Assembly (NCBI GenBank): GCA_963817895.1
Contig: CAWFQB010000014.1
Location: 128,001 to 192,000, forward strand
Origin: an uncultured Chthonomonadaceae bacterium
GTDB lineage: Bacteria; Armatimonadota; Chthonomonadetes; Chthonomonadales; Chthonomonadaceae
Direction: 5' to 3'
DNA length: 64,000 nt
Position 1 is the first letter of the stretch; every line of letters begins with the position of its first letter. The notes beneath the pieces were generated by a model. That model was not told the origin of the DNA, ran no database searches, and saw only the letters and a program-made list of their open reading frames with translations. The position numbers and the translations under genes are program-made. Positions 1 through 64,000 of the stretch are shown here, in pieces.

Positions 1-375
1 GCGCGGCTTGTAAACAAGTTTATCGCCATGCGAGTTGTCGGCAGCCACGTAATGCACCTGCAAGATGTGGTCTGCGGTAAGATTTTTTACATGAAGTTGT
101 TCCAGAGCCGCAGGAACCATCTTCACAGGAAGGTGAAACAGGCGCGCGTAGCGAACTGCTACTTTCGGGTCCGACTTTACCTGCCGAACCAGAGCGGCTA
201 CGTTAGGCGAGGGTTGACGCAGAAATGCGCCCTGCGGCATGTGGGCAGATTCCTGCGCCTGATGAACGGATTGCGCGTTCGCCGCGTAACCACATAGACT
301 GATGCCCGCCAGCAGAAGTCCAATTCGACAGCCGAACGGAACCAGGCGTGAGCGGTAGGTGAATTCGCCTTTCAA
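1..375 (-). CDS. Secreted hypothetical protein, truncated by the window edge
   Basis: Read manually; not in the ORF track. TTG at 375 opens a frame with no stop to base 1: LKGEFTYRSRLVPFGCRIGLLLAGISLCGYAANA-QSVHQAQESAHMPQGAFLRQPSPNVAALVRQVKSDPKVAVRYARLF. It has a signal-peptide-like hydrophobic stretch ending in ANA. Confidence 0.7.
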   Translation of the reverse strand, partial: MKGEFTYRSRLVPFGCRIGLLLAGISLCGYAANAQSVHQAQESAHMPQGAFLRQPSPNVAALVRQVKSDPKVAVRYARLFHLPVKMVPAALEQLHVKNLTADHILQVHYVAADNSHGDKLVYKPR

Positions 376-676
376 TAGAGTACGTCCTTTGGTCTTCAAA
401 TTACTGCTAAAGTGACACAGCAGCCTGACTGCATCCAGACAAGCGCGAAGGCAGAATAAGTATCGGGAGATAAGAAACGGGACACACAGGAAGGAATACG
501 TGACTTTCCTCTGTTAGTATAGATTATACACTAAATTGTTCCCAAATCGTATCAAATTATCATTGGGAGAAAAAAAGCCGATATTGTTCGTAGAAACAGG
601 GAGAGACTTGTAAAGAGTTGGACTCGTCATAAAGGTATGTGGAACAACGCGCAGGGAAATAAAGGCGGAAGCAAGC

Positions 677-2149
677 ATGGAACGTCGCATTTACGGGATT
701 GAAACTGAGTTCGGATGTATGGTGCGCGATCCCTCCGTGGGAACGGCGGAAGAGGTCGTAGAGCAGGTGAAGGATCATGCGTTTTATGAGCGCAAGCTGG
801 GCGTGATTGATCTTCATGCGCGCGATTATGCGTTTGAGCCTGCCCGCGCCGGAGGGTTTCTGAAAAACGGCGGACGCCTGTACATAGACGCGGTTGGCAG
901 CCACGAGGAATACGCGACGGCGGAGTGCTGCGACCTGCTCGATCTGGTGCGCCATGACCGCGCGGGGCGCGCGCTGCTGGCGCAGTTGGTGGCCGAATTG
1001 AATCTGGAAGACGCGGTTAGTTTTCACAACAACAGCATTGACCATTTTGGCGGGCATACATTCGGCTGTCACGAGAATTATCTGGTGCAGATCGAAGACC
1101 GGTTTTTCACGGACGCGCTCTCCTATCTATTGCCGTTTCTGGTGACGCGCCAGATTTTCGCGGGTATCGGGCGCGTGGGGGGACATCGCCTGACGCGGCC
1201 TTCAAGCAAAAACAACATCATGACTCTGGGCGAGCATGAGGTGGATTATGTGTGGGTGTCGAACTTCTACGGCGTGGAGATTGATCCAAGCGTGGATTTT
1301 CAACTGAGCCAGCGCGCCGACCATATCGTAAAGACCATCAGTTCGCGTGTGCGCTTTAATCGCGCTATTATCAATCCCAAGTGGGACAGCTATTATTCGT
1401 ACAGCAACCTGCACCGTCTGCATATTCTGTTTGGCGAAAGCAATATGAGCGAGTACGCTTGCATGTTGAAGGTTGGCACGACGAGTTTGGTGCTGGATTT
1501 GATTGAAGAGGGCGCGGTTCCGCCGGATGTGGAGGTTGCCGACCCGCTGGAAACGTTGCGCTCCGTATCGCGCGACCCGACGATGAAATGGCCGGTAAAG
1601 ATGCGCAACGGCAAGGTGATTTCCGCCATAGATTTACAGCGGCGGTATCTGGACGCGGCGAAAAGGTATCTGCACCGTAAAGACCCGCAAACCGATATGG
1701 TACTGGGGGAGTGGGAAACTATTCTCAACGATCTGGAACAGGACCCGCTTTCCACATCGGATCGGCTGGACTGGTCCGCCAAGAAAACGCTGTATCAGCA
1801 ATATATTGATGAAACCGGCGGCAAATGGCAGGACGACATCATGCAATCGCTGGATTTGGAGTACCATAATATCAGTCCGAGCGCAGGGTTGTTTTACGGA
1901 CTGGAACAATCGGGGGCCATGCGCCGCCTGATTACGGATGAGCAGGTGGAACACGCGATTACCAGTCCGCCGGAAAACACTCGCGCATTGGGAAGGGGCC
2001 AGATCGTGGCGCAACTGATTAACAAGCCGGGTACGCGCTACGTCATAGATTGGGATGCCGTTTACATCGAGCGCAACCGCCAACTGGATTTGAAAAACCC
2101 CTTCCATACGTATGAAAAAGAGGCTGTCCGCTTTCTGCGGGGAGTTTGA
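677..2149 (+). CDS. pafA: Pup/UBact-protein ligase (PafA/Dop family, PafA-like)
   Basis: 490 aa with motifs RRIYGIETEFG, FLKNGGRLYID..GSHEEYATAEC, GCHENYL, FQLSQRADH, RLHILFGESNMSE, DLEYH, PPENTRALGRG and LKNPF. GCHENY and the N-terminus fit PafA better than Dop. Confidence 0.88.
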   Translation: MERRIYGIETEFGCMVRDPSVGTAEEVVEQVKDHAFYERKLGVIDLHARDYAFEPARAGGFLKNGGRLYIDAVGSHEEYATAECCDLLDLVRHDRAGRALLAQLVAELNLEDAVSFHNNSIDHFGGHTFGCHENYLVQIEDRFFTDALSYLLPFLVTRQIFAGIGRVGGHRLTRPSSKNNIMTLGEHEVDYVWVSNFYGVEIDPSVDFQLSQRADHIVKTISSRVRFNRAIINPKWDSYYSYSNLHRLHILFGESNMSEYACMLKVGTTSLVLDLIEEGAVPPDVEVADPLETLRSVSRDPTMKWPVKMRNGKVISAIDLQRRYLDAAKRYLHRKDPQTDMVLGEWETILNDLEQDPLSTSDRLDWSAKKTLYQQYIDETGGKWQDDIMQSLDLEYHNISPSAGLFYGLEQSGAMRRLITDEQVEHAITSPPENTRALGRGQIVAQLINKPGTRYVIDWDAVYIERNRQLDLKNPFHTYEKEAVRFLRGV

Positions 2150-2165
2150 AGCAAAGGTGTAGCGT

Positions 2166-2579
2166 ATGAATAGAAACGATTTCAAGGCGATTGCCCGATT
2201 GCGACAACGCGAGGCAAAGGCATTGCTGTCAAGCAGAAACCATTCCGGCGCGTACTATCTGGCCGGGTATGTTGTCGAATGCGGTTTGAAAGCCTGTATC
2301 GCAAAGAAGACTCGGCGATTTGACTTCCCGGATAAGAAACTGGTTAATGACAGTTACACGCATGATCTAGCACTCTTAATCAAACATGCAGGTCTAAAGC
2401 CCATGTTTGATGCTGCAAAAGCAGCGGACAGTTATTTGGAAGTGAACTGGCGAGTTGTTCAGGATTGGTCGGAACAAAGTCGGTATGAGAGGCAAAATCG
2501 CAGTGAAGCGGAGGATTTGTATAACGCGATTAGTGACCCTACGCATGGAGTATTACAATGGCTGGAACGTTACTGGTGA
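2166..2579 (+). CDS. HEPN-domain protein
   Basis: 137 aa with the HEPN-type pattern AYYLAGYVVECGLKACI...YTHDL...W..QSRY. Confidence 0.8.
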   Translation: MNRNDFKAIARLRQREAKALLSSRNHSGAYYLAGYVVECGLKACIAKKTRRFDFPDKKLVNDSYTHDLALLIKHAGLKPMFDAAKAADSYLEVNWRVVQDWSEQSRYERQNRSEAEDLYNAISDPTHGVLQWLERYW

Positions 2580-2941
2580 GGTTTCCTCTGGAGGCTGGCA
2601 GTCGTTTGATTGCAGAGTTAGATGCATTGAATTTTTCAATCAAAGCCGCATTATGGCTCTACAAACCTGAAATGGACTCTTGGGAACTTATAATTGCCAC
2701 ACCGTTGGTTGGTAAGTTAGGCCCGCTGAAAACATACGAAAAATTACGCTCGGTACTGAAAGGTTTTGGACCTCAATTTGACATCACTTTGGATGATGTG
2801 ACTGTGGTAAAGCCTAGCAGTAATTTGATTCGTTCTCTGCGTGATACGGTTCGAGTTGCTGTAGGTGATCAGGGCGTTCGATTGCGCAGAAACGCATTGC
2901 CGGACGCGCCAGAAGATACATACATCTATCGAATGCTGTAA
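2558..2941 (+). CDS. Hypothetical protein, probable partner (antitoxin-like) of the HEPN gene
   Basis: 127 aa, overlaps the HEPN gene end by 22 nt and is visibly AT-richer than its neighbours. Motif AALWLY....WELIIATP.V...GP..TY. Confidence 0.6.
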   Translation: MAGTLLVRFPLEAGSRLIAELDALNFSIKAALWLYKPEMDSWELIIATPLVGKLGPLKTYEKLRSVLKGFGPQFDITLDDVTVVKPSSNLIRSLRDTVRVAVGDQGVRLRRNALPDAPEDTYIYRML

Positions 2942-3072
2942 ATTATGATACTCGTCCTAAATATTTCTCGCGTCGAGCTTTTTTGCTGCATGGTCCACAT
3001 CTGAGTACGAAGCGCGAAACCCATAAGTAGCGCGTGACGTATCGAAATGAAAGGTGAGCAAGTGGGGCAGGA

Positions 3073-3606
3073 ATGAATGTCACCATACACCGCGCTTTTC
3101 TTGGGATGGGTTCTAGTTTGGGCAATCGAAAGGCGCGTTTGCAGATGGCTTTAGATGGTTTGACGAGCGCGACGGGGAGTACGCGCGTTCTGGCGGTGTC
3201 GCCGTTGTACGAATCGCCGCATTTGGGATTGCAGCCGGAAGATGAGCAGAGGTATCCGGCGCATCTGAATTGTGTCGCGATTGTGGAAACAACACTAACG
3301 CCTATGGAATTGTTGCATCTGGTTCAGGAGATTGAAACGCAGGGGCAACGGCAGCGAACGGAACGCTGGGGGCCACGCACGATTGACATTGATTTGCTGC
3401 TTTATGACGCTGAGACAATGCAATCTGAAGTTCTGACACTCCCGCATCCTGAAATGAAGAGGCGGGCGTTTGTGCTGAAGCCTCTTTTTGATCTGGTTCC
3501 TGACCTTATTTTCCCGGACGAGCAGCCGCTGCGGGAACTGCTTCACTCCGACATCATACGCGCGCAACCGATTGAGCGGGTACAAGACGATGAACTATTT
3601 ATATGA
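3073..3606 (+). CDS. folK: 2-amino-4-hydroxy-6-hydroxymethyldihydropteridine pyrophosphokinase
   Basis: Motifs AFLGMGSSLG, SPLYES, RWGPRTIDIDLL and LPHPEMKRRAFVLKPL. Confidence 0.95.
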   Translation: MNVTIHRAFLGMGSSLGNRKARLQMALDGLTSATGSTRVLAVSPLYESPHLGLQPEDEQRYPAHLNCVAIVETTLTPMELLHLVQEIETQGQRQRTERWGPRTIDIDLLLYDAETMQSEVLTLPHPEMKRRAFVLKPLFDLVPDLIFPDEQPLRELLHSDIIRAQPIERVQDDELFI

Positions 3607-5174
3607 GGCCGTAGATGAGCAGGGCTTGCCCGTCTTCGGTAAAATCGAAGCGAAAACAGAAGCGGAAGCGCAGCGCGAATTACAGCAGCGCGGCCTGCGC
3701 CCACAGTCGCTTGCGCCGTCAGGAGGAAACAGAGAACAGGGGACAGGTAACAGGGAGGAATACGTAAGCCCGCTTCTCAATCCACAATCCACAATCCACA
3801 ATCGGCAATCGGCAATCGGCAATCAAACCACCCAATACCCATCCGTTCAGGATAGAATGAATGTCAATCCGGCGATGCAGGAGGTGACGAGTATCGGCAC
3901 GGTGGCGGCTGCGCCGCGTCCAGTTCGCATGACGGTGGCGACGGCAAGCGCGCCGGTTGCGGAACAAAAGGCGAAGGTCGGCAATATTACGCTGGCGGGC
4001 AATGCGGCGAAGAGTGCAGGCGCGGGCGACGCAAACGAAAGCCGCTTCCACAGACACGTCCGGGCGTAACGACGCAGGCGGAGCAGGCTTCCGATCTGGG
4101 CGGCGTGAAAACGCGCGATTTGCAGTTTTTTTTCCGGCAGTTTTCCAGTTTCAGCCACAGCGGTATCACGATATTCAGCGCGTTGGAAAATCTGGGGTCG
4201 CGCACTCCCAATCCCAATCTGGCGCTCACGGCGCGGGAAATGAGCGAGGTGGCGCGAAGCGGCGGCATGATTTCCGACGTGATGAAGAAGTACCCGCGCA
4301 TCTACCCGGAGCATGTGACCGGCATGGTGCTGGCGGGCGAAACCGGCGGCTTTATAGACATCGCGCTTGCCGAAATCGCGGATGGGTACGACGCCAATAT
4401 CAAACTATATCGGGGGGCATGGCTGCCCAAAACAATGGCGATACAGGCGTTTTTGATGCTGCCCATTTGTAATTCCGCTATTTCCCATTCTGTTCCGGAG
4501 TTTTGATTTTCACGCCAATCTCGTCGCCTATTTCAAAGTGTTGATGTTTATCAGCCTGCCGATCAGTCTTGCGCTGATGGCGATTGGTAATTTTTGCCGG
4601 ACGGACGCTGCAATTGCCGCAGTATCGGTATTTACGCGATAGCTGGTCGCTGAAGATTCCCGCGTTCGGGAATTTGCAGCGCGAAGTGGCGGTTCGGAAT
4701 TTTCTGCGGATGCTGCGGCGTTTGTATCATGCCGGGGTCGCGCCGATTCATGCGTGGGAAGGCGCGATGAACACGGCAAGCAACGTCGTGGTTCGCGATC
4801 AGCTTGCGCGTTCGTATGAGCTGATGCAGTCGGGCGCGAGTTTGCCGGAAGCGTTTCAGGCGACGGGATTGTTTGCCAATCAGGTGGAACAGATGGTGTT
4901 TACGGGGCAACAGTCGGGGCAGGTTATGGAGATGCTGGATCAGGCGCAGGCGTATTATGAAGAAAAGGTGGAGATCGCCACCGGCAAAGCGCGTTTTATG
5001 ATGTTTCGGATTGGACTGCTTGCGATGTTGATTTTCGGCGGCGGGGCTTTGATATGGATGATGCATAGTTATTACGCTGCCGTATTTCATGTCGTGGAGA
5101 CGGAAGTAGGCGGAATAGCGATGGACTGCGGGAGCGGGGACGGAGACAAGCATCATGCCGCAGTTTACCTATAG
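3590..5174 (+). CDS. Type II secretion F / PilC-family platform protein, copy 1 (several indels)
   Basis: ATG at 3590 gives MNYLYEAVDEQG..VFGKIEA, a PilC-like N-terminus. Fragments 4105-4506 (FFRQFSS...GETGG) and 4584-5174 (KIPAFG..RMLRRLYHAGV..GQQSG) are the two T2SSF domains. Confidence 0.8.
3728..3824. repeat. 7-bp tandem repeat arrays inside the pilC-like linker
   Basis: AACAGAG AACAGGG GACAGGT AACAGGG, then (CAATCCA)x3 (CAATCGG)x3. Translated in frame as NREQGTGNRE and NPQSTIHNRQSAIGNQ. Confidence 0.85.
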
Positions 5175-6892
5175 CGCGACGGACACGACGGGAAATGTCA
5201 TCGAGGGGATGGTTTCTGCCAATGATATGATGGTGGCCGCCGATCAGGTGCGCCGCATGGGCTATACGCCCGTCCGCGTGGAGGTCACGGAGGGCGCGTT
5301 TCCCTCAACACGCCCGCTCACACCGACAGTAAATAGTGGTCAGGGGCCAGTGGTCAGTGGTCAGGGTATGCAAACTGCGCTGCTCAACCCCGAAGTCGAG
5401 TACCAACCCCCAACCCCGCAACGCTCCCGCCGTTCTTGATTTGAGCCAGATGTACGCGACGCCGGAGGCTACGGCGAACACGCTGAATACGCTGCTGGCT
5501 CCGACGCTTACGGCCCCGGCAGAACTGACGACTGCGCCGGGGCGGATGATGGAACCCTGGGAACGCAGCGTGGCGGCGAGTGGGGCGACAGGTCAGGAAT
5601 TGACCGCGCCGGAAACCGTTGGCGAGAACATGCAGAGTGTGGGCGCGGCGAATGTGGCGAGTACCAGTCTGACGAACGCGCCGGTGACAAGTTCTGCCAC
5701 ATTGAACGCGTCAGGGCAACTGGTAACGGGCGCGAGGGTTCAGGGGCGCGAGGGTATCCGTATCCCCTACGGCGCGGGTATCACGCGGGATTCCGGCACA
5801 TGGCAGCGGTTTGTGGAGATGTTCGTTTATCCGATCCGTTCCGGGGTCGTGCTGAAAGAACTCGCGCCGTATCTGCGCCAGTTCGCCACGCTGATTAATG
5901 CCGGACTGCCGCTGTATCAATCGCTGGTCGCGCTGGAAAGCAATACGCCCAATCCAAGACTGAAGGAGATCACGCGAGAAGCGCAGCGGCAGGTACAGGC
6001 GGGCGGCAAATTCTCCGATGTTATGGCGGCTTACCCCTGGATTTTTCAGCCGATGCAGGTGGCGATGGTGCGGGCGGCGGAACAGGGCGGTATGCTGGAT
6101 GTGACGCTGAAGCAGATCGCGGATTATGTAGACCACGATCTGGAAATCCGGCGTTTAATCAGCCGCGAAACTTTGTACCCGAAAATAACCATGTTTATCG
6201 CGGTGATGATCTTAGGCAGCCATGGGTTTGTGGGAGGCATGCCGGCCATTGCAAAGTTAATCGTGGGCGGCATGGGTGGAGCAACTTATACCGTGGGGAA
6301 CTACCTTTCCGAAACGGTAGGCTTCGCGTTGATGTTTGCCATTCCGGTTGTTGTAGCTTCCATCGTGTGCAGGCTGTTTTTGTTCAATGTTGCGGGTGTG
6401 CGCGAGGGTTACGACTCGTTCAAGATGGCGATACCGGTGATAGGCAATATTTCGCGCATGTTCGCGACCGCCAAGTTTGCCCGCACATATGCCGCCCTTT
6501 ATCATGGCGGATTCGCCGCAAGTACGGCTCTGGAAATTGCCGGGGATGCCAGCGGCAATGCCGTAATGCGTCGGGCGGCCATAAACGCCATACCTGAAGT
6601 GGAAAAGGGCGGGCTGGTATCAGTTGGATTGGCGCGATCCTCGGCGTTTCCACCCATGGCGTTGGATATGCTGCGCACGGGCGAAACAACCGGCGCGCTG
6701 GATCAGATGCTCGACAGCGTGGCGGATTATTACGAGGCGGAAGGCAAGCAAAAAGCCCATCAGGGCGCAATGATTTTCGGCGTGGTTGTGTTCCTGATCG
6801 TGGCGGTGATTGTTGGCAACGCGATCATTCATCTGTATATGGGCATGGCGCAGCAGAGTACAACCGTACCCGATGATGGACATGGGGATTAG
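5155..6892 (+). CDS. Type II secretion F / PilC-family platform protein, copy 2 (one indel near 5400-5440)
   Basis: N-terminus MPQFTYSATDTTG (5155-5439). ORF 5336-6892 carries RQFATLINAGLPL, AAEQGGML, LYPKI, IPVIG and TGETTGALD. A 7-bp repeat (AGTGGTC) at 5335-5365 lies in the linker. Confidence 0.85.
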
Positions 6893-6893
6893 T

Positions 6894-6941
6894 CCTCAAC
6901 CCCCCGGCCCCCTTCTCCCAAAAAAGCCTGGGAGAAGGGGG
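6894..6941. repeat. Intergenic palindromic repeat, family A (REP-like)
   Basis: CCTCAACCCCCCGGCCCCCTTCTCCC-AAAAAAGCCT-GGGAGAAGGGG. Near-identical copies at 39926-39990, 46253-46298, 54065-54110 and 58023-58051. Confidence 0.9.
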
Positions 6942-6997
6942 AGCATTTCAATCAAAGTTTTGCGCGTTCAGGCTTTATTCAGCGTCGAAAGCGGTAG

Positions 6998-8419
6998 ATG
7001 AGCAGTTCCAGCAAAGACTATTATGCCATAATGGGGTTGAACGCGCAGGCGGGCGGGGACGAGATCAAGAAGCGTTACCGGGAACTGGCGCGGCGTTATC
7101 ATCCCGATGTAAACCCCAAACCGGAAGCCGCGCAGAAGATCAAGGAGATCAACGAGGCGTATTCCGTGCTTGGGGATGCGGAACGCCGCGCTTCTTATGA
7201 TGGCGACCGAGTTTTTGAGGCGCGAATGGCGGCTTCGTCTGCTGCCACTCCCACTTCTGCGCCACGCGCCGCAACGCCTTCACAGCCGCCGCGCCCTGCC
7301 GCCAATACAAATCGGGCAGGAGGAGCGCGGCCTGTTCGCCCGACTCCGCCACCCAATCGCGCCGGAAGTTCGTATAACAGAAATCCATCAAATGTCGCGG
7401 ACACGGATTGGGACTCGCTGCTGTATGGACGGCGGCAGGGGGATACGAACTCGCGTCCCCGCGCCGCAACAGGCCCGACTCGCCCGGAACCCGCGCCGAC
7501 ATTTGAACAGGCGGAGGCTGCCGCCAACCGGGACCGGGCTGCCGCGCAGCGCAAAGCCAATGAGCGGGCGGGGGACATAAAGCGGCTGGTGGGGGAAGCG
7601 CAACTTGCTTTTATCAATCGCAGGTATGCTGAAGCGGAAGATTTCAGTCGGCAGGTGATTCGTCTGGATAATCGCAACGCGATGGCGTATGAACTACTGG
7701 GCGATGTGGCTCGCAAGCAGGGCAATACGGACGCGGCGATACAGGCATATACGCTGGCCGTGCAGTTGAACCCGCGCAATCAGAGCGTACAGGCAAATTT
7801 AGACCGATTGATGGGCGTTGGCGGCAAAATGGCGTCTCATGGCCCAACTCTTGCCCGAACGCCGCATGTGCCACTGGCGCAGCGCGTGAGCAGCGACGCC
7901 CTTGTGAACGGCGTGGGCGCGGCGTCGCTGGTGGGATTGGGCGGCTGTCTTGGCGCGTTCACTATGTTTCCGGGTACGGGACTTATTTTAGGGCTATCGC
8001 TGAATCTGCTGTTTGCGCTGGTGGTTTGCGGCGCGCTTGGCGGCGTGTTGCTTGCGCTGTATGGCGGTATGAGGCCGCAGGCGCAGGAACTGGCGGGGCG
8101 GCGGGATGGGCGCAGTCCCGTGCCGCTGAACAGCGTCCTTGCTTTGCTGTCGCTGGTGTGGTTTTTTGTATCCTTGCTGGCGTACGTTGTGGTAAGCATT
8201 ACCCAAAATCGCGTATCGGCGTCCGTGCTGCGGGCGTATGGGCTGGCATTGCTGCTGAATGTTGTTTTTATCCTGCTGTATCATCCTGTGGAGGGTTTGT
8301 CGGATGGCGGGGTCAGCGTTCCCACGGCGATGTTTGCCGGAAACTTGCTGTTCCCCTCTATTTTGTTTGGCTGGAAGATTGGGGATACGCTGCGGCTGGG
8401 ACGCTACGGGAGAGATTAA
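6998..8419 (+). CDS. DnaJ-domain, TPR and multi-TM membrane protein
   Basis: J-domain with HPD (RYHPDVN...INEAYSVL), a Pro/Ala linker, TPR-like helices (AYELLGDV..AIQAYTLAVQLNP) and about five C-terminal hydrophobic segments. Confidence 0.88.
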   Translation: MSSSSKDYYAIMGLNAQAGGDEIKKRYRELARRYHPDVNPKPEAAQKIKEINEAYSVLGDAERRASYDGDRVFEARMAASSAATPTSAPRAATPSQPPRPAANTNRAGGARPVRPTPPPNRAGSSYNRNPSNVADTDWDSLLYGRRQGDTNSRPRAATGPTRPEPAPTFEQAEAAANRDRAAAQRKANERAGDIKRLVGEAQLAFINRRYAEAEDFSRQVIRLDNRNAMAYELLGDVARKQGNTDAAIQAYTLAVQLNPRNQSVQANLDRLMGVGGKMASHGPTLARTPHVPLAQRVSSDALVNGVGAASLVGLGGCLGAFTMFPGTGLILGLSLNLLFALVVCGALGGVLLALYGGMRPQAQELAGRRDGRSPVPLNSVLALLSLVWFFVSLLAYVVVSITQNRVSASVLRAYGLALLLNVVFILLYHPVEGLSDGGVSVPTAMFAGNLLFPSILFGWKIGDTLRLGRYGRD

Positions 8420-9457
8420 ATGGCGAACAATATGGGAAAGGCCATTGACACCGTGCCGTTGTTCGACCCAAACGACGGCATGATTGTCCGCGCGCCGTTG
8501 GGAGAGGGCGCGGGATGGTGGGCGGGCGCGCCGGGCGCGAGTTTCGATGCCGCAACGAACACTTTTTATCTTGTCTACCGCCTGCGGCAACCCCGCGAGT
8601 TGGGCCGGGGCGTGGAATGCCGAATTGCGGCAAGCGACAATGGCGTGACATTCAAGGATATATGGGCGCTGCCGAAAACTTCGCTTGCCGCGCTGTCGCT
8701 GGAGCGTTCCAGTCTGCTGCGCGGGCTGGATGGCAGGTGGCGGCTGTATCTGAGTTATGTCAGCGAAGAGGATCAGAAGTGGCGCATCAGCCTGCTGGAA
8801 GCGGACGAGCCGGACGGTTTTGATCTGCACAATCTGCAAGTCGTAATGACGCCGGACGCGATAGGGGCGGAGGGCGTGAAAGACCCCAACGTCATACTGA
8901 TTGGCAGGATGTACTACATGCTGGTCAGTTACGCGACCCGGGTAAGCGATCTGCCGGTGGCAGCGCAGCAGAATAGACATGCGACGGGCGATATTTACAA
9001 TACCGGGCTGACCTTATCGCGAACGGGCGCGGCTGTGAGCGGCGATGGACGGCATTTTCAGTGGCTTGGAGATGTTTCGCCCGTGTCAAATCCGCTGCTC
9101 ACTGGCGGCTACAGCATCGAAACTCCCGGTGTGGCTGTCGCGCCCGCATGGGATGGATACTGTCGCCGTATTGGAGCCGTATTGCCGCTGGATACAGGCG
9201 GGTATCTGGCCTTTTATGATGGCAGCGCGTCCGTATCGGAAAACTATGAGGAGCGTACCGGGCTGGCGCACTCGTTCGATTTACGAACGTTTTACTCGCT
9301 TTCCCCTGTCGGTCCCGCGCTGGTTTCGCCCCATGCAAGCGGCAGCCTGCGCTATGTGGACGCGCTTCCGGTGGGACACGAGTTATTCTATTATTATGAA
9401 GTCGCTACGCCGGATGGTTCGCATGAACTGCGCGTCAGCGTCGTGGAGCAGGATTGA
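8420..9457 (+). CDS. Probable five-bladed beta-propeller glycoside hydrolase-like protein
   Basis: Repeating propeller-type segments WAGAPG..FYLVYR, ASDNGVTF, VKDPNV...YYMLVSY, SGDGRHF and SLRYVD. Confidence 0.6.
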   Translation: MANNMGKAIDTVPLFDPNDGMIVRAPLGEGAGWWAGAPGASFDAATNTFYLVYRLRQPRELGRGVECRIAASDNGVTFKDIWALPKTSLAALSLERSSLLRGLDGRWRLYLSYVSEEDQKWRISLLEADEPDGFDLHNLQVVMTPDAIGAEGVKDPNVILIGRMYYMLVSYATRVSDLPVAAQQNRHATGDIYNTGLTLSRTGAAVSGDGRHFQWLGDVSPVSNPLLTGGYSIETPGVAVAPAWDGYCRRIGAVLPLDTGGYLAFYDGSASVSENYEERTGLAHSFDLRTFYSLSPVGPALVSPHASGSLRYVDALPVGHELFYYYEVATPDGSHELRVSVVEQD

Positions 9458-10377
9458 AGGTTTTCAATAGGAGTGTATTAACAGTGTTCTCTTTACACAT
9501 GTCGCGCCAAGGTGTTAATCTTTGTATGTTGTCGGCGGTATTTGCCTGTGGCGGTTCTGCTGTCGCTCACGCGGATGCGCAGGCGCAGGATATACTCAAG
9601 AAGATGGCGGCGGTGTATGACGTAAGATCGTTTCAGGGAACGGTGACGCGGAATGAAACGGGTACGACGGACGAGAACAAGCCTTATACCTTGAGCAGTG
9701 TCGAGGAGATCACGTTCAGGCAGCCCAATCTGTATACTATCAAGAACTCCGGGCCGGGAGTGGGCGGAACGCAAATTGTGATGTGCAACGGCAAAGAGAC
9801 GATCAGTTACGCTTCCGCGCGGAATCAGTACGTTAAACAGCCGGTTCTTCCGGGCGCAGCCGTTAACCAGAATACGTCGCTGCTGTCGTTACTCGGTATA
9901 CGGTTCGACGCGCAAAGCGGCAGGTTAGTGGGTTCCACAACGATGGGCGGCAAAGCGGCGTATGTGGTGCAGGTTGTGCCGCCCTCTGCCGCTCTGCCGC
10001 TCAATGCGCCCGCAAAGGAAAAGGCGCAGTTGGAACAGTTGAAAAAGTTGCTGGTTCCCTCCGAACTGGTGATTGACAAAAAAGATTACCATCTGCTGAA
10101 AGTGACGCAAACGACGCCCGCCATGAAAATGATGAAAACGCTGGTAATCACGCAGCAAACGCTGAATCCCAATGTAGCGGACAGCGTGTTCGTGTTTACG
10201 CCGCCGTCGGGAGCGAAGCAGGGGACGCGGACAGCACAGGACGCGCGGGCATTAATGGCGGGCGGCGTCAATGGAAAACCCGGCGGTGCGGGGGCGCGCG
10301 TCAGCAGTGGGGGTGGCAGTCCGGTTCCCCCTCCCCACGCCAGCCCCGGCGGGAACGGAACCGCGCGCAAGCCATAA
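9454..10377 (+). CDS. Secreted LolA-like / DUF2092-type protein
   Basis: Signal peptide ending AHA, then ILKKMAAVY, FRQPN, CNGK, a C-terminal FVFTPPSGAK motif typical of the LolA fold, and a Gly/Pro tail. Confidence 0.65.
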   Translation: MKVFNRSVLTVFSLHMSRQGVNLCMLSAVFACGGSAVAHADAQAQDILKKMAAVYDVRSFQGTVTRNETGTTDENKPYTLSSVEEITFRQPNLYTIKNSGPGVGGTQIVMCNGKETISYASARNQYVKQPVLPGAAVNQNTSLLSLLGIRFDAQSGRLVGSTTMGGKAAYVVQVVPPSAALPLNAPAKEKAQLEQLKKLLVPSELVIDKKDYHLLKVTQTTPAMKMMKTLVITQQTLNPNVADSVFVFTPPSGAKQGTRTAQDARALMAGGVNGKPGGAGARVSSGGGSPVPPPHASPGGNGTARKP

Positions 10378-10441
10378 ATATGTATTTGGTGTTCGGTGTT
10401 CGGTATTCGGCATAAAGACGATACCTGAGATTGCGAGGAGT

Positions 10442-11095
10442 ATGGCTGCTGGTTCGAATGTGTTACGAATTTATATTGTTCGGCATGGCGTTACGGCGTG
10501 GAATCGCGAGATGCGGATGCAGGGTCATACCGATGTCGCGCTGCATGAGGATGGCAGGGCGCAGGCCGAGCAACTGGCAAAGCGGCTTACCACGTCCGCT
10601 TATCCCCCGGATACGATCTATTCCAGCGATTTGAGTCGGGCGCGGGACACAGCGGAAACGATTGCGCGTCCGATGAGTCTGACTGTGCAGACGAGCGAAG
10701 CGCTGCGGGAAACGTGTCTTGGCGAGTGGGAAGGGCTAACCCGCGAAGAGATTGAAGCGCGTGGCGATGCGGAATTGCTGGCGAACTACCTGCATGACTC
10801 ACACCGCTACCGCCCTCCCAACTCGGAAACACTGGAAGCCGTGTGGGAACGGATGAACGGCGTTCTGGACGCTATCCGCCGCGACCACAAAAGCGGGACT
10901 GTTGCCATTGTCGGGCATGGCGGCAGTTTACGCGCCCTGCTATGCGCCGCGCTGGATGCGCCTCTCAGTTCCATGCGTCATTTATGGCTGGACAACGCCT
11001 CTTTAAGTATCATCGAGGAGTCCGGCCCGCTCGAACAGCGTCACCGCCGCGTAATACTGGTGAATGACGTGAGTCACTTAGGGATTGGGGATTAG
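10442..11095 (+). CDS. Histidine phosphatase (phosphoglycerate mutase-like) family protein
   Basis: Motifs IVRHGVTAWN, QGHTD, YSSDLSRA, LRET.LGEWEG and VGHGG. GAGGAG RBS before ATG 10442. Confidence 0.92.
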   Translation: MAAGSNVLRIYIVRHGVTAWNREMRMQGHTDVALHEDGRAQAEQLAKRLTTSAYPPDTIYSSDLSRARDTAETIARPMSLTVQTSEALRETCLGEWEGLTREEIEARGDAELLANYLHDSHRYRPPNSETLEAVWERMNGVLDAIRRDHKSGTVAIVGHGGSLRALLCAALDAPLSSMRHLWLDNASLSIIEESGPLEQRHRRVILVNDVSHLGIGD

Positions 11096-11159
11096 GAAAA
11101 TACGTGTCTACTCTACTGTACATAGAGTGGAAATTTGGTTTCTAAAACTCTAAAACCAT

Positions 11160-11289
11160 TACCGTTCAAATAAGGCGTTTTTCACCTCGAAAGAAACCAT
11201 GTAGGGACACAACTTGTTGTGCCCTCCTCCGTCATGGCGCAATGCGGACACAACAAGTTGTGTCCCTACAAACGCTTATTTGAACGGTA
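11160..11289. mobile_element. MITE-like element containing a GTAG-type REP doublet
   Basis: Perfect 15-bp TIR TACCGTTCAAATAAG / CTTATTTGAACGGTA, where the outer TA may be the target duplication. Inside is an inverted pair TGTAGGGACACAACTTGTTGTGYCC at 11200-11224 and 11246-11270. Confidence 0.75.
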
Positions 11290-11313
11290 TTGACCCTAAA
11301 ACCCTAAATCCCT

Positions 11314-12453
11314 ATGATCTCCGCACTTTCCCCATTAACCTACTTCCGCCGTAACTTAGGCAAGACGATGCCGATGGCGTTTGTGATTGTGCTGTCGGTT
11401 GCGATGGTGGCAAGCGTTGTCACGATTATTCGCAGCATTGATCTGACCGTTTTCACTCTGTACGGCTATAATCGTTTTCTGACCGGGTTGACGCCCCGCA
11501 ACGCGCTGGTGATTGACGAGAAGCAGGTCGCTAAAGTCCGTAAACTGCCGGAGATGGGAGTAATGACGCCAACGCACTCGTATACGGTGATGGTGAAAAC
11601 CATTTTCGGCAAAATGCCGTTTCCGCTGTTCGGGCTGGAAGCATCGGGACGCAATCTGCTGCTGGAACGGTGCAATGTTCATATCGCGAAGGGACGGATG
11701 CCAAAAGATGGAGAGCCGGAAGCGGTAGTTTCGGATGATGTGGCGCGTAATCTTGGGCTGAAACTTGGGGATGTGATTTCCAAACCGGAATCCGAAGATG
11801 CGTATGCCCCGCAGCCGATAAAACTGGTCGGGCTGTTGCACGGGCCGGTGTGGATTGGATTGACGAACAAAGCCTTTGTGGACGCCAATTCGCCGTTTAC
11901 GTTTGTCGGCTACATGGCGTTCGCGCCGAGCGCGGATGAACAGGCGCAACGCCGGTTAGACAGCGCGATGGAAAAGGTTGTGGACAAGAAGCTGGCGCGA
12001 GTCTGGCGGTTTGCGGGACTTGTGCGCGAAACCCGCAGCGCGTTGTCCAATCTGTATCTGATTCTGAACATCGTCACTACATTGATCGTGTGCGCGGTTG
12101 CCTTTGTGTGCGCCCTGTTGTCCAACATCTATTTTACGCAACGCCTGCCGGAAATCGCAACCCTGTCGGCTATCGGGTATGGACGCGGGCAACTGTTGCG
12201 CCGCGCGTTTGGGGAAACAGTTCTGCTGTGCGCGTTCGGCTGGATGGTGGGCGGCATTGTGACGGTCGGGTTGCTGTACACGATTTTTCTGGTAGCACTG
12301 GAACCGAAGGGGCTGCTGCTGAACCCGGTAGACGCCATCGCGTTTTTGTTCACGCTGCCAATGCCGTTTGCGATTACGACGTTTGCGATTGTGACGATCT
12401 GGCGTCGCCTGTCCATGCTTGATCCGGTTTCGATTATCGAGCGGCGGGGGTAG
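11314..12453 (+). CDS. ABC transporter permease (FtsX/MacB-like)
   Basis: N-terminal TM segment, an extracytoplasmic domain with GRMP...EAVVS, the motif QRLPEIATLSAIGY, three C-terminal TM segments and DPVSIIE. Confidence 0.88.
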   Translation: MISALSPLTYFRRNLGKTMPMAFVIVLSVAMVASVVTIIRSIDLTVFTLYGYNRFLTGLTPRNALVIDEKQVAKVRKLPEMGVMTPTHSYTVMVKTIFGKMPFPLFGLEASGRNLLLERCNVHIAKGRMPKDGEPEAVVSDDVARNLGLKLGDVISKPESEDAYAPQPIKLVGLLHGPVWIGLTNKAFVDANSPFTFVGYMAFAPSADEQAQRRLDSAMEKVVDKKLARVWRFAGLVRETRSALSNLYLILNIVTTLIVCAVAFVCALLSNIYFTQRLPEIATLSAIGYGRGQLLRRAFGETVLLCAFGWMVGGIVTVGLLYTIFLVALEPKGLLLNPVDAIAFLFTLPMPFAITTFAIVTIWRRLSMLDPVSIIERRG

Positions 12454-12495
12454 AAAATTTTCGATTTTCGATTTGCGAATGGTGGAGGCGCGAGA

Positions 12496-13095
12496 ATGGT
12501 AGCACATGCCAAAACGCCGTTTGTAACGCTGGAAGAGTATTTCACGCGAGAAGATGCGGCGGAAACGAAAAGCGAATACTATGATGGGGAGATTGTGGCG
12601 ATGACGGGCGCGACGCCTGCGCATGTCCGAATCACTTCCACGCTGACACGCGCGCTTGGTAATCAATTAGAGGGGCAGCCCTGTGAAGCCTTTGACAGCG
12701 ATATGCGCGTGTATGTGGAAGAGTGTAACGTGTCGTTTTATCCTGATCAAACAGTGGTTTGTGATACGCCGAGGTTTTGGGACACGCCATTAGCGACGCT
12801 GCTCAATCCGATTTTGATTATCGAAGTGTTGTCTGCGTCTACGGAGCGGACGGATCGTGGCTATAAGTTCGACTGCTACCGTACCATACCTTCGCTGGCC
12901 GCTTATGTGATGATTTCGCAATGGGAGCCGCGCATTGAGGTATTTACCCGGCAGGAGGATGGTTCGTGGCGGTTCGATGTGGCAAGTGGGTTGGACGCTT
13001 CTATGCCGTTGCCTACCATTAACTGTGTGCTGCAACTGGCGGAAGTGTATGCGCGCGTGGTCTTTTCGCCGATTATCGCGAGTTCTGAGGCATAG
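12496..13095 (+). CDS. Uma2 (DUF820) family endonuclease-like protein
   Basis: Motifs KSEYYDGEIVAMTG...H, YPD..VVC, P.LIIEVLS.ST...DRG.KF..Y..IPSL..Y. Confidence 0.92.
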   Translation: MVAHAKTPFVTLEEYFTREDAAETKSEYYDGEIVAMTGATPAHVRITSTLTRALGNQLEGQPCEAFDSDMRVYVEECNVSFYPDQTVVCDTPRFWDTPLATLLNPILIIEVLSASTERTDRGYKFDCYRTIPSLAAYVMISQWEPRIEVFTRQEDGSWRFDVASGLDASMPLPTINCVLQLAEVYARVVFSPIIASSEA

Positions 13096-13108
13096 GAAAA
13101 GGGAGTAG

Positions 13109-13157
13109 TACCTCACCCCAACCCCTCTCCTTGCCGCGCAACGCGCCAGGAGAGGGG
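13109..13157. repeat. Intergenic palindromic repeat, family B
   Basis: TACCTCACCCCAACCCCTCTCCT-TGCCGCGCAACGCGCC-AGGAGAGGGG. Related copies at 37955-38005, 38100-38150, 47381-47490 and 50591-50680. Confidence 0.88.
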
Positions 13158-13282
13158 CTAATTTGTATCTGAGGTGTAGCAGACAAAATAGTCATTTTCA
13201 GGTGTTGGCCTGCTTGATGCTACTATGAAAAGGTTCATCGCAGCGAAAAATTGGGATTTGTTGCTGCGTTTTTATCTGCTTA

Positions 13283-13393
13283 GGGACTCTCAAGGATTAA
13301 ATTGTTCCACTTGGAGTCCGCGCAATAAATTGCGCGGCTGTGGTAACAAAGTCCGCCTGCGCGGACTGGAACGGTTATTTTGTTGAGAGTCCC
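13283..13393. mobile_element. 111-bp MITE with TTA target-site duplication (IS5-type)
   Basis: TIR GGGACTCTCAA / TTGAGAGTCCC, flanked by TTA at 13280-13282 and 13394-13396. Internal hairpins AGTCCGCGCAATAAATTGCGCGGCT and AGTCCGCCTGCGCGGACT. Confidence 0.8.
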
Positions 13394-15418
13394 TTAAAGT
13401 TTCGCTTGCGTGGTTTTAGCTGGCCTATGCGCTTTTATGACCCATATCTTTGCCTCGCCTTTACCGTTTCGCTGCCCACCCGTTGCGGCAAAGGCGCCAT
13501 CCGGTGAGATTGTTGCGGCGGCAACAGGGCCTTCGTGGGCGTCCAGAGTAACCGCGCCATCGCGCATATTATTGAGTATGGCTTGTCCTTCAGACAGTCC
13601 ATACATCATCGTGAAGGTATCGTAGTCTACTGCATGGCTGACTGTGTTTTCCGTGCCGGGGAATGTGATAATACTCAGGATAACGGAACCGCCCGTCTTC
13701 ATGTCTTCGATACTCCATGCGGTCATGGCAAGAACCTTTGGCTTACCATCTTTGGCTGCCTCATGCCCCCATGTGTAGAGCGTGTTCTGTTTATCAAAAT
13801 GCGTGACCGTGATTCCGTCGCTTACAGAGGTTTTTCTTGAAAATAGGGAGTGTTGGGTTTGCGTGTCCCATACCTTCAGCGTGGCATCGAGATACCCGGC
13901 GGCTACGCTTTTGCCGTCCGGCGAGATAGCCGCAGAAAGAAGTTGGTTGTCATAAGCGAATGTCATCATGCCCTGTCCGGTGGAAGCGTTCCACACCTTT
14001 ACCTTGCCGCTATTGTAGCCGGTCAGCAGATTTACCCCATCCGCAGAAATGTCCAGAGCGCAGACACCGCCTCCTTCTGAACCGGGCATGGTACGCAGTT
14101 GCTTGCCGCTAGTGGCGTCCCATGTATGAACAGTGCCGTCGCTATCTCCGGTGATGACGCGCTTGCCGTCGGGAGTAAACAGAGCGGTAGTGACAGCCGC
14201 CGTATTGCCCTTCAGCGCGCGCAGATTTTGCCCGGTAGTGACGTCCCAGACAATCGCGGTTCCGTCCGCGCTGCCTGTCACCAGTCGCTTGCTGTCCGGA
14301 GAGAAGGCGACCACATTCACAGGTTTTAAATGTCCTGTGAGAGTGCGGTCTCCACTCGTTTCTGCCGGTTTTGCGCATACGCGCAGGGCGGCGAGTGAGA
14401 GCAGGGCAAGCGCGAGCAGGGCTGAGACGGCCAGCCACGTCGTTTGCGCGCGGCGCGGTTTTACGGTATCCAGGATGTGTGTCATGCGTTCCTCCATTCC
14501 CCGGCATTGAGCCATAGCGGGGGCGATCTCGTTTGTACAAACTGTTCGCAGAATTTGCAGAAGGTGAGCCGCATAGTCCGGCCCGGTAATCCCCGAAAGC
14601 AGCACCCGGTCATCGCAGGCGCGTTCGCTTTCCAATCGCAGCCGACGGCGCAGCCACCACGCTCCAGGCTGAAACCAGCAGCAGGCGCAGGCAATCTCCG
14701 CGAACAGGTTCCATATCCAATCCCAGCGGGCGATATGCGCCTGTTCATGGCGCAGGGCGGTATCGCAAATCGCGGAATTGCCGGAGAAGAGGGTGGAAGG
14801 CAGAAGAATGACGCTCCTCCGAATTCCCCACGTTAGCGGCGTATTCAGTTTTTCACTGATTCGTATGGGTACGTTACCTAACATCGCTTGCCTGCTGTTG
14901 GCTTCAAGTTTACGCAGACGCGACAAAGCAACCATCAGGCGAATGAGGAGAACGGAGGCTCCCATTGCCCATACCGCGAACAGGAGAGATGTTGCCCTTC
15001 GCGTGTGTTCCCGGTCAGGGGCGGGAGTGAGAACAGTGGTATTGCGCGAGGCAGGGACGCTTTCGGTTGAAATAAGAGTGGCAGGCATGTTTCCGGGCTT
15101 CGGTTCTTGAAGCCTGTCTTGTTGCGAAGGCAATTCTGGTTTCGATGGCAAACTGGAAGGGTGGGGCATTTCCGGTTGTGGAACCGTCGCTTGTTCAGGG
15201 ATTGTCGCGATTTGCGAAGGCAGCAGGGGAATGGGCGGCAAGAGTCGCTGCGCGAACGGCAACACGAACAGACCGAACAGAGCCAGAACGCACATTAGAT
15301 GCCGGTAGGCTGCCGCGCTTCGACGAAACAGGCCGAGAATGAGCGCCATGAGCAGGCACAGAACCGCGCCGCGAGCGAGAAGCTCGACAACGAAAATTTC
15401 GGCTACATAGTTTTCCAC
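13394..15418 (-). CDS. BlaR1-type M56 peptidase with C-terminal WD40 sensor domain
   Basis: Motifs SAAAYRHL, PLTWG, LRHEQAHIAR (HExxH), WFQP..WW and ESERACDD, then a TM segment and WD40 repeats (GH..PVNVVAFSPD...TGSADGTAIVWD). The GTG start overlaps the blaI stop. Confidence 0.92.
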   Translation of the reverse strand: MENYVAEIFVVELLARGAVLCLLMALILGLFRRSAAAYRHLMCVLALFGLFVLPFAQRLLPPIPLLPSQIATIPEQATVPQPEMPHPSSLPSKPELPSQQDRLQEPKPGNMPATLISTESVPASRNTTVLTPAPDREHTRRATSLLFAVWAMGASVLLIRLMVALSRLRKLEANSRQAMLGNVPIRISEKLNTPLTWGIRRSVILLPSTLFSGNSAICDTALRHEQAHIARWDWIWNLFAEIACACCWFQPGAWWLRRRLRLESERACDDRVLLSGITGPDYAAHLLQILRTVCTNEIAPAMAQCRGMEERMTHILDTVKPRRAQTTWLAVSALLALALLSLAALRVCAKPAETSGDRTLTGHLKPVNVVAFSPDSKRLVTGSADGTAIVWDVTTGQNLRALKGNTAAVTTALFTPDGKRVITGDSDGTVHTWDATSGKQLRTMPGSEGGGVCALDISADGVNLLTGYNSGKVKVWNASTGQGMMTFAYDNQLLSAAISPDGKSVAAGYLDATLKVWDTQTQHSLFSRKTSVSDGITVTHFDKQNTLYTWGHEAAKDGKPKVLAMTAWSIEDMKTGGSVILSIITFPGTENTVSHAVDYDTFTMMYGLSEGQAILNNMRDGAVTLDAHEGPVAAATISPDGAFAATGGQRNGKGEAKIWVIKAHRPAKTTQAKL

Positions 15419-15804
15419 TACTCGCTTCCTTTCTGACGCGCTGCGGCAATCATTGCGGCGAGACGTTCCAAATCCTCTTCGCTTAATTTCCGCTCCTCAT
15501 CGTTAAGCAGGGTATTCACGATCTGTTCCGGGCGGCCTCCGAAAAAAGTCTCCATGAGTTTGTAAAGCGCTTCTCTCGCAACCGGGGTACGCGGCTTTGT
15601 CGGATGATATATGTACTTCGCGCCGTCCTGCGTATGGGTGACATGCCCCTTCTCCTCCAAAATCCGCAGGAATGTTCGGACAGCGGAGTAACCGGGCGGG
15701 TCGGACAGTTCGGCCAGAACCTCGTTGACGGAAGCGGGGCCAAGCCGGTATAGCGCTTCTAATATCTGCCGCTCACGACGGCCAAGTTTATCGGGGAAAT
15801 CCAT
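15418..15804 (-). CDS. BlaI/MecI/CopY family transcriptional repressor
   Basis: Motifs LGRRERQILEALY, YSAVRTFLRILEEKGHV and FFGG. Translationally coupled to the M56 gene. Confidence 0.95.
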   Translation of the reverse strand: MDFPDKLGRRERQILEALYRLGPASVNEVLAELSDPPGYSAVRTFLRILEEKGHVTHTQDGAKYIYHPTKPRTPVAREALYKLMETFFGGRPEQIVNTLLNDEERKLSEEDLERLAAMIAAARQKGSE

Positions 15805-15809
15805 AAGAG

Positions 15810-15864
15810 TGCTAATCCTTTAACAGTATGCTAACATATTAGCACATTAAAACGAGGGTGTCAA
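15810..15864 (-). promoter_or_regulatory. Sigma70-type promoter of the blaI-like operon with two operator palindromes
   Basis: On the minus strand TTGACA (15864-15859), 17 nt, TAATAT (15841-15836). TGCTAA-N4-TTAGCA at 15829-15844 overlaps the -10. A second copy TGCTAA-N4-TTAACA lies at 15810-15825. Confidence 0.75.
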
Positions 15865-15925
15865 GGCAAGAGGAAGATTCTGAGGAATATTTTGAGGAAT
15901 ATTGTTGTGTTTTCGTGAACGTTTC

Positions 15926-16681
15926 TTAGTGTTGCGCGGTCGGGGTTTGCGGCAAATGCCATATATAGCCATTCGGCGCGTGAACTGTACTGTCACTCAA
16001 ATACTTTGCGTGTCCGTCCAGCAATGCGTATATTCCTCCGTCGCTGTGGCGTCCCGGTTTCGGCAGGCTCTCCTGCCCGCCTGACATATTCCAAATAACT
16101 GCATCGCTTTCAAACAGGGTAATAACATTGTAGGGCTCATTGATACGCGAGAGCGATATACTGGAAAGATCGCGGTTCATGGCGTAACTGTAGGGTGATG
16201 TGGCTGTTGGGCAATGCCACACTTCATCTGCTGCAGGTTTCTTCACGTAAACAGCAGTTTGGGCAGCCCACTGCGGGGCGAGTGGCAGCGTCTCGTCATA
16301 ATCCTGCGAGTACATAATAACGCTCAGGGAAATTTGCTTGAGGTTGCTCATGCAGGAGGCCATAGGCGCTTTGCCCTGTGCCTGCGTAAAAACGCGCTCG
16401 AAAACAACGCCTGCCATTCCAATAAAGATGATGCCTGCGATGCCGGAGAAAAATGCGTTTATAGAGAGAGGGCGCAGATGGTATCTACGAAATGCGGCGA
16501 ATGTCAGCCACCACAACAGAAGATTTGGAGCAATAAGAAAAAACGAGACATCCCAAAACTCATAATTGTGTTTGAGGTTGAAGTAACTGTGCAAAATCAT
16601 CCATTGCAGGATGATTGTACCTGCCACACTGCTACTCATAATTAACAGGGTGATCGGAATCGAAAGTTTTGGGGGGCGCAT
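15926..16681 (-). CDS. Membrane protein with DUF1559-like / H-X9-DG C-terminal domain
   Basis: Three N-terminal TM segments, then CMSNLKQISLSVIMYSQDYDETLP, CP, SYAMN and RHSDGGIYALLDGHAK. Confidence 0.85.
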   Translation of the reverse strand: MRPPKLSIPITLLIMSSSVAGTIILQWMILHSYFNLKHNYEFWDVSFFLIAPNLLLWWLTFAAFRRYHLRPLSINAFFSGIAGIIFIGMAGVVFERVFTQAQGKAPMASCMSNLKQISLSVIMYSQDYDETLPLAPQWAAQTAVYVKKPAADEVWHCPTATSPYSYAMNRDLSSISLSRINEPYNVITLFESDAVIWNMSGGQESLPKPGRHSDGGIYALLDGHAKYLSDSTVHAPNGYIWHLPQTPTAQH

Positions 16682-16955
16682 TGTATTCTCCGCGTGTGTC
16701 TGCTGGCGTATATTCTGATTCGCTATAGGGTTGCATATTCCTGCAAACAGACTGCATTTTTGGCGTTGGTGAAATGCAGAGAGATTTGCGCGGTGGGGTA
16801 GATAGCGGCAGGAGAATCAAGGCGGTTTCCTGTCGGCGATGAAATAAGCGCAGGTTTGTGAACATACGGCATCGTTGGAACGTCATGCGCGTAGAAGTCA
16901 GCGGCGACCTGATTACAGGCGTCAAAGCTGAATACTCTCATGAAGGAGAAGTACG

Positions 16956-17618
16956 ATGATTAGCCATTGGAACCGGAAGATGATTACAAAGCAGATTGCC
17001 ACGCGAAGCCTGCGTATTGGGACGATACTGGGTTTGTGCGCGTGTTTGAGTGGCGGGGCGTGGGCGCAGGATAAGGACAAGGACAGTCCCGAAGTTGGTA
17101 AGAAAACAGCAAGCCCCTCCGTTGGCGGGACGGAAGTGAAAGCGGACCAGAAGTTCCTGATGATGGCCGCGCAGGGCAATATCGCCGAGATTCAGATGGC
17201 GAAACTGGCGATGCAAAAGACTCCAAACAACAATCAGGTTCAGAACTACGCGCAACGCATTATCGAAGATCATACGATAGCCAACAACAAAGTCATGCAG
17301 ATTGTTCAGAAGAAGGGGCTGACGATGCCCACAACGCCGCCTGCGGACGCGATGGCGATGATGAAAAAAATGAAGGGTATGTCGAGCGGCAAGTTCGCGA
17401 AAATGTACATACAGGATATGGTCAAGGATCATACCAAAGACATCATGGACTACTCCAATGAGGCCAAACACGGTTATGACGACGACATCAAGACGTATGC
17501 CGTAACCACTCTGCCGACCCTGCAAAGCCATCTGCAACTGGCGCAAACCCTGAATAATCCGACGGCTAAGACAAATATGAACGGCAACAAGTACAAGACC
17601 GTCAAGCCGAAGATGTAG
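16956..17618 (+). CDS. Secreted DUF4142-family (ferritin-like) protein
   Basis: Signal peptide ending AWA, then DQKFLMMAAQGNIAEIQMAKLA, YAQRIIEDH, YIQDMVKDH and TLPTLQSHLQLA. Confidence 0.88.
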   Translation: MISHWNRKMITKQIATRSLRIGTILGLCACLSGGAWAQDKDKDSPEVGKKTASPSVGGTEVKADQKFLMMAAQGNIAEIQMAKLAMQKTPNNNQVQNYAQRIIEDHTIANNKVMQIVQKKGLTMPTTPPADAMAMMKKMKGMSSGKFAKMYIQDMVKDHTKDIMDYSNEAKHGYDDDIKTYAVTTLPTLQSHLQLAQTLNNPTAKTNMNGNKYKTVKPKM

Positions 17619-17640
17619 TTGTGGCTGGTGAAGTCAACAA

Positions 17641-17676
17641 GCCCCTGTAATGCAGAACGCATTGCAGGGACTTTTT
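17641..17676 (+). terminator. Intrinsic terminator
   Basis: CCCTGTAATGC-AGAAC-GCATTGCAGGG followed by ACTTTTT, just after the DUF4142 gene. Confidence 0.75.
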
Positions 17677-17712
17677 ATTGTGATAGTCGAAGCGTTGAAT
17701 TGGAAGGCTGGC

Positions 17713-17869
17713 ACACCATCAAGATAGAATAGTTGGATACGTTGTAGGGGTTCTGCTTGCTGAACCCTCCTCATGCAAGACACAACGGTCCGCCATTTTG
17801 GGCGCAGCAGTCCGCTATTTTGGGCGCAGCAAGCAACGCCCCTACCTGACTGTTCTACCTTGACAGTGT
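17713..17869. mobile_element. Degenerate MITE-like element containing a GTAG REP doublet
   Basis: Imperfect 21-bp TIR (17/21) ACACCATCAAGATAGAATAGT / ACTGTTCTACCTTGACAGTGT. Inside: GTAGGGGTTCTGCTTGCTGAACCC ... GGGCGCAGCAAGCAACGCCCCTAC, with a 22-bp tandem duplication. Confidence 0.65.
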
Positions 17870-17870
17870 A

Positions 17871-19297
17871 CTAAATTTTAATGGAAGCGGGTTTGCGAAG
17901 CGTGGAAAGTTCCGGCGCGTCGCGACCTATGAGCGTGTCCAGAGTCCAGTCAAGCAGGATGCGGACGCGCTGGCCCATACCGGGCATTTTGGCGAGATAG
18001 ATGACGCGCCACATCGCCCATGCCGTGATACCGGAAAATCTCATGCCGTACACTTCGGCCACGCCGCTGCGCTTGCCCACAATCGCGAGTTCGCCGATGG
18101 GCGTGTATTCAAATGGCTGTGGCGCTTCGCCGCGCAGCACGGCGACGATGTTGCGGGCCGCCTGCGCTCCCTCGCGCTGCGCGTTCTGGGCGGTGGGCGC
18201 GTAGGTTTTGTCTTCGTCCGGCATCGGCACTTCCGCGCAATCGCCCACCGCCCACACGCCCGGATGATCGGGAACCGCGCAGCAGGCGTCTACAACAATC
18301 CCTTTGTGTTTGCCGACTTTCACGCCCAATGTTTCCACAACCGGATCGGGCGTAACGCCGCCTGCCCATATCAGCGTATGCGTTTCCACTCGTTCCCCGT
18401 TTTCAAACTTGATGTAGTCTTCCCCGGCTTCGGCAAGCGTGGTGTTCAGGCGCACTTCCACGCCGCGCTGTTCCAATTTTTCCTGCGCGTAGGCCGCAAG
18501 ATCGGCGGCGGACAATTCCATCATCAGGCGGTCGGCTGTCTCGAACAGCAGAATATGAACGTCTTCCTGAAGCAGGTTGGGGTAATCGGGCAGGTGGTCG
18601 CGCACAAGGTCATTGATAGCGGCAATGGTTTCCACGCCCGTATACCCGCCGCCGCCCACAACAATGGTGAGCAGGGCGTGTCGCAGTTTCTCATCTTGTT
18701 CTGTGTTTGCGCGTTCCAGAACGGCAAGGACGCGCTTACGAATGGCGGCGGCCTCTTCCAGCGTTTTGTTGGTCAGACTGTGTTCTTTCAAACCCGGAAT
18801 GTCGTAATAGTGGGGAACCGAACCGACGGCAATCACAAGCTGATCGAAGGGCAGTGAACGTGCTGATTTGAGGCAGGCCGTTTTCACTATCGCCAACCGT
18901 AAGAGTGACGCATTTCCCGGCAAGGTCAATATTCGCGATACGGCCCTGAATAAACTCGATACGCGGAGATAGATCGCGCAGAGGGCGAACAATGTGATGC
19001 GTGTCCACTTGCCCCCCCGTAACTTCGGTCAGCATGGGCGTGAACAGGGAGTAGTTGTTTTGGTCTACAAGCGTAATCGTGGCGTCTTCATCATTGGGCA
19101 GGAGAGTGGCAAGCTGATCCGCGACGTTCGTGCCGGCAAATCCTCCGCCCAAGAATCACGATATGCTGATTGCGCTGTAGTGTTTGGTTACGCTGCTGAA
19201 TGGAAGCGCGTTTGAGCAGCGTATAGGCCGCGTAAGCCCCGGCAATGCCAATGCCTGCAAGCGCTGCTGTTGCCAGTGAGGTCAAATACTTATCCAT
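17871..19297 (-). CDS. Type II NADH dehydrogenase-like FAD oxidoreductase (two indels)
   Basis: Three consecutive fragments carry an N-terminal anchor with HIVILG/GGGFAG, then FTPMLTEV, then VVGGGGYTGVE, LIWAGGV, WAVGDCA, PTAQNA.REG and WRVIYLAKMPG. Confidence 0.88.
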
Positions 19298-19356
19298 GTT
19301 TCGAGTGGCTCATTTTGATCTCCAATTTTGTGTCTGTAATGTTCCTTTTGACGGTG

Positions 19357-20607
19357 TTATGTCAGGACTTCTTCTTCGTCGCTGCCGTGAATGAGCCAGG
19401 GTTCGGTGGGGACGCTCAGGCTGAAGCTTCCCGTCGGCAGCAGGCCGCGCCAGTTTTGAATCAGTTCGCGATAGGCTTTACCGACCGGGCGTATTTTGCG
19501 ATCCAGATCGTAAAGGCCGAGCGGATTGACGTTGCCATCGTCATAGCGCAGGGCGCTGTCCCAATCCACCTGATCGGTCAGGCTGTACCAGGTAAAGCCG
19601 ATGATAGGAACGCCGTCCTGCCGCAGCCGGAACAGGTTGGCCCACTGCTTTTGCAGCCAATCGGGGGCGCGTTCCGAATCGCCGAGATTGGTTTCCGTGT
19701 GCATGACGGGCAGACGATAGCGGGAGAAATACTGGCAGGTAATCACGTAGTACCCGAAGATTTCGCCCGCAGCGGACCAGGTTCCGTCCTGATGCACCAT
19801 GTGTTCATTAGTGTAATAGTAGTCGTTGCCCATCACGCAACTTGCTTTGACGTGGTTACGCCCGAACCAGGCATACTCTTCCCGCGTCCAGCCGTGATCT
19901 AGCAGATACTCGTACATGGTGACATTCAGCGGATAGCCGTAGGTGAGGTCGAGCGAAAGGAACCGTTTTTCGTTCAGCACTTTGCACTGATAGAGGCAAT
20001 CGGGGTGTTCGGGATGGAAATACTCGGACGACTCGCTTTGTATGAAAATGGCGTCGCGCCGGACTTCCAAAATGGCGCGCATGGCAAGCACATTGGCCTT
20101 GCACAGGTGTTTGAGCGCGGTACAGAAATCCCGGTCACTGGAAAGACACTCGTTCCACCAGCCATATTGCGCGGAGAAACGTTGCCGCAATGAATATCTC
20201 ATTGACAGGCGTGTAGTACTTTACCCAGGGGAAACGCTTTGCAAATGCGCGGGCATAATCGGCGAACAATTCGGGCCAATCGGGGTTTTGGAAGTTGCCG
20301 ATCCAATCGGGGACACCGAAATGGCAAAGGTCTACGATGGGAGAGATACGCAGTCTGTTTCAGCGCGTTGAAAGTGTCGTCGGCAAAACTCCAGTCGTAT
20401 TTGTCCGCGCCGAGGTGCGTGGTGTGCAGGGGAGGGCCATAGCGCAGAGTGCTGGATGCCCATGTCTTTGACAAGCGCGAAATCTTCTTTCCAGCGTTGG
20501 TAATGGCCGCACTTTTCCATTTCATCCACGCGCTTTGTGGTTCCGTCGGGCAGTTGAATAGTGGGATAGCTGTTTTCGATTCCGGTGGCAAACATAAACT
20601 GCGACAT
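19357..20607 (-). CDS. Glycoside hydrolase family 1-like protein (several indels)
   Basis: Motifs MSQFMFATGIENS, GHYQRWKEDFAL, LRYGPPLH, GNDYY..NE, LPVMHTETN, GFTWYSLTDQVDW and NPLGLYDLDR. Confidence 0.85.
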
Positions 20608-20657
20608 AATGCGCTCCGAAAAAATATGAAAGAATGTGATAACAAATTTCATAAGAA

Positions 20658-20695
20658 AGCGGCGATGAAGTGTTTATGCAACATTCATCGCCGCT
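20658..20695. terminator. Hairpin / probable terminator
   Basis: 12-bp stem AGCGGCGATGAA / TTCATCGCCGCT downstream of the HD-GYP gene on the minus strand. Confidence 0.55.
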
Positions 20696-20801
20696 ATAAA
20701 AGGGTGTCGTCCCGCGTATCCTACGATCATGGCAGGGGAACCTGGAATCAACGCCTGCGTGTGAAAAGACGGGGCGCAAATGGTTTGGGTTCCCGAAAGA
20801 T

Positions 20802-22582
20802 TTATGCCGCTCGTAGTTCTATGTCCGCGTACTCTACTCGACTTGGCTTCCGCAGCATATTGAGAAAGGCGGTCACAACATCGGGGGCAAAGTGCGTTCC
20901 GGCATGCTCCTGCAAGTAGGCGCGGACGCGGTGTTCCGGCCACCCCTGGCGGTAAGGACGGTCGGAGCGCAGAGCGTCCCATACATCCACGACCGCGAAC
21001 AATCGGGCAGCAAGTGGGATATTCTCTCCTTTTAAGCCCTGTGGATAGCCCGTGCCGTCCCATTTTTCATGGTGGCAGTGGGGAATGGCAAGCGCGGAGT
21101 GAAGAAAGGCGATGGGCGACAGCATCTCGTAGGCAAGCGAGGGATGGCGGCGCATGATTTCCCATTCTGACTCGTCCAGCGGCCCCGGCTTGCGCAGGAT
21201 GTTGTCGGGAATGCCCATTTTGCCGATGTCGTGCAGCAGCGCGCCCCAGCGGATATAGACGAACTGCATCTCATCCAGTCCCATGCGCCTCGCCAATTTC
21301 ATTGTCATTTCCGTTACTCGTTCGCTGTGTCCCTCCGTTTCTTTGTCGCGCAAATCCAAAATCTGTGACCAGCCCTGTATGGTGGCGTCGTACACTTTGC
21401 GCAGGGTTTCATCCAGCGTGGGAACGGTTGTTAGAGGGAGCCGAGATAGCGGGCATCTCTCCGGTCAGTTCAAAATCGTAATCATCGGCGTGGGTGAAAC
21501 AGTTTCGGCCAAGCGTTTTGGAACGATACAGAGCCTTGTCCGCCAGCGCGATCAGTTCCGAGCAGGAGGGGATAAGGTCATTGACCGTCGCCACGCCGAA
21601 ACTTGCGGTTACGGCGCGTTCCGGCCAGTAGGCGGTTTCAATGGCGATGCGGAACCGTTCGGCGGCTTCCCGCGCTCCCGTCGCGTCAGTTTCCGGCAGA
21701 ATGGCGACAAACTCTTCACCCCCGTAGCGGGCCAAAAAATCCGTATTGCGGGCAGTTCCAAGAAAAATAGCGGCCACACGTTTGAGGACAATATCTCCTG
21801 CGGGGTGACCAAAGGTGTCGTTGTACTGCTTGAATTTGTCCACATCCAATAGAACCAGTGATAGAGGCGTATGGTAGCGCTTGCTGCGTTCAAACTCCGT
21901 CACCAGTCGTTCCTGAAAAGCGCGGTGGTTTTTCAGGTCGGTAAGGCCGTCGGTTGTGGCCTGCGTTTGCAGCAGCATGTTGGCCTGATGCAGTTTTGAA
22001 TTGGCGATGGCGAGCTCCACGCGCTGGGCTTCTAATTCAACGTAAGCGTCATTGACGCTGCGTTATTGAAAGTTCGATTTGCTCCTGAAACCAGATACGT
22101 TCGGTGATGTCTGTATGGGAACCCGCAAGATGGCAGGGCTTGCCGTCGGCATCGCGCTGCACGGCCCCGCGCAATAAAATCCAGCGATAGGTTCCATTTT
22201 TGTGCCTCAGCCGGAACTCGACATCGAAGTTAAAAGCCTGACTTTGCAGATACTCTTTAATAGAATCAAATACGCCCGTCCGGTCTTCCTCATGGATATG
22301 TTCGGTCCAGGCTTCTACGTCATTGGGAAATTCGTGGTCTTCATACCCGATGATGCTTTTGCAGCGGGCGGAGAGATAACAGGTATTCGTTACAAGGTTC
22401 CAGTCCCATAGCCCGTCCTGCGAACCACGCATTGCCAGCGTATAGCGGGCTTCGGTTTCATGCAGGGCGCTTTCCGCCTGTTTGCGCCGCGCCAATTCTG
22501 CCTGCCACTTATGCGCGGAAGGGCATACTCGTGGCCGAAGGGTTTGGACAGGCTTCTGTTGCCGAGATGAAAAACCGCGCAA
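20802..22582 (-). CDS. PAS-GGDEF-HD-GYP cyclic-di-GMP signalling protein (probably one gene with two indels)
   Basis: PAS/PAC (DGLWDWN..HEED..FRLRHKNGTYRW..GSHTDITER) at 22049-22582. GGDEF domain (DGLT.L.N, DVDKFKQYND.FGH, RNTD I-site, RYGGEEF) at 21409-22020. HD-GYP (HDIGK, HHEKWDGTGYP) at 20802-21395. The linkers continue in an adjacent frame across each break. Confidence 0.85.
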
Positions 22583-22748
22583 ATTAATCCTCCTCCGAGA
22601 ATGCTAAACCAGTTTTGCTATATGCGCGGAGCAAGCGAAAATAGCCCTCAACCCAAAGCATTTTTCCGGGTATTGAAAATACCCGTCTGAGTGGCGTTCC
22701 GCCAAGCGTCCTTTGGACGCGATTCACTGCAAAACAAGCATTTGCGGG

Positions 22749-22780
22749 CGTAGGAGGACATAACATGTTATGTCGCTACG
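22749..22780. repeat. Isolated palindrome bounded by GTAG/CTAC (REP-like, or a binding site)
   Basis: CGTAG GAG GACATAACATGTTATGTC G CTACG, with an 18-bp perfect palindromic core. Confidence 0.5.
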
Positions 22781-22984
22781 CCGCAGGCCATAGAGACAGG
22801 GGTTGAAAACCCCTGTCAAGAATGTGTTCGGTAGTGAAGTGAAAATCTAATATTGCATCGAATGTATGTATATTCGGACTGAGGAGGGGTGTTTTGGAGA
22901 GGAAGCGCCGATGTGCAACGATTTTTGTTGTTTTAGATGTTTGCAGACTGATGCGTTTGCAAATTCTTGTTCGCGTCGGCAACA

Positions 22985-23024
22985 AAATGGGCAGACCGAA
23001 ACCTGCGTTTCCCTCTGCCCATTT
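22985..23024 (-). terminator. Probable terminator of the RNA ligase operon
   Basis: Stem AAATGGGCAGA / TCTGCCCATTT about 30 nt after the ligase stop, with a U-rich tail on the minus strand. Confidence 0.6.
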
Positions 23025-23960
23025 GATTCATCAAGCGCGAATTTTATTTTGTGGCTATACGTCGTGGGTGTCCCGCTCCGCGCTTTTGGAGAACAGGTAG
23101 GCATCGCCGATGTACTTCATGGCGACGCGGCCCACTTTGGGATCAACCCGCTCAATGATGGGCTTGACGACAACGCCCTCGCGTATGTGCGCGTCATCAA
23201 GGGTGGTTCCGCCCTCCGACAGCAGTTTGACGGTGTTCAGGTCGTACTCTCCCCGGAATAGAACCGGCACGGTTTCCACGCCATGACGGGCGCAGGCTTG
23301 CAGGAAATCATCCGGGTTCAGGTACTTGCCATCCACGAGCAGATCGAACGCGCGAAATCCCAGTTTGCCTTTGTGTCCATAATGCAAGTCCTGAATTTTG
23401 GAGCCGAATACTTCCCCGAAGAGAACCACCTGCCGATGTTCCGCGCCGAACTCTTCGAGCAGAGCGCGTACCGGCGTGAGAGACAGCGGAAACCAATAGG
23501 TGCTGCTTGCCCATTGCGCCTGTTCTTCGGGCGGCTTGCGGCGAACGCTCATGGAACCGGCCATCCATTCGCCTTCTATTAGGCTTACCCTACAGTTGCT
23601 TCCATGGATTTTCTCGGTAACAACGACTTCCTCGCCCGCCGTCAGCACATCGGGGAAGTTGCGCAGGTTTTCGACATCCGTGTATTCCACGAGCAGCGGA
23701 TGCGGCGGCAGAGCGTCGCCCGCAGTCGGCTTAAGCGGCGGAATGTACTTGGTAATCCCGTAGTAGGCTTTTACATCCTCGCCCTCCGTCCATTCGGGAT
23801 TTTCCACATCAATCAGAACGCCGAAAGAGGGTTCGCCGCGCAATCGGGCGCAGCGAACTCGTCCGGCAGGCGGTTCGGGCGCGTCGGGGCCGGTACGAAC
23901 GGAAAGATATTTGGTAATGTTCCATTTGTCGGCGTGTTCGAGCGGAATCAGGCTGTCAAT

Positions 23961-25024
23961 AGATACTCCGACAAATAGTATATAGGCTGTTTTGAGGCAG
24001 GCTAGCGCTCAGGTGGAGCAGACACACTCCACCCGTCGAAAACCCTTTTTCCGCGTTTACTTTTCCCGGCTTACGCGCCTTGCGGCTCGCGTGTCAGCGC
24101 GATCAATTGCACCAGACCCACCACACAGAAGCAAGTGCGACGGAACAATCCCGTCGCCAGACGATATTCATCACGCACCATCCGAAACGCTTTGACGCGC
24201 CGGATACTATGTTCGACACGCACACGCCCTGAGGAAAAGGCGCGGTTCTCTTCTTTCTGCACAGCGCTCAACGCGCCTCCGCGTGGCTTCTTGTGCGGCA
24301 CTTCGCTGTGGGGTAAGCCTTGATAGGCCAGATCGCCTTTGACCGTCGCATGGGGAAACTGCTTGGCAACCGTACTCTGCTCATGCACTTTCTTGTCCGA
24401 CTTCGGGCCGCGATAGCCCGCATCCACATCAAGAATGTCGCCATTGCGGTTGGTGATGACCTCGGTCTTGAGCGTGTGGTCTTTCTTCTTGCCCGAGTAG
24501 AAGGCGCGTTGCTTGGGTTCAATCGAGGGACGCGGAACCGGCGTCTCGAAACTATCCACAATCACCTGATCCACCTCCTCGGGCTTCCAGGAGGGTTCTT
24601 TCTTGGTCCAGCGTTTCTCCGCTTCCCAGCGGTTGGCCGGACACACGTCTTTGAGGACGCCGACAATCTCATGGAAGGTGTTCTCCGCCACATCGGCGCT
24701 GACGCCAAACAGCATGCCCACCACAGAGAAGGCGACGTTGTGGCGCAGGTACAGCAGCGTCAGCAACACTTCCTGGTAGGGCTTGAGCAGGCGTTTGCGG
24801 CCGCCTCCCACCTTGCGGCGGCGCGTGGGCTTGTTGGCCTGTTCTTGTTGGCGACGGCGCTCGATTTCGGGAAGCGCTGCCAGGAAGAGTTCAGCTAAGG
24901 CGGCGTGGGGTAGTCCGAAGAGCGAACGGACTTTGTTTTCGGGATAGCGGCCAAGTTCGTGAAGGTTCATACGTCTATTCTACCCGCGCCAAGAATAAAT
25001 CCAAACTTATTTGTCGGAGTATCT
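23961..25024 (-). mobile_element. Insertion sequence, IS5 family (ISL2-like), 1064 bp
   Basis: Perfect 17-bp TIR AGATACTCCGACAAATA (23961-23977) / TATTTGTCGGAGTATCT (25008-25024). AAT is duplicated at 23958-23960 and 25025-25027. Confidence 0.92.
24071..24970 (-). CDS. DDE transposase (HTH_Tnp_4 + DDE_Tnp_4 type)
   Basis: 299 aa, intact. Motifs GGGRK..L, LLTLLYLRH, IVDSFE.PV.RP, YSGKKK.HT.K, GDLAYQG and RVRVEH.I...K.FR. Confidence 0.92.
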   Translation of the reverse strand: MNLHELGRYPENKVRSLFGLPHAALAELFLAALPEIERRRQQEQANKPTRRRKVGGGRKRLLKPYQEVLLTLLYLRHNVAFSVVGMLFGVSADVAENTFHEIVGVLKDVCPANRWEAEKRWTKKEPSWKPEEVDQVIVDSFETPVPRPSIEPKQRAFYSGKKKDHTLKTEVITNRNGDILDVDAGYRGPKSDKKVHEQSTVAKQFPHATVKGDLAYQGLPHSEVPHKKPRGGALSAVQKEENRAFSSGRVRVEHSIRRVKAFRMVRDEYRLATGLFRRTCFCVVGLVQLIALTREPQGA

Positions 25025-25206
25025 AATGGGTATGTACGTGACCAGACTGCCCGCCTGATATTTGCCTTTGGGAATCACGCATTGCCAGCCCTTGATCTGG
25101 CACAATTCCAGCGCGTCGGCGTTGCCATGCGGCATCACGCGCTCAATCTTGCACACTTCTACAATGCACTCGGACATAGGTATACCCTCCAAAAATTACG
25201 TTGCTA

Positions 25207-25285
25207 TGAGAGTGGAGGGAATCGAACCCCCTTGCTTTCGCCGCAGGGTTACAGCCTGCTGCCCGACCATTTAGGCTTCACTCTC
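25207..25285 (-). tRNA. tRNA-Tyr(GTA), atypical
   Basis: GAGAGTG AA GCCT AAATGGTC GGGC A GCAGG CTGTAAC CCTGC GGCGAAAGCAA GGGGG TTCGATT CCCTC CACTCTC A. Has G1-C72, A73 and a short variable hairpin, but A instead of U at position 8. CCA is not encoded. Confidence 0.85.
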
Positions 25286-25300
25286 AGGAATCAGTTTAGC

Positions 25301-25327
25301 CGCGAATGAACGCGAATGAACGCGAAT
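25301..25327. repeat. Short 10-bp tandem repeat between the tRNAs
   Basis: CGCGAATGAA CGCGAATGAA CGCGAAT. Confidence 0.8.
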
Positions 25328-25403
25328 ATAGAATACAAATAGCAGAATAGCGACCGTGAACGGACTTGTCCCTGATACCTAACACCAAACACCTGATCTT
25401 TTA

Positions 25404-25478
25404 TGGAAGCGGTCGGAATCGAACCGACAACACGTACTGTGCGAAAGTACATCGCTGACCCTTAGGACATGCGCCCCC
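25404..25478 (-). tRNA. tRNA-Ala(CGC)-like, atypical
   Basis: GGGGGCG CA TGTCCTAAGGGTCAGCG A TGTACT TTCGCAC AGTACG TGTT GTCGG TTCGATT CCGAC CGCTTCC A. Has the G3-U70 Ala identity pair and A73, but C at position 8, a weak D-stem and an anticodon stem extendable to 6 bp. CCA is not encoded. Confidence 0.75.
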
Positions 25479-25505
25479 ATGTTTTTGTTGAAAATTCTCC
25501 ACATT

Positions 25506-25547
25506 AAAAACGAACTTCAGCCCGGTCTGAGGTTCCAGACCGGGCTG
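25506..25547 (-). terminator. Attenuator terminator hairpin upstream of the tRNAs
   Basis: Perfect 12-bp stem CAGCCCGGTCTG-GAACCT-CAGACCGGGCTG followed by AAGTTCGTTTTT on the minus strand. The U-tract is displaced by 7 nt. Confidence 0.7.
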
Positions 25548-25579
25548 CGCATTGTTGTCAGGGAATGAACAAATTTGCG

Positions 25580-25699
25580 TTAGTGTGGTTCTGGAAGGCG
25601 CGACGGAACAGTATACCCGGCGTAGGCATAGACTGCGGCCTGTGTATACGTGAGGCCGGTGCAGTCGGAATATGCGGTTGTTGCCGAATTGGTGTTCAT
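25580..25699 (-). CDS. Putative leader peptide (39 aa; 43 aa from the in-frame ATG at 25711)
   Basis: MNTNSATTAYSDCTGLTYTQAAVYAYAGYTVPSRLPEPH*, with 5 Tyr, 6 Ala and 7 Thr. It ends 32 nt before the terminator stem. No clear SD sequence. Below the ORF-track length cutoff. Confidence 0.6.
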   Translation of the reverse strand: MNTNSATTAYSDCTGLTYTQAAVYAYAGYTVPSRLPEPH

Positions 25700-25946
25700 G
25701 CGTTTAGTCATTTGAAAAAAGATTGTTGACGGAGCGCTATCAGGGTAATGTTAGCGATTTGCGCGCTTTCAGGCGTTCCACACGCATTGACAGCGGCGTT
25801 GTGGCGAAAGTTGCGCCGCAGGAAAAAACATTTGGCGACTTTTCCTGCCTCTCCCGCTTCAGATAACCGATAATACTACGAGAACCTTGTCGCATACGTG
25901 TCCACAAAGAACGTTGAAGGCGTGGGGGCTGGTGAAGGGAAAGTCC

Positions 25947-27491
25947 ATGAACAGGAATGGTATTGCGACAATGGGCGCGTTGTTCCAGAGACAAAGTGAG
26001 ATGGGGGAGCGCGTACATGTTTTTGATTGGTCGCAGACGCCTTTGGGACCAAGAGAAGCATGGCCGCAGAGTCTGAGCATGGCTGTCGGTATATGCCTCA
26101 ACAGCAACTTTCCCATGTTCGTCTGGTGGGGGCCAAAACTGATAAACATCTATAACGATGCGTATGCTCCCATTCTCGGACTTCGACACCCGGCAGCGCT
26201 CGGCAGACCGGCGCGAGAAATCTGGACGGATATATGGCCGGTGATTGAAGCCGATGTAGACTCGGTAATACATGGTGGGCAGGCTGTGTCCCATGAACGA
26301 GTGCGCTTCATAATGGAGCGCAACGGCTACCCGGAGGAGACATACTTCACCTACTCGCATAGCCCCATTCCTGACGAATACGGCGGGGTCGGCGGATTAT
26401 TTCAGGTGTGTACGGACGAAACCGCGCAGGTATTTGCCGAACGTGAACGCGACAAAATGGCCGCGCAGCGGCAACTGGCGCTGGACGCGGCCAATATGGG
26501 GTGGTGGCACTACGACCCGGAAACCAAAATTGCGGCGTGGGACGAACGGTACAAGGAAATCTTCGGGGTTGCGGATTTTCAGCGCCCCAATGAGGAGATA
26601 CTCGCGCGTATCCACCCGGACGATCTGCCCGGTGTCTGGTCCGCAGTGGAGGCGGCGCTCAATCCGCATGACCCGCAGCCCTACGCGGTTCAGTACCGCA
26701 TTTTTCGCGAGGAGAAGATACGCTGGATTGAGGCGCGGGGAATCGCCACTTTCGACGGTTTGGATACAGACCGACGGGCGACGAGTTTGGTGGGGACGGT
26801 GGCCGACATCACGGAGCGCAAACGCGCCGAAGAGGCGATGCTGGCGCGGAATCAGGAGATTGCAAGTCTGAACGCGCGGCTTACGCGAGCGATGAAAGAG
26901 ACGCACCACCGCGTTAAAAACAACCTGCAAGTAATCGCGGCCATGATTGATATGCAGGTGATGGAACATGAAAGCGAGCAGACGGTTCCCATCGAGGAAT
27001 TGATTCGGCTGAAAGCGCATGTGCATACGCTGGCGATTGTACATGACCTGCTGACCAAAGGCGTGAAGGAAGAGGAGGACGCGCAACGCGTTTCGACCCG
27101 AGCCGTGCTGGAAAAGCTGTTACCCATGCTGCAATGTACTGCCTGGAAGCAGACAGTACGCTATGCGGTAGACGAGGTAGGGCTTACTTCCAAACAGTGC
27201 ATTGCGCTTTCGCTTATCCTCACCGAACTGGTTTCCAACGCCCTAAAGCATGGCAGAAGGGAGGCGGAAGTATTTTTCAGAGTGGAAGGCCGGTATGCAA
27301 CACTCTCGGTCTATGACGATGGGGTAGGTTTTCCTGACGACTTTGATCCCAAAAAGGCCGCGAATACCGGACTGGAACTCGTCGGCAGTCTGGTTTGCGC
27401 TGACCTGCAAGGAACCCTTGTATTTGGCAACCAACCTACGGGCGGCGGATATGTCCGAGTTGTATTTCCGTTGCCGCCAGACGGAGAATAA
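25947..27491 (+). CDS. PAS-PAS sensor histidine kinase (HisKA_2/HWE-like)
   Basis: Motifs DWSQTPLGP...WPQSL, YNDAY..ILG.RHP, EETYFTYS.SPI, IHPDD, DITERK, H-box ETHHRVKNNLQVI, ELVSNALKHG, DDGVG and TGLELV. No cognate regulator adjacent. Confidence 0.92.
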   Translation: MNRNGIATMGALFQRQSEMGERVHVFDWSQTPLGPREAWPQSLSMAVGICLNSNFPMFVWWGPKLINIYNDAYAPILGLRHPAALGRPAREIWTDIWPVIEADVDSVIHGGQAVSHERVRFIMERNGYPEETYFTYSHSPIPDEYGGVGGLFQVCTDETAQVFAERERDKMAAQRQLALDAANMGWWHYDPETKIAAWDERYKEIFGVADFQRPNEEILARIHPDDLPGVWSAVEAALNPHDPQPYAVQYRIFREEKIRWIEARGIATFDGLDTDRRATSLVGTVADITERKRAEEAMLARNQEIASLNARLTRAMKETHHRVKNNLQVIAAMIDMQVMEHESEQTVPIEELIRLKAHVHTLAIVHDLLTKGVKEEEDAQRVSTRAVLEKLLPMLQCTAWKQTVRYAVDEVGLTSKQCIALSLILTELVSNALKHGRREAEVFFRVEGRYATLSVYDDGVGFPDDFDPKKAANTGLELVGSLVCADLQGTLVFGNQPTGGGYVRVVFPLPPDGE

Positions 27492-27510
27492 GAATTTCAA
27501 TTGCGCCTCT

Positions 27511-27555
27511 GATTTGTTGCCCCGTTCGCCGTCCTTGCAGGTGATTTCGTACTCG
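27511..27555. repeat. 45-bp direct copy of an internal mqnE segment (28012-28056)
   Basis: GATTTGTTGCCCCGTTCGCCGTCCTTGYAGGTRATTTCGTACTCG, 43/45 identical between copies. Confidence 0.9.
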
Positions 27556-27798
27556 CTCATGTCAACAATACGGGACAACTCGCCTGTGCCTGACGTATAC
27601 TGTAGAGAAATTGGCGGAGTTGTGCGGTGTTGGAGAGAGCGTTGTGATTGCAATTTGCGCGAGAGAAACGGGGCGGGAGGCGATTGCTCTGATAGAACTG
27701 AGCCGCTATGCAAGTCTGGATTTGGGTTCTTGAGGAAAAATTTCACAATTGATTGTCTGGTTATTCAGACGCAAATCAAACCATCAGTATACAACAGC

Positions 27799-27838
27799 AA
27801 CTGCGCCCCATCTGAACTAGTTCAGATAGGGCGCAGTT
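27799..27838. terminator. Near-perfect palindrome / terminator after mqnE
   Basis: AACTGCGCCCCATCTGAACTAGTTCAGATAGGGCGCAGTT, about 20 nt past the mqnE stop. Confidence 0.65.
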
Positions 27839-27857
27839 TACGTTCTTGCACCGGAGT

Positions 27858-29064
27858 TTACGCCAAAACGGGCAGGGGAATGAGGGTGTGTTCTTTGTGC
27901 GCGGCTTCTTCGGGCTGTGGGGGAACTTCGCGGTAGAGGCTGTCGCGCTCAATGGGGATGCGTCCGGCCTCTTCGATCATGCGGATCATCTGCTTGCGCG
28001 TGAGTACCTGCGATTTGTTGCCCCGTTCGCCGTCCTTGTAGGTAATTTCGTACTCGTGGACGGTTCCGTCTACGTCGTCCGCGCCGTACCAGAGGGCGAG
28101 CTGCGTCACCTGCGGCGTGTTCATAATCCAGAACGATTTGACGTGCGCGAAGTTGTCCAGCATCAGGCGGGCGACAGCGATGTTGCGCAGGTCGTCCGTG
28201 CCGGTCGGGTGGGGGATGTTTTCCAGTTCCGTGCCTTCGGGGTGGAACGAGAGCGGCGTCATGGTAACGAAGTGTTTGGTTTCGTCCTGCAAGTTCGCGC
28301 ATTTTGACCAGATGTTCGGCGCGTTCTTCCAGCGTTTCGATATGGCCGTACAGCATCGTGGCGTACTGGGTCAGGCCAACGCGGGCGGCGGAACGGGCTA
28401 CGTCCATCCAGCCTGCGCCGTCCAATTTGCGGTCGAACAGGGCTTCGTGAACACGGTCGGAAAGGATTTCAATCCCGCCGCCGGGAAGGGAGTCCAGTCC
28501 CGCTTCCATAAGTTCGCGCAGCACGTCTTCTAAGGGCTTTTTGGCCTGCCGCTGTATTTCCACGAGTTCTACCATCGTGAACGCTTTGATGTGGACGTTC
28601 GGGCGCACTTCTTTGACGGTTCGCAGCAGATCGAGATAATATTGGTAGGGCAAGCGCGGGTCAATACCGCCGACCATGTGAACTTCGGTTATCGGCACAT
28701 CAATGTGGGCCAGCAGTTTCTGGCGCACCATCTCCATGTTCATCTCGTAGGGGGCGGGACCGCCTTTTTTGGCGTAAAACGAGCAGAACTTGCAGAACTT
28801 GTTGCAGATGTTGGTGTAGTTGATGTGCTGATTGCGGACATAGTACGCTTTGTCGCCGTGCAGCCGTTCGCGCACGATGTTGGCAAGGTAGCCCACTGCG
28901 CTCAGGCTCGGCGTATGGTACAGCCGAACGCCATCTTCATACGACAAGCGTTCCTGATTGGCAACCTTGACGTAAATGTCCATCAAGTCCGCGCCGATAT
29001 AGCGCTCCACGCGCCTGCGCAGTAAATCGGGTTGCGCCTGTTCTTGCATTGCCTGTATTGCCAT
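27858..29064 (-). CDS. mqnE: Aminofutalosine synthase, radical SAM (one indel near 28290)
   Basis: Motifs NQHINYTNICNKFCKFCSF (CxxxCxxC), EVHMVGG, HIKAFT.VE, SLPGGG.EI and TMLYGHIET. C-terminal fragment has PLSFHPE, AVARLMLDNF.HVKSFW and GADD.DGTV. Confidence 0.88.
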
Positions 29065-29461
29065 AATGACAGCCCCCGTTAAAGAGTTGGTAGTTGATAC
29101 AACTTCACCGTCAACCAGACTACGGATGCGCTTACTGTTTTAGATACGAACCGCGCTTCTGAAAAGATACAAATGTTCGTGAACCATTTCACAATGTCCT
29201 GTTTGTAGTATACCTTCGGCAGAAAAAATATGCAACGAAGCGCAGAAGAATCAGCGGGGCGTAGTAGATTTTAAGGGTGGGCTAAAAATAAATTTTACGG
29301 CTTTGGCACAAATATATAGACGCCGGAACGTAGAATAGATGATACAATAGAGGAAGAAGTTAAGCCTGCGGCGTGGTTGTGAAACTTTGAACGAACGTTC
29401 TGATTTTAGAAGGATGAATGTCGTGCCTGTTAAGGAAGCGAAAAAAGAGGCGAAGGAGAGT

Positions 29462-30166
29462 ATGCTGCGGGTTCCGGCGAGCTGTCGGCCCGCGACGTGT
29501 GACCGCGAACGGCAGGAAGAGAAAGAGACTGTCGAGGAGTACACGGAGGGCATTTACCGCCTACAGGAAGAGCTTGAGGTCGTGGGAACGGGCGATATTG
29601 CCAAATATATGAATGTCGCGCCCGCCTCCGTGACCACAATGCTGAAAAAACTGTCCGAACTGGCGCTGGTGGAGCATACGCCGTACAAAGGTGTGCGCCT
29701 GACGCCGAAAGGGGCTACGCTCTCCATTGCCCTGTTGCGCAAGCATCGGCTTGTTGAACGCATGTTGGTGGACTTCTTGGAACTGCCGTGGGAAGACGTT
29801 CACGAACTGGCCTGCAAGCTGGAACATTTTATTACCGAACCGGTTGCGGATCGTATCGCCCACGCGATGAACTATCCGACGACCTGCCCGCATGGGAACC
29901 CGATTGACGCCACGTTTCAGGATGGTTCGCGGCGGCTTGCGGAGTGCGAAGTTGGTAGCCAGTTGATTGTCGCTAAAATTTCGGATGAGCGGCTGGAATT
30001 TCTGAGTTATGTGATGGACATCGGCCTGATGCCAAAAACGCCTATTTCAATCAAAGCGCGCACTCCTTTTGGAGATGTAATGACGCTGGATGTGTTCGGG
30101 CAGGCTGCGCCGGTTGCGATTGGGCGCGATGTTGCGAATAGTATTTGGGTTTTTGAGCGGGAGTAG
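29462..30166 (+). CDS. DtxR/IdeR/MntR family metal-dependent regulator with FeoA-like domain
   Basis: Motifs VEEYTEGIY, ASVTTMLKKL, RKHRLVE..L, ACKLEH and CPHGNPI, plus a C-terminal SH3/FeoA-like domain. Start uncertain (29414 or 29462). Confidence 0.92.
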   Translation: MLRVPASCRPATCDRERQEEKETVEEYTEGIYRLQEELEVVGTGDIAKYMNVAPASVTTMLKKLSELALVEHTPYKGVRLTPKGATLSIALLRKHRLVERMLVDFLELPWEDVHELACKLEHFITEPVADRIAHAMNYPTTCPHGNPIDATFQDGSRRLAECEVGSQLIVAKISDERLEFLSYVMDIGLMPKTPISIKARTPFGDVMTLDVFGQAAPVAIGRDVANSIWVFERE

Positions 30167-30452
30167 CGCGTTGGTGGCTGATGGTTGGTGATTGGTTTTA
30201 CGGGTTTATACGGTTTTTGTGTTGACGGGGTTAGAATCATCGGGTGAGCATGAAACTTCCAACCGGAAATTACGTCAACAAATGCAGCAGTAGGCGACGC
30301 GCGACGAATGCGCGATTGAGGACACTGTTTGCTTATGCAATCTTCATCGAAAAAAACTCTTGGCTGCTGGTTTTCCACGTTGCTGGAACGCAAGCGGAAG
30401 CAGAACCTGACTATGGCCGGCCAGTTCGGTTCAAACGCGCAATCCGCTCTGG

Positions 30453-30818
30453 ATGCGACCGAAACAACCGCCGCGGGGTTCCCTGACTCGCGCAGGAATG
30501 ACGCTGGCGGATTTGCAGCCGGGCGAGTGCGGGTACATCAGCCGATTGGGTGGCAACACGCAGGGACGTTTACGGCTGCTGGAAATGGGCATGACGCCCG
30601 GAACGCATGTACAGGTGGTTCGCGCCGCCGCGTTCGGCGGGCCGCTGGATGTGGAAGTGCGCAATTACCAGTTGTCGCTGCGCCGCGAAGAAGCGGCAAG
30701 CGTGTGGCTTGGCGACGCGCCCGTTGCTGTGTCTGCTACTTCTGATGGTCAAGAAGCCGATGCCGACACAACGCTGGAAGCCGTTTTCGCCGCCAACATG
30801 GAACAGGACGTATTGTAA
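30453..30818 (+). CDS. feoA: Ferrous iron transport protein A
   Basis: TLADLQPGE.G.I..L....RLRLLEMGMTPGT.V.VVR.A.FGGP..VEVRNY.LSLRREEA. Start uncertain. Confidence 0.9.
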   Translation: MRPKQPPRGSLTRAGMTLADLQPGECGYISRLGGNTQGRLRLLEMGMTPGTHVQVVRAAAFGGPLDVEVRNYQLSLRREEAASVWLGDAPVAVSATSDGQEADADTTLEAVFAANMEQDVL

Positions 30819-32955
30819 TGATAGGCGCTGTGGATACGGAGGAGACTGCCACGCTCACGATAGCGCTGGTCGGTAATCCGAACTGCGGCAAAACCACGCT
30901 GTTCAACGCGCTGACCGGCCTGCGCCAAAAGGTCGGCAACTATCCGGGCGTGACGGTTGAAAAGAAAGAGGGCCGCGTCACCCTGCCGGACGGCTCAAAC
31001 GCGCGCCTGCTTGATCTCCCCGGTTTGTATTCTCTCACTCCCCATTCCCCTGATGAAGTAATTGCCCGCGAAGTGCTGATGGGCTTGCGCGACGATACGC
31101 CCCGCCCCGACGTGATTCTCAATGTCGTGGACGCCTCTAACCTCGAACGTAATCTGTATATCACCAGTCAACTTTTAGATATTGGTCTGCCGGTCGTTGT
31201 CGCGCTGACGATGATGGACACGCTGGACAAAGCGGGGACCGTCGTTCATGCCGAGCGATTGGCGCGTAATCTTGGCGTACCGGTTTGCGTTGTTGTGGCG
31301 TCGCGCAAGCAGGGATTAGAAGGCTTGCTGACGGCCGCGCGCAAATGCGCTGCATTGCCGCCCCCGCCGCCCGCGTGGGATGTGCCGGGTGATATTGTAA
31401 ACGAGATCGCGGCTTTGCAAAGCGCGTTGGAGCGGGAACACCACCAGACGCCGCGCGCCGCGTTTGCGGAAGCGGTCACGCTGCTGATGCAGGAGAGCGA
31501 ATTACAGCCGACCGAGCATCTGATGGCCTCAACCCGCGCGCTGGTACGCCGCACCCATGAACAGATGCTGGAGGATGGTATAGATTTCGCGGCGCAGGCG
31601 ATTGATGCGCGATATGCGTGGATAAGCCGCGTGTGTGAGGGCGTGACCGAAACAACGACAACCGCTTTGCGCCGACCCGCTTTCCACGAATCAGCGCGTG
31701 GATAAAGTGGTGATGCACCCGTTCTGGGGCTACGCGCTGTTCGTGATTGTGATGACGGTTGTGTTTCAGGCGATTTTTTCTATCGGGCAGGGGCCGGCCA
31801 AATGGGTCGGGGACGGTATTGGCAAATTGGGCGGGCTGCTGACGCATCGTATGCCGCCCGGAGATTTGCGCAGTCTGATTGAGGCGGGGATACTGGGCGG
31901 CGTGGGGACGACACTGGCTTTCTTGCCACAGATTCTGCTGCTGTTCTTCTTTATCAGCCTGCTGGAAGATACCGGGTATATGGCGCGGGCGGCGTTTCTG
32001 ATGGATAGGCTGATGAGCAAGGTGGGATTGCACGGCAAGAGTTTCATACCGCTGCTGTCCTCATTCGCCTGCGCGATACCGGGGATTATGGCGACGCGCA
32101 CGATTGGTGACCGCAAAGCCCGCCTGATTACGATTCTGGTTGCGCCCCTGATGTCGTGTTCCGCCCGTTTGCCCGTGTATCTACTGATGACGAGCGCGTT
32201 TATTCCCAATCGCCCGGTATTGAAAATCGGGCATTTAACGCTGCTGACACTTCCGGGCGTAACGTTTGTGGCGATGTATTTTCTTGGAATGGTTGCCGCT
32301 TTCTGCATGGCGTGGCTGTTCCACCGAACCCTGCTGAAGGGCGTCGCGCCGACGTTTTTGATGGAACTGCCGCCGTATCGCCTGCCGTCTGTACGCACAG
32401 CCTTGATGCAGATGCTGGAACGGGCGAGACTGTTCGTGAAACGGGCATGGACGATTATTCTGGCGGTTTCGGTTGTGGTATGGGCATTGTCCACCTATCC
32501 GAAACATCCGAGACATGAGCGACGATCAGAAGCTGGCGCACTCGTATATCGGGCAGATGGGGCACGCGATCGAACCTGTGATACGCCCGTTAGGGTTCGA
32601 CTGGAAAATGGGCGTGGGGATCGCGTCGTCGTTTATTGCCCGCGAGGTGTTCGTATCCACGATGGGTACGGTCTACAATGTCAGCGACGCGGAAGAGACG
32701 GGGCAGGCGGAACTTGGCAAGAAAATGGCGGACGACCGCGATGAGCGGACAGGTCAGCGCGTGTTTTCGCCGCTAGTAGCCGTGTGCCTGATGGTCTATT
32801 ACGTGCTGGCGATGCAGTGTATGTCTACGGTTGCCGTCGTGCGCCGGGAAACCAACGGCTGGAAGTGGCCCCTGTTTCAGATAGCCTATATGTCGCTGCT
32901 GGCATGGCTGGTGACGTTTTTCGTGTTTCATGTGGGAAGAGCTTTGGGATTTTAG
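30818..32955 (+). CDS. feoB: Ferrous iron transport protein B (two indels)
   Basis: G-domain GNPNCGKTT, VGNYPGVTVE and DLPG.YSL. Membrane domain LEDTGYMAR, MSCSARLPVY, F.MELPPY, PLGFDWK and AREVFVST. Fragments 30818-31705, 31698-32744 and 32473-32955. Confidence 0.93.
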
Positions 32956-32998
32956 CAAAGGATGAAGGGTGAGGGATAAATTCTTCGCCAATTGAAGA

Positions 32999-33262
32999 TT
33001 GTGGATGATGATTATGGACGTTCAGAAACTAATATCTTTGGGGATTGTGGCGGCGGCTCTGGTTTATCTTGGGCGGCAGTTTGTCGCGTCAGCGAAAGCG
33101 TTCTTTGAACAAAAAAGCGGATGTGGCGGCGGGTGTGGCAAGTGCGCGTTTGCGGAACAGGGGAATACAGGAAAGAAGACTGACAGCAAGGTGCAGGGAA
33201 CAGCGGCGGGGAATATTATTGCATTGGGAGAGATCAAAACGTTGCCGCGCCGGGGCAAGTGA
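32999..33262 (+). CDS. FeoB-associated Cys-rich membrane protein
   Basis: One TM segment followed by GCGGGCGKC, directly after feoB. Confidence 0.75.
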   Translation: MWMMIMDVQKLISLGIVAAALVYLGRQFVASAKAFFEQKSGCGGGCGKCAFAEQGNTGKKTDSKVQGTAAGNIIALGEIKTLPRRGK

Positions 33263-33272
33263 GGAGACAGTA

Positions 33273-33536
33273 ATGACGTTGACATTGGAATTGCCGGACG
33301 ATGTGGCGGCGCGGTTGACCGCTACCTACCCCGATGAGATAGAACGCAACCGCGCAGTTCTCTATTCGATTGTGGATACCATTGAGGCGGAACAACAAGA
33401 CAAAGCAGAGTGGATCGACATCATCAATACCCGATTGGACGCTATGGAAGCTGGAGGCAAAACCTACAGTCTTGATGAAGCGTGGGAGTGCCTCGACGCT
33501 TTGCAAGCCGAACGTCTGAAGGCGGCTAGTCGGTGA
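33273..33536 (+). CDS. Putative antitoxin
   Basis: GAGGAG RBS. MTLTLELPDDVAARL... with an acidic C-terminus (GKTYSLDEAW). Overlaps the toxin start (GTGA). Confidence 0.75.
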   Translation: MTLTLELPDDVAARLTATYPDEIERNRAVLYSIVDTIEAEQQDKAEWIDIINTRLDAMEAGGKTYSLDEAWECLDALQAERLKAASR

Positions 33537-33907
33537 ACCCACAGGAAGCGGACGAGCCACGCCACTATGCCATCCGCGTCTATGAACACGCCACGCGGGA
33601 CATAAATGAAGCTTGTGTTTTTCTGGCTGATAGTGTTTCTGTGGAACACGCGAACGAATGGAAAAAAGGGCTGAAAGACACGATTGCCGGGTTGTCTGAA
33701 TTTCCGCGTCGTTGTCCACTTGTCACGGAACGATTTCACCGCGAAGTTCGCCACTTTGTTTATCGTCATTACCGCGTGATATTTACGATTATTAACGAAG
33801 ATGATTTCTCAGAAGACCCGCCGACCGTGATGATCATGCACCTTCGCCACTCTGCCAGCCGTCCCTTGACGCGCCGGGAGATACGCGAAATCGAAGCAGG
33901 TGAGTAA
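33533..33907 (+). CDS. RelE/ParE family toxin
   Basis: Y.IRV...A.RDI.E....A.EW..GL...I..L.EFP.RCP....EVR......YRVIF.I.....V.IMH.RH.A. Confidence 0.85.
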   Translation: MNPQEADEPRHYAIRVYEHATRDINEACVFLADSVSVEHANEWKKGLKDTIAGLSEFPRRCPLVTERFHREVRHFVYRHYRVIFTIINEDDFSEDPPTVMIMHLRHSASRPLTRREIREIEAGE

Positions 33908-33988
33908 ACAATCCAAGTTTGTATGCAGGTAAAGAGCTGACACGTTCCCCTATGTCTGATTGGGGTCCTTGAGACTCTGGAGACATCT

Positions 33989-34204
33989 ATGATACTAATT
34001 CGTTGTTCTGACGCGGATGTGGAGCGACGCGCATTAGGTTTTCTGGCAGGCTGTTTTTCCTTCAAGAGCTGGTCGAGCGGGGAAATGACCGTGCCGGAAA
34101 CCGCACTTGCTTATCTGGCATCGGAGAGTATTCCTTTTTGTGTCGAAGGACAGGCAACGTGTGAACGTCTCATTTCGGCGGGGCGAAATTTTCCTGCCGC
34201 ATAG
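33989..34204 (+). CDS. Small hypothetical protein, possibly the upstream half of an eroded gene pair
   Basis: 71 aa with a GGAGA RBS. An overlapping frame from GTG near 34161 (VNVSFRRGEIFLPHRFNKD*) stops after 19 codons. Confidence 0.5.
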   Translation: MILIRCSDADVERRALGFLAGCFSFKSWSSGEMTVPETALAYLASESIPFCVEGQATCERLISAGRNFPAA

Positions 34205-34224
34205 GTTTAACAAGGATTAAGACA

Positions 34225-35067
34225 TTGCTTTCAGGAAACTCTACATTTCGCTATGGGTTAAATACCAGTACGTTGCGGGGGCATAAACTGCCGCTGATTG
34301 AAGTGATTGACATTGCAACCTTCGCGGGCTATACGGCGATTGAACCCTGGATTGATGAACTCGACCGCTACGTGGCGGAAGGGGGATCGCTGCCCGATTT
34401 GCGGAAACGGCTGGAAGACCGCGCTCTGAGCGTGGAGGGCGCTATCGGCTTTTTCGCGTGGATCGTGGACGATGCAGGCGAACGCAAGGCGGCGCTGGCG
34501 GAAGCGCGGCGAAATATGGAACTGCTGGCGGCGATAGGGGGCAAGCATCTAGCCGCGCCCGCGTTCAAAGCAACGGATACAAACAATATTGATCTGCGGA
34601 AAGCGGCAGAACGGTATCGCGCGCTGCTGGACATAGGCCAATCGTTCGGGATTGCGCCGCAGGTGGAAGTGTGGGGATTTTCGCAAACCCTGCAAAAATT
34701 GGGCGAAGCGGCGTTTGTCGCGCTTGAATCGGGACACCCGAAAGCGTGTGTTCTGCCGGATATATACCATCTATACAAGGGTGGTTCGGGATATGAGGGG
34801 CTGAACCTGCTGCGCCCTTCCGCTATTCCCGTAATTCATGTGAACGATTTCCCCAACATCGCGCCCAAAACAATTACCGATGCCGACCGCGTGTACCCCG
34901 GCGATGGCATTGCGCCGTGGGGAGAAATCATTCCCATTTTGCGCCGTATTGGATATGACGGCGTGTTGTCGCTGGAACTGTTCAACGAAAAATATTACGC
35001 GCAGGACCCGCGCCTTGTCGCCCGGACGGGACTGGAAAAGATAAAGGCGGTTGTGGAGCGGTATTAA
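34225..35067 (+). CDS. Sugar phosphate isomerase/epimerase (xylose isomerase-like TIM barrel)
   Basis: Motifs LNTSTL, GY.AIEPW, QVEVWG, LPDIYH, HVND, DRVYPGDG and LSLELFN. Confidence 0.9.
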   Translation: MLSGNSTFRYGLNTSTLRGHKLPLIEVIDIATFAGYTAIEPWIDELDRYVAEGGSLPDLRKRLEDRALSVEGAIGFFAWIVDDAGERKAALAEARRNMELLAAIGGKHLAAPAFKATDTNNIDLRKAAERYRALLDIGQSFGIAPQVEVWGFSQTLQKLGEAAFVALESGHPKACVLPDIYHLYKGGSGYEGLNLLRPSAIPVIHVNDFPNIAPKTITDADRVYPGDGIAPWGEIIPILRRIGYDGVLSLELFNEKYYAQDPRLVARTGLEKIKAVVERY

Positions 35068-35076
35068 GGATAAACA

Positions 35077-35946
35077 ATGACGCGATCTTTTTTGAGTACG
35101 GGCGTGGGCGCATTGGCGAAGACGGATACGAGTGTTAAGCGGCGCGTACTGGTGACGGGCGCGGCGGGGCGTATCGGTTCGTACTTTGCCAGTAATGCGC
35201 AGGGCAAGTACGATTTACGGCTGATGGTTCAGAAACCCGGCGATGAAAAAGACATTGAAGGTTTGGGTGAAATCGTTGTCGGGGAGTTGTCGGAACTGGA
35301 CAAGCTGAAGCAGTTTTGTCAGGGGATAGATACCGTAGTCCACATGGCTGGGAACGCGAACGCCAGCGCGACATGGGAGAAACTGCTTGAGCCGAATGTG
35401 CTGGGCGTGTACAACATTATGGTAGCGGCGAAATCGGCGGGTTGTCGGCGGCTGATTTTCGCGTCCTCCATACACGCCGTGTCGGGCGGACGAGGTGACG
35501 TGCAGGTGAAAACATCGGAGCCGGTGAATCCGGGCGATTTGTACGGCGTGACAAAGGCGTTCGGCGAAGCGTTGGGGCGATACATGGCAGAGCAGGAGGG
35601 ATTGTCCGTTATCGCGCTACGTATCGGAGCTTTTCAGCCAACTGAATCGGCGGCGGGCGACCACGCGGTTAGTATGATGGATGCGTTTGTGTCGCATCGC
35701 GACTTGAACCAGTTGATTCATCGGTGTATTGACGTGGAAAACCTGCAATTCGCCGTTTTTCACGGCCTGAGCAATAACCGTTTTAACCGTCTGGATATTT
35801 CCGATGCGCGGGAACTGGTCGGCTACGATCCGCAGGACGATCTGACGGCACTGAACCCGAAACTCAAAGATTTGCGGTTGAGTGAAGTGATTTACAACCA
35901 CAACCTAAACTCCGGGCAGGAGTCCGGTCTGCGAGATGATGTTTGA
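35077..35946 (+). CDS. NAD-dependent epimerase/dehydrogenase (uronate dehydrogenase-like)
   Basis: Motifs VLVTGAAGRIG, FASSIHAV, YGVTK (YxxxK) and LRIG. Confidence 0.88.
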   Translation: MTRSFLSTGVGALAKTDTSVKRRVLVTGAAGRIGSYFASNAQGKYDLRLMVQKPGDEKDIEGLGEIVVGELSELDKLKQFCQGIDTVVHMAGNANASATWEKLLEPNVLGVYNIMVAAKSAGCRRLIFASSIHAVSGGRGDVQVKTSEPVNPGDLYGVTKAFGEALGRYMAEQEGLSVIALRIGAFQPTESAAGDHAVSMMDAFVSHRDLNQLIHRCIDVENLQFAVFHGLSNNRFNRLDISDARELVGYDPQDDLTALNPKLKDLRLSEVIYNHNLNSGQESGLRDDV

Positions 35947-36130
35947 AGTAAGAGATTTCATCAGCGAAGAATAATATAACCTCTCAGGTTGCGAATGTCC
36001 GCTCCGATTTTCCGTAGTACAGGAAAGCCGGGGCGGTTTGTTTTGGCAGGAGTGGGGCGAACAGACCTCCGCTGCAAGGAATGGAACAGTGGCAAAAACA
36101 ACAGGAGAACGAACGGGACGAGCGCAAACA

Positions 36131-36844
36131 ATGTCGTTTGATCCGCTTTCGGATGAAATTAAAGCGAAGGCGATGGTTGTACATGAGCGATTATGTCAGG
36201 AGTATAACTGCCCCATACCGTACTTCCACGAGTTGGACCCATTGAGTGAACTGGTTTCGTCGCTGTTATCGCACCGCACCAAAAACGCGGATTCGGGAAG
36301 GGCTTTTCGGCAGTTACGCGCCCGGTTCGCGGACTGGCCGAGCGTACGGGACGCGCCGACTTCGGATGTTGAGACGGCAATCAGCGCGTGTACGTGGCCG
36401 GAGCAGAAAGCGCCGCGATTGCAGCAGATTCTGCGGCTGATTGGCGAAAAGCGGGACGGTGATTTGTCGCTTGACTTTCTGGCGGAACTGACTGTGCCGG
36501 ATGCCCGCGCATGGCTGCAAACTTTGCCCGGCGTGGGGCCGAAAACGAGCGCGGCGGTGTTGTTGTTCAGCCGCCTGCGCCGTCCCGCGCTTCCGGTTGA
36601 CAGCCACCACCACCGGGTTGCGATACGGCTTGGATTGCTGCCGGCAAGCGTGGATGTTGGCCCCGCCCATGCCATTCTGGAATCGCAGTTGCCGCCGGAT
36701 TGGGACGCGCAGACGGTTTATGATAATCACGAGTCGCTGATGCTGCACGGGCAACGCTGCTGTTACCACTTCAACCCGGATTGTGGCCGGTGCGTGGTAC
36801 TGGATATTTGCCCGTTCGGACAAAAGCGGATGGGAGTGTCTTGA
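36131..36844 (+). CDS. Endonuclease III-like HhH-GPD DNA glycosylase with Fe-S cluster
   Basis: Motifs ELVSSLLSHRT, HhH LPGVGPKTS, PVDSHH.RV and C-X6-C-X2-C-X5-C (CYHFNPDCGRCVVLDIC). Confidence 0.92.
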   Translation: MSFDPLSDEIKAKAMVVHERLCQEYNCPIPYFHELDPLSELVSSLLSHRTKNADSGRAFRQLRARFADWPSVRDAPTSDVETAISACTWPEQKAPRLQQILRLIGEKRDGDLSLDFLAELTVPDARAWLQTLPGVGPKTSAAVLLFSRLRRPALPVDSHHHRVAIRLGLLPASVDVGPAHAILESQLPPDWDAQTVYDNHESLMLHGQRCCYHFNPDCGRCVVLDICPFGQKRMGVS

Positions 36845-36993
36845 ACCCGGATTTTCAGGATTAACGGATTAACAGGATTGGGCGACGCGTTCCTCATGGA
36901 GATTATACCAAAACGGAATGATAGCTCAAGGGGATACACTTCCGTTCTAGAATCCTGATAATCCATTAATCCTGAAAATCCGGGTTCAAGACA
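36837..36993. repeat. Long inverted-repeat element, family C (9-nt periodic arms)
   Basis: 43-bp arms TGTCTTGAACCCGGATTTTCAGGATTAACGGATTAACAGGATT, 41/43 complementary. The left arm contains the TGA stop of the Nth-like gene. Confidence 0.88.
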
Positions 36994-37014
36994 AAAATGG
37001 AATGGAGACAGTTT

Positions 37015-37980
37015 ATGCCGGAAGGACCGGAGGTGCGGCGGTATGCGGATATGTTGGGGGCGGCGCTGACGGGTAAGCCATTGGTGACGCTGACGGCGCG
37101 GACGAAGGCGGCGAAAGCGTGGTTGGCGGCGCATGAGGGATTGTTGGAAGGGCGGAAGGTGGGGCGGATATGGGCACATGGCAAGAATCTGGTGGGCGAT
37201 ATTGAGGGCGGGTATTTCTTTTATTCGCATTTGATGATGTGGGGGCGGTGGCAGATTGTTACCGAGTTGCCAATAGTAGAAACGGATCGGCGCGAACGCG
37301 CGCGTATCACGGTTGCGGATGCGGCGGCGATTCTGTTTTCCGCGCCCGTGTTTGAAGTGGGGCAGGGGATTGCGCATGAAGTAAATCCGTATCTGGCGTC
37401 ATTGGGACCGGATACGCTGCCGTATGCGGAAGACGGGCCGTTTGATGCGGGCGAGTTTCTGTTTCGATTGCGCTCACCAGAACACGCGCAACACGCCATT
37501 GGAGCCGTATTGCTCAATCAGCAGGTGTTGGCGGGCATCGGCAACTATCTGCGGGCGGAAATACTGTTCGACTGTAAAATGGATCCATGGCGCGTGGTGA
37601 ATGAACTCAATGGAGATGAACTGCAATGCCTGTGCGACAGCATCGAGAAGATGGTTCGGCGGGCGTATACGGAGGGCGGCGCGACTGTGCCGGACGAACT
37701 GCGTGACCGGATGCGCGAGGATGATAGTCTCGTGTACGCGCCGGGACGCGATTATGGGACGCGGCACTATGTATTCCGGCGCACAAATTTGCCGTGCCTG
37801 GTTTGTGGAACGACCATACGGCAAAAGCGTCAGGTCACGCGGCAGCAGGACGAAGAGGAAGACGCCGAAGAGAAGGAGCGGATCATCTATTTCTGCCCGT
37901 CGTGTCAGCAAACTACAATAGAATTGCCGCCGGTGAAGAAGCGTAAGGTTGTTTTACCTCACCCCCGGCCCCTCTCCTAG
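37015..37980 (+). CDS. Fpg/Nei family DNA glycosylase (endonuclease VIII-like)
   Basis: Starts MPEGPE; motifs GKNL, HLMMWGRW, LGPD, H2TH LLNQQVLAGIGNYLRAEILF and zinc finger CLVC...FCPSCQ. Confidence 0.93.
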   Translation: MPEGPEVRRYADMLGAALTGKPLVTLTARTKAAKAWLAAHEGLLEGRKVGRIWAHGKNLVGDIEGGYFFYSHLMMWGRWQIVTELPIVETDRRERARITVADAAAILFSAPVFEVGQGIAHEVNPYLASLGPDTLPYAEDGPFDAGEFLFRLRSPEHAQHAIGAVLLNQQVLAGIGNYLRAEILFDCKMDPWRVVNELNGDELQCLCDSIEKMVRRAYTEGGATVPDELRDRMREDDSLVYAPGRDYGTRHYVFRRTNLPCLVCGTTIRQKRQVTRQQDEEEDAEEKERIIYFCPSCQQTTIELPPVKKRKVVLPHPRPLS

Positions 37981-38150
37981 CCGCGCAACGCGCCAGGAGA
38001 GGGGAGCGAGCAACTAAGATTCCCTAACTGCTGTGAGATGCAGATGCCATGACAAGGCAAAATATATAGATGTGGTAAGCGCAAGTTTAGACACACTTCT
38101 CCCCTCTCCTGGCGCGTTGCGCGGCCAGGAGAGGGGCCGGGGGTGAGGTA
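37955..38150. repeat. Inverted doublet of family-B palindromes (REPIN-like)
   Basis: 37955-38005 and 38100-38150 are 50/51 reverse complements with a 94-nt AT-rich spacer. The left copy encodes the last residues and stop codon of the Nei-like gene. Confidence 0.9.
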
Positions 38151-38158
38151 AAAAGAAC

Positions 38159-39925
38159 ATGGACACAGACGAAAAAAGCGTGTTTAACCATTTTGCGGAA
38201 GTGGCGGAGAGAGTGGGCGCGACTACGAAGCGGCTGGACAAGGCGGCGTTTATCGGCGATTATTTTTCGTCGTTGGCGGACGAGGATTTGGTTTTGGCGG
38301 CGCGGTATTTTGCGGGGTATGCGTTTTCGTTGCGGGATCAGCGCAATACCAATATCGGCACGGCGGCGTTGCTGACGGCGATTCGATCCGTCAGTCAGGT
38401 GCCGGATGAGGAGTTGCGGCAGCGGCTGGTTGTTTTGGGCGATCCGGGCGATATGGCGCGGGAGGTGTTCGCAAAAGGGGACAATGCGGACATTACGCCA
38501 ACCCTGACGCTGGCACAGATTGCAAACGCGCTGGAGAAATTGGCGGCGACCAGCGGTTCCAAGCAAAAGGCGCAACAGGTGGCGGAATTGTTGAGTAATG
38601 CAACGCCATTGGAAGCCAAATACGTCGTGAAGTTGTTGTCGGGGGATTTGCGCATCGGATTGAAAGAGGGCGCGGTTGAGGACGCGATTGCGCGATTGGC
38701 ACAAACGGAAGTGGGGCGTATTCAGTGGGTAAATATGCTGACGGGCGATATTGGCGAAACGGCATTGCTGGCGCGGAGGGGTGAACTGGATACGGCGCAA
38801 CTGCATCTGTTTCACGCCATTAAGTTTATGCTTGCAACGCCTGCGGCAGATTTAGCCGATGTACAGAAACAGATGCCGGAGCGGTTTGTGGTGGAAGACA
38901 AGTTCGACGGCATACGGGCGCAGGCGCATATCGCGCCTGCGGTTCCGGGTGAAACCACGCTGCACGGGATTGTTCATAACGGTGTTCGCGTCGCGCTGTT
39001 TTCGCGAACGCTGGATGAGATTACGGGGAGTTTTCCCGATCTGGTTGCGCCGCTTGCCCGCTTGCTGACAGTGGACGCGGCACAGGCTAACAATGCTGAA
39101 TCGGGCGCGGGAGAAACTGCAGGGCTGATACTGGATGGGGAAATCGTGCCGGTACAGGGAGAAAAGATACTGCCGTTTCAGCAGTTGCAGCAACGCTTGA
39201 ACCGCAAAGTGCTGCCACCCGAACTGCTTGCCAACATTCCCGCCGCGTTTGTGGCTTATGATATGCTGTACGGAGGGGGAGAGATACTGCTGGAAAAGCC
39301 GTTTGCCGAGCGCAGGTCAAAGCTGGAAGCCCTGAATGTGGATGGGCAAACGGCGCGTCGGGCCGGTTCGCGCGCGTTTTCCGATGTGGCGGAACTGGAT
39401 GCCGAATTTGTGGAGGCGCGGGCGCGGGGCAATGAGGGCCTGATGGTAAAAGACCCGGCTTCGCCCTATAAACCGGGGCGGCGGGGAAGAGATTGGCTGA
39501 AAATCAAGAAGGCGCTGGCGACGCTGGATGTGGTCGTAACCTCGGTTGAGGTTGGTTCGGGCCGGCGGAGCAAGTTTCTGTCGGATTATACCTTTGCCGT
39601 GCGGGCGAGTGACACGGATGATACCTTGCTCAATGTCGGCAAGGCGTACAGCGGCCTGACGGATGAAGAGGTAACGGCGTTGAGCGAGTGGTTTCGGGCG
39701 CATACCTTGCAGGAATACGCGCATGGCAAGGTGCGCGTGGTAGAGCCGCAAATCGTCATGGAAATCACCTTTGACCGGGTACAGGCTTCCAAACGGCACA
39801 AAAGCGGTTATGCGCTACGGTTTCCGCGTATCCTGCGAATTCGGCACGACAAGCCGGCAACGGAAATTGACACGCTTGACGCGGTTCGCGCCCTGGTCGA
39901 TGAGAGAGCAGTCGAGGAAGAATAG
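38159..39925 (+). CDS. ATP-dependent DNA ligase (LigB-like)
   Basis: DNA-binding domain (GDLRIG), motif I EDKFDG.R, ILDGEIV, YDML, EGLMVK, Y.PGRRG..WLK.K and an OB domain with GYALRFPR...R.DK. Confidence 0.95.
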   Translation: MDTDEKSVFNHFAEVAERVGATTKRLDKAAFIGDYFSSLADEDLVLAARYFAGYAFSLRDQRNTNIGTAALLTAIRSVSQVPDEELRQRLVVLGDPGDMAREVFAKGDNADITPTLTLAQIANALEKLAATSGSKQKAQQVAELLSNATPLEAKYVVKLLSGDLRIGLKEGAVEDAIARLAQTEVGRIQWVNMLTGDIGETALLARRGELDTAQLHLFHAIKFMLATPAADLADVQKQMPERFVVEDKFDGIRAQAHIAPAVPGETTLHGIVHNGVRVALFSRTLDEITGSFPDLVAPLARLLTVDAAQANNAESGAGETAGLILDGEIVPVQGEKILPFQQLQQRLNRKVLPPELLANIPAAFVAYDMLYGGGEILLEKPFAERRSKLEALNVDGQTARRAGSRAFSDVAELDAEFVEARARGNEGLMVKDPASPYKPGRRGRDWLKIKKALATLDVVVTSVEVGSGRRSKFLSDYTFAVRASDTDDTLLNVGKAYSGLTDEEVTALSEWFRAHTLQEYAHGKVRVVEPQIVMEITFDRVQASKRHKSGYALRFPRILRIRHDKPATEIDTLDAVRALVDERAVEEE

Positions 39926-39990
39926 CCCTCAACCGGGCGTCCACTTGTGAACACAACCCCTTCTCCCAAAAAAGCCTGGGAGAAGGGGAG
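39926..39990. repeat. Family-A palindromic repeat with an inserted sub-hairpin
   Basis: CCCTCAACC-GGGCGTCCACTTGTGAACACAA-CCCCTTCTCCCAAAAAAGCCTGGGAGAAGGGG. Confidence 0.85.
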
Positions 39991-40058
39991 TCGCCTGTTT
40001 GATTACAAAGGTGAATGGGGTTCGTGGGGTTTTGGAGAGAACAAAGGTGATAACGTTT

Positions 40059-41132
40059 ATGAATGAAACAACGCTTGATCCTACGCCAACATTAGAAAGC
40101 GCGCGAACCGCGTTTGATGCGTTCTTGAATGGGGCGCAACCTGCCACGCGCATAGTAGGGCTGCACGACTCGGATGCGGACGGCGTGACGGCGGGCGTGG
40201 TGTGGCAGCGAGGATTAGAGCGATTGGGATTTGCGCCCACGCGCCTGATACCCAATCGTGAGCGCAATGCGTGGACGCCGACAAACCGCGCCAGTCTATT
40301 GAAACTTAACCCCGAAATGCTGTTCGTGATGGATTTAGGCAGTCAAGACACGCCCGTGTTGGATGGTGTGCCAACGTGTTTTATTGATCACCACCACCCG
40401 GAGGGTTGCCCGCCCGGCGACACGCTTATCAGCGCATATACGTGGAATCCGATCCCGAATACGTCCATACTGGCGTACGATTTGTTGTTGCCTCGCGTAG
40501 ATGTATCCGATCTGGATTGGATTGCCGCAATCGGGGCTTTGAGCGATCTTGGGGATAAAGCGCCGTTTGAACTGGTGGATCAGGCGAAGAAAAAATATAC
40601 GGCCAAATACCTGCGGGAAGTAACGTCACTGGTGAACGCTTCGCGCCGCGCAAGCGAGTACAACCCGGAAGCGGCGGCCCGCGCTTTATTGAACCACGAT
40701 AGCCCTCGCGCTTTGTACAACTCCGACTCGCCGGATGTGGAATTCTTGCGCCGGTCGCGGGCAGAGGTGAAACTGGCTATGGAGGAAGCGCGTAAAGCTG
40801 CGCCTGTTTTTGCCGATCAAGTCGCTCTGGTACGCCTGAATACGCCCTGTCAGGTACACCCGCTGATTGCGCAGAGTTGGCGAACCCGCCTGCCCAAATA
40901 CATCGTGATTGTGGCAAACGAGGGCTACATGCCGGGACGCATCAACTTTTCCGCCCGCGCTATGGCAGATAAGAATGTCCTGCAATTTCTGCGCAGTTTC
41001 GATCTCGGGGAGGGCGAGGGCAACTTCGGACACGGACACGATCAGGCATCCGGCGGCAGCCTGCCCGTAGACCGCTGGAACCTGCTGCTGGAAAAAATGG
41101 GTTTTCCAGCCAGCGTGAGAGCCGGAAATTAA
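40059..41132 (+). CDS. DHH/DHHA1 phosphoesterase (short RecJ-like)
   Basis: Motifs HDSDADG, VMDLG, IDHH, IGALSD, FSAR and GHGHDQASG. Confidence 0.88.
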   Translation: MNETTLDPTPTLESARTAFDAFLNGAQPATRIVGLHDSDADGVTAGVVWQRGLERLGFAPTRLIPNRERNAWTPTNRASLLKLNPEMLFVMDLGSQDTPVLDGVPTCFIDHHHPEGCPPGDTLISAYTWNPIPNTSILAYDLLLPRVDVSDLDWIAAIGALSDLGDKAPFELVDQAKKKYTAKYLREVTSLVNASRRASEYNPEAAARALLNHDSPRALYNSDSPDVEFLRRSRAEVKLAMEEARKAAPVFADQVALVRLNTPCQVHPLIAQSWRTRLPKYIVIVANEGYMPGRINFSARAMADKNVLQFLRSFDLGEGEGNFGHGHDQASGGSLPVDRWNLLLEKMGFPASVRAGN

Positions 41133-42205
41133 CCCCACCAGAAGGACGCGGCAAGGATGCCGTACAAGCCTATCAATGCCAGACCTTCGAGCCAGTTGGA
41201 TTCGCCGTCGTAAACAATGACCGCATTGATGAGGGTTGTCAGGCCGAGGGCGGCGACGAGCAGGGGCGGCAAGTTCAGGGTGAGCGGATGCGCGGGGCTG
41301 ACCACGAGACTGAGCAGAACGAGCGCAGGCGTGAGCGCTAAGGCCACTTGCAGGGAACTGTTGAGGATTACGCTCACGGCGAAATCGGCTTTGTTTTTGG
41401 CGGCAAGCTGGATGCCGACCACGTTTTCAACCGCGTTGCCTGCGATGGCGACAAGCACCAGTCCCGTGAACGCTTCGGAAAGATGCAGAATTTTGATGGC
41501 GGGCTGCATGGCGTCTACGAACCAATCGGAGACAAAGGCGGCGCCGATACCGGCAAAAGTGAGCATGGTAACGGCAAGCCACAGCGGCCAGGCGTGAGCC
41601 GTATCGGGAACCTCTTCAGCATCGAAGTGGCACTCCGATTCAGGGTTTTTCAGGAAGAAGGGGATGCTGGCGGCGAAAATGATGAGCAGCACGACCGCGC
41701 TTGCCCCGCTTAAAGCGTTGATATGCGTGCTGACAGGGGCATGAAGATTGTGCGCCAACGTAGGAATGACAAGCGCGGCCATTGCCAGCACCATCAGGGT
41801 GACGATCAGGCGCGGCTGCTCCTTGCTGAATTTTTGGGTTCCGTTTTTGATGCCGCCCACGAAAAACGCGAGGCCAAGAACAAGTAACGAGTTGCCCAGA
41901 ATGGAGCCGACGAGCGCGGCCTGAACCACCGTCACCAGTCCGGCGCGAAGGCTGAAAATGCCGATGAAGAGTTCGGGAAGATTGCCGAGCGCGGACTGCA
42001 ATACGCCGGTCGCGCCGGGACCGAGTTTGCCGCCAAGCTGTTCCGTGGCATGGCCGACAATGGCAGCCAGCATTGCCAGCGCGACGCCGCACACCACGAA
42101 TAGCAATACGGGGTTGATGTGCAGGCGCGTCATTACGGCGGCGAGTATAGTAGCGACAAGAGCGATCAGCGCGGTTCGGCGTTCGCCGGGTTTCAGAGTT
42201 GACAT
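41129..42205 (-). CDS. Calcium/proton antiporter (CaCA/CAX family)
   Basis: Motifs GNLPEL, GSIL.NSLLVLG, AIAGNAVE, NSSLQVAL and DGESNWLEG, with about ten TM segments. Confidence 0.92.
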   Translation of the reverse strand: MSTLKPGERRTALIALVATILAAVMTRLHINPVLLFVVCGVALAMLAAIVGHATEQLGGKLGPGATGVLQSALGNLPELFIGIFSLRAGLVTVVQAALVGSILGNSLLVLGLAFFVGGIKNGTQKFSKEQPRLIVTLMVLAMAALVIPTLAHNLHAPVSTHINALSGASAVVLLIIFAASIPFFLKNPESECHFDAEEVPDTAHAWPLWLAVTMLTFAGIGAAFVSDWFVDAMQPAIKILHLSEAFTGLVLVAIAGNAVENVVGIQLAAKNKADFAVSVILNSSLQVALALTPALVLLSLVVSPAHPLTLNLPPLLVAALGLTTLINAVIVYDGESNWLEGLALIGLYGILAASFWWG

Positions 42206-42239
42206 TCGGCCTCACAAAGAGCGATGTTGCAGAGTAGAT

Positions 42240-43055
42240 TTAATCCCACCAGAAGTACCATTGTTCGCTGATTTGCAGGCCGTCGGCAAGTTTGGCAAGC
42301 GTGCCGACACCCTGATTTACGATGTCGGGGCAGTATTGGCACTGCTCAAAGGCAAGCGCTTCCGCGTCTAAGCGGCGGGCAGGAAGGCGGGATGCGAGTG
42401 TTTCCATCACATCATGGGAAATGCCAACAACTTCAACGCCATACAAATCGTGCCAGTATTTAAGCGCGCTGACATGGGCTTCAGGGCTGGGACATTCGTT
42501 CCAACTGCCGAAGCGCAGATACGCGGGAACTTCCCAGGTGTTCAGCGTGTGAACAAGGCCGACGTAAACGCGGGGATAGCCTGTATCGGTTTTATAGTCG
42601 CGGGGAATGTGGAAGAAGTAGGGATCAACAGCATCGGGCATTCCCGCAACAGTTTGTATGCCTTCGGACGCGGCCTGCTGCCACTGTTCGCGCGCCTGCT
42701 TGAATTGTTTGTAACCCTCGCTGGCCTCGTACTCCTCATCGCCCATCGCGTCCGGCTGTCTTGTAAACAAAATGCTCGGTGATTGCTGTAGCCCTCGCGC
42801 AATGATGTCGGGAATACGTTTCGCGGCGTGGATTTGCCCCTCCTGCCGCAAAAATTCCAGATCGTTGTCGTTGCCCAACACGACAGGCCAATGGCCGGTT
42901 TGCTGCCGAATGTCGCGCAACGCGAACCAGAGGTTGACAGCCTCATCCCCATGCACGGCAAATGCGCTGAGAACAAAATCATTTATCTCCACAACTGGCG
43001 CGAATGTAGAGGTGTCTATTCTATTCTGCTGAAGAATTGTTGTGAGTGTTTCCAT
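42240..43055 (-). CDS. DUF4253-domain protein
   Basis: FGSWNECP....H...LKYW...YG...V....D, A.EQ..YCPDIV.QG..TL..LA and terminal WYFWWD. Confidence 0.88.
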   Translation of the reverse strand: METLTTILQQNRIDTSTFAPVVEINDFVLSAFAVHGDEAVNLWFALRDIRQQTGHWPVVLGNDNDLEFLRQEGQIHAAKRIPDIIARGLQQSPSILFTRQPDAMGDEEYEASEGYKQFKQAREQWQQAASEGIQTVAGMPDAVDPYFFHIPRDYKTDTGYPRVYVGLVHTLNTWEVPAYLRFGSWNECPSPEAHVSALKYWHDLYGVEVVGISHDVMETLASRLPARRLDAEALAFEQCQYCPDIVNQGVGTLAKLADGLQISEQWYFWWD

Positions 43056-43057
43056 TT

Positions 43058-44029
43058 TTAATGATCGTGATCGGCGTTCATGTCGGGTTGTTTGGCTTCC
43101 ATGCCGCCTTTGCCGCCCATCATCATGGTGGGCATGTTGCCATCATCGGAAGTGGAGCGTTCGGGGTTGTTGGCGGCGCAGGGCGTGTTGAATTTGGGCT
43201 GCGCAAAGGGCAGGGACGTGCTGCCCCGCGCCAGTATGTGTTTTTCGTTGCCGCCATCCCAGGGCGTAAAACTGCGGGCATTGCAATAGTGGCTGACGAA
43301 CGAGCGGCGCATCCGGTTCTCGCTTTTGTTCGATAGGGAGCGGTGAAGGACGTGGCCGCCGAAGAACGCCACATCGCCGGGTTCCATCACGCACGACACT
43401 TCACTGCCTTTGTATTTGGCGGCGATGGGGCGCAGGCTGTTCGTCACATCATCATCGTCGTTGGAATGTCCGCCAACTTTGTCCATTGTCGGAATGTTGT
43501 CGAGTTCGCGCTGTCCGTAGCCGTAGCCGATTGTAGGCGGATAAATGGGTTCGTTCTGGCTGCCTTTTGTCATCCACATGCAGCCGTTTTCTTCATCGGC
43601 GCGATCCAGAGCCAGCCACGCGCCGCATAGCGAATCGGGGAACGTCGGGATATAGTAGGTGTCCTGATGGTAGCCCTGCCCTTCGGCTCCGGGCGCTTTG
43701 AGAAACAGCATGGTTTGCATGGCAAGCACGTCCGGGCCGATAAGCGCTTCCAGCACATCCAGAACGCGCGGGTGCAGCATGAATCGCTCATGGATTTCCA
43801 GTTGCCGATGCAGCATGTGGATACGCAGCAACCGTTTTTCCATGTCGCGCAGGCTGGCATCGGGCGGGGGCGGGGGAACGCCGGGAACTTCGACGCGCCC
43901 GTACATCAGTTCTTCCGTATGCGCTTTCAGTTCCTCCACTTCCTCGCGTGAAACTAAATCGCGGACAATCAGAAACCCGTCATGCCGGAAGGAAACGTAC
44001 TGGTCTACGCTGACGCGGTAGGATTCCAA
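43058..44029 (-). CDS. Phytanoyl-CoA dioxygenase (PhyH) family 2OG-Fe(II) oxygenase
   Basis: Motifs HDGFL, QTMLFLKAPG, YHQD, AWLALD....NGC and GDV.FF....LHRS..N. Confidence 0.92.
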   Translation of the reverse strand: MESYRVSVDQYVSFRHDGFLIVRDLVSREEVEELKAHTEELMYGRVEVPGVPPPPPDASLRDMEKRLLRIHMLHRQLEIHERFMLHPRVLDVLEALIGPDVLAMQTMLFLKAPGAEGQGYHQDTYYIPTFPDSLCGAWLALDRADEENGCMWMTKGSQNEPIYPPTIGYGYGQRELDNIPTMDKVGGHSNDDDDVTNSLRPIAAKYKGSEVSCVMEPGDVAFFGGHVLHRSLSNKSENRMRRSFVSHYCNARSFTPWDGGNEKHILARGSTSLPFAQPKFNTPCAANNPERSTSDDGNMPTMMMGGKGGMEAKQPDMNADHDH

Positions 44030-44102
44030 CGAAAAAGATGTTGTTTCAGGGCGAATGAGTGTTCGGTTTGATCAGAGTATCCATAGGGCATATTTCCGGC
44101 AT

Positions 44103-44256
44103 TTGTCTTGAACCATGATTTACGTGATTAGATGATTAGCATGATTATGTGCACTGATTCGTATCAAGCCGTTGTCTGGCTTCTGTCAAAAGATGATGAA
44201 CGTTCAGAAGGCAATCATGATAATCGCTAAATCACATAAATCATGGTTCAAGACAA
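44103..44256. repeat. Long inverted-repeat element, family C
   Basis: 44-bp arms starting TTGTCTTGAACCATGATT and ending AATCATGGTTCAAGACAA, about 38/44 complementary. Same termini and GATT periodicity as 36837-36993. Confidence 0.85.
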
Positions 44257-44260
44257 TTTG

Positions 44261-45331
44261 CTAATGTAAATCGGCATGGCCGGGCAAATACAGGTCGGCG
44301 AAAACGGGGCAGTGGTCGGAACCGGCGGATGTGCCTACCCAACTGTTGAGAACCTGCCACTGCGGGCTGGTGAAAATATGGTCTATGCGAACGTAGGAGT
44401 GGCCTATTTTGGTTGTTTCGCCGTAGGTGTAGCCGTATCCTGCCCCGGCGGCGGAAAAAGCGTCAGTCAGGCCGAGCGCGAAGAGGTTTCTGCACACGAT
44501 GGACTGAACGGGGGCGTTGAAGTCACCCGCCGCGATCATCGGCAATTTCTCCGTTTGCAGATGTTTTACCAGTTGCTGCGATTGACGAACGCGAACTTCT
44601 AAGTTTTCAACGAGCGTATCCATGCCTTTGCGGGGGTGTTTCATGGCGGCAATGCCGAAGCGGGGCGATTCCAGATGGCAGGAATAGACGACAATATCCT
44701 GACCGTCGGCGTGAAGCAGGCAACGCTCCACGCGATGATTTTGCTCCGGGTAGGAAATCCAGCGTATGTCCATGTCCGTGAGCGGCAGGTGACTGGCAAT
44801 GATGTACTGATCTACAGCCTGAACGTTCCAGCCTTTGAGGAACTGCCCCATTTCCGGGTTTAATCCGCCGCCCGCGTCCTGCATGAGCATCACGTCCGGC
44901 TTGTAGTGTTCTATATCCTCCTCGATGGCTTTCACATCCCGTTGCGCCCATTTGATATTGTAGGTCATTACGCGCAGGCGCAATCCTTTGTCCTGTGGCG
45001 TACCTCCATGAAAAAAGTTCAGACTGCCGCCCATGACCGGGCCGAAAACGAGTAACGCCAGAAGTGTCGGCAGCCACCAGCGCTTGCGGGCGCGAAGTAA
45101 AACCCATGGAAACAGAACAATCAGGGGAAGCGCCCATAGCCATTGCGGCAGATACAGGTTCAGACCGGTGGGCCACCAGTTTTCCGGGCCGAAATGGTTT
45201 GCGGTCACAAGTATCAGAATTATCGTGGTATACGCGGCAAGCGCAGCCGTTAAAAGCAGGGAACGGGGCTGCGAATTCTGCGCGGGTGGGGAAGTTGCAG
45301 ACGTTTCTGCTTCCGGGTTTGACTCGGACAT
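44261..45331 (-). CDS. Membrane-anchored endonuclease/exonuclease/phosphatase family protein
   Basis: Three N-terminal TM segments, then RVMTYNI, PDVMLMQD, AGDFNA, RIDHIF and GSDHCPV. Confidence 0.9.
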   Translation of the reverse strand: MSESNPEAETSATSPPAQNSQPRSLLLTAALAAYTTIILILVTANHFGPENWWPTGLNLYLPQWLWALPLIVLFPWVLLRARKRWWLPTLLALLVFGPVMGGSLNFFHGGTPQDKGLRLRVMTYNIKWAQRDVKAIEEDIEHYKPDVMLMQDAGGGLNPEMGQFLKGWNVQAVDQYIIASHLPLTDMDIRWISYPEQNHRVERCLLHADGQDIVVYSCHLESPRFGIAAMKHPRKGMDTLVENLEVRVRQSQQLVKHLQTEKLPMIAAGDFNAPVQSIVCRNLFALGLTDAFSAAGAGYGYTYGETTKIGHSYVRIDHIFTSPQWQVLNSWVGTSAGSDHCPVFADLYLPGHADLH

Positions 45332-45469
45332 GACACTCTCTTTCAGAAATTGAGACACAATGGGCAAAAGTCGGCAGGAGGAACGCAGCGCCTCGTCGAA
45401 TCTATACGGTAACAAGCAACCGTCTCGCGCATTGTCTTTGTATACGCGCAAAAGAGAGTTTGTATCCCA

Positions 45470-46248
45470 TTGGCGATTTCTTCCGCTTCCAACATACGAA
45501 TTATCGGCCTGATTCCGGCGCGATTGGCGTCAACCCGCCTGCCGAATAAGCCCCTTGTGGATATTGGCGGCTGGCCGATGCTGCGCCACGTATGGCATCG
45601 GGCGCGGCAGGCGCAGGGTTTAGATTTAGTCGCTATTGCTACGCCGGATGAGGCCATTGCCGAAGCCGCAAAAGGCTTTGGGGCGCAGGTTGTCATGACA
45701 GCCGCTTCGCACCCTCCGGCACGGATCGTTTAGCGGAAGCCGCGCGCCTGCTGGAACTGAACTCGAATGATATTGTCGTGAACATACAGGGCGATGAACC
45801 ATTGCTCGACCCGACGAGTATACAAAGGGCGCTTCAACTGCTGCTGGAAGACCCGGCGTTAGTGATGAGCAGTCTGATGTGTCCCTGCCCGGAACGCGAG
45901 TTGGACAACCCGGCCTGTGTAAAAGTGGTGTGCGCCTTAAACGGGGACGCGCTTTATTTTTCGCGGGCGCGTCTGCCCTTTGAGCGTGACGCGGGCAGTT
46001 CAAGCGCGGCAACGGTAATGCAGCATATCGGGCTGTATACGTACCGCAACCACTTTTTGCAAATGTATTTGACCCTGCCGCCCTCCCCGTTGGAAAGGAC
46101 GGAGGGACTGGAACAGTTACGGGTTTTGGAACACGGGTATCGTATTCGCATGGCGCGGATTGAAAACGCGCCGCTCGGAGTGGATACGCCGGAAGATTTA
46201 GAACGGGCGCGGCAGCTTTTAGCAGGATTTTCGCCGCCGGATGTATAA
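45470..46248 (+). CDS. kdsB: 3-deoxy-manno-octulosonate cytidylyltransferase (one indel near 45715)
   Basis: Motifs IPARLASTRLPNKPL, NIQGDEP, VKVV, ALYFSR, HIGLY.Y, LEQLRVLEHG and GVDTPEDL. Confidence 0.93.
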
Positions 46249-46252
46249 AATG

Positions 46253-46298
46253 CCCTCAACCCCTAACCCCTTCTTCCAAAAAGGCCTGGGAGAAGGGG
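46253..46298. repeat. Family-A palindromic repeat
   Basis: CCCTCAACCCCTAACCCCTTCTTCCAAAAAGGCCTGGGAGAAGGGG. Confidence 0.85.
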
Positions 46299-46363
46299 AA
46301 CTGTTGTTAGGAAACTGAAGAAGCGTAGAACTGTTAAACATTATCAAGGGAGATTGGACGAAC

Positions 46364-47378
46364 ATGACAGCAACAAGCGACAGCAGTGAGCAGAAGGTAC
46401 GAATCGGCATTATTGGGACGGGCGGGATCGCGCAGGGGCATGTGAAGCGCCTGTCGGCGATGCCGAACGTGGAGATTACCGCGCTGTGCGACATCGTGCC
46501 GGCGCAAATGGAAAAGACGGTCGAGCGTAACCCGCAGGTGAAGGATGCCAAACAGTTCACGAACTATGAGGAACTGATTTCGTCGGGGCTGGTGGACGCG
46601 GTGAACATTGACACGCCGCATACTATTCACTTCGAGCAGATTATGAACAGCCTTGGACAAAGGACTGCACGTTCTGACCGAAAAGCCGATGGTATGCAAG
46701 GTGACCGATGCCCATGAGGTGCTGAAGAAGATTGACGAGAGCGGCAAAGTGTTCGTGCTGAACTATCAGCGGCATTTTCAGCCGGAGTTCCTGTACATCA
46801 AGAAGGTGATTGAGTCCGGGGAGTACGGACCGGTGCAGTTCGTGCAGGGCTTGCAGGGGCAGGAGTGGAAAAAGGCGGTTGCGGGAACGTGGCGACAGGA
46901 CCCGGCACTGGGCGGCGGCGGGCAACTGAACGACTCCGGGTCGCACATGCTGGCCGTGCTGCTGTACGTGACCGGTTTGAGCGTGGAAGCGGTTGCAGGC
47001 TTCATAGACAATCTCGGCGTTCCGGTTGACATCAACTCCGCGCTTTCATTCCGGTTTGTGGGCGGGGCGCAGGGCAATGTGTCCGTTGTTGGCAACGCCC
47101 CATCCTTCTATGAGGACATCACCATCTGGTGTGACGAGGGCGCGTTCTACATGCGGAACGGCAAACTGGAAGTGCAGGACGGCAAAGGCAAAAAATCTAC
47201 GCCCGCTCCCGAAGATATGCCCAAAGGCAGCAATCCCGATGAGAACTTTGTCAATGCCATTTTGGGCAAGGAGGCGGTTGGCTGCGACGCGAAGATGGGT
47301 CTGCGCGTAATCGAACTTACGGAAGCCGCGTGGAAAGCCGCCGAAGAGAAGGGCATCGTCACCGTGAAGCGGGCGTAG
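46364..47378 (+). CDS. Gfo/Idh/MocA family oxidoreductase (one indel near 46655)
   Basis: Motifs IGIIGTGGIA, TPH..H, HVLTEKPM, WR.DP..GGGG.L.D.GSH. Confidence 0.92.
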
Positions 47379-47380
47379 TT

Positions 47381-47490
47381 TACCTCGCCCCGGGCGTCCA
47401 CCCGGAGGGAAGGACACCCCTCTCCTTGCCGCGCTTTCAAAAGAGCGCGTTGTAGCGAAGCAGACGCGCTTCATTACGCCAGGGGAGGGG
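47381..47490. repeat. Expanded family-B palindrome with inserted hairpins
   Basis: TACCTCGCCCC..., CCCCTCTCCTTGCCGCGC...TACGCCAGGGGAGGGG, followed by a T-run. Confidence 0.7.
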
Positions 47491-47714
47491 CTTTTTTAGT
47501 CTGGTTTTATTCAGATATAGAGTATAGAAGACTGTTTAGACACATTTCAATAAGTTGCAGACGGGCATTTGAGTTTTGACGTGATACTGGAAGAAAATTA
47601 AAATTTGGCGTCACGATATAGAAGGAAATGCGTAGTTCAGTATAAGTGAAAAAGCAAGTCTTAAACATCTGGCAGCGCCCCTAATTTGCCATGAACTTGC
47701 GGAGGGTGAACAAC

Positions 47715-50528
47715 ATGGTTCGCAAACAAAAAAAATATAATTTGAGCTGGCCTTTATGTTGGGCTTGATTGCCGGTGGAAGCATGCTTGCTCCCGGGTAT
47801 GGCGCGCGCGCAGGATGATAATCTCTCTCCCCGCGATTTCCGAGACGAGGGCGGGGCGCGACAGCAGGATGATGTAGCTCCCGTTGGGGACGCGCAGGAA
47901 CAGAACGCCAATCAGGGCGTGGTTCGGCTGGCGCGTTTTTCGTATGTAAAGGGCAATGTGACGTGGCGGGCGGATCAGGGATTGGAATGGTCGGCGGCGA
48001 CAACCAACCTGCCTGTCCGACAGGATGCCCAGATATGGGTGACGAACGGCGGACGGGCGGAACTGCAATTCGACGACGGCAGCGTTCTCCGATTGGGCAA
48101 TGGCGCTCTGGTGACGCTGAAAACGCTGTTCAGTGACGAAGATGGCGAGTTCACGCAGATCACGCTCAACGAGGGACTGGCGACGCTGCGCGCCCGGCAT
48201 GAGCGTGGCGTGTATCGTATTGACACGCCGCTTGCTTCCGTGACCGCCAAAGGCCCTGCCAAAGTACGCTTCGGCATCGGGGACGGTTTGGAAGTCGCGG
48301 TTCGGCAGGGGCAGGCGAACGTGGAGGGCAACGCGGGCAAGGTGACGCTGGAATCCGGCGATTATCTGGATTTGCGCGACGCGAATACGCCGCTCGACCC
48401 GCGCCGATTGCCGGGACTGGACAACTGGGATCAGTGGAATGAGGAGCGCGACAATGTGATGGATGGCAGCAGTCAGCGGCCTTCCCATCGTTATCTGCCG
48501 GCTAACATTGAAATTGTCGCCAACAATTTAGATGATTACGGCTCCTGGCGCAATGACCCGGAATATGGAAATGTCTGGTGTCCCCGTGTCACCTCGGCGG
48601 ATTGGCGTCCGTATCATGAGGGGCATTGGACGTGGGTTAGTCCGTTCGGGTGGACATGGGTTTCGGATGAGGCGTGGGGCTGGGCGCCGTACCATTATGG
48701 AACCTGGGTGTCTCGCGGCTACGGGTGGGCCTGGTGTCCCGGCCCGGTCAATCAATACTGGAGTCCTGCAGTCGTGCATTTCTCCGAGTACGATGACCGC
48801 GTAGCGTGGTGCGCCCTTGCGCCCCGCGAAGTGCGCTATCCGTCTGTATTGTCTATCGGGTTCCGCAGCGGCAACTGGTCAACGTTCTTCTCTATAGGGC
48901 AGGCCGCCGTATACTATCCGACCTACAACAACTATTGTGAGGCGCGTCCCTTCCGAACCGGGTACGTCAACCACGTCACGTATGTCAATAACGTGACGAA
49001 CGTGTACAACAACGGTTCGCCTTCGTTCAACCGGTACTACAACTCGGCGGAGTTTGCTGCGTCTAACCATAACACGTATTTGCAGCGCAGCCAGTTTGTG
49101 CCGTATAACGCGCGAAATGCGGCAGGCGTAACAGCGGTTGCGACATCGGGATTTGGACGAAGGACGGCGTATGACATCGTTCCCCGAGCTAATGGCGCAA
49201 CCGTGTTTACCAGCGGGCGAACGGTAGCGGCTCCGGCGCGAGGGAGTATGCCCGTCGCGGGGCCGGTTGGCGCGCGTCCGACGCGGGAAGCGCTGACGCC
49301 GACCCATACGTTTATCGCCAATACGCAGCCTTCGCCGCGAGCGATAGCGCGTCCTGTCTTTCAGGCTCCGCTGCCTGCCACAATAGCGCGGCGGGCGGCT
49401 CCGATTACCCCCTCCGGGCAGGCCATACGGCAAGACCCGATCAGGCAGACGACACGAACGGGACAGAATGGCGTGAACGCGCCGGTAACAAACAACCGTG
49501 AAAGTGGACGCCCGACCGTTTCGAGCGGCAATGCTTCCGGCAATAACGGTCGCCCCCTGCCTCCGACGTATTCGACGGGAAGCGGCGGGTACAATCGAAA
49601 TGGTTCTGGTTCAAGTGGCGGAACGGTCAATGATGGCAGTACAGGCGGTTTCAACAGGAACCCGCGACCCGGCGTGAACACGGGCCGTGCCGGACAGGAG
49701 AGTACGACCAGTACCGGCACGAACGGCTCACCCACGAATAACAGCGGAACCTCGCGTTTCTCACATTCTGGCGATAGCGGCAGAACGAACACGGGCGCGA
49801 ACAGCGCGGCGGAAGAGGCGCGACGAGCGCGCGGCACATTGGGATTACCAACAGGCCGCGCTTCATCGGGCAACGGGAACGGCGGAAGCAACACCGGCAG
49901 CACAGGTTCATTCGGCAACCCGCGCAACCCCGCATCGGGAACGCAGGACGGTTCAACTCGTCGCAACGGAAGCGATACACAAACCTACCGCCCGAATAGC
50001 GGCAGTACCGGCAGTCCAAATGGGACGGGAAGCGGTTCCGGTTCAAGCACAACTGGCCGGACAGGTAATTCAGGATCGGGTGATACGCGGTGGTCCGCGG
50101 AACGGGCAAGAGGGCGGGGAGAGGACACCCGAACGTCTGCGCCGCCCACGCGAACGGGAGGCGATACTTCGCAAAGAACTTACACGCCGCCGCAGCGAAC
50201 AGGAGGAGATAGCAGCCCACGCGCCTCCTCACCGCCAACGCGCACAGGGGGCGATCCTGCGCCCCGCTCGTATGCGCCGCCCACGCGCGGCGACAGCGAA
50301 TCGTATCCGCGCGGCAATGCGCCCCGGTCGAATGGTGGCAGCGCGCCCGTAACACGGAGTAGTGGCGAAGGAGGTTCTCATACTTCGCCTCCGCCACCGT
50401 CGCGCTCCAGAGATAATGAGTCATCGAGCCGCCCGTCTAACCCGCCACGAGAGCGATCTGGCGGGAACGACAAGAGCGACAAGAGCGACAAGAGCGACAA
50501 AGACAAAGGTGGTAGGAACGGAAGATAG
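47715..50528 (+). CDS. Secreted FecR-like + DUF6600-type protein with a long disordered tail (indels in the signal-peptide region)
   Basis: VRLARFSYV.G.V, RAELQFDDGS.LRL (FecR-like); LDDYGSW...YG.VW.P, WRPY..G.W.WV...GWTWVS.E.WGWAPYHYG.W (DUF6600-like); about 400 aa G/S/T/R-rich tail with PPTRTGGD and DKS repeats. RBS and ATG at 47715; the main ORF starts at 47769. Confidence 0.85.
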
Positions 50529-50590
50529 TTGAGAGTTGAGGGATAAACTTCCCGAATGGTAGAAACACCATTCGGGAAGTTTTTGTCTTG

Positions 50591-50680
50591 CCCTCACCCG
50601 GGCGCCCACTTGTGGACATCCCTTCTCCCACAAAGGCGGATTTCAAAGCGAAGCCGAAATCCGCAACATGGGGGAGGAGC
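50591..50680. repeat. Family A/B-related composite palindrome
   Basis: CCCTCACCC-GGGCGCCCACTTGTGGACAT-CCCTTCTCCCA...GCGGATTTC..GAAATCCGC...TGGGGGAGGAG. Confidence 0.65.
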
Positions 50681-50718
50681 TAATTTCGCGCTTCAAGATG
50701 GTGTTGAACAGTTTAAAA

Positions 50719-51405
50719 TTATTCGGGGTGTGACGAGGAAGGGGGTTGAGTGGCTGTATCTGTTGGGGCAGAGTGATCGGGGCGCAGGTGATGCCAGAGC
50801 CAGAAGCCGAAGAGAGCGAGAATGACAACGCCGATTACGCCGTCGGCTTTGTGGAAGTAGGGCTTGAGGCTGTCAAGGTTGTCGCCTACCTGTATGCCGA
50901 GCCATGCGAGGAAGTAACACCAGGGTACGGAACCGAGGAAGGATAAAACAACAAAAGGCGCGAACGGCATACGCGCAATTCCGGCAGGCAGGGAAATAAA
51001 GGTGCGAACGACGGGCAGCAGACGCGCAATAAACACTGTGGCGACGCCGCGCTTTGCAAACCAGGCTTCAGCCTTCTCTACATCATGGCGGCGCAGCAGA
51101 ATGTATTTGCCGTATTTGAAGACGAACTCGCGCCCGCCTTTCGCGCCCACCCCATAGGCGACTGCGCTGCCCAACGCGCAGCCCAATGCGCCGGCAAGAG
51201 CAACCAGATGGAAATTCATCGGGTTGGGATTGACGCGATGCGCGATAGTGGCAAGGGTCAACGCGCCCGCAAATGGCATGATAACTTCGCTCGGCAGGGG
51301 AATACACGCGCTTTCCAGCGCCATCAGCAGAATATACGCCAAGATAGCCGCCGCTGCTGATGACGGATTTAATCCAGTTGCCAAGCGCTTCAAGAATATG
51401 TTCCA
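50719..51405 (-). CDS. DedA family membrane protein (one indel near the 5' end)
   Basis: Motifs LMALESACIPLPSEVIMPFAG, G...GS.VAY.VG..GGR and ARLLPVVRTFISLPAG. The N-terminus LEHILEALGNWIKSVISSGGY is in the adjacent frame. Confidence 0.9.
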   Translation of the reverse strand, partial: WNIFLKRLATGLNPSSAAAAILAYILLMALESACIPLPSEVIMPFAGALTLATIAHRVNPNPMNFHLVALAGALGCALGSAVAYGVGAKGGREFVFKYGKYILLRRHDVEKAEAWFAKRGVATVFIARLLPVVRTFISLPAGIARMPFAPFVVLSFLGSVPWCYFLAWLGIQVGDNLDSLKPYFHKADGVIGVVILALFGFWLWHHLRPDHSAPTDTATQPPSSSHPE

Positions 51406-51439
51406 ATCTTCTTTCCTTTTGTATGTCTTCAGGGTTTTC

Positions 51440-52708
51440 AAGTTTTTCGATGAGGGATTGGCTTACGGTTTCCCAATCCAGTTCGGTGTCTGTATCGTGC
51501 CGGGTTCGTGATGAAAAATCGGCTGTGGGCGCGTCGTAGTGGTGGCTGCGGGCGCGTTCATAGACGCCAAGCACGTTTTGAACCATGCGTTCCGGCGTGT
51601 AGGTGAGCGCGTTGGCGCGGGCGTTGGCCCGCATGGTCGCGCGTAATTCCGGGTTGGTCAATAATTGTACCACGCGGGCGGTAAAGGCGGTGGTGTCGCC
51701 GCAGGGAACTCGGAACCCATCTTCGCCGTCGCGCACGGTTTCGGGCGCGCCTCCGGCATCCACCACGACACAGGGCGCTCCGGCGGCGCGAGCCTCGCCG
51801 ATCACCAGTCCCTGCGTTTCCGATGCGGAGGGGAAGCAGAACACATCGCAGGCGGCAAAAAGTTCATCAAGTTGATGTCGGGGCGTTGGCCCCGGAAACA
51901 ATACGCTGTCGCCAAAAGACGAGGCAGCTGATTTAGCCTCTTCAAGGTAAGAACCGCCGCCTACAATCGCCAGTCGCGCAGTGGGAACTTGCGCGCGAAC
52001 ATTGCCAAACACCTCCAGAAGCCAGTCTATATTCTTTTCGCGCGCAATGCGTCCGGCGTATACCATCAGGGGCGCGTGGACGCTGACGCCGATACGCTTG
52101 CGCGCCTGCCGCTGTGCCTGTTCCGTCAGGGCTTCACGCGGGGGCAGGGGAACGCCCGTTGGAATAACCGTGATGGGGCGCGTGACCCCGTAACTGCGCA
52201 GGGTTTGCGCGGCCACTTCCGAGGGGCAAATGATTTCCGTGCAGCGATTGTAATACCAGGGCAGGTAGTGTTCCACAAGAGATTGGGTCATGCTGTCGGG
52301 CAGCAGCGGTACATAGTGCGTGTACTGCGCGTACAGCGTGTGAAAGGTGGATACCAGTGGCACATTGCGCCGAATGGCGAGTTTTCCGCCCGTCAACCCC
52401 ATCACAAACGGCGTATGGGTATGAACAACATCCAGTTTCAATCGGTCGAAATGCGTTTCCAGCGCCATGCGCGGCAGAAAGGGATAGGCGACCGGGTATT
52501 CGCGATTGAAGGCCGAAACAAACGAGGGGAACCGCAGCACGTTGGATTCCGAAACAGGCTGATGCTCATGGGCGGGCGCAAATACGCAGATATGATGGTT
52601 CAGGGCGCGTAATCCGGCAATCAGCGTCAGAACTGAGGTGGAGACGCCATTTTGCACGGGATGAAACGACTCGGAAAACATGCCGATGCGGTAGCCGTTC
52701 TGCTGCAT
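51440..52708 (-). CDS. GT4 glycosyltransferase (diacylglycerol glucosyltransferase-like); 3' end uncertain
   Basis: Motifs RIGMFSESFHPVQNGVSTS, VVHTHTPF, HTLY..Y.HY, YAGRIAREKN and FPS.SETQGLV..EA.AAG.P. Confidence 0.9.
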
Positions 52709-52739
52709 TGTTCGCGCTGGGCGAGAAGGGAGCGGCCAT

Positions 52740-54021
52740 CTAGATCTTAAGTTCTTTCCCGTTGTCTTCGGCAAAATCGGCGTCCAAGCAGAGCGGCGCG
52801 GCTCTTCCGCCTGGCGGTCGGCGGCAAGCGCGGCCTGCTGTGTTTCTAAAAAGGTCAGAATGTCGGATAGACGGAAACGGCGCTGACGGGTTTCCTTTTC
52901 CGCCGGCATACACGCTTTCTCCCGCGTTTCGAGTGGCGCGATCCGGCTCTTTGCGATAATAGGTGAGAATGCCCTTGTTGGTATAGCGGCGTACCGTTGT
53001 GGGGCAGACATTCAGCAGGCGCGCGGTATCTTCGAGGGATAAAATGGGGTCAAGCAGCCGCTCGATAAGTTCGTGCCGTTTCTCCTGAAAGGGCCGCTTG
53101 TAGGAGGATTGCGCCACTTCCTGCTCTTCTTCCAGTCGTTCCAGTGATAACAGCGTTTGAACATGGCGCGGAACAGCGGCCCATAGTTCGGGGCGGACAG
53201 GCCGGAGGGGACGTTTTCGGGGCGAACATTGCGCGCATGGCGGGCGCGGGAACGTGGATGTACGCCGCTCTGCGTTTAAACTTCCTGCGTTGTTTCATCC
53301 TGCGATAGCTCTTCCGTTGTAGTCTCGCACGAGTCGCGCATTGTTGTTTTCTTCATTGCAGATTGGGGCGGGAGAGGGTGATGCGACTATGGAGGATGGC
53401 GGCGGAGGTATCCGGCAGGGAAGGCGCGGAATGGGAGGCAGGAAGATAGTTGGCGAAAGAGGGAATATCCGTGTCTATGTCCTCGATGGGCTGGAACAGG
53501 TTGCGCTCACGGAGATTATCGCTTGCCGATGGCATTAGCGAGTTTTCATCTGCGGCAGGGCGGTTCGCTGGCTCGGAAGACGTATCCAATCCAACGGATT
53601 GACTGCGGCGGCGTGTGCGATTGCTGATTTCAGGCTGACCATTGTTTTGCGGACTGCGCAGGGGTTTGGTCGGGCAGTGGAGTCAACAGTTCGATGCGGG
53701 GTGCGCGGGCGGCAGGCGTGGAAATAAGATCGGGCGACAGTTGGCGGCGTGACAAGCATCGTGACAACATTTTGTATGGCGTTGGGAGTGGTTTCAGGTC
53801 TTGCCCCCTGGTCAAGGTGGTATCCATCAGCAACGGTTCCGGCCTGTCAATCGCCGGGGCGGCGTGTATAGGGTCGGCTGACCGGCTTGGGCATTCGCCT
53901 CGACCTCTTCGGATGGGCAGAAATTCAAGAAAGCGGGGACAGCGCTTGTTTGATTGGTTTCGGAGCGGGAACGACTTCTTGTTCCTCGTCCAGAAACTGT
54001 GACCCGATATACTTTTGCCAT
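52740..54021 (-). CDS. MerR/excisionase-like HTH protein with a long disordered N-terminus (several indels)
   Basis: LIERLLDPILSLEDTARLLNVCPTTVRRYTNKGIL, then QRRFRLSDIL.FL in the next frame. Upstream Pro/Ala/Arg-rich fragments run back to ATG 54021. Full extent is inferred. Confidence 0.6.
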
Positions 54022-54064
54022 TCATCCAGCCGCACGGCAGTCAATCCTTCCGGTGAAACAATAG

Positions 54065-54110
54065 CCCTCAACCCCCGGCCCCTTCTCCCCAAAAAGCCTG
54101 GGAGAAGGGG
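54065..54110. repeat. Family-A palindromic repeat
   Basis: CCCTCAACCCCCGGCCCCTTCTCCCCAAAAAGCCTGGGAGAAGGGG. Confidence 0.88.
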
Positions 54111-54127
54111 AGAGAATTTTTAATTGT

Positions 54128-55190
54128 TTAAATAATGAGCATGGCGTCGCCAAAACTGTAAAAGCGATACTGTTCGCGTACCGGCTTCGGCATACGCGGC
54201 CATAATGTTTTCGCGGCCTGCCAGCGCGGAGATGAGCATCAGCAGGGTGGAGCGCGGCAGATGAAAGTTGGTGATCAAGCCATCTACGGCGCGAAATTTG
54301 TAACCCGGCGTGATGAATAAGCGCGTTTCTCCTGTGAAGGGAGCGACGCGCGCGGAATTGTCTGTTCCGGCATGTTTGGGCGGCGGATTTCAAGGGCGCG
54401 AACGCTGGTGGTTCCGACTGCAATGATGCGACCCTGTGTGGCGTTGATAATCTGCGCCGCTTCGTCTGAAACCGTAACCCATTCGCCGTGCATCTGATGC
54501 GTGTTGGTATCTTCGGTCTTGACGGGGCGAAATGTGTCCACGCCGACGTGCAGGGTGACGCGGGCGATATTGAATTCCCTGCGCCTGCGCCTGGTTAAGC
54601 ATGGCATCCGTGAAGTGCAGTCCGGCGGTGGGCGCGGCGGCGGAACCGTTATGGCGGGCGTAAACCGTCTGGTAACGCTCTTCTGCGGCTGTGGGCAGGG
54701 GCGTATGGATGTACGGGGGCAGGGGAGAAGAACCCCACAAGCCGACCCTGTCTCTGGCGGCGGCATCGGCAAATTCCAGCAGTCGCCCGCCCTCTTCCGT
54801 TTCCCCGACAATCCGCGCGGTTTCCTGAGCTACTCCGCTCTGCGTTTCGTCAACTTCCGGCCCGACCAGCGTAAGGTTTACGCCTTCGCGTAATGACCGA
54901 CCGGGTTTGACAAGCGCGGCCCATTGGCGTTCACCAACAGGGCGCAGCAGCAGAACTTCCGCTTCGTGTCCAGATGGGCGCAGTCCGCGCAGTCGGCGGG
55001 CAATTACGCGGGTATCGTTGACAACCAGCGTATCTCCAGCGTTCAGGTACGCCAGCAGGTCTGGGAACCGGCGGTGTTCAATATGTCCGTTCGCCCGATG
55101 CAGAACGAGCAGGCGCAACTCGCCACGCGGCAGGGGCGTTTGCGCGATTAATTCCGGTGGTAAAAAGTAGTCGAAAAGGTCAGTCCGCAT
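54128..55190 (-). CDS. queA: S-adenosylmethionine:tRNA ribosyltransferase-isomerase (several indels)
   Basis: Motifs [80 protein letters not shown] and terminal GDAMLII. Confidence 0.93.
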
Positions 55191-55281
55191 AGCAGCATGG
55201 CGTCAGGCACAATGACAAACCGTACAGATCATTACTTCGCCCTTATACGGCGAAGGAGTTTACAGCGAAAAAGTTGAGGGT

Positions 55282-55311
55282 AGTATAGCGTTTATAGCTG
55301 GCTGCTGTCAA
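55282..55311 (-). promoter_or_regulatory. Sigma70-type promoter candidate for queA
   Basis: On the minus strand TTGACA (55311-55306), 18 nt, TATACT (55287-55282). Confidence 0.55.
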
Positions 55312-55380
55312 CGCCTTTGTACAGGTTTACGGCGAAAATACATGCCAACCTTGTATCGTGGTCGAATGTACAAAAGGGAC

Positions 55381-56346
55381 TCAGGAAGATTTTGCGCCGG
55401 TAAGCAGAGCGGCGGGAATATCCTCTATGGGAATACCAAGTTCCAGATAAGCTTGTCGCAGGCGTTGCTTGACGAGGGGAACATCATCGGCAGGAATGTC
55501 AAGCTGGCGGGTATCTGAAGTGAGTTGGGACGCGGCTGCCATCAGCATGTCGGGATCGGCGACGCCATCGGGATTTCGATAGGCCAGTTTCCATGTGGAA
55601 GCGTCATTGGGATTGGCGACATACGCATAGCATTGCGGAACATTGGGCGTGGCTTGCGCGGCGGATTGGGCGGCGAGGGCTTCGGGACGTATGACTTCCT
55701 GTTGCAGCACATCCAGCAACACTTGACGCTCGACGCGAAAATTAGCGGTTCGCATCAACTCACGGCGAAGCAGGTTGAGGATGTCTTCGGAGAGGAGCAG
55801 GGAGGCAATGCGGCCCGGATTGAGCGCGTGGACGCGCTGCCAGTAGTATTCCAGCGCGTTTTGTTCCATGCCCTCCCGGCTGACAAGCAAAAAGTAAGTG
55901 GTTTTTTCTTCCAGTGAAACTGCGTCGGAAAGGGATACGCGGAAGACCAGTTCAGGGTGACGATCCGGGCCGACTCCAAGCCGGTAACACGCCCAGTAAT
56001 CCGCGTTGGAAAGCAGCGCCCACTGGCAGTAGTTGGGCGTGTTAGCCCCACTCAGGCGCAGCAGATGCGCGGCGTGGGGTACGATGCCAACGGCTTTCAC
56101 GAGCAGGAGGAATTGCAGGCGGCCATTCAGCAGGACGGCGTGATCCGCGTGTGGGCCGCGTATGCTCGACTCGGCGGTAACATCAAAGAAGGGGTCGTAG
56201 CCCAGCATGTCGCCAAGCATGGCTTTGACTATATCTGCGGTATCCCGCTCGTTCATGCCGCGTTGCCGCGCCTGATGGACAATGCGGCTGTACTTTTTGA
56301 TTCCGTCTTGAATTCGGGTACGGGTCTGATCGCTGATACGAAGCAT
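55381..56346 (-). CDS. HsdR N-terminal-like (PD-(D/E)xK) protein with degenerate active site and an extra C-terminal domain
   Basis: NERDT..IV..ML.D.LGYD.F.DVTAE..IRG..AD.AV...G...FLLLVKAVG, with Leu where the E of ExK is expected, and WALLSNA..W..Y. Confidence 0.7.
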   Translation of the reverse strand: MLRISDQTRTRIQDGIKKYSRIVHQARQRGMNERDTADIVKAMLGDMLGYDPFFDVTAESSIRGPHADHAVLLNGRLQFLLLVKAVGIVPHAAHLLRLSGANTPNYCQWALLSNADYWACYRLGVGPDRHPELVFRVSLSDAVSLEEKTTYFLLVSREGMEQNALEYYWQRVHALNPGRIASLLLSEDILNLLRRELMRTANFRVERQVLLDVLQQEVIRPEALAAQSAAQATPNVPQCYAYVANPNDASTWKLAYRNPDGVADPDMLMAAASQLTSDTRQLDIPADDVPLVKQRLRQAYLELGIPIEDIPAALLTGAKSS

Positions 56347-56487
56347 ACTGCCTCCTCAGAATGTCTTCTTTCCCGGTTTCTGCTGCCACAGAACGGGAAA
56401 CTGTTAAAAATTTCAGCGGAATCAACAGGAGATACTTCTACAAAGGGGACGCCGTGTTAATACAGACGAGATGGTCAACAAAATGGG

Positions 56488-56814
56488 TTAGTCGAATTCC
56501 CACAGAGAAACATACAAGGTATCGTCTTCTACGTGAACTTCGTAAACGGGCAGGCCGTAGCCTCCTACCGTGAGACAATCGCCCGTTTTTGGATCGAACG
56601 CATAACCGTGACGACGACAGATAATGCGGTTTCGCTCGAGGGGCGCGCCTTGCAGGGAAGCGTTCTGGTGGGGACACACGCTGCCGACCGCATAGTATTT
56701 GCCCCCATGATAAAACACGGCGCACTCGCCGCCGTCCGTTCCGAGTTTGACAACGTGACAGGCATCGGGCAGAATATCGGCGGTTTTGGCGACAGCATAA
56801 CGCGCTTTACGCAT
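56488..56814 (-). CDS. Rieske [2Fe-2S] ferredoxin (NirD-like size)
   Basis: CPHQ...L......ICRRHGYAFD..TG. Confidence 0.9.
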   Translation of the reverse strand: MRKARYAVAKTADILPDACHVVKLGTDGGECAVFYHGGKYYAVGSVCPHQNASLQGAPLERNRIICRRHGYAFDPKTGDCLTVGGYGLPVYEVHVEDDTLYVSLWEFD

Positions 56815-56829
56815 GAATGGGAAGTCTCG

Positions 56830-57984
56830 CTATCCGCCTAATTGACTCATGTTGCGGCCAATGGGCATCATGCCGTCTTCAAGGCGATGTTCTTTGGGCT
56901 TGTGCAGTACGGTCAGGCGGAAAAGGTCGGCAATGGCTTCATCATCGGCTTTGCCGCGCAGAACAGAGCGCAAATCCACTTCGCCGTCCGCCATCAGGCA
57001 GGGGCGCAACTGGCCGTCGGCGGTGAGGCGCAGGCGGTTACAATTTTCGCACATGTCGTTGGTGATCTGGCTGATAAAGCCAACGGTTCCCAACGCGCCG
57101 GGTAAGCGGTAGGAACGGGCGGGGCCGTTGGTAATCACTTCAGCGGGCGACAGGGTTCCAAGCGCGTGTTCAATTTTGTCGCGCATCTCCTGAGTGGACA
57201 CAAACGCGCGGCGCATCTGGCGGGAATCGAGTTGTCCCGTTTGGCTGTCGGCGGCAGGCAGGGTAAAGCCGGAACGGAAGGAGTTTAGTCCGGCATTGGC
57301 GTACAGCGTGATGTTTGTATCGCGCCGATAACCCGGCGCGGCGGCAAGGGCGAACATGTCCGAGGTTCCGATTTCAGCCTGACTGTCATCGCCCTGACTC
57401 CAGTTGATGGGCATCAGTTCAATAAAGCGAACATCGAAAGGCTGTTCCAGCGTAATTCGGGCGAAGTCTACCACCTCATCGTCGTTCCAGTCGCGCATCA
57501 CAACGCAGTTTAATTTAATGGGAGTCAGCCCTGCCGCCTGCGCCGCCTGTATACCTTGCAGCACGTCGGACAGGTTGCCGCGCCGCGCAATGCGGGCGAA
57601 GCGTTCCGGCTTGAGTGTGTCCAGACTGATGTTGATTCGGTTCAGGCCATAGCGGGCAAAGTCCGTCGCGTAGCGTTCGAGCAGAAAGCCGTTGGTCGTC
57701 ATAGATAGATCGCGCAGGCCGGGAATTGCGCCGATTTTCTCGATGAGCAGATCAATGTCGCGGCGCACAAGGGGTTCCCCGCCCGTGAGACGAATTTTGC
57801 TCATGCCCAATCCTACGGCGATGCGGGCCAGCCGTTCGATCTCCTCATACGTGAGAATATCGGCTTTGGGCGCGACGGGAGCGCCCTCTTCGGGCATACA
57901 GTAGACGCAACGGAAATTGCAGCGGTCGGTAACGCTGATGCGGAGATAGTCTATAACCCGATTGTAGGAGTTGATCAGTGGCAT
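56830..57984 (-). CDS. moaA: GTP 3',8-cyclase
   Basis: Motifs YLRISVTDRCNFRCVYCMP, RLTGGEPL, NISLD, RFIELMP, C..CNRLRLTADG.LRPCL and terminal MSQLGG. Confidence 0.96.
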   Translation of the reverse strand: MPLINSYNRVIDYLRISVTDRCNFRCVYCMPEEGAPVAPKADILTYEEIERLARIAVGLGMSKIRLTGGEPLVRRDIDLLIEKIGAIPGLRDLSMTTNGFLLERYATDFARYGLNRINISLDTLKPERFARIARRGNLSDVLQGIQAAQAAGLTPIKLNCVVMRDWNDDEVVDFARITLEQPFDVRFIELMPINWSQGDDSQAEIGTSDMFALAAAPGYRRDTNITLYANAGLNSFRSGFTLPAADSQTGQLDSRQMRRAFVSTQEMRDKIEHALGTLSPAEVITNGPARSYRLPGALGTVGFISQITNDMCENCNRLRLTADGQLRPCLMADGEVDLRSVLRGKADDEAIADLFRLTVLHKPKEHRLEDGMMPIGRNMSQLGG

Positions 57985-58022
57985 GGTTAGACTATTATAC
58001 GCTACGAGAGGAACGATATTCG

Positions 58023-58051
58023 CCCTCTCCCAAAAAAGTCTGGAAGAGGGG
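58023..58051. repeat. Partial family-A palindrome
   Basis: CCCTCTCCCAAAAAAGTCTGGAAGAGGGG, directly next to the MITE at 58059. Confidence 0.7.
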
Positions 58052-58058
58052 CTAATTA

Positions 58059-58160
58059 GAGCCTATCCCAATAGGCGATTGCATTTGCGTCCGAAGGACG
58101 CTTGGCCGCAGGCCACTCAGACGGGTACGTTCTTTGTACCCGGCCTAATGGGATAGGCTC
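58059..58160. mobile_element. 102-bp MITE with TTA target-site duplication (IS5-type)
   Basis: TIR GAGCCTATCCCA(A)TAGGC / GCCTA(A)TGGGATAGGCTC, with TTA at 58056-58058 and 58161-58163. Three small internal hairpins. Confidence 0.8.
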
Positions 58161-58175
58161 TTAGTTTCAAAGGTA

Positions 58176-59792
58176 TTATGGCAGGTCGTCGGGATCAATG
58201 GGCGGTTTGCCGTTGGGAAGGGTTTTGACGGGCGGTTTGGGCAGGGCGGGGGCGGTCGCTATAGCTTGAACAGGAACGCTGAGAAGGTAAGTCCCTATCC
58301 ATGCGGTGAGGATGCCATTGCCCGGTTTGCTGGCCGTGAAGACGCCCTGTTGGGATAGGAAGCCAAAACCGTCCGCCGTACCCCATACTACGTTTTGGGC
58401 GGGAATAGGCTTGTTATCGCCGTCCAGAACTTGAAAGCGGATTGGTTCGCCCACGCGGGCAGGAACGCCCGTCATGTTAAACGGCGCGATATGCAATCCC
58501 GCCGTATTCATGTTTTCGGGAACATTGCCGTAGATGAGCAGGCCGTCCGCTACCGCGCGTTCGCGTCCGTCCGAAGGAGAGTTGACGACGCTGCCGCCGA
58601 TAACCATTGTGCTGGAACCGCCGCCGTCGAAGTTCATGGCGTTGACCGCGCCCAGCCGCTTCATAATAGCGGCCATCTCGCTTAATGACGCGCCCTGACT
58701 CCATTTTGCGCGGCCATCTACTGTAACGAGCAGGAGATTGCCTTTCGCATCCACTCCCGCAGCGGTGCGCGGGTGTCGCTTGTCAATAAAATCGGCTTTT
58801 TCAAATCCTTCGGCTTCGCCGTCTACGGCGATTTGGCCGTTACGCACCAGAAACGGCCCGCCGCCAACCGCCTGCTCTACATCCGTCCAGACCGGCACGA
58901 AACGACCCATACGGGAAAAGTCGGCGCGGGAAGCGTATTTACCGCGAGACGGTGGGGCGGCATTTGGAGTGACATCGAAGCGGAATTTGAGCGTGTCGCC
59001 CTGTTTGCAATGCGCGGAAATCCAACTCGCGCCGTTGCCAACCATGACGATTTGTACATTATGTCCGGTTGTTTGTGAAAGCGTTTCGCCCGAACCGATG
59101 GGCGCAATGGTATCCACAACGCCCTCAACGGTTTGTCCTAGTTTAATGGGAAGGGCGGCATCTCGCAGCGTTATCGCGACGCCGTTCTTTTCGATGGCAG
59201 GGGTTGCTGTGTAGGAAGGAGTCAGAACAATGGCGTCGCTGTCATGGGGAACGCGGTTGATGCCCGAAAGGTTCAGGGTCGCGCCATCCGGGGCGAGCAG
59301 GACGCCAACGGGAAGCAGCACCTCCATCTGAATTCCCTGTTTGCCGATGCCCATTGCGACGCGATTGCTGGAGGGTTCGCTGAGAAGTTCGCCGTCGCGT
59401 ATCGAAAGACCGAGCGGGTCGCCGGTAAATGGAAAGAAATCCGCGTTGACGGCGGCAATGGCGCGGTGACGAATGGCAAGACTGTGCATCCCCTCGCGCC
59501 CTTTTTCCGCGCCGGCAAGTGAAATCGTATCCTGTGCCTGCCCGGTTTGAACGCGCACACCGGGGGCGTTCAGATCAATGCGCAGAATGTTGATAAGTAG
59601 AGGCGCGTTTCCCGTTGTCACCTCCTGCGAGTAGACAATGCCGGGGGCAAGGGCGTGGGTTGTGGTTTGCGCAGAGCAGAGGGAGGCAAGAGCGGCAACC
59701 AGAGAAAGAAGCAGGCAAACCACGCCGGAAAATCTAATTTTCAAGGAGAAAGCAGTCACGACCGGAAGCCTTTCAAACACGAGCAACGTCAA
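58176..59792 (-). CDS. Secreted phosphodiester glycosidase (NAGPA-like) family protein
   Basis: Signal peptide, then AAVNADFF, AVGGGP.LV.NG, RHPRTAAG, LVTVDGR, AMNFDGGGSS and NSPSDG.ER.V. Confidence 0.9.
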   Translation of the reverse strand: MTLLVFERLPVVTAFSLKIRFSGVVCLLLSLVAALASLCSAQTTTHALAPGIVYSQEVTTGNAPLLINILRIDLNAPGVRVQTGQAQDTISLAGAEKGREGMHSLAIRHRAIAAVNADFFPFTGDPLGLSIRDGELLSEPSSNRVAMGIGKQGIQMEVLLPVGVLLAPDGATLNLSGINRVPHDSDAIVLTPSYTATPAIEKNGVAITLRDAALPIKLGQTVEGVVDTIAPIGSGETLSQTTGHNVQIVMVGNGASWISAHCKQGDTLKFRFDVTPNAAPPSRGKYASRADFSRMGRFVPVWTDVEQAVGGGPFLVRNGQIAVDGEAEGFEKADFIDKRHPRTAAGVDAKGNLLLVTVDGRAKWSQGASLSEMAAIMKRLGAVNAMNFDGGGSSTMVIGGSVVNSPSDGRERAVADGLLIYGNVPENMNTAGLHIAPFNMTGVPARVGEPIRFQVLDGDNKPIPAQNVVWGTADGFGFLSQQGVFTASKPGNGILTAWIGTYLLSVPVQAIATAPALPKPPVKTLPNGKPPIDPDDLP

Positions 59793-59896
59793 CTGACACT
59801 AAAAATTGCCTGCTTGATAGACGGAACTGGACGGGAAACATTGCATTGAAGCCCGCGTTTGGCGTACAATGACAACGTTTGCAGCGCAACAGTCCG

Positions 59897-60238
59897 ATGA
59901 CACTGATTTTACACGCGCTGACAGGCAGAACAGAACAGGTTTCAGCAAAGGCAGGCGTCAGGTTGGATACGCCAAAATTGAACATCAAAGAGCCGACTGC
60001 GGGTTCGCGCTGCGCGTATTGCGGCAGCGCGGAACTGTCGAGCCTGCCGATTTATGCGGTCGGGCTGCGGCCTTGCGTACCGCGGCGATTCGCGGACGAT
60101 GTAATGTGCCGTCGCTGCGGGCGCATGGGGCCGCCGGTTTATACGGGTAATGCAACGCAAAACCGCCTGCGAAGGACACGCAGACGGCGGAGAGAAGCGG
60201 CGTACAAAATCCGCTTAAATCGGAGTGACAGGATTTGA
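59897..60238 (+). CDS. Small hypothetical protein with two CxxC pairs (possible zinc ribbon)
   Basis: CAYC...CRRC in the only sizeable gap. The 3' end overlaps tRNA-Pro on the opposite strand, so the extent is doubtful. Confidence 0.4.
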   Translation: MTLILHALTGRTEQVSAKAGVRLDTPKLNIKEPTAGSRCAYCGSAELSSLPIYAVGLRPCVPRRFADDVMCRRCGRMGPPVYTGNATQNRLRRTRRRRREAAYKIRLNRSDRI

Positions 60239-60292
60239 ACCTGCGACCTCATCGTCCCAAACGACGCGCGCTACCAACTGCGCCACACTCCG
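60220..60292 (-). tRNA. tRNA-Pro(TGG)
   Basis: CGGAGTG TG GCGC AGTTGGTA GCGC G CGTCG TTTGGGA CGATG AGGTC GCAGG TTCAAAT CCTGT CACTCCG A. Canonical cloverleaf; CCA is not encoded. Confidence 0.97.
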
Positions 60293-60323
60293 GCTGTTCC
60301 CCGTATTATCAGGGACGCCTTGT

Positions 60324-60352
60324 ATTATATTCCAGCCGGGGGCGGAAGTCAA
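60324..60352 (-). promoter_or_regulatory. Sigma70 promoter of tRNA-Pro
   Basis: On the minus strand TTGACT (60352-60347), 17 nt, TATAAT (60329-60324). Confidence 0.8.
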
Positions 60353-60433
60353 GGCCGAAGTGAAATTGATTGCTTGAAAGTGAGAGGAGCTGATGTTGAC
60401 AGCAAAGTGATGTATGGTATCGGACCCTGTGTC

Positions 60434-61772
60434 ATGACAGAGCGAGTAGCGGCACACGTTTGAAACAGGCTGGGGCGTTGGCATTGACTTTCGGGGTTGA
60501 TTGTGGCGGCACTGGGGACACGAGCGAACGCGCAGGAGAAAAAAACGTCCGCATGGCCGCCGCGAACGTTTCCGATTTCAGGATGGTGCAGCCCGCCGGA
60601 TGCGTTTATCACGGTTGAGCAGTATCGCCTGATGGCGGATGCGGGCCTGAATGTGGTCATGCCGCCGTGTGAGGGAGCGGCAAGCGTGGAGCGCAACCTC
60701 AAGATACTGGACACGGCAAAAGCGGCGGGTTTGAAAGCGATGATTGCCGATGCGCGGATGCCTCTGTCGCTGTCGGGCAATCCCACCGGTAAAGCCAGCC
60801 TGGACGCGATTGTGAAAGACTACAAGAAGCATCCCGCGCTGTTGGGGTATTTTCTTACGGACGAACCGGGCGCGGGCGGTTTCGTCGGATTGGGAGAAGT
60901 CGTCGCGTACCTGAAAGAGATAGACCCGGAACACGTAGCGTATATCAACCTGCTGCCGAATTACGCTACCAGCAATCAGCAGGCGGCGTCCAGCCAATTG
61001 GGAACAGATACCTATGATCAGTATCTGGACAAGTTTCTTCAAACGGTCAAGCCGGATGTGCTGAGTTACGACCATTACCATTTTCTTAAAGGTTCGGACC
61101 GTCCGGGCTTTATTGCCAATTTAGCCAGCGCGCAGCAGGCGACGGCAACCGGTTCGCCGTTTCAGCGCGCCACACCGTTCTGGCAAATCGTGCTTTCCGT
61201 AGAACACGGCCCGTACCGGATGTTGAATGAGAATGAACTGCGCTATGAAGCCATGCAGACACTGGTGTTTGGAGGGCAAGGGATTGGTTTATTTCACGTA
61301 CTGGCAGCCCAATGATCCCTCTTTTGTCTGGAAGAACTCAATCCTGAATCGGGATGGCACACCCGGCGCGTTGTACGAACCGGTTAAAAAAGTGAATCGC
61401 GAAGTCAAAGAACTGGCAAAGTGGCTGTATGGCGCAAGTTCGATGAAAGACCTATCTGACGGGTGAGGGCGCGAACGAGGGCACAGTATTCGGCAACGAG
61501 GTTCCTGTTCGTATCGCCGGTGAGGGAAACTTGAGCATCGGGCATGTTTCGGGACAGCAAAGGCTACATATACATGCTGTTCACGAACCGGGACTACGCA
61601 AAAGCCGTGACAACGAAAGCCATACTCAACGTGCTACAGCATCCGACAGAAATGCTCAACCTCGAAACAGGCAAATGGAAACTGCTCACTCAAGCCGCAC
61701 TCAAACGACGGAGAAATCACCTTTGATGTCGCGCTGCCTCCGGCGGGCGCGATGCTGGTCAGGTGGAAATAG
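60434..61772 (+). CDS. Secreted TIM-barrel glycoside hydrolase-like protein (several indels)
   Basis: Signal peptide ending ANA, then FPISGWC.PP, HPALLGYFLTDEP, YINLLPNYA, LSYDHY, PFWQIV and G.KG..YFTYW. Fragments continue to AMLVRWK* at 61772. Confidence 0.65.
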
Positions 61773-61905
61773 GATGTTAAGGTTTTAGGGTTCTATGTTT
61801 TTAGGGCTTTAGGTGAGTTAGTTGTAACGTTCAAACAGTAGTGGAACATCGTTATAACTACCAGCCAAGTTGAAATCATAGAACCCTAACACCCTAAAAC
61901 CCTAA
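61773..61905. repeat. Inverted arrays of 8-bp tandem repeats between convergent genes
   Basis: Left arm ...GGTTTTAGGGTTCTATG..., right arm CATAGAACCCTAACACCCTAAAACC. The same CCCTAAAA-type unit flanks the MITE at 11160-11289. Confidence 0.7.
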
Positions 61906-61909
61906 TCAC

Positions 61910-62828
61910 CTACTTCCCAACCATTGAGCGCAGGGCGAACATCAGGTTGGCGGGGCGTTCGGCCATGCGGCGCATCATGTAGGGATACCAGTGGGTGCCG
62001 AAGGGCGTGTAGACGCGAACATTATAGCCGTCGCGCCGCAATTGAACCTGAACATCGCGGCGGACTCCGTACAGCATCTGGAACTCGTAACGCGAAGTGG
62101 GAATGTTGTTGGTTTCCGCGTAGGCTTGCGTGGCATCGATCATGCGGCTGTCGTGGGTGGCGATACCGGGATAGTTGCCGTGTTTGAGTAGCCGTTGCAT
62201 CAGGCGGATAAAGTTATTGTCCACTTCCTCTTTGTCCTGAAAGGCGACTGTAGGCGGTTCCTGATACGCGCCCTTGCACAGCCGAACGCGAACGCCGGAC
62301 GCGATGAGTTTTTCAATGTCGTCCGCGCTGCGATGCAGATAGGATTGAATGACGACGCCGACGTTTTTATGCGGTTCCGGCCCTTCCCATAGTTTGTAGA
62401 ACAGGTCGAGCGTCCGCTGCGTGTAATCGGAACCCTCCATGTCAATGCGGACGAACTGTTCCGGGCCGGCGGCGTTGAGCAGGCGCAGCATGTTGCGATA
62501 ACAGAGGTCCGGGTTTATGTCCAATCCGACAGAGGTGAGTTTGATGCTGACGTTGGCATCCAGTTTCTCCTGCTGAATGTGCTGAAACAGGCGCAGATAG
62601 GTGTCAATAACAGCGTTGACTTCCTGTTCCGTTGTCACGCTTTCGCCCAAGAAAGTCGAGCGAAGCGGTCAGTCCGAGACGATTCAGAACGCGCACGGGT
62701 TCAGTGATCTGCGCAAGGGTTTCCCCGGCGATAAAGCGTTTTGCCACATTCTGCCGCCTGCGGGTTGTGACGGGCAAAAGATTCGACGGATTTGTTGTTT
62801 GCCATTTGCAGCAAAACCGAACGCGCAA
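61910..62828 (-). CDS. Monofunctional proline dehydrogenase (indels in the 5' part)
   Basis: Motifs AKRFIAGET, SLDFLGE, VSIKLTS.GL, VRIDME, VIQSYL.RS, VRLCKGAY.EP, IATHD, EFQMLYG and WYPY.MRR.AERPAN. Confidence 0.92.
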
Positions 62829-62932
62829 TCATTAGTCAGCCTCCAAAAATGATACAAACAGTTGCAACCTGAATATTGGTACGCATTTCGAGAGGGAACA
62901 GGTTGCCGTATAAATAGCGAGGACGGAATAGT

Positions 62933-64000
62933 ATGATTTCAATCTATGATTTGGATACGCCTACGCTGCTGGTTGATTTGGATCGGCTGGAAGCGAATAT
63001 TGGGGATATGGCGACAGGCGGCGCAGGCTGGGCGGGAAGGGTTTGCGTCCGCACACAAAAACGCACAAGACGCCGGAAATTGCGCGGATGCAGTTGGCGG
63101 CGGGGGCGACTGGCATAACGGTCGCAAAATTGGGTGAGGCGGAAGTGTATGTGGATGCAGGGATCGACGACATTTTTGTTGCCAATGATCTGGTTGGGGA
63201 AGCGAAATACGCGCGATTGATTCCCTTGACGCGCCGCGCCCGAATTGTGGTGGGAATGGACAGTCTGGACGTGGCGCGACCTCTAGCGGCGGCGATGGAA
63301 AAAGCGGGGGTAACGTCTGGCGGTACGGATTGAAGTGGATTCGGGGCATGGACGCGCTGGAGTGGAAACAACGGAGGAAGCCTGCGAATTGGCGCGGTTT
63401 ATTGCGGACGCGCCCGGATTGGAATTGCAGGGAATATTTACGCATGAGGGGCATGTGTACGGCGCTACTGATTCGGACGAGCGCGGTCAGCGTTCGCGCA
63501 ATGCGGCGGCGCGGATGCGGGAAGTATCGGAAGCCTTGCGGATGCAGGGAACTCCGGTTATGGACATCAGCATGGGTTCTACGCCGGGAGCGATGTATCT
63601 GCCCGATGCGGTGGGCATCACGGAGATGCGTCCGGGCGTGTACGTGTTCAATGACCGGATGCAGGCCCGTTACGGGGCGAAACCGGAGCGGTGCGCCTTG
63701 ACCGTGTTGGCGACAGTGGTAAGCGCAAGAGCGGGCGGGCGGATCGTAATTGACGCGGGGAGCAAATCGCTGTCGAGTGATCGCCTGTCTGCGGATGGCG
63801 CGTTCGGGGAAGTCATGGAGCATCCTGAACTGACGTTTGTGGGCGCGAGCGAGGAGCATGGGCAACTGAACTGCGAGGGAGAGAACAGGCTGCGCGTGGG
63901 GGACAAACTGCGGATAATTCCGAACCATGCGTGTACCTGCGTGAACATGCACGATACCATGACGGCGTTTCGGGGTGAGCATGTCGAGGCCGTATGGAAT
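62933..64000 (+). CDS. Alanine racemase-fold PLP enzyme (D-threonine aldolase / DSD1-like), with indels, truncated by the window edge
   Basis: Motifs LDTPTLLVDLDRLEANI, RPHTKTHK and GITVAKLGEAEV. Read manually further on: GSTP, EMRPGVYVFND, DAGSKSL, EEHG and IIPNHAC. Confidence 0.9.

What the first reader, a model, noticed from the sequence alone, without database searches (positions are those of the whole stretch)
23055..25711. Candidate tRNA replace-and-repair operon: leader peptide, attenuator, tRNA-Ala, tRNA-Tyr and RNA ligase
Seen in sequence: five co-oriented minus-strand parts with no protein-coding gene between them. They are a short leader ORF (25699-25580), a 12-bp terminator-like hairpin (25547-25518), a tRNA-Ala(CGC)-like gene, tRNA-Tyr(GTA), and an RBS-led RNA ligase starting 30 nt after tRNA-Tyr, closed by a terminator near 23000. 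Established: DRB0094/Rnl5 ligases seal 3'-OH/5'-phosphate RNA nicks, and their in vivo substrates are poorly known. Silent tRNA arrays induced by translation stress are known (the cyanobacterial trn/L-array under TrcR), as are RtcB operons under RtcR; both use protein regulators. Inference: this is a minimal module that senses ribosome stalling directly and then supplies spare tRNAs plus a repair ligase. I do not know of a described Rnl5-plus-tRNA operon under peptide attenuation. No end-healing enzyme (Pnkp) is encoded here, so the break chemistry it handles is an open question.
Basis: partly seen in the sequence, partly recalled or inferred. Interest (0 to 1): 0.88.

Follow-up and report, generated by a model that had tools for sequence, protein, structure and literature searches.

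The report
Leader-peptide switch gating spare tRNAs
A soil-type bacterium places two spare tRNA genes (for alanine and tyrosine) and an RNA-sealing enzyme behind a tiny test gene rich in tyrosine and alanine, wired to an RNA on/off switch, so slow ribosomes probably turn on tRNA resupply; in this genome a recent transposon has broken the enzyme gene.

Summary
All five parts are at the stated places, but a recent 1,064-bp insertion sequence splits the ligase gene, so this copy is probably inactive; a same-genus relative holds it intact. The module is the reduced 5' head of a long stress-type tRNA array of Armatimonadota, not a free-standing invention. In this ligase subclade 16 of 22 loci have co-oriented tRNAs nearby (always including tRNA-Tyr) and 18 of 22 have a leader ORF plus terminator. 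The leader's last codons can pair with the terminator's 5' arm; three unrelated sequence families keep this layout, two with compensatory changes. New here: the leader carries 5 Tyr and 6 Ala in 39 codons (relative: 6 and 10), against 0-4 Tyr in 28 other leaders, while the same genome's main array, lacking Ala and Tyr tRNAs, has a Tyr-free leader. Best reading: a ribosome-stalling attenuator tuned to tRNA-Tyr/Ala supply. Against: no transcript data, no Shine-Dalgarno site on the leader, no such match in five reduced Capsulimonadaceae modules, and nothing shows that Rnl5 repairs tRNA. I found no paper on leader-peptide control of tRNA genes; attenuated RtcB-like armZ and wblC are close precedents.

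The parts
25783..25814 (-). Promoter-like motif (GCAACT, 17 nt, GTCA); alternative (ECF-type) sigma is my recalled reading
   Evidence: Found upstream at 13 of 13 family-f1 loci examined, 0 of 6 family-f3 loci; 0.006 expected per 420 nt; motif defined after seeing some of these loci
25580..25699 (-). Leader ORF, 39 aa, 5 Tyr + 6 Ala; no Shine-Dalgarno site
   Evidence: frame, start, stop and all 5 Tyr kept in G002, dN/dS 0.34; Tyr enrichment
25587..25596 (-). Antiterminator strand in leader codons 35-38, complementary to the terminator 5' arm and loop (9 pairs, one bulge)
25501..25547 (-). Intrinsic-terminator hairpin (25547-25518) and imperfect U-rich tail
25403..25478 (-). Atypical tRNA-Ala(CGC): G3-U70 and A73 kept, two extra bases after the acceptor strand, one D-stem mismatch; no encoded CCA
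   Evidence: 73/76 identical to G002 (anticodon TGC there); same form in G019 and G050
25296..25327 (-). Copy of a genome-wide short interspersed repeat in the tRNA spacer
   Evidence: 154 matches in the genome at up to 2 mismatches
25207..25285 (-). tRNA-Tyr(GTA): G1-C72, A73, long variable arm; A8 and C21 in place of U8 and A21; no encoded CCA
   Evidence: 76/79 identical to G002 with a compensatory anticodon-stem change, spacer only 60/118
25185..25190 (-). Ribosome-binding site of the ligase gene
25025..25177 (-). Rnl5/DRB0094-type RNA ligase, codons 1-51 (start of the OB module)
   Evidence: TIGR02306 E 5e-11, PF21189
23961..25024 (-). 1,064-bp insertion sequence (DDE_Tnp_4 transposase at 24071-24970), 17-bp inverted ends, 3-bp target duplication
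   Evidence: 12 further copies at 99.6-100% identity
23055..23960 (-). RNA ligase, remaining 300 codons, nucleotidyltransferase motifs intact
   Evidence: TIGR02306 E 8.9e-37, PF09414
22989..23020 (-). Terminator-like hairpin closing the unit
   Evidence: G002 has a different hairpin at the same place

Best explanation
The locus is the reduced 5' head of a stress-inducible tRNA array, controlled by a leader-peptide transcription attenuator. Transcription starts near 25780 (inferred). When ribosomes read the 39-codon leader to its stop they cover the antiterminator strand, the terminator forms and transcription ends 40 nt before tRNA-Ala. When ribosomes lag, most readily at the Tyr (and Ala) codons that all lie at least 16 nt before the antiterminator, that strand pairs with the terminator's 5' arm and polymerase reads through into tRNA-Ala, tRNA-Tyr and the Rnl5 ligase. 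The unit supplies the two tRNA types that the genome's main array lacks. Shown: parts, conservation, pairing potential, Tyr/Ala bias, array ancestry, IS break. Inferred: translation of the leader, the switch, co-transcription, the trigger, and any role of the ligase on tRNA. In this genome only the tRNA half is likely to work.
For: Layout kept at 18 of 22 subclade loci. Of 5 pattern hits not used to design the pattern, 4 head a tRNA array or an rtcB-like gene, each with a leader stop 31-32 nt before the hairpin; 6 of 11 new covariance-model hits examined do too. Antiterminator helix: 88.9% of cells paired with 2 compensatory pairs in 9 sequences; 90.8% with 3 in 12 Capsulimonadaceae sequences of unrelated sequence; a third family heads the genus' main arrays. 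No room for a promoter between hairpin and first tRNA (40 nt here, about 15 nt in G053 and G058). Tyr 5/38 (binomial p 0.0035; 18 of 9,265 short ORFs in the genome reach 5 Tyr), G002 6/39, 28 other leaders 41/1,784. Swap tests of leader against tRNA set: p 0.002 (G000), 0.0001 (G002, not independent), 0.0012 (two arrays of G053, another family); label permutation 0.005, 0.006, 0.001. Main arrays of all three genomes of the genus lack tRNA-Tyr.
Against: No expression data. The leader has no Shine-Dalgarno site. In folding, the antiterminator wins only until the 3' arm is nearly made; the terminator wins at equilibrium, so the switch must be kinetic. One-locus pairing is weak evidence: 29 of 67 background ORF-plus-terminator sites in the genome gave 6 or more such pairs, and that scan missed this very site; a duplex-energy control did not single it out (321 of 460 random windows as strong). 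The leader has no GCG codon although this tRNA-Ala reads GCG. Five reduced Capsulimonadaceae modules with tRNA-Tyr have only 2 Tyr in their leaders. Four subclade loci have no leader (G001, G013, G015, G024). Tyr enrichment rests on one lineage (two genomes). The metagenome pattern scan gave 3 relevant loci of 120.
Confidence: 0.62

Rival explanations
1. General translation-stress attenuator (wblC/whiB7 or PA5471.1 type): any ribosome slowing opens it, and the Tyr/Ala richness is drift in a low-complexity stretch.
For: Same layout in front of rtcB-like genes and of the ligase alone, without tRNAs (G054, G053:C106, G117, G155, G179); no Tyr enrichment in Capsulimonadaceae reduced modules; Ala codons do not match the anticodon. 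L-arrays in Anabaena respond to many ribosome antibiotics (PMC8421152).
Against: Swap tests hold in an independent family (G053); all 5 Tyr are kept between two genomes whose ligase genes differ at dS about 1.07, two through synonymous TAT/TAC swaps, though with 65% residue identity this alone is not significant.
Confidence: 0.22
2. The hairpin is a plain terminator or RNA-processing/stability element; regulation is at the alternative-sigma promoter only, and the ORF is a small protein gene or incidental.
For: Promoter motif is more constant than the leader in family f1 (13 of 13); terminator wins at equilibrium; no Shine-Dalgarno site.
Against: A plain terminator 15-40 nt before tRNAs would silence them; the complementary strand is conserved at a fixed place with compensatory changes in unrelated sequence families.
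Confidence: 0.1
3. Decaying remnant of a horizontally acquired array with no present function.
For: IS in the ligase; low tRNA scores; imperfect U-tract; patchy distribution (9 of 61 relatives).
Against: tRNAs 96% identical to G002 against about 50% for the spacer; ligase dN/dS 0.077; the odd tRNA-Ala form is shared across families; the IS is identical to other copies, so recent.
Confidence: 0.06

Closest known systems
L-arrays of tRNA genes; Anabaena trn operon under TrcR (PMC8421152, sections 18 and 25 part 1 and passages read; PMC10272220, passages read)
   Same: Supernumerary, non-periodic, patchily distributed tRNA genes with RNA-repair neighbours (rtcB); proposed role under translation stress.
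   Different: Known control is a DNA-binding repressor; 'attenuat' occurs 0 times in either paper and 'leader' 0 times in the first. Here a leader peptide and terminator sit in front, the ligase is Rnl5, and the window copy is a two-tRNA fragment.
Pseudomonas aeruginosa PA5471.1 leader peptide controlling armZ (PA5471, RtcB-like) and PA5470 (review PMC12057347, passages read)
   Same: Leader peptide with proposed transcription attenuation, opened by ribosome stalling, in front of an RNA-ligase-like gene.
   Different: ArmZ acts as anti-repressor of MexZ; no tRNA genes; no amino-acid-matched leader described in the passages read.
whiB7/wblC uORF attenuator of actinomycetes (review PMC11550727 and PMC7157823, passages read)
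   Same: uORF translation favours an intrinsic terminator, disrupted translation favours an antiterminator; the WblC regulon includes six tRNA genes.
   Different: tRNA genes are reached indirectly through the transcription factor; here the attenuator lies directly on the tRNA transcript.
Amino-acid leader-peptide attenuators (trpL, hisL, pheL, ilv type; recalled, with ilvB described in PMC11550727 passages)
   Same: Leader rich in control codons upstream of an antiterminator/terminator pair.
   Different: They control amino-acid biosynthesis; here the controlled products are the tRNAs themselves and a ligase.
Rnl5 RNA ligases DraRnl (DR_B0094) and NgrRnl (PMC5397189 passages; PMC1807946 abstract)
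   Same: OB module plus nucleotidyltransferase domain; motifs conserved; full-length match to 5COT.
   Different: A distinct subclade (26-31% identical to the canonical Armatimonadota clade) that sits in tRNA arrays; DraRnl is linked to radiation survival and a proposed DNA-repair role, with no evidence for tRNA repair.

Membership tests
Rnl5/DRB0094 RNA ligase | Match to TIGR02306 above the curated cut-off (151.15) | tested here: met
   Intact G002 orthologue 191.6 bits; window halves 42.1 and 126.7 bits separately
Rnl5/DRB0094 RNA ligase | N-terminal OB module joined to adenylyltransferase domain in one ORF | tested here: not met
   IS at codon 51 in the window; met in G002. The N module is needed for overall nick sealing (PMC1807946 abstract)
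Rnl5/DRB0094 RNA ligase | Nucleotidyltransferase motifs I, III, IIIa, IV, V | tested here: met
   Invariant in alignment A2; aligned to NgrRnl
Rnl5/DRB0094 RNA ligase | Seals 3'-OH/5'-phosphate nicks in duplex RNA | not testable with these tools
   Biochemistry needed
Leader-peptide transcription attenuator | Short ORF ending shortly before an intrinsic terminator | tested here: met
   Stop 35 nt before the hairpin core; 31-35 nt in 8 of 9 pattern hits
Leader-peptide transcription attenuator | Mutually exclusive antiterminator pairing, conserved | tested here: met
   weak for this one locus alone
Leader-peptide transcription attenuator | Control codons placed so that a stalled ribosome leaves the antiterminator free | tested here: met
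   Last Tyr codon ends 16 nt before the antiterminator in G000 and G002; constrained folding keeps it available
Leader-peptide transcription attenuator | Leader is translated and controls termination in vivo | not testable with these tools
   No RNA run holds the stretch; no Shine-Dalgarno site seen
L-array (long HGT tRNA array) | Long, non-periodic run of co-oriented supernumerary tRNA genes | tested here: not met
   Two tRNAs in the window; met by relatives that carry the same ligase or leader (12-28 tRNAs)
L-array (long HGT tRNA array) | tRNAs redundant to housekeeping genes; patchy distribution | tested here: met
   Housekeeping tRNA-Tyr(GTA) on C10 and tRNA-Ala(CGC) on C1; ligase in 9 of 61 genomes
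L-array (long HGT tRNA array) | Silent normally, induced by translation stress | not testable with these tools
   No transcript data
RtcR/RtcB or TrcR-regulated RNA-repair operon | rtcB and a protein regulator at the locus | tested here: not met
   Neighbours are a PAS histidine kinase and a PAS/GGDEF/HD-type gene; RtcB not found in this 81%-complete genome

The most novel reading that the evidence does not exclude
Bacterial stress tRNA arrays carry their own demand sensor: each array or fragment sits behind a leader peptide whose amino-acid make-up is rewritten to match the tRNAs it gates, so loss of a given tRNA (for example cleavage of tRNA-Tyr by a nuclease) stalls the ribosome, opens the attenuator and yields a sequence-divergent replacement tRNA plus an Rnl5 ligase that reseals healed tRNA breaks. 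This would be direct ribosome-read feedback on tRNA gene transcription and would give an Rnl5 subclade its first RNA substrate.
Probability: 0.35. Interest if true: 0.88.

Novelty: new variant of a known kind. Interest (0 to 1): 0.7.

Why it matters
How bacteria regulate individual tRNA genes is poorly known; the studied stress arrays use protein regulators. A leader-peptide switch placed directly on tRNA transcripts, with a leader matched to its tRNAs, would be a feedback loop on tRNA supply. The 2.2-kb intact unit of G002 is small enough to test in a reporter, and the natural pairs (module against main array; two arrays in G053) give built-in controls. It also points to tRNA arrays as the setting in which to look for the RNA substrate of Rnl5 ligases, whose physiological functions are described as uncharted (PMC5397189).

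Tried and rejected
Rfam gave no family for the leader or hairpin at E up to 1; the tmRNA hit is the Ala-type acceptor and T arm only. No sigma-70 promoter was found for the unit. A genome-wide hairpin pattern found no second copy of this hairpin type. A generic genome scan for leader-terminator switches was too noisy to define a regulon and missed the window site. The duplex-energy control was uninformative. A strict detector found only 3 of 21 subclade loci; the other 14 come from a looser script and reading by eye. An apparent leader and hairpin in G001 was rejected: the hairpin overlaps the promoter motif and the ORF overlaps the upstream gene. No viral contig encodes a close ligase. Metagenome pattern scan: 3 of 120 loci relevant. 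The tree is a quick one; its three top rows were probably translated in a wrong frame and are ignored, and 6 truncated, intein-bearing or frameshifted rows were left out. No structure or complex prediction was run. Literature: ten searches showed no paper on leader-peptide attenuation of tRNA genes or on Rnl5 in tRNA arrays; the library lacks most subscription journals, I read passages, sections or abstracts of 9 papers, and no supplements (the datasets of PMC8421152 may list these arrays).
Full report
Observation. The minus strand holds, in order, a 39-codon ORF (25699-25580), a 13-pair hairpin (25547-25518), tRNA-Ala(CGC) and tRNA-Tyr(GTA), a GGAGGG site and a ligase start at 25177. The ligase halves both match TIGR02306. 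Between them lies a 1,064-bp insertion sequence with 17-bp inverted ends, a 3-bp target duplication and 12 further copies at 99.6-100% identity. The insertion is therefore recent, and it cuts the N-terminal module that DraRnl needs for nick sealing (PMC1807946 abstract). Before the break the gene was under strong selection (dN/dS 0.077 against G002). Record titles of close ligases place the family in Chthonomonadaceae, Armatimonadota.

The tRNAs are odd but not decayed. Both score low and duplicate housekeeping genes on C1 and C10. They are 73/76 and 76/79 identical to G002 while the spacer is 60/118. tRNA-Ala keeps G3-U70 and A73; its two extra bases and D-stem mismatch recur in G019 and G050. 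tRNA-Tyr keeps G1-C72, A73 and the long variable arm (identity rules recalled).

Origin. The ligase was found in 9 of 61 related genomes and TIGR02306 in 50 of 401 phylum genomes. Of 53 loci examined, 21 Armatimonadota loci plus the window form a subclade at 61% identity or more to the G002 protein; a quick tree supports the split (SH-aLRT 99; 47 rows). In this subclade 16 of 22 have co-oriented tRNAs within 1.5 kb, and all 16 include tRNA-Tyr(GTA). In the canonical clade (26-31% identity) 3 of 25 do; two of these 25 had almost no upstream DNA. Three Planctomycetota-titled loci at 59-61% also lie in arrays; four loci at 45-53% do not. Of 48 neighbouring ORFs chosen for a Pfam scan, RtcB appeared at 8 loci, T4 Rnl1-like ligase at 2, PcfJ at 3, Thg1 and EF-Tu at 1 each. 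Arrays in five further genomes begin with the same leader-hairpin, then an order such as Trp, Ala, His, Tyr, Pro, Glu, and in G053 and G058 the ligase follows Tyr-Pro-Glu. The window unit is thus the array head with most tRNAs deleted. The genome's main array on C4 (16 contiguous tRNAs plus a displaced Ser) has no Ala or Tyr; the main arrays of G002 and G001 also lack Tyr.

The switch. G002 keeps start, stop, frame (one 3-nt indel) and hairpin, with leader dN/dS 0.34 on 39 codons. A pattern built from four hairpins matched 9 sites in 8 of 401 genomes (reversed control: 3 matches in 2 genomes); 4 of the 5 sites not used in its design head a tRNA array or an rtcB-like gene and have a leader stop 31-32 nt upstream. 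A covariance model gave further hits; of 11 examined out of 30 loci returned, 5 head arrays, 1 heads an rtcB-like operon (named by resemblance, not scanned), 5 are ordinary terminators. In these leaders the last codons are complementary to the terminator's 5' arm (88.9% of cells paired, 2 compensatory pairs; terminator 97.4%). Capsulimonadaceae use a different sequence with the same logic (90.8%, 3 compensatory pairs; terminator 95.0%), and the genus' main arrays a third. Overall 18 of 22 subclade loci have leader and terminator, most identified with a loose script and by eye; G001, G013, G015 and G024 do not. The tool warns that related sequences can beat its shuffles, so the weight lies on the three unrelated families. 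Constrained folding shows the antiterminator favoured until the 3' arm is nearly complete when the ribosome is absent or at the last Tyr codon, and never when it is at the stop; at full length the terminator wins. For this locus alone the pairing is not above background.

Matched leader. Earlier AI notes on phage and archaeal arrays suggested testing leader make-up. The window leader has 5 Tyr and 6 Ala; G002 has 6 and 10. Tyr is 2.7% of the proteome; 18 of 9,265 ORFs of 35-45 codons reach 5 Tyr and 2 reach 5 Tyr with 6 Ala, one being this leader. The 28 other leaders hold 41 Tyr in 1,784 residues (maximum 5.9%; Fisher p 0.002). The C4 main-array leader has 0 Tyr and 3 Ala in 58. Swap tests give p 0.002 (G000), 0.0001 (G002) and 0.0012 for the two complementary arrays of G053, with label-permutation values 0.005, 0.006 and 0.001. 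Against: five reduced Capsulimonadaceae modules show no match, a sixth (G386) has 3 Tyr in 54, most full arrays are not significant singly, and the window leader has no GCG codon for its Ala(CGC) tRNA. Tyr, with one isoacceptor, is the better candidate signal.

Other control and partners. A GCAACT-17-GTCA motif precedes 13 of 13 family-f1 loci examined, with or without leader, and 0 of 6 family-f3 loci, which like Capsulimonadaceae show sigma-70-like boxes. Its reading as an ECF-type promoter is recalled, not tested. A Pnkp gene in several frames lies on C2, so end healing could come in trans; RtcB was not found in this 81%-complete genome.

Mechanism and limits. Most likely a stalled ribosome opens the terminator and tRNA-Ala, tRNA-Tyr and ligase are made together. 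More tRNA helps little in amino-acid starvation, so tRNA loss or ribosome inhibition is the likelier trigger (inference); tRNA-Tyr degradation by retron-Eco7 and rescue by a phage tRNA-Tyr is published (PMC11555353 abstract). Rnl5 seals 3'-OH/5'-phosphate nicks and DraRnl has been tied to radiation survival with no evidence for RNA repair (PMC5397189 passages), so the repair half stays open (about 0.35).

Comparison and novelty. L-arrays under TrcR, PA5471.1/armZ and the wblC uORF each share part of this. Ten searches showed no paper on leader-peptide control of tRNA genes or on Rnl5 in tRNA arrays, within an open-access library and without supplements. Verdict: real, a new variant of known kinds, untested in vivo, and partly broken in this genome.

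Noticed in passing
G000:C4:223181-230400 (L107): Main tRNA array with its own leader-terminator switch; an integrase-bearing element sits after tRNA-Phe, with a partial Phe copy and tRNA-Ser beyond it.
   Followed up: partly
G000:C11:90528-90599 (L108): tRNA with CUA (amber) anticodon, called Pyl by ARAGORN, in a small unit preceded by a short ORF-like stretch and a terminator-like hairpin; possible suppressor tRNA.
   Followed up: no
G000:C3:373423-373740 and C1:603042-603212: Clusters of atypical tRNA-like genes (Glu, Cys, Met with a shared odd D-arm; Val and an ACA-anticodon tRNA with odd anticodon loops).
   Followed up: no
L018:7554-9680 (G001) and L036: The ligase carries an in-frame insertion next to motif I with intein-like ends and homing-endonuclease-like sequence (read from sequence, not scanned).
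   Followed up: no
G000:C1:1544571-1546600 (L106): TROVE/Ro60 gene in several frames, preceded by the same promoter motif and a 300-nt gap that might hold a Y RNA; Rfam found none at E up to 0.1.
   Followed up: partly
G000:C2:301831-304622: Bacterial Pnkp gene in several frames (assembly errors or decay); many genes of this assembly look frameshifted.
   Followed up: partly
window 25296-25327: Short interspersed repeat family with about 154 copies, often in inverted pairs.
   Followed up: partly
L081:539-3328 (G227): The rtcB gene inside the tRNA array is interrupted by a group II intron-type reverse transcriptase.
   Followed up: no
G000:C3:347978, C11:11574, C14:258457: The promoter motif also precedes rpoB-like, tRNA-Gln(TTG) and a nucleotidyltransferase-like region; spacing 15 is enriched genome-wide (12 against about 3).
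   Followed up: partly
window 60220-60292: Ordinary tRNA-Pro(TGG) gene.
   Followed up: no
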